Below are positions 1 to 64,000 of a stretch of 64,000 nucleotides of DNA, one piece after another (within the stretch, counting starts at the first letter, position 1; each line of letters starts with the position of its first letter). The DNA comes from an uncultured Planctomycetota bacterium (lineage in GTDB: Bacteria > Planctomycetota > Planctomycetia > Isosphaerales > Isosphaeraceae), in contig CAVTTN010000002.1 in assembly GCA_963737655.1 (NCBI GenBank), forward strand, positions 6,880,001-6,944,000, read 5' to 3'. The notes beneath the pieces were generated by a model. The model searched no databases and was not told where the DNA came from. It worked only from the letters and a program-made list of their open reading frames with translations. A program made the translations under genes and the position numbers.

Positions 1-632
1 AGACCGAGTTGATGAACGGGAACGACCGCGACCTGGCCCATTATTCCGAGGTCCTCGGCCTGATCCGCGCCCACGCGGCCACCCACGCCCGCCGCCACCT
101 GGTCCTCTGCGACTCGCACGTGCCCGGCGGCGGGCTGGTCCGCGACGGGCGGCTGCTGATGGACTTCCACTCGTTCCCCCTGAGGATCAAGGAGGTCCCG
201 GATTCGCCCCAGAAGGCGGTCCTGGAGGCGGGATTCTCCGACAGCCTCTACGGGCGGAGCAAGGGCGGAGTCACGCCCAGCGGCTGGTCGTGCGAGCACT
301 TGCCCTACCTCGTCGAGCTCGACAACTGGGGGGCCAGCCGGCACCCGGGCGAGGCCGGGCAGGGCGGGATCTGGGTCTGGGGTTATGATGAAATCACCTG
401 GTTCGCCCACCAGCCGGAGGCCGTCCGGGCCTCATGGCTCCGCTACGCGAACGACTGGGTCCGCGCCACCGATCCAAACGGCCACCTCCAGATGCCCGGC
501 AGCCGCACTTTGAGGTCGCCCCTCGACGACAAGCGATGGTATTTCGCCAATCGCCCGAGCCCGGCCGTGCCCGAGGGCCTGGGGGACGAGGCGGCGATCC
601 GGGCGATCTGGGCGGACGATTCCAGTAAATGA
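1..632 (+). CDS. Hypothetical protein, C-terminal part (5' end outside window)
   Basis: Frame open from window start to TGA at 630-632; protein-like composition (VELDNWG, WVWGYDEITWFA); no family recognised. Confidence 0.7.
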   Translation, partial: TELMNGNDRDLAHYSEVLGLIRAHAATHARRHLVLCDSHVPGGGLVRDGRLLMDFHSFPLRIKEVPDSPQKAVLEAGFSDSLYGRSKGGVTPSGWSCEHLPYLVELDNWGASRHPGEAGQGGIWVWGYDEITWFAHQPEAVRASWLRYANDWVRATDPNGHLQMPGSRTLRSPLDDKRWYFANRPSPAVPEGLGDEAAIRAIWADDSSK

Positions 633-734
633 GGACCTGTCCCGCGGTCTTGATCCTTGCGGGGCCGCCGCCCAAGATGATCGGAGGGCGGCCCTCCACC
701 TCGCCGACTCGCCGAACCGCCTCCGAGGCCCTTG

Positions 735-1962
735 ATGGATGACGACGACTCGCTGACCTTCCTGGACGACGACGCCCCGGGCGAAGCCCCGGCCCCCCCG
801 GACGACGGGCCCGACCTCGTCATCGACGATTCCGACCGCTATTCCCGCCTGAGACTGATCCCCTGGTGGCGCCAGGAGCGACTGGCGGCGGCCCGGGTGC
901 TGGTCGTCGGCGCGGGCGCTCGGCAATGAGGTCCTGAAGAACCTGGCCCTTCTCGGCGTGGGCCGGACCGTCGTGATCGACCTGGATTGCGTCGAGCCGT
1001 CGAACCTCTCGCGATCGGTCCTGTTCCGGGCCGAGGACGGCGGCCAGCCCAAGGCGGAGGTCGCCGCCAGGCGCTCGATGGAGATCAATCCGGAGGTGGT
1101 CGTCTCGCCGATCCGGGGGGACGTGATCACCGACCTGGGCCTGGGCCTCTTCGCCGACGTGGACGTGGTCATCGGCTGCCTGGACAACCGCGAGGCCCGG
1201 CTCTGGGTCAATCGCCAGTGCTGGAAGGTCGGGACGCCCTGGGTGGACGCCGGGATCCAGGAGATCCAGGGCGTCGTCAAGGTGTTCGTCCCGCCCGATT
1301 CCGCCTGCTATGAATGCGCGATGACGGAAAAAGACTATCAATTGCTCAATCTTCGCTACAGTTGCCCGCTGCTCCGTCGCGAGGACATCCTGGCCGGCAA
1401 GGTGCCGACGGCGCCGACGATCGCCTCGATGATGGCGGCGATGGAAGTGCAGGAGGCGCTGAAGCTCCTCCACGGATTGCCCGTCCAGGCGGGTTCGGCC
1501 CTGGTGTTCAACGGAGTGACGAACCAGTTCTATTCGACGAAGCTGCCGTTCCGCGAGGACTGCCTGAGCCACGAGACCTATCCCGAGCCATCGGCGCTGG
1601 AAATCGGCCATTCGGCCACGGCCCGAGCGCTTTTTGACCTCGCCCGGCCGACCGTGGGAAGCCCGATGAGCCTGGCGCTGGACCGCGACCTCGTCACGTC
1701 GCTGGATTGCCCCCGGTGCGGGTGGCATCGGGAGGTCTTCCGCCCCCGGACCAAGGTCACGATGGCCGAGGCGGTCTGCCCGAAGTGCCGCGAAGGCGCG
1801 AGGCCGGAGGTCGTCGGCTCGATCGACGAAGGCTCGCCGCTGGCCGACCGGTCGCTGGCGGACCTGGGCGTCCCGGCTTACGATATCGTCCGGGTCGATG
1901 GGTCCGAGGGCAGCGGATTCTTCCTCCTGGCCGGCGACCGCGACGCCGCCTGGAAGTTGTGA
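735..1962 (+). CDS. ThiF/E1-like ubiquitin-activating-type adenylyltransferase with C-terminal Zn ribbon (apparent 2-bp frameshift at ~918-922)
   Basis: ORF 732-929 gives DRYSR...VLVVGAGA and ORF 958-1962 continues D.D.VEPSNLSR, GCLDNREAR, CYEC, RYSC (catalytic-Cys position), CPRC/CPKC. Restoring 'gc' in gcgggcgctcggcaatgag gives GAGALGNEVLKNL. Confidence 0.88.
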
Positions 1963-1974
1963 GGACGATCGATC

Positions 1975-2718
1975 ATGGCCACCGCGACGGAATCCACGAC
2001 GACGCCTCGTCCCTCGAAGATTGAGCCGGTCCCGGCCCTCCACAATGGCGACCGCCTGAGCGCCGCCGAGTTCGAGAGGCTCTATCGCGAGACGCCGACG
2101 AAATTCAAGGCCGAGCTGATCGAAGGAGTCGTGTACGTGGCCTCACCCGTCTCGAATTCTCATGGCTCATCGCACTTCGATGCCGCCGGATGGCTCCTGG
2201 TCTACAGGGCGTCAACGCCCGGGATCGTCGGTTCGGACAACGGGACGATCCGTCTCGATCTCGACAATCGGCCCCAACCCGACCTCCACCTGCGAATTAC
2301 CCCGGAGTACGGTGGCCGGGCCCGGCTGAGCGAGGATGATTACGTCGTCGGCGCCCCGGAGTTCGTCCTGGAGGCCTCGTTTTCCAGCGCCAGCTACGAC
2401 CTCCACGACAAACTAAACGCCTATCGCCGGAACGAGGTCCAGGAATACGTGGTCTGGAGGGTCGAGAACCGGGCGATCGACTGGTTCATCCTCCGGGACG
2501 GCCAGTATGAGCGGCTCCCGATCACGCCCGAAGGGCACTACCGAAGCGAAGTGCTGCCGGGCCTCTGGCTCGACCCCAAGGCGATGCTCGACGGCGACCT
2601 CGGGCGAGTCCTGGCGGTCCTCCACCTCGGCCTGGCCAGCCCGGATCATGCCCGGTTCGTGGCCGATCTGCGGGCCCGGATCGCTCCCGACCGCCCGGCC
2701 GGGGAGGCCCGCCCTTGA
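1975..2718 (+). CDS. Uma2 family (PD-(D/E)xK-like) endonuclease
   Basis: L.NGDRL...EF, ELIEGVVY, PQPD, GAPEFVLE..S...YDLHDKL..Y. Confidence 0.88.
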   Translation: MATATESTTTPRPSKIEPVPALHNGDRLSAAEFERLYRETPTKFKAELIEGVVYVASPVSNSHGSSHFDAAGWLLVYRASTPGIVGSDNGTIRLDLDNRPQPDLHLRITPEYGGRARLSEDDYVVGAPEFVLEASFSSASYDLHDKLNAYRRNEVQEYVVWRVENRAIDWFILRDGQYERLPITPEGHYRSEVLPGLWLDPKAMLDGDLGRVLAVLHLGLASPDHARFVADLRARIAPDRPAGEARP

Positions 2719-4145
2719 GCGACGAGGACATCCAGTTCGACGACGTGACCTATCGCGAGCCCCACAAGGCCCGGCGGCCGGACTTCGAGCGCAAGCTCGC
2801 CTGCTCGGCCTACATGGTCCCCGGCGCGATCGACTTGCCCATCTTCCTCGACCTCGAGCCGGCCGACGCGATCGAGCGCCACGCCCTGCGCGACGTCTCG
2901 GTCGAGCTCGGCGGCATCCTCCTGGGCAAGGAGTGCATCGACGAGGAGACGGGCCGCCCGTTCGTCTGGGTCACCGAGTCGATCGAGGCGAAGCATTACG
3001 AGAACACCCAGGCGAGCTTCACGTATACTCACGACTCCTGGGAGGAGATCACCCGCGAGCGCGACGCGAAGCATCCCGACCTGGACATCGTGGGCTGGTA
3101 TCACACCCACCCGGATTTCGGGATCTTCCTCTCGGGTCATGACCTGTTCATCCATCACAATTTCTTCGCCCAGCCGCTGCAGGTCGCGTATGTGGTGGAC
3201 CCGATCCGCCAGACTCGCGGGTTCTTCCAGTGGCGGGACGGGCAGATGGTCCAGGTCGGCGGGTTCCACCTGACGGCCCCCCGGGCCGATCGGCCGAAGC
3301 TCGCGAGGTTCGTCAACGAGCTGGAAGGGCTCCCCTCCGCCGACGGCGGCGGAGGGTCCGGGATGTCCCCCCGACTGGAGGCCGAGCTGATCGCCATGCT
3401 TTCGCGACCCCACACCGTGGCGGCGGCGACCGATCGGTCGCAGACGGCCGCGATCTTCACCCTGATCGGGGTGTTCCTGGCGTCCCTGGTCTTCGCCGGG
3501 GCCTACTGGCTCCAGACGATCGGCAAGGGGGTGCAGGACCAGGCCAAAGCGATCGAGATGCTGGCCCAGGCCCAGGAAAAGGCGGCGGCGGCCTCGGAGA
3601 AGTCGCTGGGCTCCGAGCGCGTCCGCGCCAAGGAGGAGGCGCTCGACTCGCTCCTCAGAGACGTGAAGATCGACCCCGCCGCCTCGCCCGCGAAGGTCCT
3701 CTCCCGCCTGACCGAGGCGAACGCGAAGAAGGACGAGGCCGTCCGGGCGATGGAGAGGATTCGCACGGAGAAGGAGGCGCTCGTCGACAAGGCCACGGCC
3801 CTCGACGGCCAGCTCCGGCTCCGGGAGCGGGAGTACGAGAACAACCTGGCGAAGGTCCAGGAGGACGAGAAGAGGGCCCGGGCCGAGCAGGAGAGGCTGG
3901 AGGGGGAGGTCGATTCGCTCAAGAAGGACCTCGAGGCCAAGGCCGGGGTGATCCAGGACGACAAGACCGGCGAGCTCCTCCGCCGGTACAACTGGTCGTG
4001 GTATCTCGCGCTGATCGGCTGGATCGGCTTCCTCCTCTGCGGGGTGGGCCTGGGGGCGGTGTTCGCCCGGCAGTCGGAGGAGGCGGAATCGCGGTCCCGG
4101 GAGGTGGCGAGCCACGATCCCGAGCCTCCCCACCAGATCACCTGA
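2715..4145 (+). CDS. JAB/MPN+ (Mov34) metallo-isopeptidase with two TM helices flanking a coiled coil
   Basis: ELGGILLG ... VGWYHTHPDFGIFLSGHD (JAMM motif); hydrophobic segments AAIFTLIGVFLASLVFAGAYW and WYLALIGWIGFLLCGVGLGAVF; E/K-rich heptads between them; TTG start overlaps Uma2 stop. Confidence 0.9.
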   Translation: MSDEDIQFDDVTYREPHKARRPDFERKLACSAYMVPGAIDLPIFLDLEPADAIERHALRDVSVELGGILLGKECIDEETGRPFVWVTESIEAKHYENTQASFTYTHDSWEEITRERDAKHPDLDIVGWYHTHPDFGIFLSGHDLFIHHNFFAQPLQVAYVVDPIRQTRGFFQWRDGQMVQVGGFHLTAPRADRPKLARFVNELEGLPSADGGGGSGMSPRLEAELIAMLSRPHTVAAATDRSQTAAIFTLIGVFLASLVFAGAYWLQTIGKGVQDQAKAIEMLAQAQEKAAAASEKSLGSERVRAKEEALDSLLRDVKIDPAASPAKVLSRLTEANAKKDEAVRAMERIRTEKEALVDKATALDGQLRLREREYENNLAKVQEDEKRARAEQERLEGEVDSLKKDLEAKAGVIQDDKTGELLRRYNWSWYLALIGWIGFLLCGVGLGAVFARQSEEAESRSREVASHDPEPPHQIT

Positions 4146-4196
4146 GAGGCCCGAGCCCGAGAGCCCAAGAGGCGGCGGCCCTCGCCGGTTCCCCCC

Positions 4197-5480
4197 ATGA
4201 AGAGTGTCCTCCTGGCGATCGCGTTGGTCTTGCCGGGGGCCGACGCCCCGGCCGTCGCCCCTCCGCCCGCTCCCGACGCCTCGAGCACCGACCCCGTCCC
4301 GGTCCCCGAGCCGACGGCGAAGGCCGTCCGCTTCTACCGGACGAGGCTGGTCGTCTGGGCCGTGAGCTGGGCCTGGACGCTGGCCATCCCCCTGGTCCTG
4401 GTCGTCACCGGGCTGTCGGCGAGGCTCCGGGCGTTGGCCTGGAGGCTGGGTCGGCGCTGGTTCTTCGCCGTCACGCTCTTCGTCGTGATGTACCTGGTCC
4501 TCGCGTACGTCCTGACGCTCCCCCTGGCGTTTTATTCCGGGTTCTGGCGGCTCAAGCAGTACGAGCTCTCGACCGAGACGTTCGGCGAATGGCTGCTGGA
4601 TTCGCTGAAGGGGCTGGGCGTGGAGGTGGTCACGATCTCGGCCGTGGCGTGGATTCCCTGCCTGCTCCTGGAGAGGAGCCCGAGGCGGTGGTGGCTCTCC
4701 ACGACCCTGCTCTCGGTCCCGATCATGTTCGGCTTCATGTTCCTGGCGCCGATCGCGGTGGACCCGCTCTTCCACGACTTCCACCCCCTCCGGGACAAGG
4801 CCGCCGAGGCCGAGATCCTCGCCCTGGCCCGTCGCGCGGGGATCGACGACGGACGGATTTTCGAAGTGGACATGAGCAAGAAGACCTCATCCGTGAACGC
4901 CTATGTGAAGGGGTTCCTCGGGACCAAGCGAATCGTCCTGTGGGATACCCTGCTGGCGAAGCTCGACCGCCGCCAGGCCCTGTTCGTGATGGGGCACGAG
5001 ATGGGGCATTACGTGCTCGGGCACGTGGTCCGAAGCCTGTTGCTGGGGGCGGTCGGGCTGGGGATCGTCCTGGGGTTCGTCCACCTGGCGGGATCGGCGC
5101 TGATCCGCCGGTTCGGGCCTCGATGGAAGATCGACCGACTCGGCGACCTCGCCGCGTTGCCCTTGCTCCTGTTCCTCGGCCGGGCGTTCGTGCTGGCGGC
5201 GATGCCGATCGGGATGGCCTACAGCCGCTACCAGGAACACGAGGCCGACCGCTTCGCCCTGGAACTGACCCGGGACAACCACGCCGGCGCCTCGGGATTC
5301 GCGAAGATGCAGGACCAGAACCTCAGCTACCCGAGGCCGGACTGGCTCGCCCAACTGTGGATGTCCACGCATCCCTCGCCGGGTGAACGGATCGACTTCT
5401 GCAACACCTATCGCCCCTGGGCCGAGGGCAAGCCGCTCCGATACGCCTCGCTCTTCCAGGAACAGCCGCCAGCCCCGTAG
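4197..5480 (+). CDS. M48 family (Ste24/HtpX-like) integral membrane zinc metalloprotease
   Basis: NAYVKG, RIVLWDTLL, HEMGH, SRYQEHEADRFA, STHPS..ERI; multiple TM segments. Confidence 0.92.
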   Translation: MKSVLLAIALVLPGADAPAVAPPPAPDASSTDPVPVPEPTAKAVRFYRTRLVVWAVSWAWTLAIPLVLVVTGLSARLRALAWRLGRRWFFAVTLFVVMYLVLAYVLTLPLAFYSGFWRLKQYELSTETFGEWLLDSLKGLGVEVVTISAVAWIPCLLLERSPRRWWLSTTLLSVPIMFGFMFLAPIAVDPLFHDFHPLRDKAAEAEILALARRAGIDDGRIFEVDMSKKTSSVNAYVKGFLGTKRIVLWDTLLAKLDRRQALFVMGHEMGHYVLGHVVRSLLLGAVGLGIVLGFVHLAGSALIRRFGPRWKIDRLGDLAALPLLLFLGRAFVLAAMPIGMAYSRYQEHEADRFALELTRDNHAGASGFAKMQDQNLSYPRPDWLAQLWMSTHPSPGERIDFCNTYRPWAEGKPLRYASLFQEQPPAP

Positions 5481-5676
5481 GGTGCATGAAATGCACCATC
5501 CCGGCTTCGGCTCGCGTGGGATCGAAGATGGTGCATTTCATGCACCCTACGAATCCTGGGCGTCCCGTAGGGTGCATGAAATGCACCATCCCGGCTTCGG
5601 CTCGCGTGGGGTCGAAGATGGTGCATTTCATGCACCCTACGAATCCTGGCCGTCCCGTGGGGTGCATTGGATGCAC
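5477..5676. repeat. Cluster of GTAG-type REP palindromes (two 90-bp REPIN-like units plus a degenerate fifth REP)
   Basis: GTAGGGTGCATGAAATGCACC at 5477 and 5567; inverted copies GGTGCATTTCATGCACCCTAC at 5530 and 5620; degenerate GTGGGGTGCATTGGATGCAC at 5657. Confidence 0.9.
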
Positions 5677-5685
5677 TCGGGCGCC

Positions 5686-6516
5686 TCAGGCCGAGGTGCA
5701 TTGCTTGCTGGAGCAGCCGAAGGTGGAGCAGGCGCCGACGAACGTCCAGCAATCGCGGTGGAAGGGGGTCTTGCACGCGATGCAGACGACGTGGAGGCCG
5801 ACGATCGGGTCTCCGCAGACCTCGCATTGCGGAGGGCCGGCGTCTTCCTCGGCGGGCCCGGCCTCGACGATCTCGATCCCCTCGGCCAGCCGCGACGTCA
5901 CGCCGTGCTGGAGGCAGTCGTGGAGCTTCAACGCCGCTTTCACGGCCGAATCGAGCAGGAGGGCCTGCGTGCCGAGGTTCCGATCGACCTGGACCAGCAG
6001 CCTCTCCGGGTTGATCGACACCAGCATCCCGAACGGCGGGGCGAGCTTGCGGAGGTCGTCCACGGCTTGCCGGGCCTCGGCCGATCGGAGGAACTCGCGG
6101 GCCATGTCGGCGTCGTTGGCCTGGACGACGTACCCGCGGTCGAACTCCGGATGGCCGGCGCGGACCGGCCTCGTCCCTTTCGGGGGCTGAGGAGGCGCCG
6201 GTCGGCCGTATGGGGCCAGCTCGAACCGGAACGGCAAGCCCCGGGCGAACCGCGCGACGACCCGGGTCCTCGGCAACGCCGGCTGGCCCGCCACGACCGG
6301 GGCCAGCCCGACCCTCACGGTCGATCCCAGGTGGCTGAAGCTCACCGTCGGCGGATCGACCATCCCCCGGCTCTCGTATTTCCCGCCGTACCTCGCGGCG
6401 ATCAGGCGATAGGCCCGATGCCTCGTCCCGGTCAGCCCCGCCACCAGCCGGGAGGCCAGGCGGACGATCAGGTAGAGCACGAGGAAGACGACCCCCAGCC
6501 CGATGACCTCTTTCAT
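5686..6516 (-). CDS. Membrane-anchored protein with C-terminal prokaryotic RING finger (Prok-RING_1-like)
   Basis: N-terminal TM (VIGLGVVFLVLYLIV); C-terminal CEVC...CIAC..PFH..CW...GACSTFGC; ATG at 6516. Confidence 0.85.
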   Translation of the reverse strand: MKEVIGLGVVFLVLYLIVRLASRLVAGLTGTRHRAYRLIAARYGGKYESRGMVDPPTVSFSHLGSTVRVGLAPVVAGQPALPRTRVVARFARGLPFRFELAPYGRPAPPQPPKGTRPVRAGHPEFDRGYVVQANDADMAREFLRSAEARQAVDDLRKLAPPFGMLVSINPERLLVQVDRNLGTQALLLDSAVKAALKLHDCLQHGVTSRLAEGIEIVEAGPAEEDAGPPQCEVCGDPIVGLHVVCIACKTPFHRDCWTFVGACSTFGCSSKQCTSA

Positions 6517-6691
6517 GAGGGGTCCGCTCCTCGCCCTTTCGAAACTTCGAATCGCTCGCTCGCTCGATCGATCCGCGCGGAACGGATCGAGTGTAAGCCC
6601 CCGGACGAACCCGACGCAACGCCCGGGAGCCGCCATCGCTCCGCCGGCCCTTCCCAATCCGTCGCGGCCGGGTTACGATCCCCCTCCGGCC

Positions 6692-6719
6692 CCGAACCGA
6701 TCCGAACCGATCCGAACCG
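6692..6719. repeat. Short 10-bp tandem repeat (CCGAACCGAT x ~3) in divergent intergenic region
   Basis: ccgaaccgat ccgaaccgat ccgaaccg. Confidence 0.6.
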
Positions 6720-6739
6720 GCCGAGAAGGACGCCCGGCC

Positions 6740-7639
6740 GTGACCGACCCGAGCCCTCCGCCCAGCCAGGTCGCCGACTCGCCGGCCCTCGGTCGGTTGT
6801 TCGTCCTGGCCGCCGCGATCTTGTGGAGCGTCGGCGGGGTCGTGGCCAAGGGGCAGACGCTCCCTCCGATCGCCGTTTCGTTCTACCGGAGCTTGTTCGC
6901 CGGGCTGGCGCTCCTCCCGTTCGTCCCCCGGTCGCGATGGGCGTTCCGCCCGGCGATGGTGCCGCTCTCCCTGATCTTCGGCGCGATGATCGGCGTGTAC
7001 ATCGAGGCCATCGCCCGGACGACCGCCGCCAACGCGATCCTCCTCCAGTTCACGGCGATCGTCTGGACCGTGCCCGCCAGCCTTTTCTTGCTGAAGGAGC
7101 GGCCCGACCGGCGGAGCGTGGCCGGGATCGCCGTGGCGACGGTCGGCATCGCGATCATCCTCGCCTGGGGCCGAGGTGGCAAGCCGGGCGAAGGGCTGGG
7201 GATGCTCCTGGGCCTGGCCAGCGGGATCGGCTACGCCGCGGCGATCATCGGGATGAGGTCCATGAGGGACGTCGATCCGATCTGGCTGAGCGCCGTGACG
7301 AACCTCGGAGGCGCCCTGGCGCTGGGGGCCTTCGCCCTGGTCGCGATCGGCCCGATCCCCCTGCCGACGGGCCGGCAATGGCCCATGCTGATCGCCTTCG
7401 GGGTCGTCCAGATGGCGATCCCTTACGCCCTGTTCGCCCGGGGCCTGAAGTCGATCGGCGCCCCCGAGGCGGGCCTGATCTCGCTGCTGGAGCCGGTCCT
7501 GAACCCGATCTGGGTCGTCCTGGTCCACGGAGAGCGGCCCTCGACGTTCACGATCGTCGGCGGCCTCCTGTTGCTGGCCGGGGTGGCGGTCCGTTACGTG
7601 CCGTGGGGTCGTCAACCAAGGCCTGAAAACACCAAGTAG
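6740..7639 (+). CDS. DMT/EamA family transporter
   Basis: About 10 TM segments; TTAANAILLQFTA, LLKER, SLLEPVLNPIWV..GERPS; GTG start after AGAAGGA. Confidence 0.92.
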   Translation: MTDPSPPPSQVADSPALGRLFVLAAAILWSVGGVVAKGQTLPPIAVSFYRSLFAGLALLPFVPRSRWAFRPAMVPLSLIFGAMIGVYIEAIARTTAANAILLQFTAIVWTVPASLFLLKERPDRRSVAGIAVATVGIAIILAWGRGGKPGEGLGMLLGLASGIGYAAAIIGMRSMRDVDPIWLSAVTNLGGALALGAFALVAIGPIPLPTGRQWPMLIAFGVVQMAIPYALFARGLKSIGAPEAGLISLLEPVLNPIWVVLVHGERPSTFTIVGGLLLLAGVAVRYVPWGRQPRPENTK

Positions 7640-7782
7640 GGTGCATGCAATGCACCAATAACGCGGTGGCCATCGGCCACCCTCCGTTTCTCTCTCCCCA
7701 TTCCCGATAGAACGGGGAGACGGAGAGGATCAGGAGGGCGGCCGACGGCCGCCGCGTCGTTGGTGCATGGCATGCACCATAC
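7636..7782. repeat. REPIN-like element (inverted pair of GTAG REPs with extended internal arms)
   Basis: GTAGGGTGCATGCAATGCACC (7636-7656) and GGTGCATGGCATGCACCATAC (7762-7782); internal arms acgcggtggccatcggccaccctcc / ggagggcggccgacggccgccgcgt. Confidence 0.85.
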
Positions 7783-7800
7783 AGGACTGCCCGGGGCGGG

Positions 7801-10100
7801 TTACGAGGTGTACGGTCCGTACACGTTATTGCCCGAAGTCGAGGCCCGATTCAGGAGGAACCTCGTCCTCTGGATCGAGGCGGGGCCTCCGACGATCGCG
7901 ATGGCCCCGCCGAAGCCCTGTCCGGCCGCGCCCGGGGTGGTCCCCTGGCCTCCGGCGCCTCCGAGGGCGAGGTTCAGCGAGAAGAGGCTGTCGGTGACGA
8001 CCAGGCCGCTGGGATCGCCCGCGTAGGCGAAGATGCCCCCTCCGTAGGCGTCGCCGCCGGCCCCTCCCGCCCCGGTTGCCCCGCCATTGCCGCCCTTGCC
8101 GCCGAGCGCCGCGTCGGCGAGGAACGTGGAGGACGCGACGGTCACGCCTCCCGTGGTGAACGCCCCTCCATACGCGGCCCCTCCGGCCCCGCCGGCCCCC
8201 GAGCCGGCCCCGTTGCCGCCGTGGCCGCCGATCGCGACGTCGGCCGAGAACAGCGTGTTCGTGACCGACCCGGAAAGGCCGTCGAACGCGCCTCCCGAGG
8301 CGTAGCCGCCGGCCCCGCCGTCGCCGGTGCCCGAGGCGTTGCCGCCGTTGCCGCCGGTCGCCGAGTTGCCGAGGAACGAGGAGTTCGTCACCGAGCCGAC
8401 CGGCCCGGCGACCGCCCCTCCCGAGGCCGACCCTCCGGGGCCGCCGGGGCCGGCGTTGCCTCCGTGGGCCGAATTGCCCGCGAACGACGATCCCGAGATC
8501 GCCATCGAGCTGCCATAGAACTCGAAGATCGCCCCGCCCGTGGCCAGGTTGCCGTAGCCCCCGGCCGAGGTCGAGGCCCCGGTCGTCGCGGCATTGGCCA
8601 CGAACGAATCATTCTGGATCGTCGAGGAGCCATAGCCGCTGAGGACGATCGCCCCGCCCTGGCCCATCCCGCCGATCGGGCCGAGCCCCCGGCCGCCGAG
8701 TTGCCGGTGAAGCTCGTCCCGGAGACGGTCAGGGTCGCCGGGGGCCCGTAGGAGAAGCCCGCCGAGGCGGAGAGCGCCCCGCCCTGGGCGTAACCCCCCT
8801 GGCCGAACGCCGAGGAGGTGGCCTGGCCGACGGCCTGGTTGCCCGAGAACGACGAGTTGGAGACCGTCGTCGAGCCGAGGTCGCCCTGGACGTTCAGCCC
8901 GGCGCCGGTCGCGGAATACGATCCCGTCGCCGTGTTATTCACGAACGAGTCGCCCGAGACGGTCGTGGTCGGCGGCTGGGGGAAGAACCCGTAGACGAAC
9001 GACCGGCTCATCCCCGCGCCGGCGACCTGCTGGCCGACCACGGAGTTGTCGCGGAAGGTCGAGTTGGTGACGGTGGCCGCCGAGGCGTCCTCGATGAACA
9101 GGCCGCCCCCCCGGGCGAGCTGGGCCGTGGGGTTCGCCGCGCTGTTGCCGAGGAACGTGCTGCGATCGACGCTCGCCGTGCCCGAGAGGATCGCCACCGC
9201 TCCGCCCTGGGCGAAGTTCGGGTCGGTGTCGGTGTTGCCCCGGAACGTGCTGGAGGAGATCGTCACGGCCCCCTGATTGGCCTGGACCGCGCCGCCGAAG
9301 CCCGAGGAGAGGGAATTGCCCTCGAACCGGCTGCCCGAGATCGCGAGGTTCGCGGTGTCCGGCGTGTACCCGCCGTAGTACTCCAGGCCGCCGCCGACGT
9401 TGTTCGTGACGAGGGCCCCGGAGACCGTCAGGCTCCCGTTGCCCAGGAGGATGCCGCCGCCCCCCTGGGCCGTGTTTCCGGAGATCGTCCCCCCGGTGAT
9501 CGAGACGTTCAGGCCGTAGCTCTGGAACGCGCCTCCGCCGCTGGCCGAGTCGTTGAGGAAATTGGTGTTCACGATCGTGACGGTGTTGACCGGGCCGCTC
9601 GGGTTGTAGGGCGTCTCGGCGTCGACGCCTCCGCCGAAGCTCTGGGCGGTGCTGTCGCGGACCACGTCTCGCGAGAGCGTGAGGTTGGCCCCGTAGGTGT
9701 AGAGCGCCCCGCCGGAATACGGCGAATTGCCGTCGGCCAGGGTGAGGTCGGAGATGGCCACGTCGATCGTCGGGGCGCCCGGGCTGGAATCCTGCTGGAG
9801 GACCAGGATCGTGGACTTGCCGCCTCCGCTGATCGTCAGGTGATCGGCGCCGAGGCCGTCGATCGTCAGGCTCTTGCCGGTGCTGAAGATCGGGCCGGAT
9901 GTCAGGGTGATGGTCCGGTCGGTCAGGGTCGGCGAGAAGTTGATCAGGTCGCCCGAAGCGGCGGCGGCGACCTGGGCCCGGAGCGAGCCGGGGCCGTCGT
10001 CGGCCGTGGTGGTGACCGTCAGCGTGGAGAGCAGCTCGCGGGATTCCAGCCGGTCCATTCGCGGAGCGAAGCGCGCGAGGCGAGTCGAGGGCCTGGCCAT
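7801..10100 (-). CDS. Secreted beta-helix / Gly-rich repeat surface protein with planctomycete extracellular N-terminal motif (1-bp frameshift ~8680)
   Basis: RLESRELLS, TVTTTADDGPGSLR, repeated F.GN.A / GGA motifs; ORF 8388-10478 switches into ORF 7801-8667 at GNSAAGGS-G-PIGGMGQGG. Confidence 0.8.
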
Positions 10101-10757
10101 GATGCGGTCTCCGGAGAAAGAAGGACGATGAGACGGAAAGGAGACATCCGCCCGGTCGGCCTCGACGAGGCGCACGACGATCCCCGCCCCGGTCCCGGCC
10201 GATTGGCCGGAGGGGTTCGGCTCAGGCGCCATCGAGGCCCGACGGATTCCGGCGCGCCCCACCGGGGCCTTCGAGACGTCCGGCGCGAGGACGCGCCGGG
10301 ACCGCCCGAGGGCGGACCGCGATTGGGGCATTAAGGCGTCACCGCAGGATGAGAGTTGGCCGCGATCCGCGGCCCGATGAAAAGGGAACGCTCGACGACC
10401 GGGGCACGATCCTGGGACCACCCTTCGAGGCGTGCTCCTCGTCGGTCCCGGGGCGTTTCCCGGGCCGCGCGAGTGCATCCACGAAGGTCGGCCCGGAGGG
10501 GATCTCGCACGATCCCTTCCACGCCGGGATGCACTTATCCGTGACGCACCCCCGCCTCGTCAAGCGCTTTCTTGTTAATTTTTTCGTCAATCCAAATTGA
10601 ACCGTGCGGAGCGGGGAGCCACGGCATGCCCCCTCATGACCTATCGAAAATCCCAAGGCGAGCGAGGGATGGAGGATCGGCCAGGCCCGGCTGAAGTCGG
10701 GCCGGCTCGATCGGTCATCCCCGCCGAGGCGTTCGAGGGTGTCCACCCGGCCAAGCT

Positions 10758-12056
10758 TCAGCGCAACGGATTGAGGACCATCCCCGTGAGCAGCTTTGGG
10801 TAGAAATAGGTGCTCTTGGGCGGCATTTTTTCCAGGTTCGAGGCGATCGACTCGACGTGATCCATGCCCGCCGGGGGGACGAGGCAGGCGAGGTCGCAGG
10901 TCTTCGCCGACGTCGCCGCCAGGACCTCGTCGATCAGGTGGACGTACTGGCAATGGGCCGTCCCGAGCCCGCCGAGGAGCGATTTCAGGACCAGCTCATG
11001 AAGGATGCTGACGCCCAGGGACCGCCATTCGGCGGAGTGCTCCGGGACGATCGAATCCATCGTGGCGTCGGAGCGGAGCCTGGCGGTGACCCATCGGCCG
11101 TCGGCGACGGTGCCGAAGCCGAGCATGTCCTGGTCGCCCTCGGCCTCGATCGCGTCCCAGGCGGCCCGGCATCCGGCGTCCCCCTCGCCGGTCGGCGTGA
11201 CCTCGAACTCGGGCCCGAGCGTCTCGGCCAGGGTCTCGGCGGAGAGCCCGGGGAAGCCCGAGACCAGCCGGTGGGTCGGCAGGATCAGCAAGCCCGGGTC
11301 GTTCATGCTCACCAGCATCATCAGGCAGAAATTGGCCGGGTCGTCGGGGCCGGAAAGCTGCCCGGCGGCGGCCAGCTCGTCGCGATAGGCCAATCCCGTC
11401 TCGTAGCGGTGGTGGCCGTCGGCGATGAAGACGGGCCTGGGAGCGATCAGGCCGGAGGCGAGCGTGTGGGCTTCCTGGTCCGTGACCGGCCAGAGGCGGT
11501 TGACCACGCCGAGGTGGTCGGTGGCCTCCAGGGGGGTCCGGTCCTTCAAGCCGGCCTCGATGGCGGCGAGCACCTCGTTCGACGGGTCGGGATACAGCCC
11601 GAAGATCGGGCTGAGGTTGGTGCCGGTCGCGCGATAGAGGTTCAGGCGGTCGGCCTTCGGGCCCGAGAGGGTCTGTTCGTGAGGATAGATCGAACCCTGG
11701 CCGAACGGCTCGAGCCGGACCCTCGCGAAGAAGCCGCGACGGGTGAAGGTGCGGCCCTCGACGTCGAAGGTCTGGTGATAGACATAAAAAGCCGGATGGG
11801 GGTCTTCGGCCAGGATGCCTTGCCTCCTCCAGTCCTTGAGGAACCGGGAGGCCCGGTCGTAGCGGTCGTGGCCCGGGGCGTCGCCGGGTTCCTCGCGGTT
11901 GAGCTCCAGGCGGATGATATTGAAGGGGCTGGCGCCGTAGAGGCGATCCTGGAGGGCCTGGCCGATCACGTCGTACGGAGGGGCCACCACGTCGGACAGG
12001 GCGCCGACCCGGGCCAGGTCGTAGCGGACGCCTCGGAACGGTCGGATCTCGGGCAT
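10758..12056 (-). CDS. DUF1015 family protein
   Basis: MPEIRPFRGVRY, APPYDVI, PHEQT, IADGHHRYET, PTHRLV, MPPKSTYFYPKL. Confidence 0.92.
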   Translation of the reverse strand: MPEIRPFRGVRYDLARVGALSDVVAPPYDVIGQALQDRLYGASPFNIIRLELNREEPGDAPGHDRYDRASRFLKDWRRQGILAEDPHPAFYVYHQTFDVEGRTFTRRGFFARVRLEPFGQGSIYPHEQTLSGPKADRLNLYRATGTNLSPIFGLYPDPSNEVLAAIEAGLKDRTPLEATDHLGVVNRLWPVTDQEAHTLASGLIAPRPVFIADGHHRYETGLAYRDELAAAGQLSGPDDPANFCLMMLVSMNDPGLLILPTHRLVSGFPGLSAETLAETLGPEFEVTPTGEGDAGCRAAWDAIEAEGDQDMLGFGTVADGRWVTARLRSDATMDSIVPEHSAEWRSLGVSILHELVLKSLLGGLGTAHCQYVHLIDEVLAATSAKTCDLACLVPPAGMDHVESIASNLEKMPPKSTYFYPKLLTGMVLNPLR

Positions 12057-12299
12057 GGCGGGCGGTCCATAGAGACAATGGGTCGGACGGCGGGCCCGGC
12101 GACCCGGCCCCTGTCGAATTCTTCCGGCCAAGCAATGTAGCGGAACGATCGACCTCCCGGCAATCCGTCCTCCGCGAGGCCCGGATCGCCGCCCTTCCCT
12201 CAAATCGTCTCCGATCGTCCGGATTGGCTGGATCGTCGCGACCCCTGCGACCGACAACCCTGGTGATCGGGGATCGATCGGACCGGCGGGGCGGCCTTC

Positions 12300-13336
12300 A
12301 TGAAATCCGTGGGAATCTCGGCCTACCTCGTCAGCCTGATTCCGGGCGTCCTGGCCGTGATGGGGAACGTCCGGGGCGGGCCCTGGGCGCTCGGGGCCGC
12401 GGGCTTCCTCGCCGCGGTGTGCGTGGCCGACTGGTTCCTGAAGGATGACGCCTCGGGCCCCCCCGATCGGCCCGAGTGGACGCCCGACCTCGTGATCGTG
12501 CTTCACCTGCTGGTGAACTCCCTGGCGATCGGGACGTTGCTGTACGGAGTGGCGAGCGGCCATCTGCCCCGCTGGCGGATCAACGACGCCACCCTGTCCA
12601 CCGGCCTGAATTCGGGCCTGTCGGGGATCATCGTCGCCCACGAATTGATCCACCGTCGAGGGCGGTTCTGGCGGGGCGCCGGCGTGTGGAACCTGATGCT
12701 CGTGAACTATTCGCACTTCGCGATCGAGCACGTCCAGGGGCATCACAAGAGGGTCGGGACCCGTCGAGACCCCTCCACCGGCCGACCCGGCGAGGACATC
12801 TTTCGCTACCTTCTGAGGACGATCCCCGGGCAATTCCTCTGCGCCTGACGATCGAGGCCGACCGCCTCCGCCGCGAGGGCCGCGGGCGGTTCGGGCTGGG
12901 CAACTTCGTCGTGGCGGCGACGCTGGGGCAGGGGGTCCTGGCGGCGGGGATCGGCCTGGTCTGCGGGCCTCGGGCGCTGGTCGCCTATCTCGGCCAGGGT
13001 GCGATCGCGGTGGGCCTGTTGCAGGTCATCAATTATCTCCAGCACTACGGGCTGGAGCGGGAGAAGGGCTCGAAGATCGAGCCGGCGCACTCGTGGCAGA
13101 GCGACCGCATCTCCAGTCGTCTGTTGATGCTGGAGCTCCCCAGGCATTCCGACCACCATTGCCACTCGACCCGGCCGTATCACCGATTGGAGTCGATGGA
13201 AGAAAGCCCCGTCCTGCCGATGGGGCTGCTCGGGTCAGTGCCTCTGGTGTTCCTGCCGCCTCTTTGGTTTCACATCGCGAAGAAGGCGAGGAAGCGCGCC
13301 GTGGTGGTCGAGGAGGCATGGAAGCGGGCGGCGTAG
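12300..13336 (+). CDS. alkB: Alkane 1-monooxygenase (AlkB-like membrane di-iron enzyme); 1-bp frameshift ~12845
   Basis: His boxes HELIH, EHVQGHH (first ORF) and NYLQHYG, PRHSDHH (second frame). Confidence 0.85.
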
Positions 13337-13344
13337 TGTCATTT

Positions 13345-13365
13345 GGTGCATGAAATGCACCCTAC
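13345..13365 (-). repeat. Single GTAG-type REP
   Basis: GGTGCATGAAATGCACCCTAC, the same family as 5477. Confidence 0.85.
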
Positions 13366-13657
13366 GGTTCGTCGAAGAGCCGGGGCAGGTCGCGGGCGCC
13401 GTGGACGACCCGGAGGACGACGATCCCATCCTCCATCTCTCGGTAGAGAATGACGTAGGGCGGACCAGGAGGCTCCGGACTCCCGGAGCCAATTCCTCTC
13501 GGCTCCGCCCGAGTTCGGGGAAGTGGGCCGCCAGTTGGCACTTCTCGGCGATCGCCTCGGTAAATCGGTCGGCCTTGGCTTCGGAGTAGGCCGCCAGGTA
13601 CGTCCAGATGTCCAGAAGGTCCTGGCGGGCCAGAGGGGTTTGGAGCACTCGGGGCAC
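13362..13657 (-). CDS. parE: RelE/ParE family toxin; 1-bp frameshift ~13460
   Basis: TPLARQDLLDIW.Y, FPELGRSREEL..GVRS, then in the other frame PYVILYR....IVVLRVVHGARDL. Confidence 0.85.
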
Positions 13658-13672
13658 GTTTCGACCCTTCGC

Positions 13673-13930
13673 TCAGGACCCGGCCATGCGGCGACGCCCC
13701 TCGGCCCGGATCTCCTCCATGTCGAGGGGCAAGACCTCGCCCCGCTCGACCTGATCCACGGCTTCGCCGACGAGGCGACGCAAGGCGTTGAGCTTCGCCT
13801 CGTCGCGTTTTTCCTCGGTATCGAGCAGGCGAAGGGCCTCGCAGACCACTTCGGACTCGGAAGCGAAGTGCCCAAGCCCGACCTGATCCCGGACGAAACG
13901 CTCCCATTCCGGCGGCAGGGCGAAATTCAT
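13673..13930 (-). CDS. parD: ParD-like ribbon-helix-helix antitoxin
   Basis: MNFALPPEWERFVRDQV..G.F.S.SEVV.EALRLL; immediately upstream of parE. Confidence 0.88.
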   Translation of the reverse strand: MNFALPPEWERFVRDQVGLGHFASESEVVCEALRLLDTEEKRDEAKLNALRRLVGEAVDQVERGEVLPLDMEEIRAEGRRRMAGS

Positions 13931-13984
13931 CGGATGGTTCCCTCCCAGGGCTACCCTCATTGGAGTTTCGGCGGCCGCGGATCG

Positions 13985-15052
13985 TCAATAGGCATTGGCA
14001 TCGATGACTTCCGACCCCGAGACGCTCCCCAGCGCCCTCCAGTTCACCCCGTTGATGCTGCTCTTGACGAAGGCGACGTGGCCGTCTCCGAACAGGGCGT
14101 TGACGCCTCCGGGATGGTAGCTCCTGGCGGTGATCGCGGCGTAGGACGGCCCCTTGGCCGGGACCGAGACGACCAGGTTGCTCTCCAGGTCCGAATCGCC
14201 GGCCGGGGAGATCGCCACCGGAGCGGCCACGGTGCTGCCGGGGGCCGTGAGGATCGCGAAGTTCGGCGGCCAGGCGGTGGTCATGGCCGTCTCGTGGGCG
14301 TTGCCGTCGGCCCAGAAGGTGTGGCCCTTGCCGGCCGATCCGCTGCTGTAGCCGCCGATCGAGGTCGGGCTGATCGTCGGCGAGGGGATCGGGTTGGGCG
14401 GCTGGACCTCGGGGATCGAGGCGACCCGGAGCAGCGGTTGATACACCTTCACGTCCGTGGCCAAAACCGTCGAGCTCAGGCCGTCGGTGAACTCCGAGAG
14501 CCTGCGGCTGCGGTTGGGCCCGAACGCCCCGGTGTTGTCCGGCCCGGCGATCCCTCCCCAGACCAGCCAGTCTCCCTCGCAGAACCCGTAGCTGGTCACG
14601 CTCGCCGAGACCGCCGTCCCGCTCGGCTTGGAGTTGAACGGGGTGGATTGGTCCTTGTTGATGTCGCTCGGGCAGAGGAAGACCGACACGGACATGCCGA
14701 CGACGGTCGTATTGGCGTCGTGCTGGTGGTTCACCGTGAAGTTCAGCGCGTTGAAGGCGACGCCCTGTTCCATGAACGGCAGGATGCGGACGTGGACGCT
14801 GAAGCCGTTGGTCGATTGCGACGGGATCGCCGGGTTGGCGACGACGTCGGACATCGGCAGGGCGCCGGCCACGCTCTCGTAATTGGCGAGCCCGAGGCCC
14901 ATCTGCTTCAGGTTATTGATGCACTGGGCGCGTCTGGCGGCCTCGCGAGCCGCCTGGACGGCCGGCAACAGCAGCGCGATCAGGACGCCGATGATCGCGA
15001 TGACCACGAGGAGCTCGATCAGGGTAAAACCTCGACGACACATCGTTCGCAT
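13985..15052 (-). CDS. DUF1559 domain protein (prepilin-type N-terminal methylation motif, H-X9-DG C-terminus)
   Basis: [53 protein letters not shown]. Confidence 0.95.
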
Positions 15053-15287
15053 GGATCGCTCTCACCCGGCGTGCCGGGCCCTCCCGATTGGGGCCGTTGG
15101 TTCCATCATGCAACGATGGGGCGAAAAAGCAACCGAAAACCTTCGGTGACCACCGATCCGGCACGATCCGTCCGGGCTCCCTGATCGATCCGCCTTCGCC
15201 ATTTCAACGAGGCGCTTGACGCCGGATTCGCGACCCTGGACACTGTTCGCACCCCCCGAAACGCATTTACATCCGGGAGTCACGGCG

Positions 15288-17623
15288 ATGTCAGGCAAGC
15301 GAACACTCGAAGGCCGATCGGGGATCTCGTCGTTCCGCCTCGGCTCGTTGGCCCGAGGTCGGAGTCGCTCGGCGCTGAGCTGCGCCCGGAGGTCGAGGCG
15401 ATGGAGTCCCGCACCCTCCTCTCCGGCGGCCCGCTGCCGCCCGGGGGCCAGGGGGTGCCCACGGCCCACGACGACGTGATCGACACCGACGAGGGGAACC
15501 CGGTCACCATCCCGGTCCTCTCCAACGATAGCGACCCCAGCGAGATCAACCCTGCCAGCGTGACCGTCGTCTCGGCGCCGGGGCACGGCAAGATCGTCGC
15601 CATCGACAGCGGCACCGGCGCCATCACCTACAGCCCCGGCCCGCTGTTCTTCGGGACCGACAGCTTCACCTATACATTCAAGGATGCCTTCGGCAGCACG
15701 TCGAACGCCGCGACCGTCACGGTGATCGTCAACCGGCCGACGGCCAACGACGATTTCGCCCAGACCGTCGCCGGCCAGCCGGTGACCATCGACGTCGTCG
15801 GCAACGACAGCGACCCGGACGGCAACGACCACCTGAATCCCGGCAGCGTGGCGATCGTCACGGCCCCGACTCACGGGACCGACTCGATCTCGCCGACCGA
15901 CGGCTCGATCCTCTACACGCCGTCGGCCGGGTTCGAGGGGACCGAGCGACTCCAGTACACGATCATGGACAAGGCCGGCGCCACGTCCAACGTCGCCACC
16001 GTGACGATCACCGTCGCCGCCCCGCCCGCCCAGGCCGGGACCGTGATCAACGACGACTCGATCGACACCGACGAGGGGAACGCGGTGAACGTGCCGGTCC
16101 TGGCCAACGACGTCAGCCCCGTCGGCTTCAACCCCTCCACCGTGGCCCTGGCCAGCCAGCCGGCCCACGGCACGGCCACCGTCGATCCGTCGGACGGCTC
16201 GATCAACTACAACCCGGCCGTCGGCTTCTTCGGGACCGATACCTTCTCGTACACCGTCAAGGACAAGAGCGGCGGGATCGCCGGGCCGGGGCAGGTCTCG
16301 GTGGTCGTCAATCGGCCCACCGCCAACGACGACTTCACCGAGACCTTCGGCACGACCCCGATCGTCATCGCCGCCACGGCCAACGACACCGACCCCGACG
16401 GCCCGAACAAGCTCGACGTGACGACCCTGGCCGTGGCGACGCCGCCCCTGCACGGCGTGGCGATCCCGGCGACCGACGGCTCGTTCACCTACACGGCCGC
16501 TCCGGGCTTCTCCGGCACGGACCATTTCCAGTACACCGTCAAGGACCACGCCGGGGCCACGTCCAACCCGGCGACGGTCACCGTCGTGGTGGACCTCGGC
16601 CAGGTCTCGGGCGTCGTCTTCGCCGACTACAACGCCAACGGCGTCCAGAACGCCGGCGAGCCCGGGACGCCCGGCCAGGTCGTCTACCTCGACCTGAACG
16701 GGGACGGCCGCCTCGACGCGGGCGACCCCACCGACACGACCGACGCCGACGGCCGGTATACCTTCGAGAACCTGCCCGCCGGTTCGTATGCCGTCCGGAG
16801 CGAGCTGGGCGGCGCGACGAACGTGGTGTCCACCGCCCCGACGACCCCGGCCCAGCCGGTCACGGTGAGCCCGACGACCCAGTTGCCCGCCGGGCCGTCG
16901 TTCGGCGTGCTGACGTTCACGCCGCTGTCGTCGGTGACGATCGCCGCCAACCCGTTCCCTCAGGGCGTGAAGGACCCGGCCACGGCCTACGTCCTGGGGG
17001 CCTCGCGGAACCTGAGCGGAACGACCGCGGACGCCACGGCGTCGCCCAAGGCGGTCGCCCGTCTCGACAAGTCCTCTTCGCAGGAGGTCAGGACGGCCGT
17101 GGCGAAGTCGATCTGGGAATCGCCGGCGCACCGGGCCTCGGAGGTCCGGGCCGACGTCCAGGCGATCCTCGGCCGCGCCCCCTCGGCCGCCGAGATGAAG
17201 TCACTGACCAAGAAGCTCAAGGGCAAGAACGGCGATGAGGCCGTCGTCGCCAGCCTCCTGGCCTCGCCCGAATTCCGGGCGAAGCACTCGGGCTCGACCA
17301 GTTACGTGGCGGCCGTGTACAACCAGGTCCTCGGCCGGGCCCCGACCGCCTCGGAATCTTCGGCCCTGACGAGCAAGCTCGACGCGAAGAAGCTCACCCC
17401 GACGAAGGCGGCGACCGAGGTCCTGGCCTCCTCCGAGGCCGCCGGACTGGTGATCGACAGCCTCTACGTTGCGTTGCTCCAGCACCCGGCGGACGCCACC
17501 ACGAGGGAAACCCTCGTGACCCGGCTGACCCGAGGGCGGGCCTCGGTCGAGAGCCTGGGAGTCGGCATCCTCGCCTCGGACGAATACTATGCCCGGGCCG
17601 CCGCCGCCGCGAAGCAGGGGTAA
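15288..17623 (+). CDS. Secreted adhesin-like protein: tandem Big_9/cadherin-like repeats, SdrD-B-like domain, C-terminal DUF4214-like domain (1-bp frameshift ~15383)
   Basis: ATG 15288 after [15 protein letters not shown] motif; four repeats of P.A.DD...V..ND.D...[41 protein letters not shown]. Confidence 0.8.
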
Positions 17624-17777
17624 CCGGCCTCCGGGGCCGCGACGATCCGGCGCGAGCCTCACGAGCTTCCCGCTCGCGCCGGATTGCCCGATCCCGACTG
17701 AATTCCTTAGAATGGACGGTCGATGCCGATTCCGGCCGGAGACATCCCCGTGCCCGATCGGCCGACGGAGCCCGACC

Positions 17778-18701
17778 ATGACCGCCCGCCCCCGTCGTCG
17801 AGGGTTCACCCTGATCGAGCTGCTGGTCGTCATCAGCATCATCGGGGTCCTGGTGGCACTGCTCCTGCCGGCCGTCCAGATGGCCCGCGAGGCCGCCCGA
17901 CGCAACCAGTGCGTGAACAACCTGAAGCAGATCGGCCTGGCCCTGCACAACTACCAGCTCTCCCACGCGGTCTGGCCGCCGGGTTACGTCACCAACTGGT
18001 TCAAGAAGCAGGAGTTCGGGCCGGGCTGGGGCTGGGGCACGGCGATCCTCCCCCAGCTCGAACAGGGGAACCTCTACTCGGCCTGCAACCTCGACGTGAA
18101 CATCGAAGATCCCATCAACCTGACCGCCAGGACCGTCACGATCGCCGTCTATCTCTGCCCGACCGACAACCCCCCGCCGACGATGACCGCGACGTACTAC
18201 CCGGACAAGGTGATCATCCCCCGGGGGACGCCGATCTGCGACGTCTCCTCGACGAACTACTGCGCCATGTTCGGCCTGGGCGAACCCGGGATCGCCGGCG
18301 AGGGGCTGTTCTCCCGGAACGTGTCCATGGCCCCCGAGGACGTCCACGACGGACTCAGCCAGACGATCGCCGCGGGCGAACGGTCGTGCAAGCTGGGCAA
18401 CGCGACGTGGGTCGGCTCGGTCACCAACGCGGTCCTCGGGCCGCCTCCGGGCTACAACGGCACCGTCGGCCGGCTGATCCTCGAACCCGGGGCCGGGATG
18501 ACCCTGGGCCACGCCGGCGAGGGCCGGGGGCCGGGCGACAATCAGTCCGATTGCAACATGTATTTCAGCCTCCATCCCGGGGGCGTGAACTTCGTCTTCG
18601 CCGACGGCCACGTCAGCTTCCTGAAAAGCTCCATGGACGCGAAGCTCTACGCCGCCCTCTCCACCCGGGACGGCGGCGAGGTCATCCCGGACCAGTATTG
18701 A
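17778..18701 (+). CDS. DUF1559 domain protein
   Basis: [41 protein letters not shown]. Confidence 0.95.
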
Positions 18702-18732
18702 ATTGAACCGATTCGATCCGAAAGGAGCACGG

Positions 18733-19005
18733 ATGACGCGTCGATCCGCGGTGGTGGCGGTCCTCGGGGCCGTGGTCCTGGGCTGCGACAAGGCGATCGA
18801 GAACCCCGAGGTGATCTCGATCGACAAGGTCCCCAAGAACGTGATGGACGTGGCGAAGCAGACCTGGCCCGACGTCGAGTTCGAGAAGGCCTGGACCGGC
18901 AAGTTCGACGGCGAGGTCGCCTACGAGATCCGCGGCCGGACCGAGAACGGCAAGACCCGGGAGGTCCGCGTGTCGGCCTCGGGGACCGTCCTGGAGAAGG
19001 AGTGA
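18733..19005 (+). CDS. Small lipoprotein (PepSY/BLIP-like)
   Basis: RBS AAGGAG; lipobox VVLGC; KVP..V...AK, YEIRG...GK.REV.V...G.VLE. Confidence 0.75.
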   Translation: MTRRSAVVAVLGAVVLGCDKAIENPEVISIDKVPKNVMDVAKQTWPDVEFEKAWTGKFDGEVAYEIRGRTENGKTREVRVSASGTVLEKE

Positions 19006-19012
19006 GCGGGGG

Positions 19013-19810
19013 TCAGACCGCCAGCCCGTCGAACGCGGCCTCCCGGGCGGCGATCGCGATGGTCTCGGCGTCGGGCCGCTCCGCCTCTCGGGCGAAGGCG
19101 ATCAGGAGGGCGAGGTCGGCCAGGCGGTTGAGCCTCCGGGGCAGGCCGTCGGACTCGCGATGAAGCCGCGAGATCGCCTCGGAGGAAAAGATCTCCTCGG
19201 ACCCGCCGGCCCGCGCGAGCCGTCCCCGGACATAATCGTTCGCCTCGGCCTCGCTGATCGGGCCGACCACCGATCGGGCCGCGAGGCGGTCGATCAGGCC
19301 GGTCGGCATCTTCAGGGCCACCTCGGGACCTCCGACGAACAGCAACACCAGGTCGGGCGAGCCGTCGGAGGCGAAATTGCCGAGGGTCCGCAGCGCCTCG
19401 AAGGTCGCCGGGTCGTCGATCAGGTGGGCTTCATCGACCACCAGCAAGGGCCTCGGGCCGGTCGAAGCGGCCGAGGCGAGGGCGGCGCGGAGCCTCCGCA
19501 GCGAGCCGGCCATCCCGGGGCCGGGATCGGGCGGCGCGCCCAGCTCGTCGGCCAGGAACGCGAGCAATTCGGCCGGCGGCATCGCGGGGAATGCCAGGTG
19601 GACGATCGGCCCGCCCATCGCGCGAGCTAGGGCCCGGGCCAGGATCGTCTTGCCCGATCCCGGAGGCCCGAACGCGAGGGCCGGCCCTCGTTCCAGCCCG
19701 TACCGCAATCGTCGGATCGCCGCATCCCGAGACGATATCGGCACATACGCCGAGGGATCGACGGTCTCCGCGAACGGACGAGGAGACAGGCCGAAGTGCG
19801 ATTCATACAT
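19013..19810 (-). CDS. ExeA/GspA-like AAA ATPase
   Basis: MYESHFGL..RPF, GPPGSGKT, VVDEAH, GLPRRLNRLADLAL. Confidence 0.88.
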   Translation of the reverse strand: MYESHFGLSPRPFAETVDPSAYVPISSRDAAIRRLRYGLERGPALAFGPPGSGKTILARALARAMGGPIVHLAFPAMPPAELLAFLADELGAPPDPGPGMAGSLRRLRAALASAASTGPRPLLVVDEAHLIDDPATFEALRTLGNFASDGSPDLVLLFVGGPEVALKMPTGLIDRLAARSVVGPISEAEANDYVRGRLARAGGSEEIFSSEAISRLHRESDGLPRRLNRLADLALLIAFAREAERPDAETIAIAAREAAFDGLAV

Positions 19811-19894
19811 CGGTTCGGGCTCGTCCTCGGCCAGTCAACAGCCAGGCAAGGCCTGGCCGCGACGACGTGGGCATGTCACTGGGGACCCGTTGCG

Positions 19895-20677
19895 TCAGGT
19901 GAAGGTCTCGGCCAGGCCGAGCAGGGGGACGCCCCCGGCTTCGAGCACTTCCTGGGCCCGGATCAGGGCACGTTCGGGCGTGAGGGCCTTGTGATGGACG
20001 AGCACGGCCGCGTCGACCGAGCGATGGAGGACCGCCGCGCTCAGGCCCGCGAACAGGGGGCTGCCGTCGATCAGGACGAGGTCGAACTCGCGGCGGACCC
20101 GGGCCATCACGGACGTCCAGCCGGGCGACGCGAGGAACTCGCGAGGGCGGGCGACGGCGGCCCGGAGCGGCAGGAGGGTCAAATGGTCGTCGGGCGCGTC
20201 GATCAGGGCGTCGGCCGGCGAGAGCTCGCGGTCGATCACGTCGTCCAGGCCGAGGGTCGGCTTCAGGCCGAGCGATCGCGCGATCATCGGGCCGCCGAGG
20301 TCGCCATCGACGAGCAGGGTCCGGCCCGGCCGGCGGGCCAGGGCCCGGGCCAGGGTCAGGACCAGGGTCGTCCGGCCTTCGGCCCGGTGGCAGCTGGTGA
20401 AGAGGAGGACCTTGAGGTTGCGGCGGTCCCGGGCTTCGATCAGCGCCTCGGCCATCGCCGCGAACCGGGCCGAGTGGGCCTTTTCGAGGGCGCGGACCGT
20501 CTCGGGCCAGAGCAGCGAGACCTCGGGCGCCGGAGAGGCCGCCTCGAACGCGAAGTGGGGGCCGGAGAGCGTGGAGGCCGAGGAGGACGAGGGCAGGGGA
20601 GGGGCCGGCGGCGTGTCCTGGTCTCGGTCACGCCTCGGCCCGTAGATCCGGGCCAGGGCCCGGTCAACGTCCCGCAT
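19895..20677 (-). CDS. CpsD/CapB (BY-kinase)-like P-loop protein with degenerate Walker A
   Basis: LLFTSCHRAEGRTT, LLVDGDL, FDLVLIDGSP, VDAAVLV. Confidence 0.75.
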   Translation of the reverse strand: MRDVDRALARIYGPRRDRDQDTPPAPPLPSSSSASTLSGPHFAFEAASPAPEVSLLWPETVRALEKAHSARFAAMAEALIEARDRRNLKVLLFTSCHRAEGRTTLVLTLARALARRPGRTLLVDGDLGGPMIARSLGLKPTLGLDDVIDRELSPADALIDAPDDHLTLLPLRAAVARPREFLASPGWTSVMARVRREFDLVLIDGSPLFAGLSAAVLHRSVDAAVLVHHKALTPERALIRAQEVLEAGGVPLLGLAETFT

Positions 20678-21086
20678 GACTCGCCTCCTCCCCGGCCGGT
20701 TCGGGGATAATCTGGCCGGTGGGGACGACCAGGGGGCCTTCCTCCAGGGTCGTCGTGGGCGGCTCGGACGAGAGCCAGGCCCGGGGGGCGTCGTCCGTGG
20801 GGACGGCCGAAGCCACGGCCGGAATGGCCACCATCGGCCGGGCCGAGGCGGAGGGCTCGGGGCCGAACCGTCCGAAGGCGAGCAGGGCGAACGACATCGG
20901 CAAGGCGAACGCCAGGGCCGTGCCCGCCACGCGCACCTCCCGGCGGAGCCGGCGACGCCCGCGACGAGGCGAGCGAGGGGCCGTCATTCGAGAGATCGCC
21001 GGCACCTGGATCAGGACCGGGCCGAGCGATCGAGCCGACCTCGGGGCCGTCGAGGGCCCCGGCAGCAGACCGGTATGGGGTGTCAT
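20664..21086 (-). CDS. Hypothetical single-pass membrane protein
   Basis: Arg-rich stretch (RRRLRREVR) then TM; overlaps the downstream gene start. Confidence 0.6.
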   Translation of the reverse strand: MTPHTGLLPGPSTAPRSARSLGPVLIQVPAISRMTAPRSPRRGRRRLRREVRVAGTALAFALPMSFALLAFGRFGPEPSASARPMVAIPAVASAVPTDDAPRAWLSSEPPTTTLEEGPLVVPTGQIIPEPAGEEASHAGR

Positions 21087-21436
21087 GATCTCTGTCCCGG
21101 AGCGAGCGAGGACCGCGAGGGGTCGAATCGGAGGAGGGCGATCGGGTGGACTCGTCCCGAGATTCCGTCCAGTCAGACTGGCGAAGCTGGGTCGAATGTC
21201 CCGTCACCTAGAGGATCGTCCGGCGGACTCGGGAAACTTGAACGGCCATTCCGGAAATGCGCATTCCGAAGACCGGGCAAGACGGAGGGCCTCGGACCCC
21301 GGGGCGATCGGGCCGAATCCCCGGCTCGACCGGACGCACCGGACCCCTCCGGCCCGAGTCCCGAGGGAGCGGGAGGGCCGGAGGGGTCGCGGAGCCTGGA
21401 GCGGGAGGGGGGGAGGCGCCCCGTCTGGCGAACGAA

Positions 21437-23017
21437 TCAGCGGCTGAACATTCCTCGGAAGAACCCGGTCCGACGAGGGGCCACCGAGCCGTCGGTCGCG
21501 GTCGTCTCGCCGCCGGAGTTCCGGCCGAAGGCGAACCGCCGGCCGAGCGCACCGGCGCCGGACTCATAATTGCCGACCGGGCGGAAGGTCGGCGGGGCGC
21601 CGGCCAGGCGGCCCGAATAGGTCCCGCCGTTGGCGGCGTCCAGGGCCCGGACGTTGGACTCGGTGACCAGCGGGTTGTGGCCCGACCAGCGGCTGGAGGC
21701 GACCTCCATCATGTTCAGGGGGGCGAAGACCGCCTCACCGCCGACGGAGATCCAGTCGCAGTTGGCCGCCTGGGCCTCGTCCACCTTGCCGTCGAGGCCG
21801 TACACCAGCGTGTACTCGTAGGTGTTGATCCGCGGCTTGTTGTCGCTGTTGTTGAGGTTCGAGCCCGAGTTGGCGACGAGCTCGACCTCCAGGCGGACGG
21901 CGCGGTCCCCCTTGCCCGGGATGGCGTGGAACTTGGCAGTATACTTGCCGACGCCGTGGTTCCAGACCTCGTTGGACTTGCCGTTGGGCGGGAAGGCGCG
22001 GAGGTTGCCCAGGAGCGCCTCGTGGCGGCCCCGGAGGTGGGTCTCCAGCATGGCGTGGAACCGGGGGACGAACTGGTCGCACGAGTCATAGCCGGGGCGA
22101 GGGGGGCCCGGGGGGATGTTGTTGGCGTTGTCGCCGATGGTGTGGTTGAAGTGGTTCTCGCCGAGCTCGGCCCACAGGGCCTTGAGCTCGTCCTGGGTCA
22201 GGCCGGAGCCGGGCATGGGCCGGGGCTCGTTCAGCTTGATCGAGGCGATCGCGCCGCCGAGGCAGTGGCCGGGCCACCGCTGGATGTCCTTGTTCTGGCT
22301 GAAGGCGGCCTCGTGGCCCCGGGCGCCGGCGCCGAAGATCTGGTCGTACTTGAGCAGGGGAGACGGGGTCTGATACAGGGTGCCGTCGGCCCCCCGGAAG
22401 GTCAGGTCGTCATAGAGGTTGGGGAACCAGGTGGAATCGTCGCCCGGGGCCACGGCGGTCTCCAGGAGGCCGTTGGCGCCGGGCAAGATGATGTCCTGCC
22501 CCGGGGCGATGTAGGAGCCCAGGGGGACGACCTGGACGTCGTCGCTGTTGATATTGGCCTGGGTGTCCACCCGGGCGTTGCCGTTGGCCCAGGGTTCGTG
22601 GATCGAGTCCCCCTTGGTGGGCCAGTAATAGAAGTTCCAGGGCATCCGGCTGGCCTGGCCGACCTGGACGAACGTGGTCTCGACCGAATAGGGCTGTTCG
22701 GCCTCGGTCCCCTTGACCAGGAAGGTGTACCATCCGAACTGGTTGTCTCCGACTTCCTCGCCATTACGGCGGGGCTTGCCGTCGGGCCCGGTCAAGGCTT
22801 CGACGGAGCCGGCCGTGGCCTTGACGGTCAGGACCCCGCCGAACCTGGTGGGGACGTACACGCCATAGGCGCGATCCCCCGTCTGGTCCGCGAGCGTGCC
22901 TCCGAGGGGGACCGGCCGCACCCGCTCGGCGGCGGCGGCTCCCTCCGTGGTCGTCGCGGTAACCGCGGCGGCGATGGCCAGGACCATCCAACCGCCGAGC
23001 CTGTTGCCGATACGCAT
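21437..23017 (-). CDS. Secreted protein with transglutaminase-elicitor-like (papain-fold) motifs
   Basis: Signal peptide; PWNFYYWP, SPLLKYD, WPGHCLGGAIASI, EVWNHGV, YEYTL. Confidence 0.65.
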   Translation of the reverse strand: MRIGNRLGGWMVLAIAAAVTATTTEGAAAAERVRPVPLGGTLADQTGDRAYGVYVPTRFGGVLTVKATAGSVEALTGPDGKPRRNGEEVGDNQFGWYTFLVKGTEAEQPYSVETTFVQVGQASRMPWNFYYWPTKGDSIHEPWANGNARVDTQANINSDDVQVVPLGSYIAPGQDIILPGANGLLETAVAPGDDSTWFPNLYDDLTFRGADGTLYQTPSPLLKYDQIFGAGARGHEAAFSQNKDIQRWPGHCLGGAIASIKLNEPRPMPGSGLTQDELKALWAELGENHFNHTIGDNANNIPPGPPRPGYDSCDQFVPRFHAMLETHLRGRHEALLGNLRAFPPNGKSNEVWNHGVGKYTAKFHAIPGKGDRAVRLEVELVANSGSNLNNSDNKPRINTYEYTLVYGLDGKVDEAQAANCDWISVGGEAVFAPLNMMEVASSRWSGHNPLVTESNVRALDAANGGTYSGRLAGAPPTFRPVGNYESGAGALGRRFAFGRNSGGETTATDGSVAPRRTGFFRGMFSR

Positions 23018-23600
23018 GCTGCCTCCCAATTGACCGGTAATCATTCCGCCGGGTCGTCTGCTTGGTCTGACCTAGCTCGCGGCCCCGGCCGGGGCGCCAC
23101 CCTGCCATCCCCGGCGTCGGGGCCCACCCTCGCGATGTTGCCCAGAGAGGTTCGGCTCGCCGGGGGGGGAGGGATGGACCGAAAATCGCCCGTCTGCTTG
23201 ACCAGATTACGGCGACCCGTCAAACCCCCTAGAGTTCGCCAAGGCGGCATCTCCTCGAAATTATCGGCTGGAGGTGAGCGCCACGGGGCCGGGAGCCGAT
23301 GAATAGCCTGGCCACCCCCAGGGTGCGGAACCACGGATGGCTTCCAAGGGCCTGACGATGGTCTCCGCGTTCGCTCCGAGGCCAGCGTGCAGCCCCCGTC
23401 GCGGTGCGGGGGTTCGCGGGGCGGTCCCGTGCGAGCCGAAAGGTCTCGCGGGGGATGCCCTCGACAGGAGCGGAGGCAGGGGACGGCGGACCTCCCCCGA
23501 GAGTCCCCGGACGTGCCGGCCCTGGCTCGGGTTCGTCGGCTCCGCATCGAGAGACGTCGACCGGATTCCCACCCATAATTCCTCTTCGAGGATGTTCGCG

Positions 23601-23936
23601 ATGACCAGCACTCTGCTGATGATGGCCGCTGCTAGCCTGGGCCTGGGTCACCACAACACGGCGACCTATGCCACCGGCCAGTGCCCGCCGGTCCCCTCCA
23701 AGGTGGCCCCCGCCCCCCAGGCCCCGAGCAAGGTGATGCCGGCCCCCCAGGCGCCGAGCAAGGCCTGCCCGGCCCCCGTGGCCCCGAGCAAGGCCTGCCC
23801 GGCCCCCGTGGCCCCGGCCAAGGTCATGCCGGCCCCCCAGGCCCCGGCCAAGTCGTTCCCGGCCGCCCCGGCCAAGTCGTTCCCGGCCCCGGCCCCGGCC
23901 CCCCAGGCGCCCGCGAAGGCCGCCCCCCAGTGGTAA
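23601..23936 (+). CDS. Small secreted Pro/Ala-rich protein with 10-aa tandem repeats
   Basis: Signal-like MTSTLLMMAAASLGLGH; repeats P[SA]K[VA][MCA]PAP[QV]A as 30-bp DNA tandem repeats at ~23695-23900. Confidence 0.8.
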   Translation: MTSTLLMMAAASLGLGHHNTATYATGQCPPVPSKVAPAPQAPSKVMPAPQAPSKACPAPVAPSKACPAPVAPAKVMPAPQAPAKSFPAAPAKSFPAPAPAPQAPAKAAPQW

Positions 23937-24059
23937 TCTGAGTCGGACCGGGGACGCGGATCGGGCTTCGGTCCGATCCGCAATTCCCGCGCCCGATCGC
24001 CCCAAGGCGGGTCGCCCCGGAGACGGGTCGGCCCGCCTCGCGGCGTTTTCCTCCCGCGA

Positions 24060-24983
24060 TCACAACACCGGTTGCGTTCCCCGGTCCGACTTCACCTGCT
24101 CGATCATCTGAGCCACCGCCGACGGACCCGGACCGATCACCGGCTTCAGACCCCGTCGCCTCGCCAGCCCTTGATAGTTCACCAGGCTCCGGCCTCCGAC
24201 GAACACCGGCGCACCGTGAACCTTCCCCAGCTCGTCGAACCTCTTGTTGATGTTCCTCGACAGGGCGAACGAGATGCAGACCGCGTCGGGCCGGATGGCC
24301 TCCACGGCCTTCTGGATCTCCCGCGTCGGCAAGTCCACGCCGAGCGAGATCGCCCGCCAGCCCGCCGTCTCCAGGAGCAGGCAGAGCATCAGCACGCCCC
24401 CCTCGTGCCTGTCCCCCTGGACCGTGCCCACCAGCACCGAGCCGGTCGGGGAGGCGTTGACCCGTTGCGCCTCGTCCACCAGGATCTGGAGCTTCCTCCT
24501 CAGGAAGTTCGAGATGAAATGCTCCTGGTAGATCTCGCAATCGCCCCGGAACCACCGCTCGCCCGCCTCGACCAGCCCGGGCTCGATCACTCGTCGGACG
24601 CAATCGACCGGGGCCAGGCCCTGGGTGGCCCGGCGGTATTCCTCCTCGGCGGCCGGGAGGTCTCCCTCGCCCAGCCGATCGAGCAGGCCCGACGACGCGA
24701 ACCCCGACCCGACCGGCTCGGCCGGGGCGACCTCCAGGTCGAGCGTCCCGTCGCGGACCCGGGCCATCAGGTCCCCGATCGTGGCCCCCTCGCGGATCTC
24801 CCGGGACACCGCCACCAGGATCCGCACCGTGTCCGACCCGTAGCGACGGTGCCCCGAGGCCGACCTCTCCGGTCGGGGAAAGCCGTATCGCCTCTCCCAG
24901 ACCCGGAGCGCATGGCAGCCGATGCCGGTCAATTTCGACACGGCCGCGATCGAATACTCCGCCGCCTTCTCGCGATCCGACAT
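24060..24983 (-). CDS. MerR-family, cobalamin-binding transcriptional regulator (CarH/LitR-like)
   Basis: MerR HTH (LRVWERRYG.P.P.RS..GHRRY); W-x9-EH (WFRGDCEIYQEH); GDRHEGG B12-binding motif. Confidence 0.88.
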   Translation of the reverse strand: MSDREKAAEYSIAAVSKLTGIGCHALRVWERRYGFPRPERSASGHRRYGSDTVRILVAVSREIREGATIGDLMARVRDGTLDLEVAPAEPVGSGFASSGLLDRLGEGDLPAAEEEYRRATQGLAPVDCVRRVIEPGLVEAGERWFRGDCEIYQEHFISNFLRRKLQILVDEAQRVNASPTGSVLVGTVQGDRHEGGVLMLCLLLETAGWRAISLGVDLPTREIQKAVEAIRPDAVCISFALSRNINKRFDELGKVHGAPVFVGGRSLVNYQGLARRRGLKPVIGPGPSAVAQMIEQVKSDRGTQPVL

Positions 24984-25069
24984 GACGACACCCCGAGAGG
25001 CGATCGCCCCGCGCTCGGACTTCTGACCCCGCGACGATCATCGCAATCCGAACTCCGCAATACCAGCGG

Positions 25070-25693
25070 TCACCCCGGCGAGTTCGGGAAATCAACGTTC
25101 GCCGATCGACGGAAGAATCGCACCGCGATCCGCCCGCCGATCACCGCCAGGACCAGGGCCGCCAGGCTCTGCCCGATGTTCTGGAACGGCACCCGGGTCG
25201 TCGGGGCCGTCGGCAGCGGACCCGAGAAGACGACCATTGCCCCGCCCATGGGATTCGGGTCGAGGAGATGGTTGCGGACGTCCAACGGCTCGCCGGTCCC
25301 GGCCTGGGCCGAGTTGATCCTGGCGATCACCGCCTCGTAGGGGGTCGCCAGTACGCTCGTCTGGGGCAGGGGGGGCTGCGGGTGGAGCGTGTCGTGGAGG
25401 AACCCCAGCGCCTCGGTCGTCACCAGCCTCGGCCCCACGTTCTCGGCGAACCACGGCCCGGACGTCAACGCCAGGTATCCTCCGCCGAAGATCGCGAATC
25501 CGCCCCAGAACGCCCGGGATTCCCCCCTCAAGAAGAGGGCGCCGAGGATCGCCAGGCCCAGGACCGCCAGCGTCAGGCTCAACACCGCCGAATCCCAGAG
25601 CGGGGACGCCCCCCGGAGCGCCGCGATCCCCACTCCGCAGAACAACACCCCCGCCATCAAGCCGGCGATCGTCGGACGATGCCTCGTCTTCAT
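25070..25693 (-). CDS. Hypothetical membrane protein (paralogue of next gene)
   Basis: TIAGLM..V, RAFWGGFAIFGGGYL, F..IGQSL.AL.LA.IGG. Confidence 0.8.
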   Translation of the reverse strand: MKTRHRPTIAGLMAGVLFCGVGIAALRGASPLWDSAVLSLTLAVLGLAILGALFLRGESRAFWGGFAIFGGGYLALTSGPWFAENVGPRLVTTEALGFLHDTLHPQPPLPQTSVLATPYEAVIARINSAQAGTGEPLDVRNHLLDPNPMGGAMVVFSGPLPTAPTTRVPFQNIGQSLAALVLAVIGGRIAVRFFRRSANVDFPNSPG

Positions 25694-25704
25694 GGGACGT
25701 CCTT

Positions 25705-26310
25705 TCAAGAGGAGAGCCGCGAGGCCACGAGCCCACCGATCAGAGCCAGAAGAATCGCGGTCATCCCGTGACCAATCCGGTCGAAGCTCTGGCGATCCGG
25801 CCCCAGCAGGGCCGCGGGCCGACGGATCAAGAGGCTGTACAGGTCGTTCGCGCGGGAGACGCTTCGGCCTTCGACCACAAAAATATCGGGGAGCTCGGCC
25901 CGGAGTTCATCCCGTTGGCTGTTCTCGAGACGGACCATCGGCCCGGACCAGGAACGCACTCCGTCGAGGCGAAGGTCGTATTCGAACTCCTCGGGCTCGG
26001 GATGAATCCACCGCCAGGCCCGTTCGATCAGGATCGAGCTCAGGAGCCGGGGCCTGACCGACGCGGCGATCGGTGGGATCTCGACGAGGACCAGGTATCC
26101 CCCGCCGAACATCAGGAATCCCGCCCAGAACGCTCGGAGGCGCCCTCGGGCGAAGATCGTTCCCAGAAGGGCCACGCCCAGGACGGCCATCAGCGCGGAG
26201 AACACCGCGCCAGCCCAGGCCGGAGAGCCCGCCCGGATCGCCGCCGCGCCGACCCCCGCCAGCGCGACCAGCCCCATCAACCCGCCGATCGTCGCCCGGG
26301 ACGCCCTCAT
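25705..26310 (-). CDS. Hypothetical membrane protein (paralogue of previous gene)
   Basis: TIGGLM..V, RAFWAGFLMFGGGYL, F.RIGHG..A.LLALIGG. Confidence 0.8.
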   Translation of the reverse strand: MRASRATIGGLMGLVALAGVGAAAIRAGSPAWAGAVFSALMAVLGVALLGTIFARGRLRAFWAGFLMFGGGYLVLVEIPPIAASVRPRLLSSILIERAWRWIHPEPEEFEYDLRLDGVRSWSGPMVRLENSQRDELRAELPDIFVVEGRSVSRANDLYSLLIRRPAALLGPDRQSFDRIGHGMTAILLALIGGLVASRLSS

Positions 26311-26463
26311 GACCCGACCCTCCGGGGAGGTTCGATGGTTCCCCTCGATGATAGAATTCGGAGGACTCGGCCGGAAGGGTCGGCCCTCTTTATCGGGCCA
26401 TTTCCGGTCGGTTAGGATCGAGCTGAGGCGACCAGACGCCCTCCCGAGACCCCTCGCGCCGCC

Positions 26464-27090
26464 ATGACCGACGCTTCGCCCGACGAAACGCCCGAGCTCG
26501 CCGTGACCGACCCCGAGATGAGGCAACTCCTCGGGATGTTCGACGCCCCGGCGTTCGCCCGGAGGGGCCAGGACCTGGAATTCGCCCTCGAAGGGCTGGC
26601 GGGCCGGTGCCTCCGAGAGCGATCGGCCATGCTGGAGATGGTCCGGCTCCGTCTCCGCCAGTGGGCCGCGCTGGCGACCGGATTCGAGGACCATCGCGAC
26701 GTCTTCGAGGCCCCGATCCTCGACCTCTGGAAGGCCGCCGGCGCCGACCCTCCGAACTGGGCCGCGACACCCGGCGCAGCTCGCCGCCGCCGCTCCTCCG
26801 CGCGCGACCTGACGGCCAGCGTCGAGCGGTTCAATCGGCGATGGGCCAGCTTCCTCGCCGCCCTGGACCTCGGGCCGATCAATCGCGCGATTGACCGGTA
26901 TAATCGGTATTATCTGCTCGAAAAAGAATGCCGGTTCGCGTCGGCGAGGGCCGCCGCGCGGGGGTTCCGGCCCAGGGCCTCGTTGACGACCGAGGGCCTG
27001 CTCGACGATCATCCGTTACTGCCCGTTCTCGAACCTCCCCTTGATCCCCCGGGACGCCCGGGCCCTTCCTCGACGCGGAGGCCGCCGTGA
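26464..27090 (+). CDS. Conserved hypothetical protein
   Basis: FDAPAFARRG, SVERFNRRW, YNRYYLLEKEC; codon usage consistent with real gene. Confidence 0.75.
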   Translation: MTDASPDETPELAVTDPEMRQLLGMFDAPAFARRGQDLEFALEGLAGRCLRERSAMLEMVRLRLRQWAALATGFEDHRDVFEAPILDLWKAAGADPPNWAATPGAARRRRSSARDLTASVERFNRRWASFLAALDLGPINRAIDRYNRYYLLEKECRFASARAAARGFRPRASLTTEGLLDDHPLLPVLEPPLDPPGRPGPSSTRRPP

Positions 27091-28574
27091 TTCGCTCGTT
27101 CCTCGCCCCGATCGGCCTCCTCACGGTCGCGAGCTCCGCCCTCGCCGCCGGCTTCCCCGGGTTCGAGGTCACCTACGACGCGAAGGTCCACCCCGGCCCG
27201 ATCTCGGCCAGGGTCTACGTGATGCTCGGCCCCGCGGAGGGCCTCGGCGAGCCGAGGAACGGCCCCGACTGGTTCAACCCCCAGCCGTTCTTCGCGGTCG
27301 AGGCCAGGGACTGGAAGCCGGGCGAGCCGCTGAAAGTCGGCCGGGACGCCGCCGGTTTCCCCGGGCCTCTGGACTCGCTCAAGCCCGGCGACTACCGGGC
27401 CCAGGCCGTCGTCCGGCTCAATCCCGACACCCACGCCCTCGGCGACGGCGCCGGCAACGCCTACGGACCCGCGGTGAAGGTGGCTATTGGCCCGGATGTC
27501 GCCGAGCCGGCGAAGTTGACGATCGAGAAGGTCGTCCCGCGCCGACCCTTCAAGGAAACCGAGCTCGTCAAGCTGGTGGACATCCCCAGCCCGATGCTCT
27601 CGGAGGCGCTGAAGAGGCCGATCCGCCACCGGGCCGCGGTGATCCTGCCGGAGGGCCTCAAGCCCGGGCAGAAGGTGCCGACGGTCTACATCATCCCCGG
27701 GTTCGGCGGGGATCATTTCATGTATGGCATGTTCACCCGGCCGGGCCGAGGCGCCTACGCCAGGGACATGATCCGGGTGGTCCTGGACCCGGACTGCGGG
27801 ACCGGCCATCACGTCTTCGCCGACTCGGAGTCCAACGGCCCGAGGGGCCGCGCCCTGATCGAGGAGCTGATCCCGCACATCGAGGCGACCTATCCGGCGA
27901 TCGCCGAGCCCGGGGCGAGGCTCCTGAACGGCCATTCCTCGGGCGGCTGGAGCAGCCTGTGGCTCCAGGTCACCTACCCGGACTTCTTCGGGGGGACGTG
28001 GTCCACCAGCCCCGACCCGGTCACCTTCGCCGACTTCCAGCGGATCGACCTGTACGCCCCGGGCGAAAACATGTTCAAGGACCCGCAAGGGGAGCGTCGG
28101 CCGATCGCCCGGAGGGGGACGCGGCCGTTCCTGTTCGTCGATCGATTCTCGCAGATGGAGGACGTGATCGGCGACGGAGGCCAGCTCCGCTCCTTCGAGG
28201 CGGTGTTCAGCCCGCTCGGGCCCGACGGCCGACCGAGGCCGCTGTACGACCGGAAGACCGGGGCCGTGGATGCCGAGGTGGCCCGGGCGTGGATGAAGTA
28301 CGACATCCTCCGAACGCTCGTGGCGCGATGCCGGACCCTGCCGCCGAGGCTCCGGGGGAAGCTGCACGTCTACACCGGCGAGATCGACACATTCTATCTC
28401 GAAGGCGCGGTCAAGCAATTGAGGGACGCGCTGGCCCCTCTCTATCCCGACGCGGCGATCGAGATCCTCCCGGGCAAGGACCACAGCACGATCCTCGACG
28501 CGAAGATGGCCGAGAGGATCGACCGCGAGATGAAGGCCGCCACGCAGAAGTATCGCGACGACGCGGCTCGCTGA
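27087..28574 (+). CDS. Secreted alpha/beta-hydrolase (esterase family)
   Basis: Signal peptide; ELIPHIE, GHSSGG nucleophile elbow, GEIDTFYL, GKDH. Confidence 0.85.
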   Translation: MIRSFLAPIGLLTVASSALAAGFPGFEVTYDAKVHPGPISARVYVMLGPAEGLGEPRNGPDWFNPQPFFAVEARDWKPGEPLKVGRDAAGFPGPLDSLKPGDYRAQAVVRLNPDTHALGDGAGNAYGPAVKVAIGPDVAEPAKLTIEKVVPRRPFKETELVKLVDIPSPMLSEALKRPIRHRAAVILPEGLKPGQKVPTVYIIPGFGGDHFMYGMFTRPGRGAYARDMIRVVLDPDCGTGHHVFADSESNGPRGRALIEELIPHIEATYPAIAEPGARLLNGHSSGGWSSLWLQVTYPDFFGGTWSTSPDPVTFADFQRIDLYAPGENMFKDPQGERRPIARRGTRPFLFVDRFSQMEDVIGDGGQLRSFEAVFSPLGPDGRPRPLYDRKTGAVDAEVARAWMKYDILRTLVARCRTLPPRLRGKLHVYTGEIDTFYLEGAVKQLRDALAPLYPDAAIEILPGKDHSTILDAKMAERIDREMKAATQKYRDDAAR

Positions 28575-28873
28575 GCGCGGCCCGGGGTCGGCCCGTCGCG
28601 GCCCGCGGCGGGCGCATCGCGGTTGCCCCCTGCTTCTGCCCCCCGCCGACGGCCCTCGGCGGTTTGGCCATTTGACGCCGGGGCATCGCGGGCCTATTTC
28701 CCCAGCAGGGGGATGGGTCGAGGAGGTGGGCACCTCGGGTCGCGAGGAGGCCGGCTCCGCGCCCGGGCCGGGGCCTCCTCGCGAGGCCCTCCGCCCCTTC
28801 ACTTGACCCGGATGGGATGTGCCCCCGCGTCCCGGCCGCCTCGCCGTCGCCCGGCCGATTCAGGAGGGTCCGC

Positions 28874-30187
28874 ATGCTCGCGCCTCGTCGGAAGAATCGT
28901 CAGTCTCGCCCCTCGATCGAGGGCCTGGAGGACCGGAAGCTCCTCTATGCCACGCTCGGGGCCCAGTGGACTTATGGAAGCCGGATCACGTATAGCTTCG
29001 TCCCGGACGGCACGAATATCGGCGGGACGCCGAGCAACCTGTACGGGGCGATGGCCAACCTGGGGATCAGCCAGTCCACCTGGCAGCAGCAGTTCCAGCG
29101 CGCCGCGGCCGTCTGGCAGCAGTTGACCAACATCAACCTCGCCCAGGTCTCCGACAATGGCGCGGCGTACGGGTCCACGGGCGACCAGCAGGACGACCCG
29201 AACTTCGGCGACATCCGCATCGGCGGCACGGCCCTTTCGCCCAGCATCCTGGCCAGTTGCTTCCTGCCGCCGCCGGACAACGGCGGGTCGCTGGCCGGGG
29301 ACGTGGTGATCAACACCAACCAGCCGTTCCGGATCAACAGCAACTACGACCTGGAGACGGTGGCGATCCACGAGATCGGCCACGCCCTGGGCATGGACCA
29401 CTCGGCCATCTCCTCGGCGATCATGTACGCCTACTACACCGGCGTGAAGCAGTCGCTGACCCCCGACGACACGGCGGGCATCCAGTCGATCTACGGCAAC
29501 CGCCAGCCCGACGCCTTCGACGCCGGGATGGGCAACAACTCGTATGTCACGGCCACGAACCTCGACCCCTACGTCAACTCGATGGGCCAGGTCGCGCTCT
29601 CGGGCCTGGACATCACCACCAACCAGGACTGCGACTGGTTCGCGGTGACGGTCCCCTCGGGGACGACCGGCTCCATGACCGTCACGGAGCAGTCGTCGAA
29701 CCTGAGCTCGCTGAACCCGAAGTTCTTCGTGTACAACGCGGCGTTGCAGTCGGTGGGCTCGGCCGCGGCGGCCTCGACGGCCTACGGGGCGACGATCTCG
29801 ACGACGATCACCGGGGTCGTCCCGGGCCAGAGGTACTACATCAAGGCGATGGCCGGGGTCAGCGGGCCGGCGGGCACGGGGGCCTACGGCCTCCAGGTGA
29901 ACTTCGGGTCGGGCGCGATGAACCCGATCGACCCGCCGAACACGGTCGTGGCCGCGAAGCCGGACTCCGGGGGAGGGTCGCTCCCGGATCAGACCCACGG
30001 CCCCACCAACCCCCACGTCCCCCCTGGCCTGATTTCCATCGGCAACCTGAACGCCCCGGGCGACGATCTGACGGTCCGCCACCAGGGCCACGGCCTCGGG
30101 GCGCCATCGCCGACGGCCGGCCACCCCTCGGGCCACCATCCCCACCACGTCCACGACGCCGCCCTGGCCGCGTGGCGAGGGCGATAG
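28874..30187 (+). CDS. Matrixin (M10-like metzincin) with planctomycete extracellular motif and PPC-like domain
   Basis: RBS CAGGAGG; EGLEDRKLL; GDIRIG; HEIGHALGMDHS; Met-turn AIMY. Confidence 0.9.
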   Translation: MLAPRRKNRQSRPSIEGLEDRKLLYATLGAQWTYGSRITYSFVPDGTNIGGTPSNLYGAMANLGISQSTWQQQFQRAAAVWQQLTNINLAQVSDNGAAYGSTGDQQDDPNFGDIRIGGTALSPSILASCFLPPPDNGGSLAGDVVINTNQPFRINSNYDLETVAIHEIGHALGMDHSAISSAIMYAYYTGVKQSLTPDDTAGIQSIYGNRQPDAFDAGMGNNSYVTATNLDPYVNSMGQVALSGLDITTNQDCDWFAVTVPSGTTGSMTVTEQSSNLSSLNPKFFVYNAALQSVGSAAAASTAYGATISTTITGVVPGQRYYIKAMAGVSGPAGTGAYGLQVNFGSGAMNPIDPPNTVVAAKPDSGGGSLPDQTHGPTNPHVPPGLISIGNLNAPGDDLTVRHQGHGLGAPSPTAGHPSGHHPHHVHDAALAAWRGR

Positions 30188-30328
30188 CCCCTCGACCGCG
30201 TCGAGCGGCGGGTGTTGATCCCAAACATCGAGAGGCGGCGGCCGGGGCCCGGCCCCGCCGCCGCGACCTAGGCTTCCAACAGACCGCTCAGATCCCGACC
30301 GAGCCGCCCGCTCCCCGAGGCCCCTGCC

Positions 30329-32866
30329 ATGACCCGCCTTCGCCGTCGCCCGAGGACCGCCCCGATCGGCCGCCGCCCCTCCTGCGAGGGACTGGAGGCC
30401 CGGCTGGTCCTCTCGGCGGTCATCGCGACCGGCCCGGCCGGGGGCGAAGCCCTCCACCAGTCCCCCCAGGCCCTGACCGTCACCTTCGACCAGCCGCTGG
30501 ACCCCACCTCGATCGGATTCGGCGATATCCTCCTCGATCGCGTGGCCGACGACGGCTCCCTGACCCCGGTCCTCGACCCGAACAACCCGCCGACGGAAAG
30601 CCTGGACGACCCCGGGACGACCCTGACCGTCCCTCTCGACGGCGCCCTGGCCCCGGGCCATTATCGCATCCTCCTGGCCGGCTGGTCGGGGCTCGCCTCG
30701 ATCGACGGCGAGCAGCCGATCGCCTCGCCCGACGGCTCCGACTCGCCCCTGGGCGACTTCACCATCGACCCCCCGGGCGTCGGCACGGCCGACGCCACCG
30801 ACCTGGGCATCGTCGGCCCGAGCCCCCGGGACGTCCCCGCCTCTCTGGACCTCGCCGCCGATCCCTCGGCGATCGCCTTGTACCGGATCACGCTCGATTC
30901 CGGGCACTTCTGGAGGCTCGGCCTCTCCGTCGGCGCGGCCGATCCGGGGTCCAACCTCCGGACCACCCTGGCGTTGTTCGACGCCTCGGGCCGGCCGATC
31001 GCCGCCAGCTCGCTCGGCCTCCCGAACGACCCGTCCGACCCCGTCCTGTTCCACGGCCTGGCCCCGGGGACGTACTTCGTCGGCGTTTCGGGATCGGGCA
31101 ACGTCCCGGGCCAGCCCGGAGGCTACAACATCGCGACGGTCCAGGCCGGGTCGGCGCCGAGCCAGCCCGGGGGGGCATTCACGCTCCATCTCGTCGCCGA
31201 CCCTGCCGACCTTCCGGCCGAGGTCACCGGCTTGACCCTCGATCGAGACGACCCGCTCGACCCCACTCCCACGCTCATGGTCGTCTCGTTCTCGGCCGCG
31301 ATCAACCTCGGGATCACCGGCGACTCGGCCTTCCAGACCGCCACCGAGGGAGTCGAGCTCGTCGATCCGTCGGGACGGAGCTGGCCCCTGGCGGCCGTCG
31401 GCTACAACCCCGACAACGCCTCGATCTGGTACCTGTTTCGCGACCGACTGCCCGCCGGCTCGTACACGCTGGAACTGAACCCGGACCACCCGCTGACGGA
31501 CCTCGCCGGCCACGCCCCGTTCGCCGCCGGCCAGGCCCCGGGCGTCCTCGGGACGTTCACCGTGGCCGTCGACGCCCGCCCCCGCCTGGCCGATGGCTCG
31601 TTCCCGTTCACCCCGCCCCCGACCGCCTCCACGGCCCCGGCGCCGATCGCCGAGGACCTCGGCCCGCTCACGCCGGACCTCGTCCTGGCCGGCTCGTTCT
31701 CCCGGAGCGTCCACCTGGAACCGGGCCAGACGTTCTTCGTCCGGTTCGTCAACCTGTATCAGGACTTCTACAAGCTGGGCGTCGGACACGACGGCGGTCC
31801 CGTCTCGATCGACCTGGACGGCCCCGACGACCTGCCTCGCGTCATCGACGCGGGGCCCTCCGGCGCGACCAACACGAGCCTCCTGAACCTTTCGGAGGGG
31901 GAGTACGTCGCTTCGTTCACGGCGACCGGGACGACCGCCGTGGACCTCACGATTCGAATCACGATCGCCTCGTTCTCGTGGGATTCGCTGCTGGCCGTGG
32001 GGCTGGGGCAGGGGCCCGCGTTGAACCTGAGGCTGGTCAATCCGAGCCTGCCGGGCGACCCGATCGCGGTCGCCCCCGGCCCCGCGTCGTCGCCGTCCCC
32101 GGCGGCGCGAGGCGAGGCCGTCCCGCCATCGACGCCCCCGGGAGCGACCGTCCCGGGACCGACCGGCCCGCTGGCCGGTCCGGTCGCGGCGTCGATGGCG
32201 GCGATCTTGACCGGGACGACGGCCGCCGTCCCCGCCCCCTCGGTCGTCCTGATCCCCCACCAACCCGCCCCGACCGCCGAGGCCATGGGCCCGGCCGGGC
32301 TGTTCCTGGGGGTCGGCGGCGAGCTGGTCGGACGGGTTGGCGCCGGGGCCGATCACGTCGCCCCCGTCGGACCGACCAACGACGCCGGCGCCCTGGCCCT
32401 GGCCGTCGCCAGCACCGGCCAGGGACAGTCGGTCGCCTCCGGGATCATCCTCCGGCCCACCTTCGACCTCGACGGCCCGAAGCCCGCCTCGCCGTCGACC
32501 GACGGCGGGATGGTTCCGGCCGAGGCCAACCCGAACCCCGAGGTCTCGGCCGATTCCGGGGTCCTCCCGGCGACGTTCGACAACCCCGCGCACGTCGCCA
32601 GCCTGATCGCCTCGCCCGCCCCGGTCGCGAGTGCCGAGGAGGCGGCGATGAATCCGCCGCTCGCCGATCTCGGCGACGAACCCGAGAGCGAAGCCGCCCC
32701 GACGCCCTCGCCCTGGCGGATCGCCATGGCCGGGGCGCTGGCCCTCGGGGCCTGGTCGATCGCCCGTCGCCGCCGCGCCCGCCCTCGGCTTGCTCGGCCC
32801 CGCCCGCAACGCACTCCGGCCCCTCACCGGCCCCGCCGAAGCCCCGAGATGGCCGAGTCGGTCTAG
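30329..32866 (+). CDS. Large secreted/surface protein (Ig-like and PPC-like domains, C-terminal TM with Arg-rich tail)
   Basis: EGLEARLVLS; TFDQPLDPTSI; GTYFVGVSGSGN; C-terminal AMAGALALGAWSIARRRR. Confidence 0.75.
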   Translation: MTRLRRRPRTAPIGRRPSCEGLEARLVLSAVIATGPAGGEALHQSPQALTVTFDQPLDPTSIGFGDILLDRVADDGSLTPVLDPNNPPTESLDDPGTTLTVPLDGALAPGHYRILLAGWSGLASIDGEQPIASPDGSDSPLGDFTIDPPGVGTADATDLGIVGPSPRDVPASLDLAADPSAIALYRITLDSGHFWRLGLSVGAADPGSNLRTTLALFDASGRPIAASSLGLPNDPSDPVLFHGLAPGTYFVGVSGSGNVPGQPGGYNIATVQAGSAPSQPGGAFTLHLVADPADLPAEVTGLTLDRDDPLDPTPTLMVVSFSAAINLGITGDSAFQTATEGVELVDPSGRSWPLAAVGYNPDNASIWYLFRDRLPAGSYTLELNPDHPLTDLAGHAPFAAGQAPGVLGTFTVAVDARPRLADGSFPFTPPPTASTAPAPIAEDLGPLTPDLVLAGSFSRSVHLEPGQTFFVRFVNLYQDFYKLGVGHDGGPVSIDLDGPDDLPRVIDAGPSGATNTSLLNLSEGEYVASFTATGTTAVDLTIRITIASFSWDSLLAVGLGQGPALNLRLVNPSLPGDPIAVAPGPASSPSPAARGEAVPPSTPPGATVPGPTGPLAGPVAASMAAILTGTTAAVPAPSVVLIPHQPAPTAEAMGPAGLFLGVGGELVGRVGAGADHVAPVGPTNDAGALALAVASTGQGQSVASGIILRPTFDLDGPKPASPSTDGGMVPAEANPNPEVSADSGVLPATFDNPAHVASLIASPAPVASAEEAAMNPPLADLGDEPESEAAPTPSPWRIAMAGALALGAWSIARRRRARPRLARPRPQRTPAPHRPRRSPEMAESV

Positions 32867-32943
32867 GCAGGGCCTGCGTGGCCTCGCCGCGGATTCGCGA
32901 GCATGTCTTCGGGCGAGCGTCCGTCCCCGGACGTCCCGGCGAA

Positions 32944-35900
32944 TCACCCCGCCGTCCCGGATTCCCCGGGGGGATCAATGGCCGCCGCGCGCGGTCCCCG
33001 ATCGCCGAGGACCAGGAGCGTCCTGCCGCCGACCGGGCCGAGCTGGGCCTCCGCGATGGAGGACGCGAGGGCCAGGTTTCGCCTCGCCCGGGGGACGTCG
33101 GCCTCCGAGACGGCCACCCCGATCAGGTGGTACCGGCCGTCTCGGTCGCGGAACCCGACGTCGATCCGCCCTCGGACGACCGTCCCGTCGGCTCGGGCGA
33201 TCGTCCAGGGCCATTCGCCGATCCGGTGGCGAGTCCGTCGGAGCGTTTTGGCCAGAGGGAGGCCGAGGAAGGCGTCGAGCCGGCGATGCGCCTCGATCTC
33301 GGCCCGACGAGGGACCAGCTCGTCACCCGACAGGGCCGCCCGTTCGATCGCCAGCGGCAGGTTCTCGGGCGAGAGGCCGTCCGGGTCGTTCAGGACCGCC
33401 CGGATCAGCCGTTCCACGGGTCGAAGCTCGGTCGGCAGCGTCCGGCTCGGGTCGAGGTCGAAGAAGCGGGGCCGCGGCGGCTTCGATTCGGCCGGTTCGT
33501 CCGAGGGCGAGGGGGCGGCGAGGATCCGGGCGATCGTGTTCAGCAATTTCGGGCGAAAGTTCGCCGGACGGGGGCGGCGGCTTTCGTCCGGATCGTCCGC
33601 GGCGACGATCCCGATCCTCGGATCGGCCCATCCGGAGGGCAAATCGGCCGAACAAAGGCCGGTCTGCCGATCGAACCGGGAGGCCAGCAGCCTCATCGCG
33701 GGCGAGCGGGGCGAATCGCCGGGCGCCGATCCGGCCGAGAGGATCAGGACGTCCCTCGCCCGGGTGGCCGCGACGTAGAACACGCGGAGGGCCTCGTCTT
33801 CCTCGGCGTTCGCCTCGATCGCCTTGAAGAGCTCCCAGCCCAGGCTCCATCGCTCCTCGCCGGTCTCGTCGTCCTCGGGAGGGCGGACGAGGGGCCCGAG
33901 CTCGGGATGGAGCCCGGCCGAGCCGTCGATCCCGGCCGTCCTCGGGCGGTCGCGATCGAGGTCGGGCAGGGCGACGATCGGGAATTCCAGGCCCTTGGCC
34001 GCGTGGATCGTCATCAGCTTCACCGCCGGGGCGGTCTCGTCGGCGGTGGCGGCCTGTTCCTCGCGAGGGGGGTCGTCCAGGTCGGCCCGGAGCCTCGCCA
34101 CGAAGTCCGCGAGGCTGACCGTCCCCAGCGAGTCGAAGGCGCGCGCCATCCTGACCAGCTTCCGGACGTTCGCCCGCTTCCGGTCGCCGAGGAACTCGCC
34201 CAGGAGGGCCGGCTCGAACCCGGATTCGTCGAGGATCGTCTCCAGGAGGTCGGCGATCGGCACGAGGTCCTTCCTCTCCCGCCATCGGCCGAGCGATTCT
34301 CGGGCGGTCCGCAGGCGGCGGAGGTCCTCGGGCGAGAGGGCCTCGGCCGCTTCCAGCCGATCGAGGCCCGACACGAAATCGCCGGACGACGCCTCGGCCA
34401 GCCAGAACAATCCCGAGTCGCTCACCCCGAAGAACGGCCCGCGAAGCGTCCCGGCCAGGGCGATCGAATCGCACGGGTCCTCGATGCTGGACAGGACGTT
34501 GATCAGGTCGATGACCTCCTGCTGGGCGAAGTAGGACGACCCGCCCAGGACCAGGTAATCGAGCCCTTCGGTCGCCAGGGCCCGCTCATATTCGGGCACG
34601 TCGGCCATCGACCGGAACAGCAGCGCCACGTCGCCGGCCGAGGCCCGGCGGATCGCCCCGGTCGAGCGATCGCGGACGAGCCAGCCGTCGCGGAGCTTGC
34701 CGGCGATCAGGCGGGCGAGGCCGCGGGCCTCTTCCTGGCGCTTCGTCGCGGCGTCGGCCTTCTCGCCGTCGCGACCGGCCCAGAGGAACAGGACGGCGTC
34801 CTGACCGGCGATGTCCTCGGTCCCGCCGCCGGGCTTCAGCGCGTTCGCGACGCCGGGGAACTCGTCGGCGAACAGGGCGTTGACGAAATTCAGGAGGCCC
34901 GGGACGCTGCGGAAGTTCTCGGTGAGGTCCAGCCGGCCGGGGTCGGGGAACTCGGCGCGGAACTCGTCGAAAATCGCCGGGTGCGCCCCCCGGAACCGAT
35001 AGATCGACTGCTTCGAATCGCCCACGAGGAACAATCGGCCGTCGCGGAGGGCGGAGCCCGCCAGGAGCCGGAGGATCTCGGCCTGGACCGCGTCGGTATC
35101 CTGGAATTCGTCCACGAGGAGCAGGCTGATCGAGTTCGCGACCGTTTCGCGGACGTGGGAGGGGCCGTCGCGGAGGAGGTCGCGGACCTTCAGGAGCTGG
35201 TCGTCGAAATCGATCCGGGCCAGCTCGGCCTTGGAGGCGGCGAACGTCTCGACGGCCTCGGTCACGATCCGGGCCAGCTTCAAACCCTCCTCGGCGGCGA
35301 ACCGGGACCGGCCCTCGTCGGGCTCGAGGAGCTCTTTCAGGGGCTTCAAACGCTTGTCGCGGAGCTCGGTCAGGCCGTCCTTGATCGCCAGGTACGCCTC
35401 CTCGGAGGGCCAATCCTTCTTCGACGTCCCGGCGACTCTCGCGTTTTCGAGCAAGACGTCGATCGCTTCGCCCGGTCGTCCGGCGTGCTCCAGCTCGGGG
35501 AGCAAATCCAGGAGGATCTGGACCCGTTCGTTCATCGCGGGCCTGGAGCAGGGGTTCTCGCGAAGGAGCCGGAGCAGGCGCCGGACGACCGCGAGACCCG
35601 TTTGAGCAGCGGGGCGAGCCCGCCTCCGGATCGGAACCGTTCCCAGCGATCGAGCAGGGATTCCGAGGTCTCCTCCAACCACGGGCCGAGCTCTCGGGCC
35701 GAGCGGTCGGCCAACAGGGCGGCGAGCCAGGATCGGACGGCGGTCAGGCCGTGTTCGATCGCCAGGGAGAGGAAATCGGGATGGGCCGTGGCCAGCCATC
35801 GGCGGGCGCAGGAGGCCAGCGCCTCCTCGCGGAGGGTCGGCGCGAGGGTCTCGTCGAGGACCGCCGCGCCGGGGTCGATCCCGGCCTCGACGGGGAATCG

Positions 35901-36236
35901 CTTGAGGACCTCCCCGCAAAACGAATGGAACGTGCCGATCCGGGCCGCTTCCAGGTCGCGGAGGACGCCTCGCCAGTGGCGAGGATCGGCCCCCGAGGCG
36001 AGGCGGTCTCGGCACGCCTGGCGGATGCGGTCGCGAAGCTCCCGGGCGGCCTTGTCGGTGAATGTGAGCGCGACGATCCGATCCAGGGGCATCGGCTCGG
36101 GGCCGTCGATCAAGGAGAGGAACCGCGCGGTGAGGACCGTGGTCTTGCCGCAGCCGGCGCCCGAGGCCAACGCCACGCTCGCCTTCTCGACGACCATCGG
36201 CGCCCGTTGCTCGGCGGTCAGCGGGCGATCGCTCAT
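32944..36236 (-). CDS. addA: AddA-like UvrD/SF1 helicase-nuclease subunit; 1-bp frameshift ~35595
   Basis: LTAEQ, ASGAGCGKTT, LTFTDKAA, GTFHSFC, LVDEFQDTD, VGDSKQSIYRFRGA, ENFRS, MTIHAAKGLEF, YVAATRA, VRGRID. Confidence 0.88.
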
Positions 36237-39200
36237 CGAGGCAGCTCCAGCCGGGGGAATTGCGGCCAGGTCTTGCGGGTCTTCCGCAGCGAGTCGATCC
36301 GGCAGACGGTCCTGAAGTCGCAATGGCGGGCGCAGTCCGCCGCCCGGGGGTGGACCGGGAACGACCCGTTCTTCAACGCATCGACCATGTCCAGGACGAA
36401 CGCCTCCAACGCCTCGCGATAGTGCCCCCAGCCTTCCTCGGCGGCCACGCCCCTGGGGGCCTCGCCGGCCATCGCGTGCATTTTCTTGAATCCGTCGTCC
36501 CTCAAGGCCCAGTAGGCGGCATCCAGCGGGTGCGAGTCGCGATCGGCCAGGATCACCCGCTCGGCCGCCAGGGCATACAGGGCGAGTTGGAGGGCCTCGC
36601 CGGTCTCGACCTTCGCCTTGGTCGGGCAATGGCCGGTCTTGTAGTCGATCACGCGGAAGAGGGTGCGGCCCTCGCGGTCGATCAGGTCGATCCGGTCGAT
36701 GAAGCCCTGGAGCTCGATGGCCCGAGGGGGTTCGCCGATCGTCAAGGGAGGGAACGCGGCGTCCTCCCGGCCGAACGAGACCTCGAACATCTGCGCCTCG
36801 GCGTCCCGGCCCTCCTTCCGGGAATAGTCGCGGAACTGGCGGGAATAGCGGTGGCCGACCCTCTTCAAGACCTCTTCCTCGATGGCGCGGAGGCCCAGGG
36901 CCGAACCGCTTGAGGCATTCGGGAGCTGTTCCACCAGGCGGGCGAACTCGACCTCGACGGCCCTGGCCACGCGGTCGGCGATCGGCTCGGATTCGCCCGG
37001 CTCGGGGGGCAGGTCGCGGAGCCTCGCATGGAGCGATTCCAGGGCGTGGTGGACGAGGCTGCCGCGCTCGGTGCGGTCCTCGTCCAGCTCGTCGCGGTCG
37101 TCGGGCGGCTCGAGCTTCAGGACGAATTTCTGGAAGAACTGGAACGGGCAGAGCGCGAACGACTCGAGCTGGCTGGCGCTGAAGGCGATCCGCCCCGGGG
37201 CGAACCGCTCGGCCAGCTTGCGGGCCGCCCGGGGGTCGCCGAGCATGCCGTCGAACGGCCCGAACCGGCCCTTGCGATGCCGCCATCGGGCGAGCCGCAG
37301 CGCCTCGGCCGCCGCGTCCAGGGCCGAACGATGGCGAGATTGCCGGGACAGGCGATCGAGCATCGCGAAATCGCCGTGATGGCACGCCAGGGCCACGGCC
37401 CGGACTCGGGCCTCGGCCGGGGACCTCGCCAACGATTCCGGGAGGACCGGCTCGATCCGGCCGAGGGAGGACCAGGCCGACGCCCACGCCGGGTCGGTCA
37501 GGCATCGGCGGACCTCATCCAGATACCCCGACGGCAGCAGGGCCTGACCCTTCTCGTCGGCCGACGGATAGACCAGCGTCAAGCTCTCGGTCGCCGAGCC
37601 GACCAGGCGGCAAAAGGCGGCGGCTTCCCTCCGCGAATGCTCGGCGAGGGCGTCGGGATCGGCCCCTCCGGGGGATCGAGACGGGAACGTCCCCTCGATC
37701 AAGTTCGCCGCGACGACATGAGGAAAATCGGCCCCTTCGGCCTCGTCGGGCGTCACGATCCGCAACGCCCCCCGGGTCTCCCGGGAGGCCGGGGCGACGA
37801 GGTCCGCCGAGATCGAGGCGATCTCGCGGACGAACTCGCCCCACGACCAGATTTCGTCGCCCCGACCGATCCGATCGAGCGCGTCTCCGTGGTCGTCGAG
37901 CGCGGGAAAGAACGCGTCTTGAAGTTCGAAGCCCTCGATCCCCAGCGATTCGGCGACCCCGGCCAGCCGATCGACCTGCGCCGACCACTTCCCGGGCCGA
38001 TCGGCGGCGGGGATCGTCGCCGAGAGCCATTCGAGAAGGTCGCGGGCCTCGGCGGCCTGCCTCGCCTTCTCCTCGTCGCGAGCCTTCGCCCCGGCACCCG
38101 GCCGACCCAGGACGCTCGAGGCGCGGCCCAGGGCCGAGACGATCGACGGCAAGCCGTGATAGGCGCGGGCCTGGCCGATCGCCCGGGCGGCGGAGGCCAT
38201 CGACCACGCCGAGACGCCCGGCCGTCGCGGCCGGACCCGAGAATTCCTCAACAAACGGACGAGCCGGGTCGCTTCCCACCCTTCCATCGGCAGCTTCGCC
38301 GCCAGCAGGAGAGCCATGACCCCGGGGTCGGCCCCGATCGGCCGTTCCACCGGGTCGATCGCCGGGATTCCCCAGGAATTCAGGGTCCGGGCGATCGTCG
38401 CGGCCTCCTCGTCCTTCCGGGGGACCACCAGGAGGACATCCTCGAACGATCGGCCCGAATCGAGGAGGTCGCCGACCCTCCTGGCGACCATCAACGCCTG
38501 GCCGTCGCCCCGGGGCGCGCCGTTGACGAGGAGGCCGTCGGCCGAATCGATCCGGGCGGCCGAATCGTCGCGGAACAGGAGCCGCGAGAGCCTCGCCGGG
38601 CCGGTTCTTCCCGGGTCTTCGTCGCCGATCGCCTCCTCCTCGAACCCGATCCCCAGCAGCCGCTCGCGGAGCCGTCCGGCGATCGCGTGGACCTCGATCG
38701 AGGCCGGGTCGGGGTCGAACGCGAGCGTGACGACGAGCGATCGCGCCCGATCGTGGAGCGCCTCCAGCCCGAGCCAGACCGGGCGTTCGGATCGAGGATC
38801 GAACACGGTCACGTCGCCGGCCATCTCGGGTCCGGGCAGGCCGTCGCGACGGATCGCGGCCGAGGCCCAGCGGGCGAAGCCGTCGGCGTCCTGGAGGCCG
38901 AGAAGGCCCAAAAGGTGGCGATATCTGGAGAAGATCGCCCATTCCGCCGAGCCGACGGCGTCGAGGGTCTCGGGCGGCTCGGCCGGGTCGAATCCCAGGC
39001 GGGTCCACCGCGAAATCCGGTCGCGGATCGTCCTCCGGAACCCCGGGGCCGTGGCCATCTCGCCCAGGGGCTTCAATCGCCCCTCGCGACCCGCCCCGGC
39101 GATGGCTTCCTGGAGGATCGCCCGGAGCCCGGCCGCCGACGGCTTCCTCGGGCCCTCGCCGCGTCGTCGTCGGAATTCGGCCCAGAGGTCATCCCACGTC

Positions 39201-39379
39201 CAGACCGTCGCCCGGCTCGGCCCGCCGGCCCTCCGGGCGAGGACCGCCGCCAGGCGATCGCGGGCCGGAGGTCCGGGGACCAGCCACAGTCCCGGGCCGT
39301 CGGTCGGGCCTCGCTCGATCGCCCGGAGACGGAGCCAGGGTCCGAGAGGGCCGGTCAGGAGCCGCCGAATCCGTCCCAT
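36233..39379 (-). CDS. addB: AddB-like PD-(D/E)xK nuclease subunit with Fe-S cysteines
   Basis: SASQLESFALCPFQFF, GFIDRID, VIDYKTG, LQLALYA, CARHCDFRTVCR; stop overlaps addA start. Confidence 0.88.
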   Translation of the reverse strand: MGRIRRLLTGPLGPWLRLRAIERGPTDGPGLWLVPGPPARDRLAAVLARRAGGPSRATVWTWDDLWAEFRRRRGEGPRKPSAAGLRAILQEAIAGAGREGRLKPLGEMATAPGFRRTIRDRISRWTRLGFDPAEPPETLDAVGSAEWAIFSRYRHLLGLLGLQDADGFARWASAAIRRDGLPGPEMAGDVTVFDPRSERPVWLGLEALHDRARSLVVTLAFDPDPASIEVHAIAGRLRERLLGIGFEEEAIGDEDPGRTGPARLSRLLFRDDSAARIDSADGLLVNGAPRGDGQALMVARRVGDLLDSGRSFEDVLLVVPRKDEEAATIARTLNSWGIPAIDPVERPIGADPGVMALLLAAKLPMEGWEATRLVRLLRNSRVRPRRPGVSAWSMASAARAIGQARAYHGLPSIVSALGRASSVLGRPGAGAKARDEEKARQAAEARDLLEWLSATIPAADRPGKWSAQVDRLAGVAESLGIEGFELQDAFFPALDDHGDALDRIGRGDEIWSWGEFVREIASISADLVAPASRETRGALRIVTPDEAEGADFPHVVAANLIEGTFPSRSPGGADPDALAEHSRREAAAFCRLVGSATESLTLVYPSADEKGQALLPSGYLDEVRRCLTDPAWASAWSSLGRIEPVLPESLARSPAEARVRAVALACHHGDFAMLDRLSRQSRHRSALDAAAEALRLARWRHRKGRFGPFDGMLGDPRAARKLAERFAPGRIAFSASQLESFALCPFQFFQKFVLKLEPPDDRDELDEDRTERGSLVHHALESLHARLRDLPPEPGESEPIADRVARAVEVEFARLVEQLPNASSGSALGLRAIEEEVLKRVGHRYSRQFRDYSRKEGRDAEAQMFEVSFGREDAAFPPLTIGEPPRAIELQGFIDRIDLIDREGRTLFRVIDYKTGHCPTKAKVETGEALQLALYALAAERVILADRDSHPLDAAYWALRDDGFKKMHAMAGEAPRGVAAEEGWGHYREALEAFVLDMVDALKNGSFPVHPRAADCARHCDFRTVCRIDSLRKTRKTWPQFPRLELPR

Positions 39380-40232
39380 TTCCGGCCCCCCCTCCGCCGA
39401 AGACCGCCAGCCCCAGCAGCACCACGCCCAGCGCGACGAGGTATACAGAAAAATACCACAATCGCCCCGCCCGGACAATCCGGACCAGCCAGACGATGGC
39501 GAGATAGCCCACCAGGCCGGAGACCACGGTGGCGGCGAGGGTCGGGGCGATCGGGACGGCCGAGAGCGTCGAGCGGTCGAGGTCCTTGAACTCCTTCGCG
39601 GCCGCGCCGAGGATCGCCGGCACGGCCAGCATCAGGCTGAAGTTCACGGCCCACGTCCTCTTGAGCCCGAGGGCCAGCGCCGTGGCGATCGTCAGGCCGC
39701 TGCGGCTCACGCCGGGCAGGGGGGCGAACGCCTGGGCCACGCCGATCAACAGGGCATCGAGCCAGGTCGTCTCCGAAGGCCCCTTCTCGCCGCCTTTCAA
39801 CCACCCCGAGATCGCCAGGACGGCCGCCGTGACCAGGAACCCGAGGCCGGTCGCGTAGGGGCTCTCGATGGCCTTCTCGATGACCTTCTTCAGGCCGAAG
39901 AGGTAAGGGATCAGCGGGAGGGTCGCCACCGCCGCGAGACAACCGACGCGGAAGACGGCCGACCTGCGGAAATCCTCGGCCACGTCGGTCGAGTTGAGCA
40001 GGAACCCGCGGGCGCCGGCGATCGCCTGTTTCCGATAGTGGACGACGATCGCGGCGAGCGTACCGAGGTGGAGGACGACGTCGAGGAAGAGGTTCTCCTT
40101 GCCGGTCCGGGCGCGGCCGGTCCCCCAGGCGAACAGCTTCTGGACGACGGTCAGATGGCCGTCGCTCGATACCGGGAGGAATTCGGTCAGCCCCTGGACG
40201 AGGCCGAGGATCAACGATTCGACCCAATCCAT
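39189..40232 (-). CDS. uppP: Undecaprenyl-diphosphate phosphatase (3' end uncertain; overlaps addB)
   Basis: LGLVQGLTEFLPVSSDGHL, LHLGTL, LPGVSRSGLTI, FSLMLAVP. Confidence 0.92.
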   Translation of the reverse strand: MDWVESLILGLVQGLTEFLPVSSDGHLTVVQKLFAWGTGRARTGKENLFLDVVLHLGTLAAIVVHYRKQAIAGARGFLLNSTDVAEDFRRSAVFRVGCLAAVATLPLIPYLFGLKKVIEKAIESPYATGLGFLVTAAVLAISGWLKGGEKGPSETTWLDALLIGVAQAFAPLPGVSRSGLTIATALALGLKRTWAVNFSLMLAVPAILGAAAKEFKDLDRSTLSAVPIAPTLAATVVSGLVGYLAIVWLVRIVRAGRLWYFSVYLVALGVVLLGLAVFGGGGAGNGTDSAAPDRPSRTLAPSPGDRARPDRRPGTVAGPRTSGPRSPGGGPRPEGRRAEPGDGLDVG

Positions 40233-40269
40233 GAAGGCATCCCCGAAGGCTACGGTCGTCGTCCCGCGG

Positions 40270-40871
40270 TCAGCCCGGCCTCTCGGCCTTGAGCAGGGGC
40301 CAGGCGACCACGAGATACCACACGCCACTATAGATCGTCAGGCCCACGGCGCCCCAGAGGAAGCCGTCTCGGAGGAGCGTCCATGGCCTGGCCGGGTCGG
40401 TCATCAGCGACACGAGCAGGATCGCCACCACGGCCAGGCACTGGAAGAGCGTCTTGAGCTTGCCCGTGAGCCGGGCGCCGAACGCCTCGCCTCGGCCCTC
40501 GATCAGGCTGCGGACGGCCTGGACGATCAGCTCCCGGACGACGATCGCCGTGACCATCCACGGCGCCAGGCCGGTCCCCTCGCGAGGCAGGAGGTGGATC
40601 AAGGCCCCGCAGACGATCACCTTATCGACCAGGGGGTCGAGCTGCCGGCCGATCGCCGTGACCTGATTGAGCCGTCGGGCGAGGTAGCCGTCGAGGGCAT
40701 CGGTCAACGAGGCGACGGCGAACGTGACCACGGCCGCGAGGTCGTGCCCCCGGGCGATGAAGGCGCAGGCCACCAGTCCCAGAGCCAGGCGGCCTACGGT
40801 CAGGCTGTTCGGGACGTTCCAGAACCGCGGGGCGCGGGGCGGAGCGTCGGGGAAGGAGCCGGCATGAGCAT
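40270..40871 (-). CDS. pgsA: CDP-diacylglycerol-glycerol-3-phosphate 3-phosphatidyltransferase; probable 1-bp frameshift ~40825
   Basis: WNVPNSLTVGR, TDALDGYLARR..QVT..G..LDPLVDK, GKLKT; the nearest ATGs (40865/40871) lie in the adjacent frame. Confidence 0.88.
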
Positions 40872-40879
40872 CGGCTCGA

Positions 40880-42319
40880 CTAGTTCAGGATGGTGAAGGG
40901 GGACGCCGGCTTCTTCCTCGGCTTCGGGCGAGGCCGCCGAGGGCGAGGAGGCCGGGAGCCGGCCGTCGCCACGAGGTCATAGCCTTCCGAACCGACGATC
41001 CGGGCCGTCACGAGGTCGCCCGGCTGGAGCCCCGGACCCTGGACGAAGGCCACGCCATCGACGTCCGGGGCGTCGGCATACGTCCGGCCGATCCAGACGC
41101 CCTCGCCGCGATCCGAGGGGCCGTCCAGCAAGACGTCCAGCTCCCGGCCGACGAGCGAGGCGTTGAAGGCGAAGGCGATCGGCTGCTGGGCGGCCATGAT
41201 CCGGTCTCGCCTCTCGGCCTTCACCTCGTCGGCCAGGTGCCCCGGCAGCTTCGCCGCGGGAGTGTCGGCCTCGAACGAGTAGGGGAAGACGCCGAGCCTC
41301 TCGAACTTCGTCGCCTTCACGTACTCTTCGAGCTCGGCGAATTGCTCGTCGGTCTCGCCGGGGAAGCCGACGATGAACGTGGTCCGCAGGACCAGGCCGG
41401 GCAAGGTCTCGCGAAGCCGGCCGATGATCGCCTCGGTCTCGGCTCGCGAGTGCTTTCGATTCATCCTCTTCAGCATCACGTCATTGATGTGCTGAAGCGG
41501 CATGTCCAGGTAGGGGATGACCTTGGAGCATCCGGCCAGGGCGTCGTAGAGCTCGTCGGAGAAGTACATCGGATAATTGTACAGGACGCGGACCCAGTCG
41601 ATCCCCTCGATGTCTTCCAGGGCCCGGAGCAGGTCGGCCAGGCGGGGCTTGCCGTAGAGGTCGATCCCGTAATAGGTCATGTCCTGGGCCACGAGGTTCA
41701 GCTCGCGGACGCCGTCGGCGGCCAGCTCCCGGGCCTCCTTCACCACGGCCTCGATCGGCTTGGTGACGTGCTTGCCCCTCATGTACGGGATCGCGCAGAA
41801 CGTGCAGAGCCGGTCGCAGCCCTCCGAGACCTTCAGATAGGCGAGGTGCCGAGGAGTGACCCGCAACCGGGCGGTGTCGTCCTGGGCGCGGACCGGCGCC
41901 GGCCGGAAAATCGACCTCTGATCGTGCAAGCCGCCCATGATGCGGTCGGCCACCCGGGCGATTTCCTCCCGGCCGAACACGCCGACGATGCCATCGACCT
42001 CGGGCACCTGCTCCAAAAGCGCCTCTTTCTCGCGCTCGGCCAGGCACCCGGCCACGACCACGCCCTTGAGCCGGCCGTCCTTCTTCCGGTCGATCATCTC
42101 GCGGATCACGCCGAGCGATTCCTGGCGGGCGGCGTCGATGAAGCCGCACGTGTTGATAATCACCAGGTCGGCCCGATCGGCGTCGGGGACCAGCGTGTAG
42201 CCGTCCTGGGCGAGCAGGCCGAGCATCCTCTCGGAATCGACGAGGTTCTTCGGGCAGCCGAGGCTGACGAAGGAAAACGTGGCCTTCACGTCTTGATTCG
42301 TACCGACCGAGTCCGCCAT
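40880..42319 (-). CDS. rimO: Ribosomal protein S12 methylthiotransferase RimO
   Basis: SLGCPKNLVDSE, INTCGFI, GCDRLCTFCAIP radical-SAM motif, DAPDVDG TRAM domain. Confidence 0.95.
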   Translation of the reverse strand: MADSVGTNQDVKATFSFVSLGCPKNLVDSERMLGLLAQDGYTLVPDADRADLVIINTCGFIDAARQESLGVIREMIDRKKDGRLKGVVVAGCLAEREKEALLEQVPEVDGIVGVFGREEIARVADRIMGGLHDQRSIFRPAPVRAQDDTARLRVTPRHLAYLKVSEGCDRLCTFCAIPYMRGKHVTKPIEAVVKEARELAADGVRELNLVAQDMTYYGIDLYGKPRLADLLRALEDIEGIDWVRVLYNYPMYFSDELYDALAGCSKVIPYLDMPLQHINDVMLKRMNRKHSRAETEAIIGRLRETLPGLVLRTTFIVGFPGETDEQFAELEEYVKATKFERLGVFPYSFEADTPAAKLPGHLADEVKAERRDRIMAAQQPIAFAFNASLVGRELDVLLDGPSDRGEGVWIGRTYADAPDVDGVAFVQGPGLQPGDLVTARIVGSEGYDLVATAGSRPPRPRRPRPKPRKKPASPFTILN

Positions 42320-42642
42320 GCCGTCACTCACTCTTCTGCCGGGTGGGTGTTTCGAGGGGTTCGAGCGATTCGAGTAACATCAGCGACACGTCTTGCCAGC
42401 GTTCGGCCGAGTTGGATTCGCCTTCGGGCTTCATGTGAACGGTAACGGACGATCTGCCGACCCGAACCATCTCCGGGTGCCCGACCTCGAATGTTCGTCC
42501 GGTCGCCACGTGCATGCGAAAAGGGCGAAACGGCTCGGCGGTCACGAAATCCAGGACGATGCGAGGTGCGAGCATCATCGACTCCGTCGGAGAGAGATCC
42601 ATGGCCGCAGATGCCTACGCCGTGACGAAGGAAAACGTGGCC
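42265..42642. repeat. 20-bp direct repeat TGACGAAGGAAAACGTGGCC (42265-42284 and 42623-42642) flanking a 358-bp insertion
   Basis: Exact match of both copies; each encodes ATFSFV on the minus strand. Confidence 0.9.
42324..42602 (-). CDS. Small hypothetical protein (AEPFRPF...G..FEV.HPE family seen in planctomycetes)
   Basis: 92-aa ORF lying between the two 20-bp direct repeats; motif pattern recalled from small planctomycete proteins. Confidence 0.65.
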   Translation of the reverse strand: MDLSPTESMMLAPRIVLDFVTAEPFRPFRMHVATGRTFEVGHPEMVRVGRSSVTVHMKPEGESNSAERWQDVSLMLLESLEPLETPTRQKSE

Positions 42643-42727
42643 CTGGCGGTCGGGTCTCGGCTCCTGATTTCCATGGATCGACGTTTCGAGGTGCGAGACG
42701 GACTCGGTGAGCAACAGGGAGGCACTT

Positions 42728-43030
42728 TCAATGCGTCAGCCCCGCATCGAGTCCGTCGTGACGCCGATCTCCAGGATCGCACAAAACGCCGCTTCGGTGC
42801 ACCAGATAGTCTCCAAAAGTCAGCTCCCGGGGACTCGGCAACAGGAGGACCGTCGTGGCGTCCTCTCCTTCGGTCAGTTCGATCCCCGGCGCCGCGGCTC
42901 GACCCCAGGTGATGATCTCGACCGATTCGCCGGGGAGGAGCGTGTATTCATCTCCCCAAACGCTCCACCAGGACGATCCGAGGACGACTCGTCCCGTTGC
43001 GAATCCCAATCGAGGCGGATGGACCGTCGA
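42728..43030 (-). CDS. Small hypothetical protein (start uncertain, possibly frameshifted)
   Basis: Protein-like WGDEYTLLPGESVEII...; upstream IRNGTSRPRIVLVE lies in another frame. Confidence 0.35.
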   Translation of the reverse strand, partial: STVHPPRLGFATGRVVLGSSWWSVWGDEYTLLPGESVEIITWGRAAAPGIELTEGEDATTVLLLPSPRELTFGDYLVHRSGVLCDPGDRRHDGLDAGLTH

Positions 43031-43249
43031 TCGCGGATCGATCGAGGAATCGCGTCGTCGGGGGCCACGAGCGGTCGGCGAACGATCGGCCGGAGGCGGC
43101 GTTGGGATCATCCATTCGGAGGGTCGGGGGAGGGGGATCGGACCGTCGTCGGGGCCTCATCGGGAGCAGGGCGAGGACAGCCAAGGATAAGGGCCGCTCT
43201 AGCCTCTCGTCAAGGGAGGGTCTCGCCCCCGAACCGACGACCACGCCGC

Positions 43250-43278
43250 TTGCCGAGCGAGGCCGGACTCGTCATAAT
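43250..43278 (+). promoter_or_regulatory. Sigma70-type promoter for the tRNA
   Basis: TTGCCG-N17-CATAAT, 10 nt upstream of the tRNA. Confidence 0.65.
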
Positions 43279-43288
43279 GAAGCCCGAG

Positions 43289-43362
43289 GCACCCGTAGCT
43301 CAATTGGATAGAGCATCAGTCTTCGGAACTGAGGGTTGGGGGTTCAAGTCCCTCCGGGTGTA
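43289..43362 (+). tRNA. tRNA-Arg (anticodon TCG), CCA not encoded
   Basis: Acceptor GCACCCG/CGGGTGT; D-arm GCTC-AATTGGATA-GAGC; anticodon arm TCAGT-CTTCGGA-ACTGA; T-arm GGGGG-TTCAAGT-CCCTC. Confidence 0.96.
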
Positions 43363-43533
43363 GTGACCTTAAACCCTGCCGATCGCACGACTTGGCGAGC
43401 CAGACGAAGCGGCCCAGACGACTCCAGCCTCGCCGGTGGACCACCGGCTGCGAGGGCGGCCCGATCGGCTCGGGCGAGGAATCCCGTCCCTCCGTGAGCC
43501 GGAACTGTGCTTTCTTGCCGGTTCGATCGGGCG

Positions 43534-44265
43534 TCACGAAGTGCCGACTCCGTACTTCCTGGCCAGTTCCTCGACTTGCTGGTAATCGGTCTCTACGCGC
43601 TCGGCGGCTTTCCGGATCGACGCGTTCATCCGGCTCAAACCGCCGTCGAGCTCCTGGAAGCGGAAGCCGTTTCGGAAGCCTTCGATGAATTCTTCGAGCG
43701 ATCCCTCGGGCAAGGCGCGGAGGCCCTCGCCGAGCCTCTCGCAGGAGTCGAGGTAGCGCGAGAAGGCGTCGCGAAAGTCGGACGGGCAGTCGGAGAGTTC
43801 CAGGGATCGCATTCGGGCGACGTACAGATCGATGGCCCGGGCCTTCACCGCGTATTTCTGCTGATCGACGAGGACCTCCTTCATGCTCCTGGCGGCCTCG
43901 TCGCTCTGCTCGATCACCCGGGCGATGGCGTCCTGGGCGGCCTGGGCGGCCTTCCCCTCTTCGTCGAGGGCGGCCCAGCCGACCCAGGCGATCCCCACCG
44001 CCGCCAGCCCGATCAGGCCGACGGCCATGACTTTTCGCCTCGGGCCCGCCGGCCCGCTCGCCCCCTTTTCCGATCCGGGCTCGGCATCGCCGACCCCGGG
44101 ATTGGTGATGGTTAAGGCGCTGACCCAGATCACCCTGTCGCGCGAGACTTCATGGAACCAGTCGAGTTCGCCTCGGAGGCAGCGGTTTTCCAGATCGACG
44201 CGTTTAAACGGGCCGGTGATCCGGCCGGCGTCGCGGACATACCAGCGATCGGATTTCACTCTCAT
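43534..44265 (-). CDS. GYF_2 (DUF4339)-like domain single-pass membrane protein
   Basis: WYVRDAGRITGPF...L....GEL....EVS.D...W; TM VMAVGLIGLAAVGIAWVGWAA; helical C-domain. Confidence 0.75.
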   Translation of the reverse strand: MRVKSDRWYVRDAGRITGPFKRVDLENRCLRGELDWFHEVSRDRVIWVSALTITNPGVGDAEPGSEKGASGPAGPRRKVMAVGLIGLAAVGIAWVGWAALDEEGKAAQAAQDAIARVIEQSDEAARSMKEVLVDQQKYAVKARAIDLYVARMRSLELSDCPSDFRDAFSRYLDSCERLGEGLRALPEGSLEEFIEGFRNGFRFQELDGGLSRMNASIRKAAERVETDYQQVEELARKYGVGTS

Positions 44266-44615
44266 AAGAGTCCCTCGATTCGCGGTCGGGGCCCGGTGCG
44301 AACCGCGCCCCGGGCCGACGTCGGGAGGCCCAGGCTCGGCCTCGCAAAGTCGAGTCCTCGCCGAATCCGTGGGTCGGGGTCTCATCGCCGGGGGCCGGAG
44401 ATAGTTTACCGGCCGATCCGAGACGTGGGCAAGGAGCGAAACGGCTGGTCATCCAGTTCGTCGTCCACGTTTGCCAATCCGTGGGACTCTCGATTATAGT
44501 CGGTCGCGAAGCCCTGATCCGGGGCGTCTCGACGCCGGTCGTCGCGGCCCTCGAACGATCGACGACGAGACGCGACGAGACGGCCCTGCCGACCGGGGCC
44601 GACGGAGGACGGACG

Positions 44616-45847
44616 ATGATCCGCGTGTTCGTCTCGTATCGACGCGAGGACAGCCTCCACCCGACCGGGCGGCTCTACGACCGCCTCTGCGCCCGATTCG
44701 GCACGGCGAACATCTTCAAGGACGTCAATTCGATCCCCCTGGGCCTGGACTTTCGCGAGGTGCTCAGGGCGGGGATCGCCGAGAGCGATCTCCTGCTGGC
44801 GATGATCGGCGATCATTGGCTCGAAGCCGGCAAGGCGCCGGGAACCCGCCGGCTCGACGACCCGAACGACTTCGTCCGCTTCGAGATCGAATCGGCCCTG
44901 GAGCGGGGCGTCCCGGTCGTCCCGGTGCTCGTCGGCTCGGCGCCCATGCCCCAGGAGCACGAACTGCCGGCGGGACTGAAGCCCCTGGCCTTCCGGATGG
45001 GGATCGTGGTCCGCCCCGATCCCGACTTCCACGCCGGGGTGGACCTCTTGATTGCCCGGATCGAGACGGTCGCCTCGGAGCAAGCCGCTCGCCGGTCCCG
45101 GGAGTTCCTCGGCGGGTTCGGTTCGTATCAGGTGCTCAGTCCCCTGGCGGGGGCCTCGATGGGCTCGGCGTTCCTGGCCGAGGATTCGCGGACCGGCCGC
45201 CGGGTCGTCCTGAAGGCCCCCGACCTGGCGGCGAAGGATCGGGCCCGGTTCCTGGAGCGGGCCCGGGCCGCGAAGGGCCTGCGCCATCCCTCGCTCTGCC
45301 CGGTCCTGGACGTGGGGGAGATCGACGGCCACCCCTATCTCGTCATGGAATTGATCCAGGGCAAGAGCCTGGCCCAGACGATCCCGGCCGAGGGGACGCC
45401 GGTCCGCCCCGCCGCGGCCCTGGTCGGTCGGCTGGCCCTGGCGATGAAGGAGGCCCACGAGCGAGGGGTCCTCCACGGCGAGCTGACCGCCGCGAACATC
45501 CGGTTTCGGCCGGTCGGCCAGGGGCGAGACCCCGTGATCGTCGGCCTCGGCCGGGGCGACGACGAGTCCGGGCCGATCGCCGACGTCGTCGGCCTGGGGA
45601 CGGTCCTCCGGCAACTCCTGGAGGGCCGGCCGGCCGGCTCTGAGCCGAGGAACGAGCCGGGCCCCGGGCGGTCGAGCCGGCCCTGGCGGCGATCTGCCGG
45701 AGGGCCACCGACCGGGCCTCGGCGGACCGCTACCTGACCATGAGCGAGTTCGCCTCGGCCCTGGCGGATTACCTGCATTCCCCTCCGGCCCGGCGGATCT
45801 CGGCGGGCGTCTGGGGCCGGGCCTCCGGGATCGAGTTCGAGTCGTAG
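44616..45847 (+). CDS. TIR_2 domain fused to a degenerate Hanks-type Ser/Thr kinase; 1-bp frameshift ~45668
   Basis: VFVSYRRED, F.DV.SIPLG.DF, DFVRFEIESAL, PVVPVLV; kinase VVLK, RFLERARA, LRHP, YLVMELIQG, HGELTAANI; the shifted frame continues LAAICRRA...DRY.TM.EFA.AL to TAG 45845-45847. Confidence 0.85.
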
Positions 45848-45889
45848 CCGCCCGGGTCGTGTGGTCGCGAGAGACCGAGGATCGAGCCG

Positions 45890-47524
45890 ATGCCCAGCCT
45901 CCCCCCGCTCGGATGCCCCTACCCGCGATGCCCCTCGCATCACGGAGTCGTGCCCGAGGCCACCGAGGCTCCCCAGGGGATCCGGCTGTGCTCGGCCTGC
46001 GGGCGGTTGATGGTCGTCTGCCATAACCGGAGCTGCCAGGCCTCCGGCACCTTCAATCGCCCGTTCGTGAAGTTCTGCCGACGATGCGGCGAGCCGGTGA
46101 AGCAAGGCCGGGCCTGGGAGGCCCTGCGGCGGGACGGCTGGGACCTCGTCCCCCAGGGGATCGCCGAGCCGGAGATCGTGGCCGACCTCTCCCGGCTGAT
46201 CCAGACCCATTCGCCGCGATACCTCGTGGCCCAGGAGATGATCCGAGGGATGCTGGCGATCCACCACGCCGGCCAGTCCCTGGCCCTGACCAAGGCGGTC
46301 CCGGGCGACCTGGACGAGGCGATCCTCTGGAGCTGGGCGGAAGACCCGTTCCCCGAATCCCCCTTCGGCGGGCCGTCGCCGCCGAACACGCCGACGCTCT
46401 TGCCCGACGAGCGCCGGCTGATGTTCTCGTGCCCCCAGGGCGTCCTGCTGCTGGACCTGTGGAGCTGCCACGGGATCTCGGCCAAGGACAACGCGGCGAG
46501 AGTCCGCGTCCTCAGGCTCTCGCGACGGTCGCTGGTCGTCCCGCCGATCCCGCTGGACCCGAGCCGGATCGGCCTCCTCAGCCGGGGGCCGGGCGAGTCG
46601 TCCCCCTATCGCTGGACGATCTGGGACATCGCCCGGCCCGAGTCGGAGGATGCCTCGGTCGCCTCCGAGCTGAACTCGGAGGCCGGCGCCTTGCTGCCGA
46701 TCGGCCTGGGCACGCCCTGCCGTCGCGAGGTCGTCGCCGATCGCGCCATCACCCTGACGACCCCGAAGGCGCAATTCGTCTGGAAGATGGCCGACGCGAT
46801 CGAGATGAACGTCGCGGAGGACAAGCTAGTCCGGACCTGGCCCGGCCCCGAGGCCGACCCCGAGGACACCATCGTCCTGGACGACCGGGGGGAGTTCCAG
46901 ACCGCCGCCATCGCCTCGACCGAGGCCATGCTCCTCCACGAGCCGACGGCCGAGATGAAGAGGCGAGGGCTGGACGGGCAATTCTCGTGGTTCTACTGCG
47001 TCCGCAGCGATCGCGCCGCCAGCCTCGAATCGGCCGAGCGCTACGAGTGCTACCAGGTCCCCCTGGACAGCCTCAGATTCAACATCCCCCAGCCGGTCCA
47101 GCTCCCGTCCGGCGCCCGGCCCGTCGGCGCGGCGCCGGACCGCAACGACATCCCGAGGATGATCTTCCACTTCGGCCCGGAGATCTGGTCGGTGGACGAG
47201 GCCAACATGGGGCGGATGTACCAGGGCGGCCTGCCCTCGACCCCGGTCAGCCACCAGTCCGCCGGCCCCCTGATCCTCAGCGTCGGCGAGCAGGACCACC
47301 GGACGCGATTCGTCCAGATCGACTCGTTGCATCACCCGGCCCGACGGACCGAGGCGGTCCTGGGCGGGCGGCTGGTGTCGGACCCCTTGCTTTGGCATCG
47401 ATGGCTCTTTACGATCGAGATCGATGGGAGCGACCGCCTGCTCGCCCGACGACGCATCGTCCAGTTCGGCGCCCCGAACCGCCGGGCCGCCTCACCCGGC
47501 GCTGGAGACCTTGAATCGCCATGA
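45890..47524 (+). CDS. Hypothetical protein with N-terminal zinc ribbons and beta-rich (propeller-like) body
   Basis: CPYPRC, CSACG, CHNRSC..NRPFVKFCRRCG. Confidence 0.78.
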   Translation: MPSLPPLGCPYPRCPSHHGVVPEATEAPQGIRLCSACGRLMVVCHNRSCQASGTFNRPFVKFCRRCGEPVKQGRAWEALRRDGWDLVPQGIAEPEIVADLSRLIQTHSPRYLVAQEMIRGMLAIHHAGQSLALTKAVPGDLDEAILWSWAEDPFPESPFGGPSPPNTPTLLPDERRLMFSCPQGVLLLDLWSCHGISAKDNAARVRVLRLSRRSLVVPPIPLDPSRIGLLSRGPGESSPYRWTIWDIARPESEDASVASELNSEAGALLPIGLGTPCRREVVADRAITLTTPKAQFVWKMADAIEMNVAEDKLVRTWPGPEADPEDTIVLDDRGEFQTAAIASTEAMLLHEPTAEMKRRGLDGQFSWFYCVRSDRAASLESAERYECYQVPLDSLRFNIPQPVQLPSGARPVGAAPDRNDIPRMIFHFGPEIWSVDEANMGRMYQGGLPSTPVSHQSAGPLILSVGEQDHRTRFVQIDSLHHPARRTEAVLGGRLVSDPLLWHRWLFTIEIDGSDRLLARRRIVQFGAPNRRAASPGAGDLESP

Positions 47525-48027
47525 TGCCCGCGCCCCAAGCTGCCGCGTCGCGCCGGTCCGCCGCGCTGGCGCTCGCCCTGGCCCTGGCCATCGCCCTGAT
47601 CGTCCTGGCGGCCTTCCCCGAGACCTCGCTGGCCCAGAACGCGGCGCGTCCCGGCCGCGCCGCGGCCACGGCCAAGGCGGTGGGCTGGGGGCGAGGCGTG
47701 CTGATGTTCCTCGTCTCGGCCCTGGCCTGCGCGTATATCTGGTATCAGGGCGTGTTCCCCTGGTTGCTTCGCAAGGGCGAGCCGAGCTGGCCCCTGGACG
47801 CCTGGAGATGGGCCACGGCCGGCGCGTGGACGACCACCTGCCTCTCGGCGATCCTGCTGGATCGGCCCACTCCGCTGATGACGCGCCACGTCTTCGGCCC
47901 CCTCCTCAATCAGAGCAGCCTGTCGACCCTGTTCTTCATCCCGATCGTCCTGCCGGTGATCCTCTGCCTCGGCCTCCTGGTGATCTGGAACTTCCGTCGC
48001 GACGAGGCGGCGTCCCGGCCCGTCTGA
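47521..48027 (+). CDS. Small membrane protein (signal peptide plus ~3 TM)
   Basis: ATGA overlap with previous gene; several hydrophobic helices. Confidence 0.78.
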   Translation: MMPAPQAAASRRSAALALALALAIALIVLAAFPETSLAQNAARPGRAAATAKAVGWGRGVLMFLVSALACAYIWYQGVFPWLLRKGEPSWPLDAWRWATAGAWTTTCLSAILLDRPTPLMTRHVFGPLLNQSSLSTLFFIPIVLPVILCLGLLVIWNFRRDEAASRPV

Positions 48028-48101
48028 GCGGCAGGTCGGGCGACGAGCGGAGCGCCCCTCGCACTCGACCGGCCCCGCAACCCGCATCTTCGGAGCCCCC
48101 C

Positions 48102-51100
48102 ATGACGACGAGCGCGGTCGAATCGCGAATCCACTCCCTCGGCGGGAGCGCCTTCCGGGAAGAGACCCTCACCCGCCGAGTGCCGACGGTCTTCGTCGCG
48201 CTAGGAGGGAGCGGAAAAGACGTGGTAATGCGACTGCGTAAGCGGTTCTTCGATCGATTCCAGACCAAGGACCCCGGGTTCGCCCGCTTCGTCTTCATCG
48301 ATACCGACACCCAGAGCACCACGCCCCTCGAAGAGAAGGATGACTCCTACGCCGAGCTGGCGCCCAACCAGGACGAGCTGGTGGACGTGCCGATCAACCC
48401 GGCGCAGTTCGAGAAGACGTTCCACGACCTCAACGCGAAGGTCAATTGCGAGCATCTCTCCTGGCTGAAGCTGGAGATGGAGAGGATCACGCCCCAGGCC
48501 GTGGCCCACGGGGCCGGGACGTATCGGCCGATGGGCCGCCTGGCCTTCTACCTGAACTACACGGCGATCCGCGCCACGCTCGAATACCAGATCGAGGCGG
48601 CGCTGAGGTTCGCCGCCGAGGACGCGGCGAACGTCGATGACAGCCGGGTCGAGGTGGTGATCCTGATGTCCCTGGCCGGGGGCACCGGCGCCGGGATGTT
48701 CATCGACGTGGCCTACCTCGTCAAGGACATCCTCAACCAGCCCCGGTATCAGACCCTCAGCGGCAAGAACATCACGCTGATCGGCTTCCTCCCGGGCGTC
48801 TTCGAGGACCAGAAGCCGCTGTACGAGAGGCTCCAGCAGAACGCCTTCGCCGCGTTCCTGGAGCTGGAACACTACGGCACCCCTCGGACCGGCGACGAGC
48901 TGTTCCTGGGGGACCTCCGCGACCCCGCCGGCCAGTCCAACCAGAACTGGACCGGCTTCCGCAAGAACTGGGGCGACGGCCAGGTCGAATTCATCCGAGG
49001 GCCCGGGTGGGACACCTGCTTCCTGATCGACAACCGCAACGACCTCGACCCCAACGCCCCCCTGACGCGCCGCGAAGTCTTCCAGATGGCCGCGGATTAC
49101 CTGTTCCTCGACTTCGAGAACCACGCCTTCGCGGTGGCCAAGCGATCGGCCCGGTGCAACCTCGTCCAGTTCAAGGACAAGGTCAAGGAGACCTGGGTCC
49201 GCCGTGGGGACAACGGCCGGCCGGCGGCGCCGTCGCTGATCGAGGGGGACTCGGTCTACGCCACCCAGAACGGCTGCCGGTTCAGCACGTTCGGCGTGGC
49301 CGAGATCTTCTTCGACGTGGAGCGGCTGTACTACGTCGCCTCGTATCGCCTGGCCGCCCGCCTGCTCCGCCAGCGATGGCTGGGCTCCGCCGAGCGTTTC
49401 ACCCAGGGCGTCTACACCAACTGGGTGAAGGAAGACCTGCTCCAGCCCCGCGCCCGGCCCGACGAGGAGACCCCGCCGTCGTTCCTGCCCGAGAGCATGA
49501 TCCGGAGGATGCTCACCGGCGCCAACGGCTGCCACCTCGACGAGCTGACGCGGGACTTCGCCTCGCTGGCCGAGGTCCGCCCGTCCGAGGGCCGGCAGCG
49601 GCTGACCCAGGCCCTCCGCAACCACGCCGTGCAGCTCCAGGAAGGCCAGGGCCGGCGGGGCGACCGCGGCCCGGCCCTCCAGACCCTCCAGGAAAGCCTG
49701 ACGAAGCTCGGGGGCGACCCCGGCACCCTGGGCCCCCTCCGCAAGAGGCTTCGAGAGCTCGCCGCCTCCCGCTGCGCCGGCGTCGGCGTGAACGCCACGC
49801 TCCAGCTCCTGGACAAGTACCGCGACGCCATCGGCAAGGTCCGCGACCGCGCCCGCGAGCAGACCAGGCCCGCCTCGCCCGACGACGGCCGGTTGCTCGC
49901 CCGCCTGATCGAGGCCGAATCGGTCCCCTGGCCGGTCCGCGACAAGGCGATCGCCATCGAGTTCGCCCGGGCCCGCGACCAGGCCGCCGAGGCGGTGAAG
50001 CTCCGCTACGAGAAGCACGCCGCGGCCCGGCTCGACGAGCTGCTCCAGGGCATCAGCCTCTACATCGGCACGGCCGCGCAAACGCCCGACCCGGGCCTGG
50101 CCCGCCACGGGACGCTCTACGGCCACTACACCCGGGGCCGGACCCTGTTCCTCGCCCTGGCCACCCGGCTGGAGGACCGCTTCGAGGTGTCCTTCCTGGA
50201 CGGCCAGCCCCAGCCCGACGGCCGGGGCGATCGCGGCCAGCCGTCCCGGGCCTCGCGACGGCACTCCCTGTCCCCCAACTGGGACCGCGCGACCTACGAC
50301 ATGAGGATCGTCGAGGCCCTGGTCGGCCACCCGGAGCTTCACCTCGCCGAGAGGACCGCCGAGGACGAGGAGAACTTCGACTGGGACAAGCTCACCGAGC
50401 TGGTCCTCCAGAAGCTCCGGGCCCTGGGCCGGGGCCAGATGGACGGCGTCCGCAACATCGACGACCTGATCAAGTACTACATCACCAACGGCCTGGACGA
50501 CGCCTCCGGCATCGTCCAGGCGGCCGAGAAGCTCGCCGAGGCGTGCCGGATCGTCCTCCACGGCGCCAAGGACGCCACCGGGCAGCACGCCGGGGGCTTC
50601 CAGCTCCGCGACGAGGGCGGCGGCAACGCGATCGACCTGCTCGTCCGCCAGGACAACTGGGAGGAGCTCCTGGACAAGATGGTCAAGGCCAGCATGCCGT
50701 ACATCCAGACCACCGATCCGACCCGGATCTCCAGCGACTTCTCCCCGGCCTACAGCAACCTGTACAGCCAGAAGCAGGGGGACGCCGCCCCCAGCGCCAA
50801 CAACGCCAACCGCGTCTACCAGAAGGTCCGCAACCTCGTCGCCCAGCGGGCGACGAACATCCCCAACCCGTCGGCCCGGCTGCTCAACCCGCCCCTGGCC
50901 TCGGAGAACTCGACGATCATCCTCGTCCGCGAGATGACCGGCTTCCCCCTCCAGTTCTACGCCCACCTCGGCCAGATGAAGGCGGCCTACGACAAGACGA
51001 TCTCGCGGATCGGCAACCTCGGCAACGACGTGGCCCACATCAACTTCAACGAAGCGGGCGAGACGCTGCCGGACATCACCCTGCTGGACGCGAACACCTA

Positions 51101-51680
51101 CGCCCAGATCCGCGACCACGTCTCGTTCGTGATCCGGGCCATCATCATCGGCGTGATCAACTGGCGGGATCACGTCCTGAGGGTCGGCGTGCCCGACATC
51201 CACGGCGGCAAGCCCTCGGAGATGCGGCTGGGGACCCGGCTCCATCGCGCCATCAAGTACGCCTGCGACACCGACCGCGTCCGCCGCTACCTCGTCCAGG
51301 CCGGCAACGATTGGGTCACCAACGCCTCGACCGGCGACTGGGCGTGCCTGTATGCCTCGGCCCGGATGACCTGGGAGCAGCTCAAGCCGGAGAGGGACGT
51401 GACCAAGGGCGAGGTCTCCTCGCCCCTGAGGAACTGCTACGAGAGCATCCTCTCGCTGGCGACCAACCGCCTGAATGCCACCGAGGAAGGCAAGCGCTGG
51501 TTCTCCGCGCTCCGCCCCGATCCGTTCGACCCGCCCCGGCCCGACGACCCGCCCGACCTGGACGTCCACGGCACCCTGGCGCAGAAGCTGATCCGCCGAT
51601 GCCTCCGCCGGCTCAACCCCGAGGTGCCGATCTACCAGATCTTCCCGGAGAAGCTCGGCGACCTCGCGCCGCCCGCCTGA
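48102..51680 (+). CDS. Tubulin/FtsZ-like GTPase (Tubulin_2-type) with long helical C-terminal extension, ~1190 aa
   Basis: TVFVALGGSG, FVFIDTD, HGAGTYRPMGRLAF, SLAGGTGAGMFIDVAY (tubulin signature), NAFAAFLEL, FSTFG. Confidence 0.9.
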   Translation: MTTSAVESRIHSLGGSAFREETLTRRVPTVFVALGGSGKDVVMRLRKRFFDRFQTKDPGFARFVFIDTDTQSTTPLEEKDDSYAELAPNQDELVDVPINPAQFEKTFHDLNAKVNCEHLSWLKLEMERITPQAVAHGAGTYRPMGRLAFYLNYTAIRATLEYQIEAALRFAAEDAANVDDSRVEVVILMSLAGGTGAGMFIDVAYLVKDILNQPRYQTLSGKNITLIGFLPGVFEDQKPLYERLQQNAFAAFLELEHYGTPRTGDELFLGDLRDPAGQSNQNWTGFRKNWGDGQVEFIRGPGWDTCFLIDNRNDLDPNAPLTRREVFQMAADYLFLDFENHAFAVAKRSARCNLVQFKDKVKETWVRRGDNGRPAAPSLIEGDSVYATQNGCRFSTFGVAEIFFDVERLYYVASYRLAARLLRQRWLGSAERFTQGVYTNWVKEDLLQPRARPDEETPPSFLPESMIRRMLTGANGCHLDELTRDFASLAEVRPSEGRQRLTQALRNHAVQLQEGQGRRGDRGPALQTLQESLTKLGGDPGTLGPLRKRLRELAASRCAGVGVNATLQLLDKYRDAIGKVRDRAREQTRPASPDDGRLLARLIEAESVPWPVRDKAIAIEFARARDQAAEAVKLRYEKHAAARLDELLQGISLYIGTAAQTPDPGLARHGTLYGHYTRGRTLFLALATRLEDRFEVSFLDGQPQPDGRGDRGQPSRASRRHSLSPNWDRATYDMRIVEALVGHPELHLAERTAEDEENFDWDKLTELVLQKLRALGRGQMDGVRNIDDLIKYYITNGLDDASGIVQAAEKLAEACRIVLHGAKDATGQHAGGFQLRDEGGGNAIDLLVRQDNWEELLDKMVKASMPYIQTTDPTRISSDFSPAYSNLYSQKQGDAAPSANNANRVYQKVRNLVAQRATNIPNPSARLLNPPLASENSTIILVREMTGFPLQFYAHLGQMKAAYDKTISRIGNLGNDVAHINFNEAGETLPDITLLDANTYAQIRDHVSFVIRAIIIGVINWRDHVLRVGVPDIHGGKPSEMRLGTRLHRAIKYACDTDRVRRYLVQAGNDWVTNASTGDWACLYASARMTWEQLKPERDVTKGEVSSPLRNCYESILSLATNRLNATEEGKRWFSALRPDPFDPPRPDDPPDLDVHGTLAQKLIRRCLRRLNPEVPIYQIFPEKLGDLAPPA

Positions 51681-51731
51681 TCGGACCCGGCCCGTCGCGA
51701 CGCCCCCCCTCCGACCGCGAGGATCGAGCCC

Positions 51732-54700
51732 ATGTGCGTGTGCCTGCCGCGCGTCCCGGCGGCCAGCTTCTGCAAGGACGACCTGTACTGCCCCCAGTGC
51801 GGCCGGGACGTGGCCTGGCTCGCCTCGACCCGGCACGAACTGCCCGACCCGGACGACCCCTCGGGCCGGAAGCTCCTGTGGGTCTACGCGCAAACCCGGC
51901 CCGACCTCGGCACCTACTTCGAGCTGCCGCTGGCCTACGAATCGCTCAACGAGAGCCACCGCAAGACCCAGCGCGACCTGATCCTCTCCGAGGAAGACTG
52001 CTCGGTCCGCGCCCGGAGGGACGTCCATGAGTTCACGCTCGAATTCCTCCCCGGGTCCGGCGGGCGAGACGTTCGATCGTCGTGCGACGGCCTGCGGTTC
52101 CGGCTCGACCCGACGCTCGTCCGCACCTACACCGACGACTGGACCACCGACGTCGAGCAGATGCCCGACTCGGGAATCCGCTGCGAGCTGACGCTCGTCG
52201 GCAACTGCGGCAAGAGGACGTTCGAGGTCCTCGCCCTGCCCGAGCCGGTGTGGGAAGCCCGGGTCCGCGATCCCGAGGGCCAGTATCTCCAGGACTACGT
52301 CCCCTCCTGGGAGGAAGACCCCGAGATCCAGCACGCCTGGGCCATCTCCCGGAGGGGTTGGCACGACCTGACCGTCGAAATCCACGTGACCCGATCGTTC
52401 CTCCGCCTCAGCGACGATGGTCCCCAGGCCGCCGGCTCCAACCCCTCGCTCACCGGGCTGGGGGAGGGCTTCGTCCCCACGGTCCATCCGCCGACGGGCC
52501 GCATCCTCGGCCCCGGTCGGGAGCCGTGCGTCCTGGGCCTCGGGTTCGACGCCCGGGACTGGAGCCACGGCGAGATGCGGGCCCTCCGCGCCAGCTTCTC
52601 GGCCGAGGTCTGGGGCTTCCTCGAAGTCGCCATCCACCTCTACATCCGGCCCCGGGGCGAGATCGGACTCCGCCCGGCCGACGAGTACCGCATCCCGCCG
52701 ATGCACTACGGCGAGGTCGCCCTGAGCAAGCCCGAGGGGGCCGCGGACCGCTCCGAGCCCCACTTCAACCACCTGAAGGTCTTCAACAGCGGCGACGAGG
52801 TGCTCCGGCTGCGCCGCCCCCAGATCATCGACAAGGACCCCGCATTCCCGGACTGGGTCCGCATCGACTGGGCCGAGAAGCAAGGCGACCTCGTCGAGAT
52901 CGCCCCCGGGGGGGAGCAGGGCCTGTTCCTCGCCGTCAAGATCGACCTCTCGGCGATCGACGCGGAGGCCGTCCCCGTCAGCAAGATGATGAATGCCCTG
53001 ATCCTCCTGGAGAACGTGGGCGAGGACCTGATCGTGGAGCGAAAGCTCTCCCTGGTCGTCACCGCAGTCTCGCGACGCAAGGCCCTCGGCGACGCCCTGG
53101 CCATCGACTTCGGCAACTCCAACAGCTACGCGGCGTTCATGGACGAGGATCGGCCGGTCCCGGTCCTGGGAGGGAGCAACCCGGAGGACTTCCCGACCGT
53201 CCTGCACTTCCCCGAGGCGCCTCGGCCCTCGTTGAGCAACGTCGAGATCGGCCGCGAGGCGATGGCCGAAGGCGAGAGGGCGCCCAGCAGCACCGTCCGC
53301 TGGCTCCTGAAGCGCTGGCTGATCGAGGACGACTGGAATGCCCCCTGTTCGATCAAGCCGCTGCGAGGCCCGCGGTTCGTCCGGTCCCGGCGCCAGCTGA
53401 TCGCCATGTTCCTGGAGAAGCTGATCCTGAAGTGTGAGGCGGCCCGCCGCAGCTACGTGACGAGGCTGGGCCTCTCCTACCCGGCCAACTTCGGCCCCCG
53501 GGCGCGGCGGAGGCTCGACCAGGTCATCGCCGAACTCCTGAAATGCCGGGAGGCCACCCACCCCGGCCTCGAGGGCCAGTTTCGCATCGAGAAAGTCTCG
53601 ACCCGGGACTCCACGCCCGACGAGGCCAGCGCCGTGGCGATCGAGTTCGTCCACAACGCCGACCGCTTCCGCTCCACGATCAAGGAGAGGCTCGGGCAGG
53701 ACGGCAAGTTCCTCGTCGCCTCGTTCGACTTCGGCGGAGGCTCCATCGACACGGCCCTCCTGCTGTTCACCCGGCTGCCGACGACCCTCCCGAAATTCCT
53801 CAGCCGACATCTCAGCCTCGGGGGCGATGAGCTGTTCGGCGGCGACAACGTGACGATCGCCGCCTTCCACCTGCTGCTCAAAGGGGTCCGCCAGGCGACG
53901 GCCGAGATCCTCCCGGCCGCGGAGTTCCCCGTCGAGGAGGCCCCCAACCACCTGGCCAGCGACACCGAGCCCTCGAACAACCACCAGAGGCTCCGCGTCC
54001 TGGCCGAGACCTTCAAGCGGTTCCTCTGCGAGTCCCACCGCACCGAGGCGCCGAAGGCGGCCCGCGGCGCCGCCCTGGAACGCCTGGACGTCGCCCTCCT
54101 GGATTTCTTCGAGAGGATCACGCTCCGCCCGAGGGCCGAGCCCGAGATCCTGCGGGCCCTCCGCGACCGGCTCCGGGAGACGGCCCTGAAGCTGACCCTG
54201 GACGACGTCTACGACCAGGAAGTCTTCCAGGACGCCGAGCGGCGGTATCCCTACACCGTTCGGGAGCGGGTGGAACGGTGCGTCCAGGAGCTGCGCAGGT
54301 TCGTCGAGGTCCAAAACCCCGACGTCCCGCCGACCTGCCCCCTGTTCCTCGTCCTGGCCGGGGCGGCGTGCCGTCTCCCCCTGGTCGGCCAGCTCCTGGC
54401 CCACGAGTTCCGCGACTGGCTGGAGCCTCGGGACGCCCCCCCCGAGGGCCAGGCCCCGGCCGAGCCGCGACGCCAGGCCTGGATCATCGACGACCCGACC
54501 CGCGACGGCTCCGCCCGGCCCAAGAGCAAGGTCGCCTTCGGCCTGAGCCGCTACCTCGACTACCGGGCCAAGACCCCGAGGCGGATCGAGGGCCTCAGCC
54601 GGGCCGGAGACTTCACCCACGGGCCGATCGTCTGGGACGGCGGTGGCGGCGACCGGGTCGAATGGGTCCCCACCTGCTCCCCCCTGATCGACGGCCCGTG

Positions 54701-55031
54701 GCACCCGCTCCCGGGGATTTCGCTCCTCGAATGCATGAACCTCAACGGCGAGATCGAAGTCTATCACCGGGCGTTCCGCCTCGAACGGATCGGCGTGTTC
54801 CGGCTCTCCAGGCCCGCCCCGGACCTGGGGGAAAGCCGGGCCCGGGCCCTTCCCGATCCGATCGACGAGACCGAGCCGAGCGAGGTGCTGCTGAAGGTCA
54901 ACGGCTCCGAGGACGTCCTCCTGCTCCGGGTCCACCTGGGTCGGGACGACTCCGGCCGGTGGAAGGAATTCGGCGACTGGGTCCTCGAACCCGACGACAA
55001 GGAAGCCCGGGCGCGCCCGGACCTCGGCTGA
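51732..55031 (+). CDS. Hsp70/actin-fold ATPase with N-terminal Zn ribbon and Ig-like region (non-DnaK)
   Basis: YCPQCG; AIDFGNSNS, LSYPANF, DEASAVA, SFDFGGGSID, GGDELFGGDNV, LAETFK, LVLAGAACRLPLV, PKSKVAFG. Confidence 0.85.
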   Translation: MCVCLPRVPAASFCKDDLYCPQCGRDVAWLASTRHELPDPDDPSGRKLLWVYAQTRPDLGTYFELPLAYESLNESHRKTQRDLILSEEDCSVRARRDVHEFTLEFLPGSGGRDVRSSCDGLRFRLDPTLVRTYTDDWTTDVEQMPDSGIRCELTLVGNCGKRTFEVLALPEPVWEARVRDPEGQYLQDYVPSWEEDPEIQHAWAISRRGWHDLTVEIHVTRSFLRLSDDGPQAAGSNPSLTGLGEGFVPTVHPPTGRILGPGREPCVLGLGFDARDWSHGEMRALRASFSAEVWGFLEVAIHLYIRPRGEIGLRPADEYRIPPMHYGEVALSKPEGAADRSEPHFNHLKVFNSGDEVLRLRRPQIIDKDPAFPDWVRIDWAEKQGDLVEIAPGGEQGLFLAVKIDLSAIDAEAVPVSKMMNALILLENVGEDLIVERKLSLVVTAVSRRKALGDALAIDFGNSNSYAAFMDEDRPVPVLGGSNPEDFPTVLHFPEAPRPSLSNVEIGREAMAEGERAPSSTVRWLLKRWLIEDDWNAPCSIKPLRGPRFVRSRRQLIAMFLEKLILKCEAARRSYVTRLGLSYPANFGPRARRRLDQVIAELLKCREATHPGLEGQFRIEKVSTRDSTPDEASAVAIEFVHNADRFRSTIKERLGQDGKFLVASFDFGGGSIDTALLLFTRLPTTLPKFLSRHLSLGGDELFGGDNVTIAAFHLLLKGVRQATAEILPAAEFPVEEAPNHLASDTEPSNNHQRLRVLAETFKRFLCESHRTEAPKAARGAALERLDVALLDFFERITLRPRAEPEILRALRDRLRETALKLTLDDVYDQEVFQDAERRYPYTVRERVERCVQELRRFVEVQNPDVPPTCPLFLVLAGAACRLPLVGQLLAHEFRDWLEPRDAPPEGQAPAEPRRQAWIIDDPTRDGSARPKSKVAFGLSRYLDYRAKTPRRIEGLSRAGDFTHGPIVWDGGGGDRVEWVPTCSPLIDGPWHPLPGISLLECMNLNGEIEVYHRAFRLERIGVFRLSRPAPDLGESRARALPDPIDETEPSEVLLKVNGSEDVLLLRVHLGRDDSGRWKEFGDWVLEPDDKEARARPDLG

Positions 55032-55067
55032 GGCCGGAGGCCCGTCGCCTCGATGCGGAGGAGAGCC

Positions 55068-56273
55068 ATGCGCGATGGAGCCGAGCTGTGCCTCTTCCTC
55101 GATCGGTGGCTGGCGACCCGGAGGCGGGACGCCTCGGTGGCCACGATCGCGGCCCGGATCGTCCCGTCGGCCCTGGCCCGGGGCGACGTGCCGGAACGGT
55201 TCGTCGCCGAGCTCCGCTCGCGCCTCGACGGGCTCAAGGGCCTGTTAACGGGCCTGGAGACCGACCGTTCCGCCCCCCTCGCCTCGGCCGGGGCCCGGCT
55301 CGCCCTGTGGGCCCGAGGCGCCCGCCAGCTCGTCGATCGGTGGGACGTCTCGGCCTGGTCCTCGTCGGCCCTGGACCTCTCCTCGGAGAAGAATCCCCTG
55401 ATGATCGCGGCCGTCTCGCAGAGCCTCCACGTCTCGGCCGAGACGCTCGGCGACGCCGCCCTGAAGGCCGGCCTCCGCCGTCTCCGCGAGGCCGATGAAC
55501 GCCCCTTCCGCTCCTTGCCCGTCCCTCCGGGGCCCGAGGCATCCTGGGATGCCGGCGACTATGTCTTCCCCGCGCTCGGTTCGAAGATCGCCGAGAAGGC
55601 CAGGGCCTTGCTCGGGAACGAGGCCGAACCGCCCGGGCTGGCCGAGCTCCTCGCCCTGATCGCCGAGGGCTGGCCGGTCCCTCGGACCCGGCTCCTGGCC
55701 GCCCTCCCGGGTCAGCCCGGCCGCGAGGCCGGTGACCAAGCCGATCGCCCCTCCGAGCCCGACCACCCCGGGACGCGAGTCAAGGCCCAGGGCGACGGAC
55801 CGGGGCCCGCCGGCGCCTTGCTCCGCGAGGCCCGGGACCGGATCGCCGAGCTGGCCCGATCTCTCGGGGCCTCGACCTCGGCGGCGGCCCGGGAGTTCAG
55901 CGTCCGAATGGCCGAGGCCCTGGCCCGGAACTCGGCCTCCACGACCGAGGGGCTGGGCCGGGAGTTGACCGCGATGCTGGCCGCCCTGGACGACCCGGCC
56001 GACGCCGCCCGCCCGCCTCGGTGGAGGCCCGAGACGCTCGCCGCCCTCGCCCGGATCGGCCAGGGGATCAAGCTCGGCGAGGTCCTCGACGACTCGCTCC
56101 TCGGCCAGCCCCTCCAGGCCTGGGCCCCGTTCGTCGCGGTCGTCGGGAACGACGAAAACCCCCTGGGCGGCGACGAGCGACGGATCAGCCACGTCGAGCG
56201 ACCGGGCTTCGCCGTGAAATTCTCCGACGGCCATCGTCAGCCCCTGGTCCGCGCCCACGTGCGGACCTCATGA
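55068..56273 (+). CDS. Helical protein with C-terminal GrpE-like beta-head
   Basis: RBS GGAGGAG; C-terminus ISHVERPGFAV.....PLVRAHVR resembles GrpE (I..V...GY......LR.A.V); follows the Hsp70-like gene. Confidence 0.6.
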   Translation: MRDGAELCLFLDRWLATRRRDASVATIAARIVPSALARGDVPERFVAELRSRLDGLKGLLTGLETDRSAPLASAGARLALWARGARQLVDRWDVSAWSSSALDLSSEKNPLMIAAVSQSLHVSAETLGDAALKAGLRRLREADERPFRSLPVPPGPEASWDAGDYVFPALGSKIAEKARALLGNEAEPPGLAELLALIAEGWPVPRTRLLAALPGQPGREAGDQADRPSEPDHPGTRVKAQGDGPGPAGALLREARDRIAELARSLGASTSAAAREFSVRMAEALARNSASTTEGLGRELTAMLAALDDPADAARPPRWRPETLAALARIGQGIKLGEVLDDSLLGQPLQAWAPFVAVVGNDENPLGGDERRISHVERPGFAVKFSDGHRQPLVRAHVRTS

Positions 56274-56296
56274 ACCGACCCGGGCCGGCCGAATCG

Positions 56297-59200
56297 CTAC
56301 TTCTTCGCCTTGAGGATCTCCACCGTCTGCACCGTCACATTATAGGTCTTCGAGAGGTCCAGAGCGTTAGAGGTCTTCGAGGGGTTCGGAAGGGGATAGA
56401 AGATCTCGATCTCTCCCAGGGACGGGGCGAAGCTCTCCCCGGGTGCGTCGAATTCGAGATCGAACGCAACGCCGGGCCCGCCGTTGGGCTTCGTCTGTTT
56501 GAGGGTCAACTTCGGGCCGAGCTTCGGATTCGGCGTCCCGGTCTTCGTGTCGTGGAACTTTTGCCCCTTCTTCATCCGGACCTGGACTTTCTCGGGGAGC
56601 AGGGTGCCCCGGGCCGTGGCGATGCGAATCTCCAGCTTCAAGGGATGCCCCTTGATCGGGAAGTATACGATGTCCCGGGGCAGGGGCTTGCCTCGGGCGT
56701 CGAGAACCTCCAGGTCATTGACCTCGACGACGGCCTTCCACGGCACGGACCTGGTCTCCTCGGCCATGAGGACGCCGTTTTCCAGCGTGTAGGTGCCGCA
56801 TTCGGCCTGGGTGGCATCGATGTCGATCGGCAGGAACCCGGGATTCGGTTGCGCCGTGGCTTCCAGGTGGAGTGAACGCTTCCGGGGCTCGAACCCGAGG
56901 GTCGAGACCGGGACGGCCGGGGCGCCCTCCTTCTCCCGGAACAGGAAACTCGGGTACGAAGGCAGCCCGGAGCGGTCATCCAGGAACCGGAGGCTGACGT
57001 CGCGGACGATCGCCGATTGGTCGGCCCTGGCGTATCGCTCGTCGCGCTTGAGATTGACCTGGATCTGCGCCGGTTGATGATCGAGGCCTTTCTGGACGCG
57101 GATCGTCCGGTCTTCGGGCTCGATGGGCTCAATGGTCGGGCCGCCGAGGTCCACCTCCACCTTCGCCGTCTTCGGGTCGAACTCGTAGTGGTCGGGGAAC
57201 CCGCTGATCTGGAGCTGAAATGAGTAGTAGCCCGGCTTGTACTTCGTGCTGGGCCGGAAGGCGACCTGAAAGGTTTCGGAAGAGGACTTCAGGTCGAGTT
57301 CCTTCGGCTTGCCCTTGGAGTCGTTCGGGTCGCCCTGGCGCCTCAGCCAGAGTTCCTCGGAGGGGGTGAAGCCGGCGGCCTCCTTGGGGATCACCACCTT
57401 CAGAGGGCCTGGATAGCCTTCGAGCTTGACCTGGAGGTCCTGGCTGTGGGCCGCCCGCCCGTCGGGCTCGGGGACGAGCGCGATCGGCGGCTCCCGGTTC
57501 AGGCTGACCTTCGGGGCGGTGGCCACGGACTTGAAATACACATAAAGCGGCGGAATCCGCGGCCCAGCCTGGGTGGGCGTGAACAGGAGCCACCCGCCGG
57601 AATACACGCCCTTCGGAACGGTCTTCGGCAGTCCCAGGCCGAAGCTCGACTCCAGATCGCGACCAACGATCGGTTTGAGCCGGAGGGCGGCGGGGAGTTT
57701 GTCCTGATTCTCGCCGCCTCCTCGGAGGGTCAGGTTCGCGGTCGTGGACACGATGCCGATGTCCTTGAGCTCCACGTTCCCCTGCTTCGGGGCGACCAAA
57801 AGGCTCGCCTGGAACTCCATCGGCGGCATGCCCTCGCGACCGAGCAACGGCTTCCGGCTGCTCCGAAGGACGGGCTTGAGCTTCACCGTCTCGCCGTCTC
57901 CGCCTCCCAATGAGCGCTCTCCCTTGGCCACGGCGATGGTCTGGCCATCCTTGACCTGCACCTCGGCGCCGTCCCAGTCCAGGACGTTATCAACCTCCAC
58001 GTCGACCGCCGGCAGTCGCAGCGAGTAGCCCCTCAGAGCCGACTTCTCGTACTTCGCGTCCGGCTTCCCCTTGGCCGTGACTCGGAATGAATAATGGTCG
58101 GTGTCGCCTCCCCGGCCCTTGAGCGTCGAGGGGTCGATCGTGCGGGTGAAGCTGTTCGTGGTGGCGTCGAAGGCCAACTCGACTCCCCCGACCAGGGTGG
58201 TGGGAGGCTTGTCCGGCTCCTCGGCCGTCTCGACGTTCAGCTTGAGCTCGAACATGTCGTCCGAGAATCCTGTGCCTTTCTGGTTCATGACGACCCTGAC
58301 CGTCAGGGGGACGTACCGGCTGATCGGCCCGTCGAATTTCAGGGGATCGAACAGCGGCCAGAGCGTCCGTTTCGAGAAATCCAGCCGGCGATCCCTGTCC
58401 GAGACCTGCCAGGACGTCTCGAGCCGATCGGGTAGGACCGCGCCCGGGGCCGGCGTGGGATCGGAGTATCGCATGAAGGAATAACTTAACTCGTCTTTCC
58501 GCGTGAATCGGTCCTTGATTTCGAGGCGGTCGCCCACCGCCCCGAACCACGTGATGACGAAGTCCCCGGGCGATCCTTCATAAGTTCTCGGCGGCTTTTC
58601 GGGGACGATCTTGTGGGCGATGACCCCCACGTCACGAATCCCTTTCATCCGGTCGGGTAGGGACTTCGCCGGGGTCCGGGCCGGGATCTCTTCCGTCCTG
58701 GTCCAGTAGCCCTTGAGTCCCCAGATCATGTCGCGGAACTTGTCGAAGAGGACCTGGTTGGTGGCGGCGGTCTCGAAGTGGCCGCCGGTCCATTCCGCGA
58801 TCCTCTTTAACAGATCATCGTCGAGATCGGTCCCCAGACCGAACGTGAAGACCTTGGTGTGGCGCTCGGAGAATTCCCGGCACTCGTCGATGAGCCACTT
58901 CTTGATTTTCGATTCTTTGAGGATCTCCGGGTACACGCCGTCCTTCGCCGCCATCGTGTCCCACGGGGCATCGAGTCCCACCGGCTTATTGGCGATGTCA
59001 TTCGGATAGCTTACTCGCGGCTGTCTTAGGGCGGATTCCTGACCGTCGGTCAGGAGGATGACGAAGCGGCTGCGATTCTCGCCGATGTCGAGACCCTCAA
59101 TTTTTTTCCTGGCGGTTTCCAGAGCCTTCAGGAGGGATGTTGCTCCGCTATCGGAGTTGCCGCCCTGGATGAACCCCTGCACCTTGTTGCGGACATCGTC

Positions 59201-59578
59201 GCCGGCCGCCGTGAGGCCCTTTGCGTCCCGGACCGGGACGAATTCGGCCGGGAGGTTCCCGAGGACGGCCTGGTTCGCCGTCCTCGCCGGGACCTGGTCG
59301 TTGAACGGGACGATCAGCAACCGATCATTCTCGCTCAGCAGGTCGATGGCCAGCAGGACGGCGTCCCAGCGGATGCGCTGGGGATCGTTCCCGTTCGGCG
59401 GCCCGTTGAGGTCGCCGTTGCTGTTGAACATGCTGGCGGAGACATCGACGAGGATCATGAGGTCGATCGGCTTGCCGCCCTCCTGGGCCTCGGCGGGCCG
59501 GGGCGGCGGGAAGGCCAGGAGACCGGCGGCGATCAGGGCCGTCGCCAGGCTCCGGGGGATCGGGGCGGTGCGGGGCAT
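56297..59578 (-). CDS. Large secreted vWA-domain protein with Ig-like repeats
   Basis: Signal peptide (AEA/Q); MIDAS DVSAS, GATS, ILLTDG, FTFGLG, LKRIAEWTGG. Confidence 0.88.
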   Translation of the reverse strand: MPRTAPIPRSLATALIAAGLLAFPPPRPAEAQEGGKPIDLMILVDVSASMFNSNGDLNGPPNGNDPQRIRWDAVLLAIDLLSENDRLLIVPFNDQVPARTANQAVLGNLPAEFVPVRDAKGLTAAGDDVRNKVQGFIQGGNSDSGATSLLKALETARKKIEGLDIGENRSRFVILLTDGQESALRQPRVSYPNDIANKPVGLDAPWDTMAAKDGVYPEILKESKIKKWLIDECREFSERHTKVFTFGLGTDLDDDLLKRIAEWTGGHFETAATNQVLFDKFRDMIWGLKGYWTRTEEIPARTPAKSLPDRMKGIRDVGVIAHKIVPEKPPRTYEGSPGDFVITWFGAVGDRLEIKDRFTRKDELSYSFMRYSDPTPAPGAVLPDRLETSWQVSDRDRRLDFSKRTLWPLFDPLKFDGPISRYVPLTVRVVMNQKGTGFSDDMFELKLNVETAEEPDKPPTTLVGGVELAFDATTNSFTRTIDPSTLKGRGGDTDHYSFRVTAKGKPDAKYEKSALRGYSLRLPAVDVEVDNVLDWDGAEVQVKDGQTIAVAKGERSLGGGDGETVKLKPVLRSSRKPLLGREGMPPMEFQASLLVAPKQGNVELKDIGIVSTTANLTLRGGGENQDKLPAALRLKPIVGRDLESSFGLGLPKTVPKGVYSGGWLLFTPTQAGPRIPPLYVYFKSVATAPKVSLNREPPIALVPEPDGRAAHSQDLQVKLEGYPGPLKVVIPKEAAGFTPSEELWLRRQGDPNDSKGKPKELDLKSSSETFQVAFRPSTKYKPGYYSFQLQISGFPDHYEFDPKTAKVEVDLGGPTIEPIEPEDRTIRVQKGLDHQPAQIQVNLKRDERYARADQSAIVRDVSLRFLDDRSGLPSYPSFLFREKEGAPAVPVSTLGFEPRKRSLHLEATAQPNPGFLPIDIDATQAECGTYTLENGVLMAEETRSVPWKAVVEVNDLEVLDARGKPLPRDIVYFPIKGHPLKLEIRIATARGTLLPEKVQVRMKKGQKFHDTKTGTPNPKLGPKLTLKQTKPNGGPGVAFDLEFDAPGESFAPSLGEIEIFYPLPNPSKTSNALDLSKTYNVTVQTVEILKAKK

Positions 59579-59674
59579 GGCGTTCGCCTCGTCGGTTCGG
59601 GGCTGGCATGAACATTCTTCGCAGGGCCGGCCCGGGCTAGCCCTGCGAGGTACGAAGAAACCCAGCCCGGATGC

Positions 59675-62284
59675 CTAGTCGAAGTAGTTCGCGCCCCCGG
59701 ACGACGCTCCGCCCGGGTCTTGGTCGTCGAAATAGGAGGCATCGGGTCTCGGCTCCGGCGGCCGGGGCTCCGGGCGGGGCGGGGGAGCCGGCCTCGGGGC
59801 CTCGGGTTCGGGGTCGAGCGCGCCGAAGTAATCGCTGTCCGCCGGGTGCCGGCTCCTCGGGGCCTCGTTGGTTTCGGTCTGGGCCGAGGACGCCGGCCTC
59901 GCTCGTTCCCCGCGACGGCCTCTCAACCACTTGCGGATGGCCCGGATCACCAGCGCCGCGACGATCAGGACTACCGCCAGGCCGGCCAGGAAGTCGCCGC
60001 TGACGAGGAGGCTGCCGATCTCATCCTTCCAGAAGCTCCGAGGCCAGACGACGACCCGCCGGCTATAGGCGCGGCCGATCAAACGATCGTTGGCGTCGGT
60101 CCCGACCAGGGCCAGCCGGGCCACCCGGAGCCGGGGCCTCCGGTCCTCGATCTCCGAGGAGTTCGCGGGGAGGTCCGTGATGTCGATATCGAAGTCGAGG
60201 AACAGGCGGTCCTCGCCCTTCGGCAGATCGAACCCGGAGGACTCTGACTCTTTCGGGGCCCCGCCCTTTTTCGGCTCGGACTTTCCCGCGGTCAACAGGA
60301 CGGTCTGACTCGGATCGTCGGGACTGGCCTGGGCGCGGTTCTGGGAGATCACGTCATTGGAGGAGTCGTGCGTGGCCCCCGACTTCCCCTGCCATTTCAG
60401 GACGTGAATCTTCGGGCTGTCCTTGTCGTTGGGATAGGCGACTTCCCTGGCGGTCAGGGCTTCGTCCGAGTCGGAAGCGAAGAAGAGACCGGTGAAGCTC
60501 AGGCGAAGGTCTTCCCGGGCGGCCAGGCCCAGCCCGAAGCTGTTGGCCTGGTTCGTGCAGACCTCGCTGCCGGCGCCTCCGGGATGCCGAAACTCATGGG
60601 GAGGTTTCGGGCGGGGATCGAAGACGAGCCACCAGGGGGGCACCATGTCGGTGAAGACCTGGATCGTGAGGTCGTCGGAGTCGGTCGCCAGGCTCTCCCC
60701 CTCGATCACCGAGCGGATCACGCACCTCTGGTCCTTGAGGCTCTCGAACCAGTCGGGCGGGGCGCCCGCCTCCGGCTTTTCGACGTCGTTGAGGTCGGGG
60801 TCATCGGCGTGATAGATTCGCACCGAGTAGGTCCCGGTCGCCGTCGCGGACGGCTCGGAGGCGGGCAGGCGGGTCCATCCCCGATATCGCAACGCGCCGG
60901 GGGGGCCTTCGCGGTTCAGGTCGATGAACCCGAGGAATTCTCCGGGGTCGCCGTCCTGGGGCGGGACCTTCATCCTCCGAAGCTCGGCGGCGAGGATCTC
61001 GGGCGGCTCGGCGGCCTTCGCCCCGGCCCGCGGCCGGAACGCGGCGACGACCGAGATGGTTTCGCCCGGGAGGGGCAGGGTCGGCGTGACCGCCAGGCCC
61101 GAGGCGACGGCGCTCTTTGCCGAGGACCGGCTCCTCGGGCCCTCGGCCGGCCTCGCCCGATCGTTGGGCCTCCAGGAGGCGTACGCCTGGATGGTCCCGA
61201 CCCGCAGCAAGGGCGGCAAATAGGTCGTGATGGTGTGGCGGCGGACCCGGACGCGGCCCATCTCCTGGGGGGGCGCTTCCTGGGTCCTCTGGAGGATCAG
61301 GGCGTCGAGCCCGGGGTCGGCCCAGTCTTCGCCCAGCTCGAATTTCGGCTCGCGAGGGACCTGGATCGGGTCCCAGGCCCAGTCCTGAGGCCCGGCGTCC
61401 CCCGGCTTGTTCCGGGAGATCGGGAAGACGACGTCGCTGGGGGCGGTTCGCAGGGGCAAGGGCAGCTTCACGAGCGGGGAGCCGTCCTGGTCGAGTTCGA
61501 GCCACCATCCCGGGTCCAGCTCCGCCTCGGCCGAATCGAGCCCGACTTCCTCGATCACGACGGAGACCTCGGGACTCTGGCCGACTCGCTCCGCCGAACC
61601 CGGCTTCACCTGGACGGTGGACGGCAAGACCCTTCCCCCCGCGATCGTCAGGGTCACCGGCTGTTTGAGGTGGATCTGCTGGCCGTCGTGGAGCCGGTCG
61701 TTGCGGATCTCGAAGATCAGCTCGCCCTCGAAGATCCCGGCGCCGACCGTGGCCAGGAGCTTGTCCGCTCCCCGGAGCGTGAGGCTGAGCTCGCCGCGAT
61801 CGTCGCGACCGAGGCGAGACAGCTCACCGACCACGATCCAACCCTCGCCGGGTCGTCCGGAAGTCTCCAGGACGATGGTGTCGCCCGGGTCGGCGGGGTT
61901 GCCACCCTTGCGGGTCAGCCGGAGAGGGCGGCCGGACGTCTCGAGCCGGAATTCCAGGGACGGTTCCGATTCGCCCGCCGATCGCCCGAGGACCGTGGGC
62001 TCGAACAGGTTCTCGTGGAGGGCCGCGCCGATCGCGATCGGGGGGAAGACCAGTCCGCCTTGATGATCTTTCTTGAAGGTGCCCGATATCTCGCCCGAGC
62101 CGCCGAGAAAATATTTGGCCAGGCCCGAATCAAGGGGCTTGGCGATATCGATCCGATATTCGGGCAATGGAATCGCGGGAATGGAGTCGTCGGCGGCCCC
62201 CGGGGCGACACACATCAGGACGAGGCCGGCCGTCGCGATCGCCCGGAGGGGGAGGGGGCGGGGCTGTCGGCCTGCGGATTTCAT
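59675..62284 (-). CDS. Large type-I membrane protein (signal peptide, beta-rich ectodomain, C-terminal TM and disordered tail)
   Basis: Signal RAIATAGLVLMCVAPGAA; TM FLAGLAVVLIVAALVIRAIRK; Pro-rich tail with three YF motifs. Confidence 0.78.
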   Translation of the reverse strand: MKSAGRQPRPLPLRAIATAGLVLMCVAPGAADDSIPAIPLPEYRIDIAKPLDSGLAKYFLGGSGEISGTFKKDHQGGLVFPPIAIGAALHENLFEPTVLGRSAGESEPSLEFRLETSGRPLRLTRKGGNPADPGDTIVLETSGRPGEGWIVVGELSRLGRDDRGELSLTLRGADKLLATVGAGIFEGELIFEIRNDRLHDGQQIHLKQPVTLTIAGGRVLPSTVQVKPGSAERVGQSPEVSVVIEEVGLDSAEAELDPGWWLELDQDGSPLVKLPLPLRTAPSDVVFPISRNKPGDAGPQDWAWDPIQVPREPKFELGEDWADPGLDALILQRTQEAPPQEMGRVRVRRHTITTYLPPLLRVGTIQAYASWRPNDRARPAEGPRSRSSAKSAVASGLAVTPTLPLPGETISVVAAFRPRAGAKAAEPPEILAAELRRMKVPPQDGDPGEFLGFIDLNREGPPGALRYRGWTRLPASEPSATATGTYSVRIYHADDPDLNDVEKPEAGAPPDWFESLKDQRCVIRSVIEGESLATDSDDLTIQVFTDMVPPWWLVFDPRPKPPHEFRHPGGAGSEVCTNQANSFGLGLAAREDLRLSFTGLFFASDSDEALTAREVAYPNDKDSPKIHVLKWQGKSGATHDSSNDVISQNRAQASPDDPSQTVLLTAGKSEPKKGGAPKESESSGFDLPKGEDRLFLDFDIDITDLPANSSEIEDRRPRLRVARLALVGTDANDRLIGRAYSRRVVVWPRSFWKDEIGSLLVSGDFLAGLAVVLIVAALVIRAIRKWLRGRRGERARPASSAQTETNEAPRSRHPADSDYFGALDPEPEAPRPAPPPRPEPRPPEPRPDASYFDDQDPGGASSGGANYFD

Positions 62285-62428
62285 GGGTGCCGGACCTCCT
62301 ACCCCGCCCGTCAACAACGGCGGCGGGGCGCATCGTCCCGGATCGCCCGGACCCTCCCGAGCGGGGGCCCGTGGCTCGGCCGAGACATCTCGATCCGATC
62401 TTAGAGGCTCTCCGACCCCGAAGCAAGT

Positions 62429-63843
62429 GTGCACGGGGCGATCGACGGAGGCCCCGAGGCCGGGGCCTCCTGTCCGGGCGGGGTCGTTGCCGGTAGGATG
62501 ATCCGGCCGTCGGCGAACGGCCCCGCCCCGGCCCGAGGCGTCGGGGGCGAGGCCGCTGGCCGCGAGGCGGAAGGAGCGTTCCGGTGGCCGCGGCGTACAA
62601 GGGGGTCGACCTGACCCATCCGCTCTGGCTCCTGGCCGAGCCCGCGCGATCGAAGGGAGACCTCGTGCCCTCGACCGGCTCGTCGCCGGGCAAGTGGCCC
62701 ACGACCCCGATTTTCAAGGCCGACCGCGACTTCTGGACCCGGGCCCTGGACGCCCTGACCATCCCCGAGCCGCCCGCCGAGCCGTTCCCCTCGACGCCGA
62801 TCGGCGAGACCATCAAGGAGCTGGTGGCCGGCGGCGGCGGCAGGTTCGCCGAGGCCGTTTTCAACAATCAGGACTTCCCCAATCTCTGGGTCGCGCTGGC
62901 CGTCCCCTATCGGACCCCCCGGCTGATCCTCAAGGACCTGCACCATCTCTTCGGCTCCCGGATTTTGAACCTGGGGATCAAGAAGGAGAAGCTCTCCGTC
63001 GTCGAGGCGCCGGTGGCCCTGGCGACCGAGTTCGCCGCCCAGGAGCAGGAGCAGGGATGGCTCGACGAGCCGACGCCCCTGGTCCTCCTGACCGGCGAGC
63101 CGCCGATGCGCGAGCTGACCGCCGCGACGGTTCGGAGGGCCGAGAAGGCCCTGAGGATCGAGGTGACGGCGCACGCCGTGATCGATCCGGCCGACCCGTC
63201 CGGTTCGCTCTCCCGGTTCGCCGAGGCCCTCCCGGCCGATCGCGCCTCGCGATTGGTCCACCCGGGGATGACCGAGGCAGCCGGCCAGGTGGCCGCCCTC
63301 CTGGGCGATCGGGTCGGGCCGGAGCTCGACCTCCAGGCCCATGCCGTGGCCGTTGGCGCCGTCCGCTACGGGCTGCTTTTGGAGAAGCAACCCTCGTTGA
63401 ACAAGCCGATCAGCCAGGTCGAAGTGAAGCGGATCGCACCGTGGGCGATCGGCGTCCTCGGGACCAATCGCTCCGGGGACTTCTGGTGCTGGAGGCGGCT
63501 GATCGAGCGGGGGGCGGCCATCTCCGCCGAGCCGGCGTTGCTCCCGATCCTGGCCCGGCGATCGACCATCGAACCGCTGGTCCTGGCCGAATGCGACCGG
63601 CCCGATCACGCCGAACGCCTCTGGATCGCCCGGAAGGACACGCTTTCCCCGCCGGATGAGGCCCGGCGCCGGGACTGGGCCTCCGCCGGCCTGCGATGGC
63701 ACGACGTGGACGCCCGGGTCGAGATCCCCTCGTCGCCCGCCTTCCAGTGGAGGCATTCGTTCCTCGACCGAAGTCGATGGAATCCCCGATGCGAATGCGT
63801 CTCGTGGAAGGTCGTGGCGGCCGACTCGGACGCCGATCCGTGA
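62429..63843 (+). CDS. Degenerate Hsp70-like protein (probable frameshift ~62590; ORF 62584-63843 is the certain part)
   Basis: GAIDGG (cf. GIDLG) in ORF 62429; ALAVPY (cf. VITVPAY), VVEAPVALA (cf. INEPTAAA), HAVAVGAV (cf. EAVA.GAA), APWAIGV (cf. TPLSLGI), LIERG (cf. LIERN). Confidence 0.6.
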
Positions 63844-63875
63844 TCGAATTCGCTGGATTCGTCGCCCGGGGCGCG

Positions 63876-64000
63876 TTAGAAGGGGATCCTCTCGCCGGCC
63901 CGGTCCTCGGCCGGGCGGTGACGTGACCCGGAACGAGGCAGTGCGATGGCCGCGAGCGGGCGTCCGCCGGTTTCGGGGTTCGCCGCCCCTCCCCGGGCCT
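63876..64000 (-). CDS. Possible 3' end of a gene entering from outside the window (...GERIPF*)
   Basis: Open frame to window edge ending in TAA; weak. Confidence 0.3.
   Translation of the reverse strand, partial: ARGGAANPETGGRPLAAIALPRSGSRHRPAEDRAGERIPF

Follow-up and report, generated by a model that had tools for sequence, protein, structure and literature searches.

A predicted membrane-anchored ubiquitin-like conjugation system conserved in the planctomycete family Isosphaeraceae

Genes near the start of a 64,000-nucleotide stretch of an uncultured Isosphaeraceae genome (hereafter, the window) are predicted from sequence to belong to a five-gene ubiquitin-like conjugation kit at the membrane, consisting of a ubiquitin-like protein (Ubl), E1, E2, a RING protein, and a JAB peptidase. 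We consider it probable that these genes represent a vertically kept Ubl conjugation system of the Isosphaeraceae that acts on the cytoplasmic side of the inner membrane and attaches a non-proteasomal housekeeping mark. The initial annotation had proposed a membrane-tethered E1/JAB/RING set from the window alone; this proposal can now be extended to the complete Ubl-E1-E2-RING-JAB complement, given that the partners were found, the gene order is conserved, the catalytic residues are kept, and a RING-E2 complex could be modeled. Sequence, synteny, and structural models reveal the individual components with their catalytic residues, the extent of the five-gene unit, and a predicted fit of the RING to the E2 surface.

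Gene content and order

Both components anticipated outside the window are encoded 2.5–3.6 kb upstream of it on the same strand, with E2 and Ubl starting 3.2 and 3.6 kb before the window, respectively. The YukD-like Ubl precursor (103 aa; YukD match 2.5e-14) lies on the plus strand at CAVTTN010000002.1:6876433-6876744, corresponding to L009:6433-6744 in the coordinates of the extended locus, and is followed by a UBC-fold E2 of 241 aa (L009:6818-7543, plus strand; UQ_con 3e-12). In relatives, the gene order is RING-Ubl-E2-E1-JAB-M48-MMPL. Across 40 relative loci, E2 (38 loci), Ubl (37), and the RING gene (21) are located 5' of E1 on the same strand, and JAB is located 3' of E1 on the same strand in 38. 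Among the 101 genomes carrying both RING and Ubl, 55 have the two genes no more than 3 kb apart, 10 have them far apart on one contig, and 33 have them on different contigs. Linkage of Ubl, E1, E2, JAB, and RING in one conserved neighborhood, by which prokaryotic Ubl/Prok-RING operons are recognized, is what we find here. In relatives, the unit is bounded on the left by an EamA transporter gene (6503..7639, plus strand), the conserved divergent neighbor of the RING gene. As the initial annotation had stated, no thiamine, molybdopterin, or cysteine biosynthesis genes are nearby: none was seen when the ORFs listed between 17 kb ahead of the window and window position 12000 were read by eye. A promoter and terminator scan gave results at chance level.

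The M48 (Ste24-like) membrane protease (4197..5480, plus strand) was correctly identified at the outset (PF01435 and PF16491 matches, HEMGH motif); its membership in the set was not borne out. The gene comes after JAB, in the same orientation, in 27 of the 40 loci, stays beside the MMPL gene (L009:3243-5936, minus strand, outside the window) where the cluster splits, and went undetected in several genomes with the system (for example, G110-G112, G060, and G048). Because a genus without RING-Ubl-E2-E1-JAB, designated g50, retains M48-MMPL, we regard M48 as a syntenic neighbor that travels with MMPL. Core membership of M48 and MMPL was considered and rejected, both being kept in g50 in the absence of the system and both leaving when the cluster splits.

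Ubl, E1, E2, and JAB

The Ubl of this genome ends in PEVVAG followed by a short tail; YPEVVAG is present in 38 of 39 sequences, conservation ceases at Gly97, the predicted mature end, and 11 of the 39 sequences terminate there. A comparable Gly end with a tail is described for BilA precursors, which are cleaved by BilC, in the available text of 10.1101/2023.09.26.559546. Ubl has a mean identity of 89%, compared with 68% (E1) and 55% (RING protein), and its conservation is about that of RpoB. Bacillus subtilis YukD itself is reportedly not conjugated, according to the accessible part of PMC1779556. In the E2, the HPN motif and the putative catalytic residue, Cys101, are invariant (39/39), and the best PDB sequence match is Ubc13.

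E1 is split by a frameshift into 735-929 and 958-1962 on the plus strand. The N-terminal piece (735..929) extends to GAGA of the nucleotide-binding loop, with the frame breaking near 918-923, and the C-terminal piece (923..1962) contains the adenylation domain, the zinc site CYEC...CLSH, the LRYSC motif, and a UFD-like domain with an inserted zinc ribbon. The identification as E1/ThiF (Pfam ThiF, 1.4e-41) with a putative catalytic Cys (codon 1363-1365, within LRYSC; invariant in 53 of 53 sequences) and a C-terminal CxxC...CxxC stood up to analysis, except that the ribbon, taken initially for an extra element, is an insert in the UFD-like C-terminal domain. A model of an intact relative (pLDDT 92.9) shows a single adenylation domain in 381 residues. 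Grouping with MoeB/ThiF, which had been named as grounds for doubt, is seen only in part: in fold searches, the adenylation domain is structurally nearest to MoeB, ThiF, and UBA5, whereas matches to PDB sequences are headed by UBA7 and UBA1, and the alignment extends over the C-terminal domain for UBA3 and UBA1 alone. Among the fold matches, 8tyz, a bacterial E1-E2-Ubl structure, comes 16th.

The JAB/MPN+ peptidase (2715..4145, plus strand) is Rpn11-like, with Rpn11 as its best PDB sequence match, and contains an N-terminal catalytic domain (PF01398, 3.8e-9; E64...H130-T-H132-P...S140..D143) and two hydrophobic segments at ~245-263 and ~431-449 that flank a charged helical region, confirming the Rpn11/CSN5-type motif and two TM segments noticed earlier. 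The region between the two helices was judged by eye to be a predicted coiled coil. The JAMM motif is present in 39 of 40 JABs, and two TM segments in 32 of 40.

The putative ligase

The RING protein (5686..6516, minus strand), a putative E3, consists of an N-terminal TM helix, a TtfA/CCDC47-fold (DUF3137-like) domain at 28-213, and a C4HC3 Prok-RING_1 finger at 231-268. The finger, recognized already in the initial annotation, matches Prok-RING_1 at 4.3e-7 (30.2 bits vs a cut-off of 29.1), with all eight zinc ligands invariant in 60 of 60 sequences; fold matches of the RING are weak (Z 5.1-5.7), level with ZZ-type fingers. A model of the E2-RING complex scored 0.69, and the best of three controls 0.01; the threshold was reached by 116 of 157 solved pairs and 2 of 215 mismatched pairs, although the pass may mirror only a likeness to the many solved RING-E2 complexes. 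The runs share at least 95% of contacts, with a partner pLDDT of at least 74, and the interface on E2 comprises residues 9-17, 77-78, and 105-114, which we take to be the usual RING-binding surface, formed by helix 1 and two loops.

The middle domain resembles TtfA (6t84; Foldseek E 3.4e-6; Z 14.8, rmsd 3.7 over 160) and, at Z 13.1 and rmsd 8.0 over 202, the chain 7tut_4, which we presume from its range to be CCDC47. The related chain 9i78_4 (Z 10.8) covers a range, 76-375, that fits CCDC47 residues 76-370 in the available text of PMC12572126. Type III secretion chaperone-like domains also fall in this fold class (Z 6-9). A weak DUF3137 match was obtained in 19 of 22 RING-protein members, a profile of the domain gave no real match among PDB sequences, and in the ESM Atlas the best matches (0.89) were unnamed clusters, followed by DUF3156, DUF3137, and TtfA at 0.81-0.82, which serves as a lead only. 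A common TtfA/CCDC47 fold by itself, as a modeled similarity, establishes no function.

Distribution

Among 120 Isosphaeraceae genomes, E1 was detected in 105, Ubl in 105, and RING in 106, and the system is near-universal across 51 of 53 genera, mostly single-copy, and with fixed neighbors. E1, Ubl, and RING are absent from all eight genomes of genus g50, and JAB was not found in the five searched (a search without positive control). In three of the four g50 loci read, EamA abuts M48-MMPL; MMPL is kept in all eight genomes and M48 in seven. This genus appears to lack exactly RING-Ubl-E2-E1-JAB. In an RpoB quick tree, G060, g50, and the remaining family part at the base in no clear order, so that the absence from g50 may reflect either loss in this genus or gain by the others after its split.

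Outside the family, related systems are patchy (34 of 300). One outside genome (G310, 99% complete) encodes a full TM-DUF3137-RING protein and gave no E2 or YukD match, and in 4 of the 14 outside carriers, neither E1 nor E2 was matched.

Proposed mechanism and alternative explanations

By analogy with homologous systems, from which we infer the chemistry of each step, the topology at the membrane, and the targets, the membrane-anchored JAB would trim pro-Ubl after Gly97, and E1 would adenylate Gly97 and then hold Ubl as a thioester on the LRYSC Cys. The UFD-like domain of E1 would recruit E2, with Ubl passing to Cys101; the TM-anchored RING would bind E2, with the TtfA/CCDC47-fold domain presenting a membrane target; and JAB could take the tag off again. 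Most likely, the tag is a housekeeping mark, reversible and non-proteasomal, that is carried by membrane proteins or by their insertion partners. As a tentative extension, Ubl conjugation could be a core housekeeping pathway of the family in which the E3, combining a CCDC47/TtfA-type chaperone domain with RING, tags membrane proteins at insertion or assembly, as a proteasome-free bacterial counterpart of ER membrane-protein quality control.

The cluster is disrupted in the present genome. The E1 frame is broken inside GxGxxG, with two bases fewer than in the three relatives compared; frameshifts were found in 5 of 51 genes tested in this assembly, E1 included (about 1 in 10), and the break is most likely an indel error. 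E1 is parted from E2 by an inserted hydrolase-like region (L009:7556-10632, its 3' end at window positions 1..632), no member of the system, that has no match in any of 40 relative loci. A passenger gene of the Uma2 family (1975..2718, plus strand; PF05685, 2.8e-28) lies between E1 and JAB, as in 7 of 40 relative loci. The RING gene was correctly read as convergent, but is so only through an inversion in this genome, at the right junction of which are REP-like GTAGGG hairpin repeats in 90-nt units (5474..5683). GTAGGG hairpins occur at both junctions, yet belong to different classes with 61-273 copies each, leaving a REP-driven inversion unsupported. Genuine decay in this strain of a system that is real in the family appears improbable: three disruptions do fall within one cluster, and the E1 break lies in the ATP-binding loop, but frameshifts are frequent in the assembly, neither E1 piece nor any partner has lost its motifs, and Ubl copies from the same genus are 97-99% identical to this one.

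Other explanations concern the role of the system. The RING protein might be a TtfA-like partner of the neighboring MMPL, such that the system tags and regulates this lipid exporter; TtfA, the best fold match, likewise combines an N-terminal TM with a cytoplasmic domain and is a binding partner of MmpL3 (PMC6593404, available text), and MMPL was in the fetched window at 22 of 40 relative loci. We regard this as unlikely, given the persistence of MMPL throughout g50, its departure with M48 where the cluster splits, and the lack of MMPL beside the outside TM-DUF3137-RING genes within the ~1.5 kb flank read. ERAD-like disposal, in which M48 would cut tagged membrane proteins ahead of degradation, as the initial annotation envisaged, could account for M48 following JAB and for the membrane anchoring of both E3 and JAB, and the fold relative CCDC47 belongs to an intramembrane chaperone complex (PMC12572126, in the part available). 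M48, however, is independent of the system, being kept in most g50 genomes and missing from several system-bearing ones. The two PF00227 matches of the genome look, from their motifs, like HslV and Anbu, and because neither a Pup ligase nor a 20S-like subunit beyond these was found in this 88% complete assembly, ERAD-like quality control is unsupported and we assign it a slim chance.

Like Bil, the system might act against phages by attaching Ubl to their proteins, in this case at the membrane. Bil and CBASS Cap2, the bacterial relatives that have been tested, act in defense, as far as the available sources go, a Uma2 nuclease-like gene is found inside some clusters, and occurrence outside the family is patchy; against this stand the near-universal, mostly single-copy presence with fixed neighbors, the RpoB-like conservation of Ubl, and the PADLOC results, in which Ubl, E2, RING, and M48 matched nothing and the matches of E1 and JAB were weak and partial. 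An anti-phage role is thus quite unlikely. A MoeB/ThiF-type sulfur-carrier pathway in place of protein conjugation, suggested by the structural matches of the E1 core, is far less plausible than any of these: E2 with its invariant Cys, RING, and an Rpn11-like JAB form one unit with E1, which bears a UFD-like domain in addition, the NCBIfam models remain far under cut-off (145 vs 275 bits for ThiF, 121 vs 266 for MoeB), the sole other ThiF-family gene of the genome is 3.6 Mb distant, and the Ubl ends in AG, not GG. A non-proteasomal housekeeping mark remains our preferred reading.

Comparison with known systems

Prokaryotic Ubl/E1/E2/JAB/RING operons with Prok-RING_1 (Pfam PF14446) were reportedly predicted by Burroughs, Iyer and Aravind in 2011 (Mol Biosyst), which limits the surprise of finding this kind of system, and membrane-linked RINGs are reported for the bacterial versions. 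The present system shares with these operons the five components and the RING family; unlike them, it reaches 105-106 of 120 genomes within a single family instead of occurring sporadically, and it joins the RING to a TtfA/CCDC47-fold domain, a fold for which the TtfA structure 6T84 was released in December 2019. In the available text of PMC4197634, Planctomycetes are named among the carriers of prokaryotic Ubl operons, which are said to occur sporadically and frequently to be lacking in close relatives. What is new here is the family-wide conservation, the boundary of the unit, and the domain of the ligase; the operon itself may already figure in the 2011 paper. Literature searches by title or abstract start, with subscription journals mostly outside their reach, returned nothing on this operon or a TtfA-RING fusion, no paper joining TtfA with CCDC47, and, from 2022, none joining Planctomycetota with a bacterial Ubl E3 ligase.

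A second, patchy planctomycete clade (L050-L061, L096-L115) shares E1 (39-58% identical), a Ubl that ends in PEITAG in the twelve family paralogs, JAB, Prok-RING_1 fingers, and a UBC E2. It differs in the order, Ubl-E1-JAB...RING(s)-E2 in most loci, in RINGs located in zinc-ribbon/TM and trypsin-like proteins, with some Ubls bearing a zinc-ribbon/TM tail (domain names partly by eye), and in having no TtfA-like domain in the 32 loci scanned. BilABCD types I/II and Bub, as described in the accessible parts of 10.1101/2023.09.26.559546 and 10.1101/2024.11.21.623966, share a Ubl precursor in which a conserved Gly precedes a short tail, processing by JAB, and an E1 and E2; BilABCD is anti-phage and there described with no E3 gene and with a BilD that contains an inactive adenylation domain as well as a Cys domain of helical type. 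Neither the Bil families nor an E1 with inactive and active adenylation domains is seen here: BilA, BilB, and BilC profiles gave no match in the present system, and BilD only 8e-10 over 117 residues.

Caldiarchaeum subterraneum has true ubiquitin, a soluble RING-H2, a proteasome, and, as in the present system, a compact E1 with a UFD, and the Rpn11-like entries 6fjv and 6fju among the JAB matches are presumably from this organism. Its operon of Ub, E1, E2, RING, and Rpn11 (PMC4197634, in the part available) shares the five-gene logic with the present system, which differs in its YukD-like Ubl, membrane anchors, and the lack of a detected proteasome in this genome. The RING protein, TtfA (6T84), and CCDC47 (of the PAT complex; 7TUT chain 4, 9I78 chain 4) share one fold in a cytoplasmic alpha/beta domain that is preceded by an N-terminal TM, at 7-14% identity and with no sequence-level match; the CCDC47 latch helices have no counterpart in the RING protein, and, to our knowledge, neither TtfA nor CCDC47 carries a RING.

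According to the available parts of the sources, the tested bacterial Ubl systems (Bil, Bub, CBASS Cap2) have no RING E3, and those of known role act in defense. In the present system, the five canonical components are complete, E2 and JAB are eukaryote-like, and the set behaves like core genes. Whether a bacterial RING can serve as an E3, and what a Ubl tag does without a proteasome, could be tested directly here, with the g50 lineage, devoid of exactly these five genes, as a natural comparison and with the TtfA/CCDC47 domain directing the search for targets to membrane proteins.

Gene content and order of the cluster

All four genes named in the initial annotation are present, namely, a ThiF-family E1, a JAB peptidase (window 2715-4145), an M48 protease (4197-5480), and a minus-strand transmembrane (TM) protein ending in Prok-RING_1 (5686-6516); a Uma2 gene (1975-2718) had not been named. 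In the genome studied (G000), the window corresponds to G000:C2:6880001-6944000. On the same strand as the E1, in the stretch that reaches upstream of the window (L009), a YukD-like ubiquitin-like modifier (Ubl; L009:6433-6744) and a UBC E2 (L009:6818-7543), the sole E2 found in G000, start 3.6 kb and 3.2 kb before the window, respectively. E2 and E1 are separated by a 3.2-kb hydrolase-like insertion (L009:7556-10632, ending at window position 632) that is absent from 40/40 relative loci. The insertion begins with a REP hairpin and comprises a pair of similar alpha/beta-hydrolase-like repeats and, at the C-terminal end, a domain with no Pfam match, in two overlapping frames that suggest one frameshifted gene. 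On the minus strand, window 7801-10478 encodes a Gly/Ala/Asn-rich repeat protein that, judged by eye, resembles secreted beta-helix proteins and is read in two frames split near 8400-8670, probably by another indel.

Of the 105 family genomes that match E1, 40 were picked for long contigs and genus spread, and gene order was compared over up to 20 kb around E1. Upstream of E1 and on its strand, these loci carry Ubl (37), E2 (38), and RING (21); downstream, they carry JAB (38), M48 (27), and MMPL (21). The usual order in relatives is EamA (divergent), RING, Ubl, E2, E1, JAB, M48, MMPL; the Ubl-to-M48 block is inverted in G000, which is why RING looks convergent there. Both inversion junctions carry REP-like hairpins, repeats with 61-273 copies in the genome. 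GTAGGG REP-like hairpins form at least three classes (273, 144, and 61 exact 11-mer copies in G000) and were located at window 5474-5683 and at L009:173-392, 3072-3134, 6185-6218, 7684-7757, and 17636-17782. Among the 101 genomes with both genes, the RING-Ubl distance is within 3 kb in 55 and 3-8 kb in 3; 10 more have the two far apart on one contig, and in 33 they lie on separate contigs. In the three split clusters read (L120, L122, L133), RING, Ubl, and E2 are still together.

Conserved features of the components

Catalytic positions are invariant in E1 (Cys, 53/53) and E2 (HPN and Cys101, 39/39), the JAMM motif is found in 39/40 JABs and two TM segments in 32/40, and the top PDB sequence matches are UBA7/UBA1 for E1, Ubc13 for E2, and Rpn11 for JAB. 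The Ubl ends in YPEVVAG in 38/39 sequences, followed by no tail in 11, by 1-11 residues in 27, and by 108 residues in one; BilA precursors with this pattern are cleaved by BilC (10.1101/2023.09.26.559546). Averaged over sequence pairs, identity is 89% in Ubl (37 full-length rows, with two more omitted), 75% in the JAB domain, 69% in the E2 core, 68% in E1, and 55% in the RING protein. For RpoB, relatives that carry the system share 80-90% identity with a copy from the same genus. An intact E1 from a relative was modeled (pLDDT 92.9), and its compact core is nearest to MoeB, ThiF, and UBA5. In the whole-model search, the alignments that extend through the C-terminal domain are those to UBA3 (range 2-373) and UBA1 (1-374) only, which suggests that this domain is a UFD carrying a zinc-ribbon insert.

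In its model (pLDDT 88.2), the RING protein, a putative ligase, has an alpha/beta domain between an N-terminal helix and the finger. For residues 30-211, the first match is TtfA (Foldseek E 3.4e-6; Z 14.8, rmsd 3.7, 160 aligned), ahead of one chain from each of two translocon structures (7tut_4, Z 13.1; 9i78_4, Z 10.8), with the next rows at Z <=8.9; the 9I78 range fits CCDC47, an intramembrane chaperone complex subunit (PMC12572126). The alpha/beta domain has no sequence-level PDB match, and DUF3137 matches weakly in 19/22 members. A second, stand-alone 199-aa DUF3137/TtfA-like gene without RING lies at G000:C2:6573199-6573795 (-) (profile E 1.1e-6; hhalign probability 95.7). For the finger, Z is 5.1-5.7 against RING and U-box domains, level with ZZ-type fingers. 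The E2-RING model scored 0.69 (best control, 0.01), a score for which solved RING-E2 complexes may account; its runs share >=95% of contacts at partner pLDDT >=74, and the mark for this score was reached by 116/157 solved and 2/215 mismatched pairs.

Distribution and limits of the unit

Of 120 family genomes, 105 have an E1 match, 105 a Ubl match (104 at ortholog level), and 106 a RING match; for E1 and Ubl, a few of these are to a paralog alone. Among the 47 genomes that are >=90% complete, the numbers are 41, 41, and 42, and five of the misses belong to genus g50. All three genes are absent from 8/8 g50 genomes; JAB was not found in 5/5 tested and E2 in 1/1, both searches lacking a positive control. 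MMPL is retained in 8/8 g50 genomes and M48 in 7/8, and M48 is also absent from several genomes that carry the system. M48 and MMPL are thus neighbours rather than members, and the unit is five genes (RING, Ubl, E2, E1, JAB). EamA adjoins M48-MMPL in 3/4 g50 loci (L116, L117, and L119, side by side), the fourth having M48-MMPL only; throughout the family, M48 and MMPL remain linked, possibly as a module of their own. A quick RpoB tree (29 genomes) does not resolve g50 at the family base, so that its state may reflect either gene loss or the condition before insertion.

Among 300 phylum genomes outside the family, 34 carry E1 relatives (38-58%) and 38 carry E2. Three near-complete genomes of genus g55 (G163, G359, G420) have E2 matches with no E1 of this type at E 1e-50; these E2s may be orphans or belong to a more distantly related system. 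The RING-protein architecture is wider than the family, given that 61/82 distant representatives of >=220 residues have the finger and one cluster bears Pirellulaceae names. With 8 candidates scored in each of the 300 phylum genomes, it was found in 14, of which 10 have an E1 or E2 match vs 40/300 overall, kin not being independent.

Proposed role and alternatives

By analogy with homologous systems, JAB would trim pro-Ubl at Gly97, E1 would activate Ubl and hand it over to E2, the membrane-anchored RING protein would keep E2 beside a target selected through its TtfA/CCDC47-like domain, and JAB would also reverse the mark. Basic residues after the TM segment suggest that the RING-protein domain is cytoplasmic. 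We favour a housekeeping role in which membrane proteins are reversibly marked, and we consider the system as described fairly probable; G310 (99% complete), which has the RING-protein gene and no E2 or YukD match, counts against this reading.

Rival readings invoke the neighbours, defence, or decay. The system might regulate MMPL: in favour, TtfA, which has a TM segment at its N terminus and a domain in the cytoplasm, binds MmpL3 (PMC6593404); against, MMPL persists in g50 without the system. M48-linked disposal of tagged proteins faces the same pattern for M48. The ubiquitin-like core of the initial annotation holds, and its M48/ERAD part falls away: proteasomal ERAD is unsupported because no Pup ligase was found in G000 and the two PF00227 matches there look, by their motifs, like HslV and Anbu. 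The Anbu-like gene, of proteasome fold, lies at G000:C2:6296928-6297497 (+), unlinked to the Ubl system. Against phage defence, PADLOC gave no match to Ubl, E2, RING, or M48. Decay in the G000 strain would fit its split E1, a feature missed by the initial annotation: 735-929 stops at GAGA, the remainder reads on in the next frame, and the GC run at the break has two extra bases in the three relatives compared at this site. Because 5/51 G000 genes testable with relatives' proteins are frameshifted (E1 counted), the split is more likely to stem from an assembly error.

Relation to known systems

Prokaryotic Ubl/E1/E2/JAB/RING operons are described as sporadic and frequently absent in close relatives in PMC4197634; the account given here of known operons also draws on PMC7159879 and two bioRxiv preprints. 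A second, patchy clade with other RING proteins (paralogous loci L050-L061 and L096-L115) is spread over the phylum and shares some genomes with the first; its order is Ubl, E1, JAB(TM), multi-TM/FHA-like, zinc-ribbon TM, RING TM, RING/trypsin-like, E2. In L050, L051, L053, and L054, the Ubl does not stop at the glycine but reads on into an extension with a zinc ribbon plus two TM helices, forming a fused precursor that JAB could cleave. Literature searches, which covered few subscription journals, yielded no paper on family-wide conservation or the TtfA/CCDC47-RING fusion. Burroughs, Iyer and Aravind (2011) reportedly predicted Ubl, E1, E2, JAB, RING operons in Planctomycetes and may already have shown the operon studied here. 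The system is real, and is a variant of an already predicted operon type.
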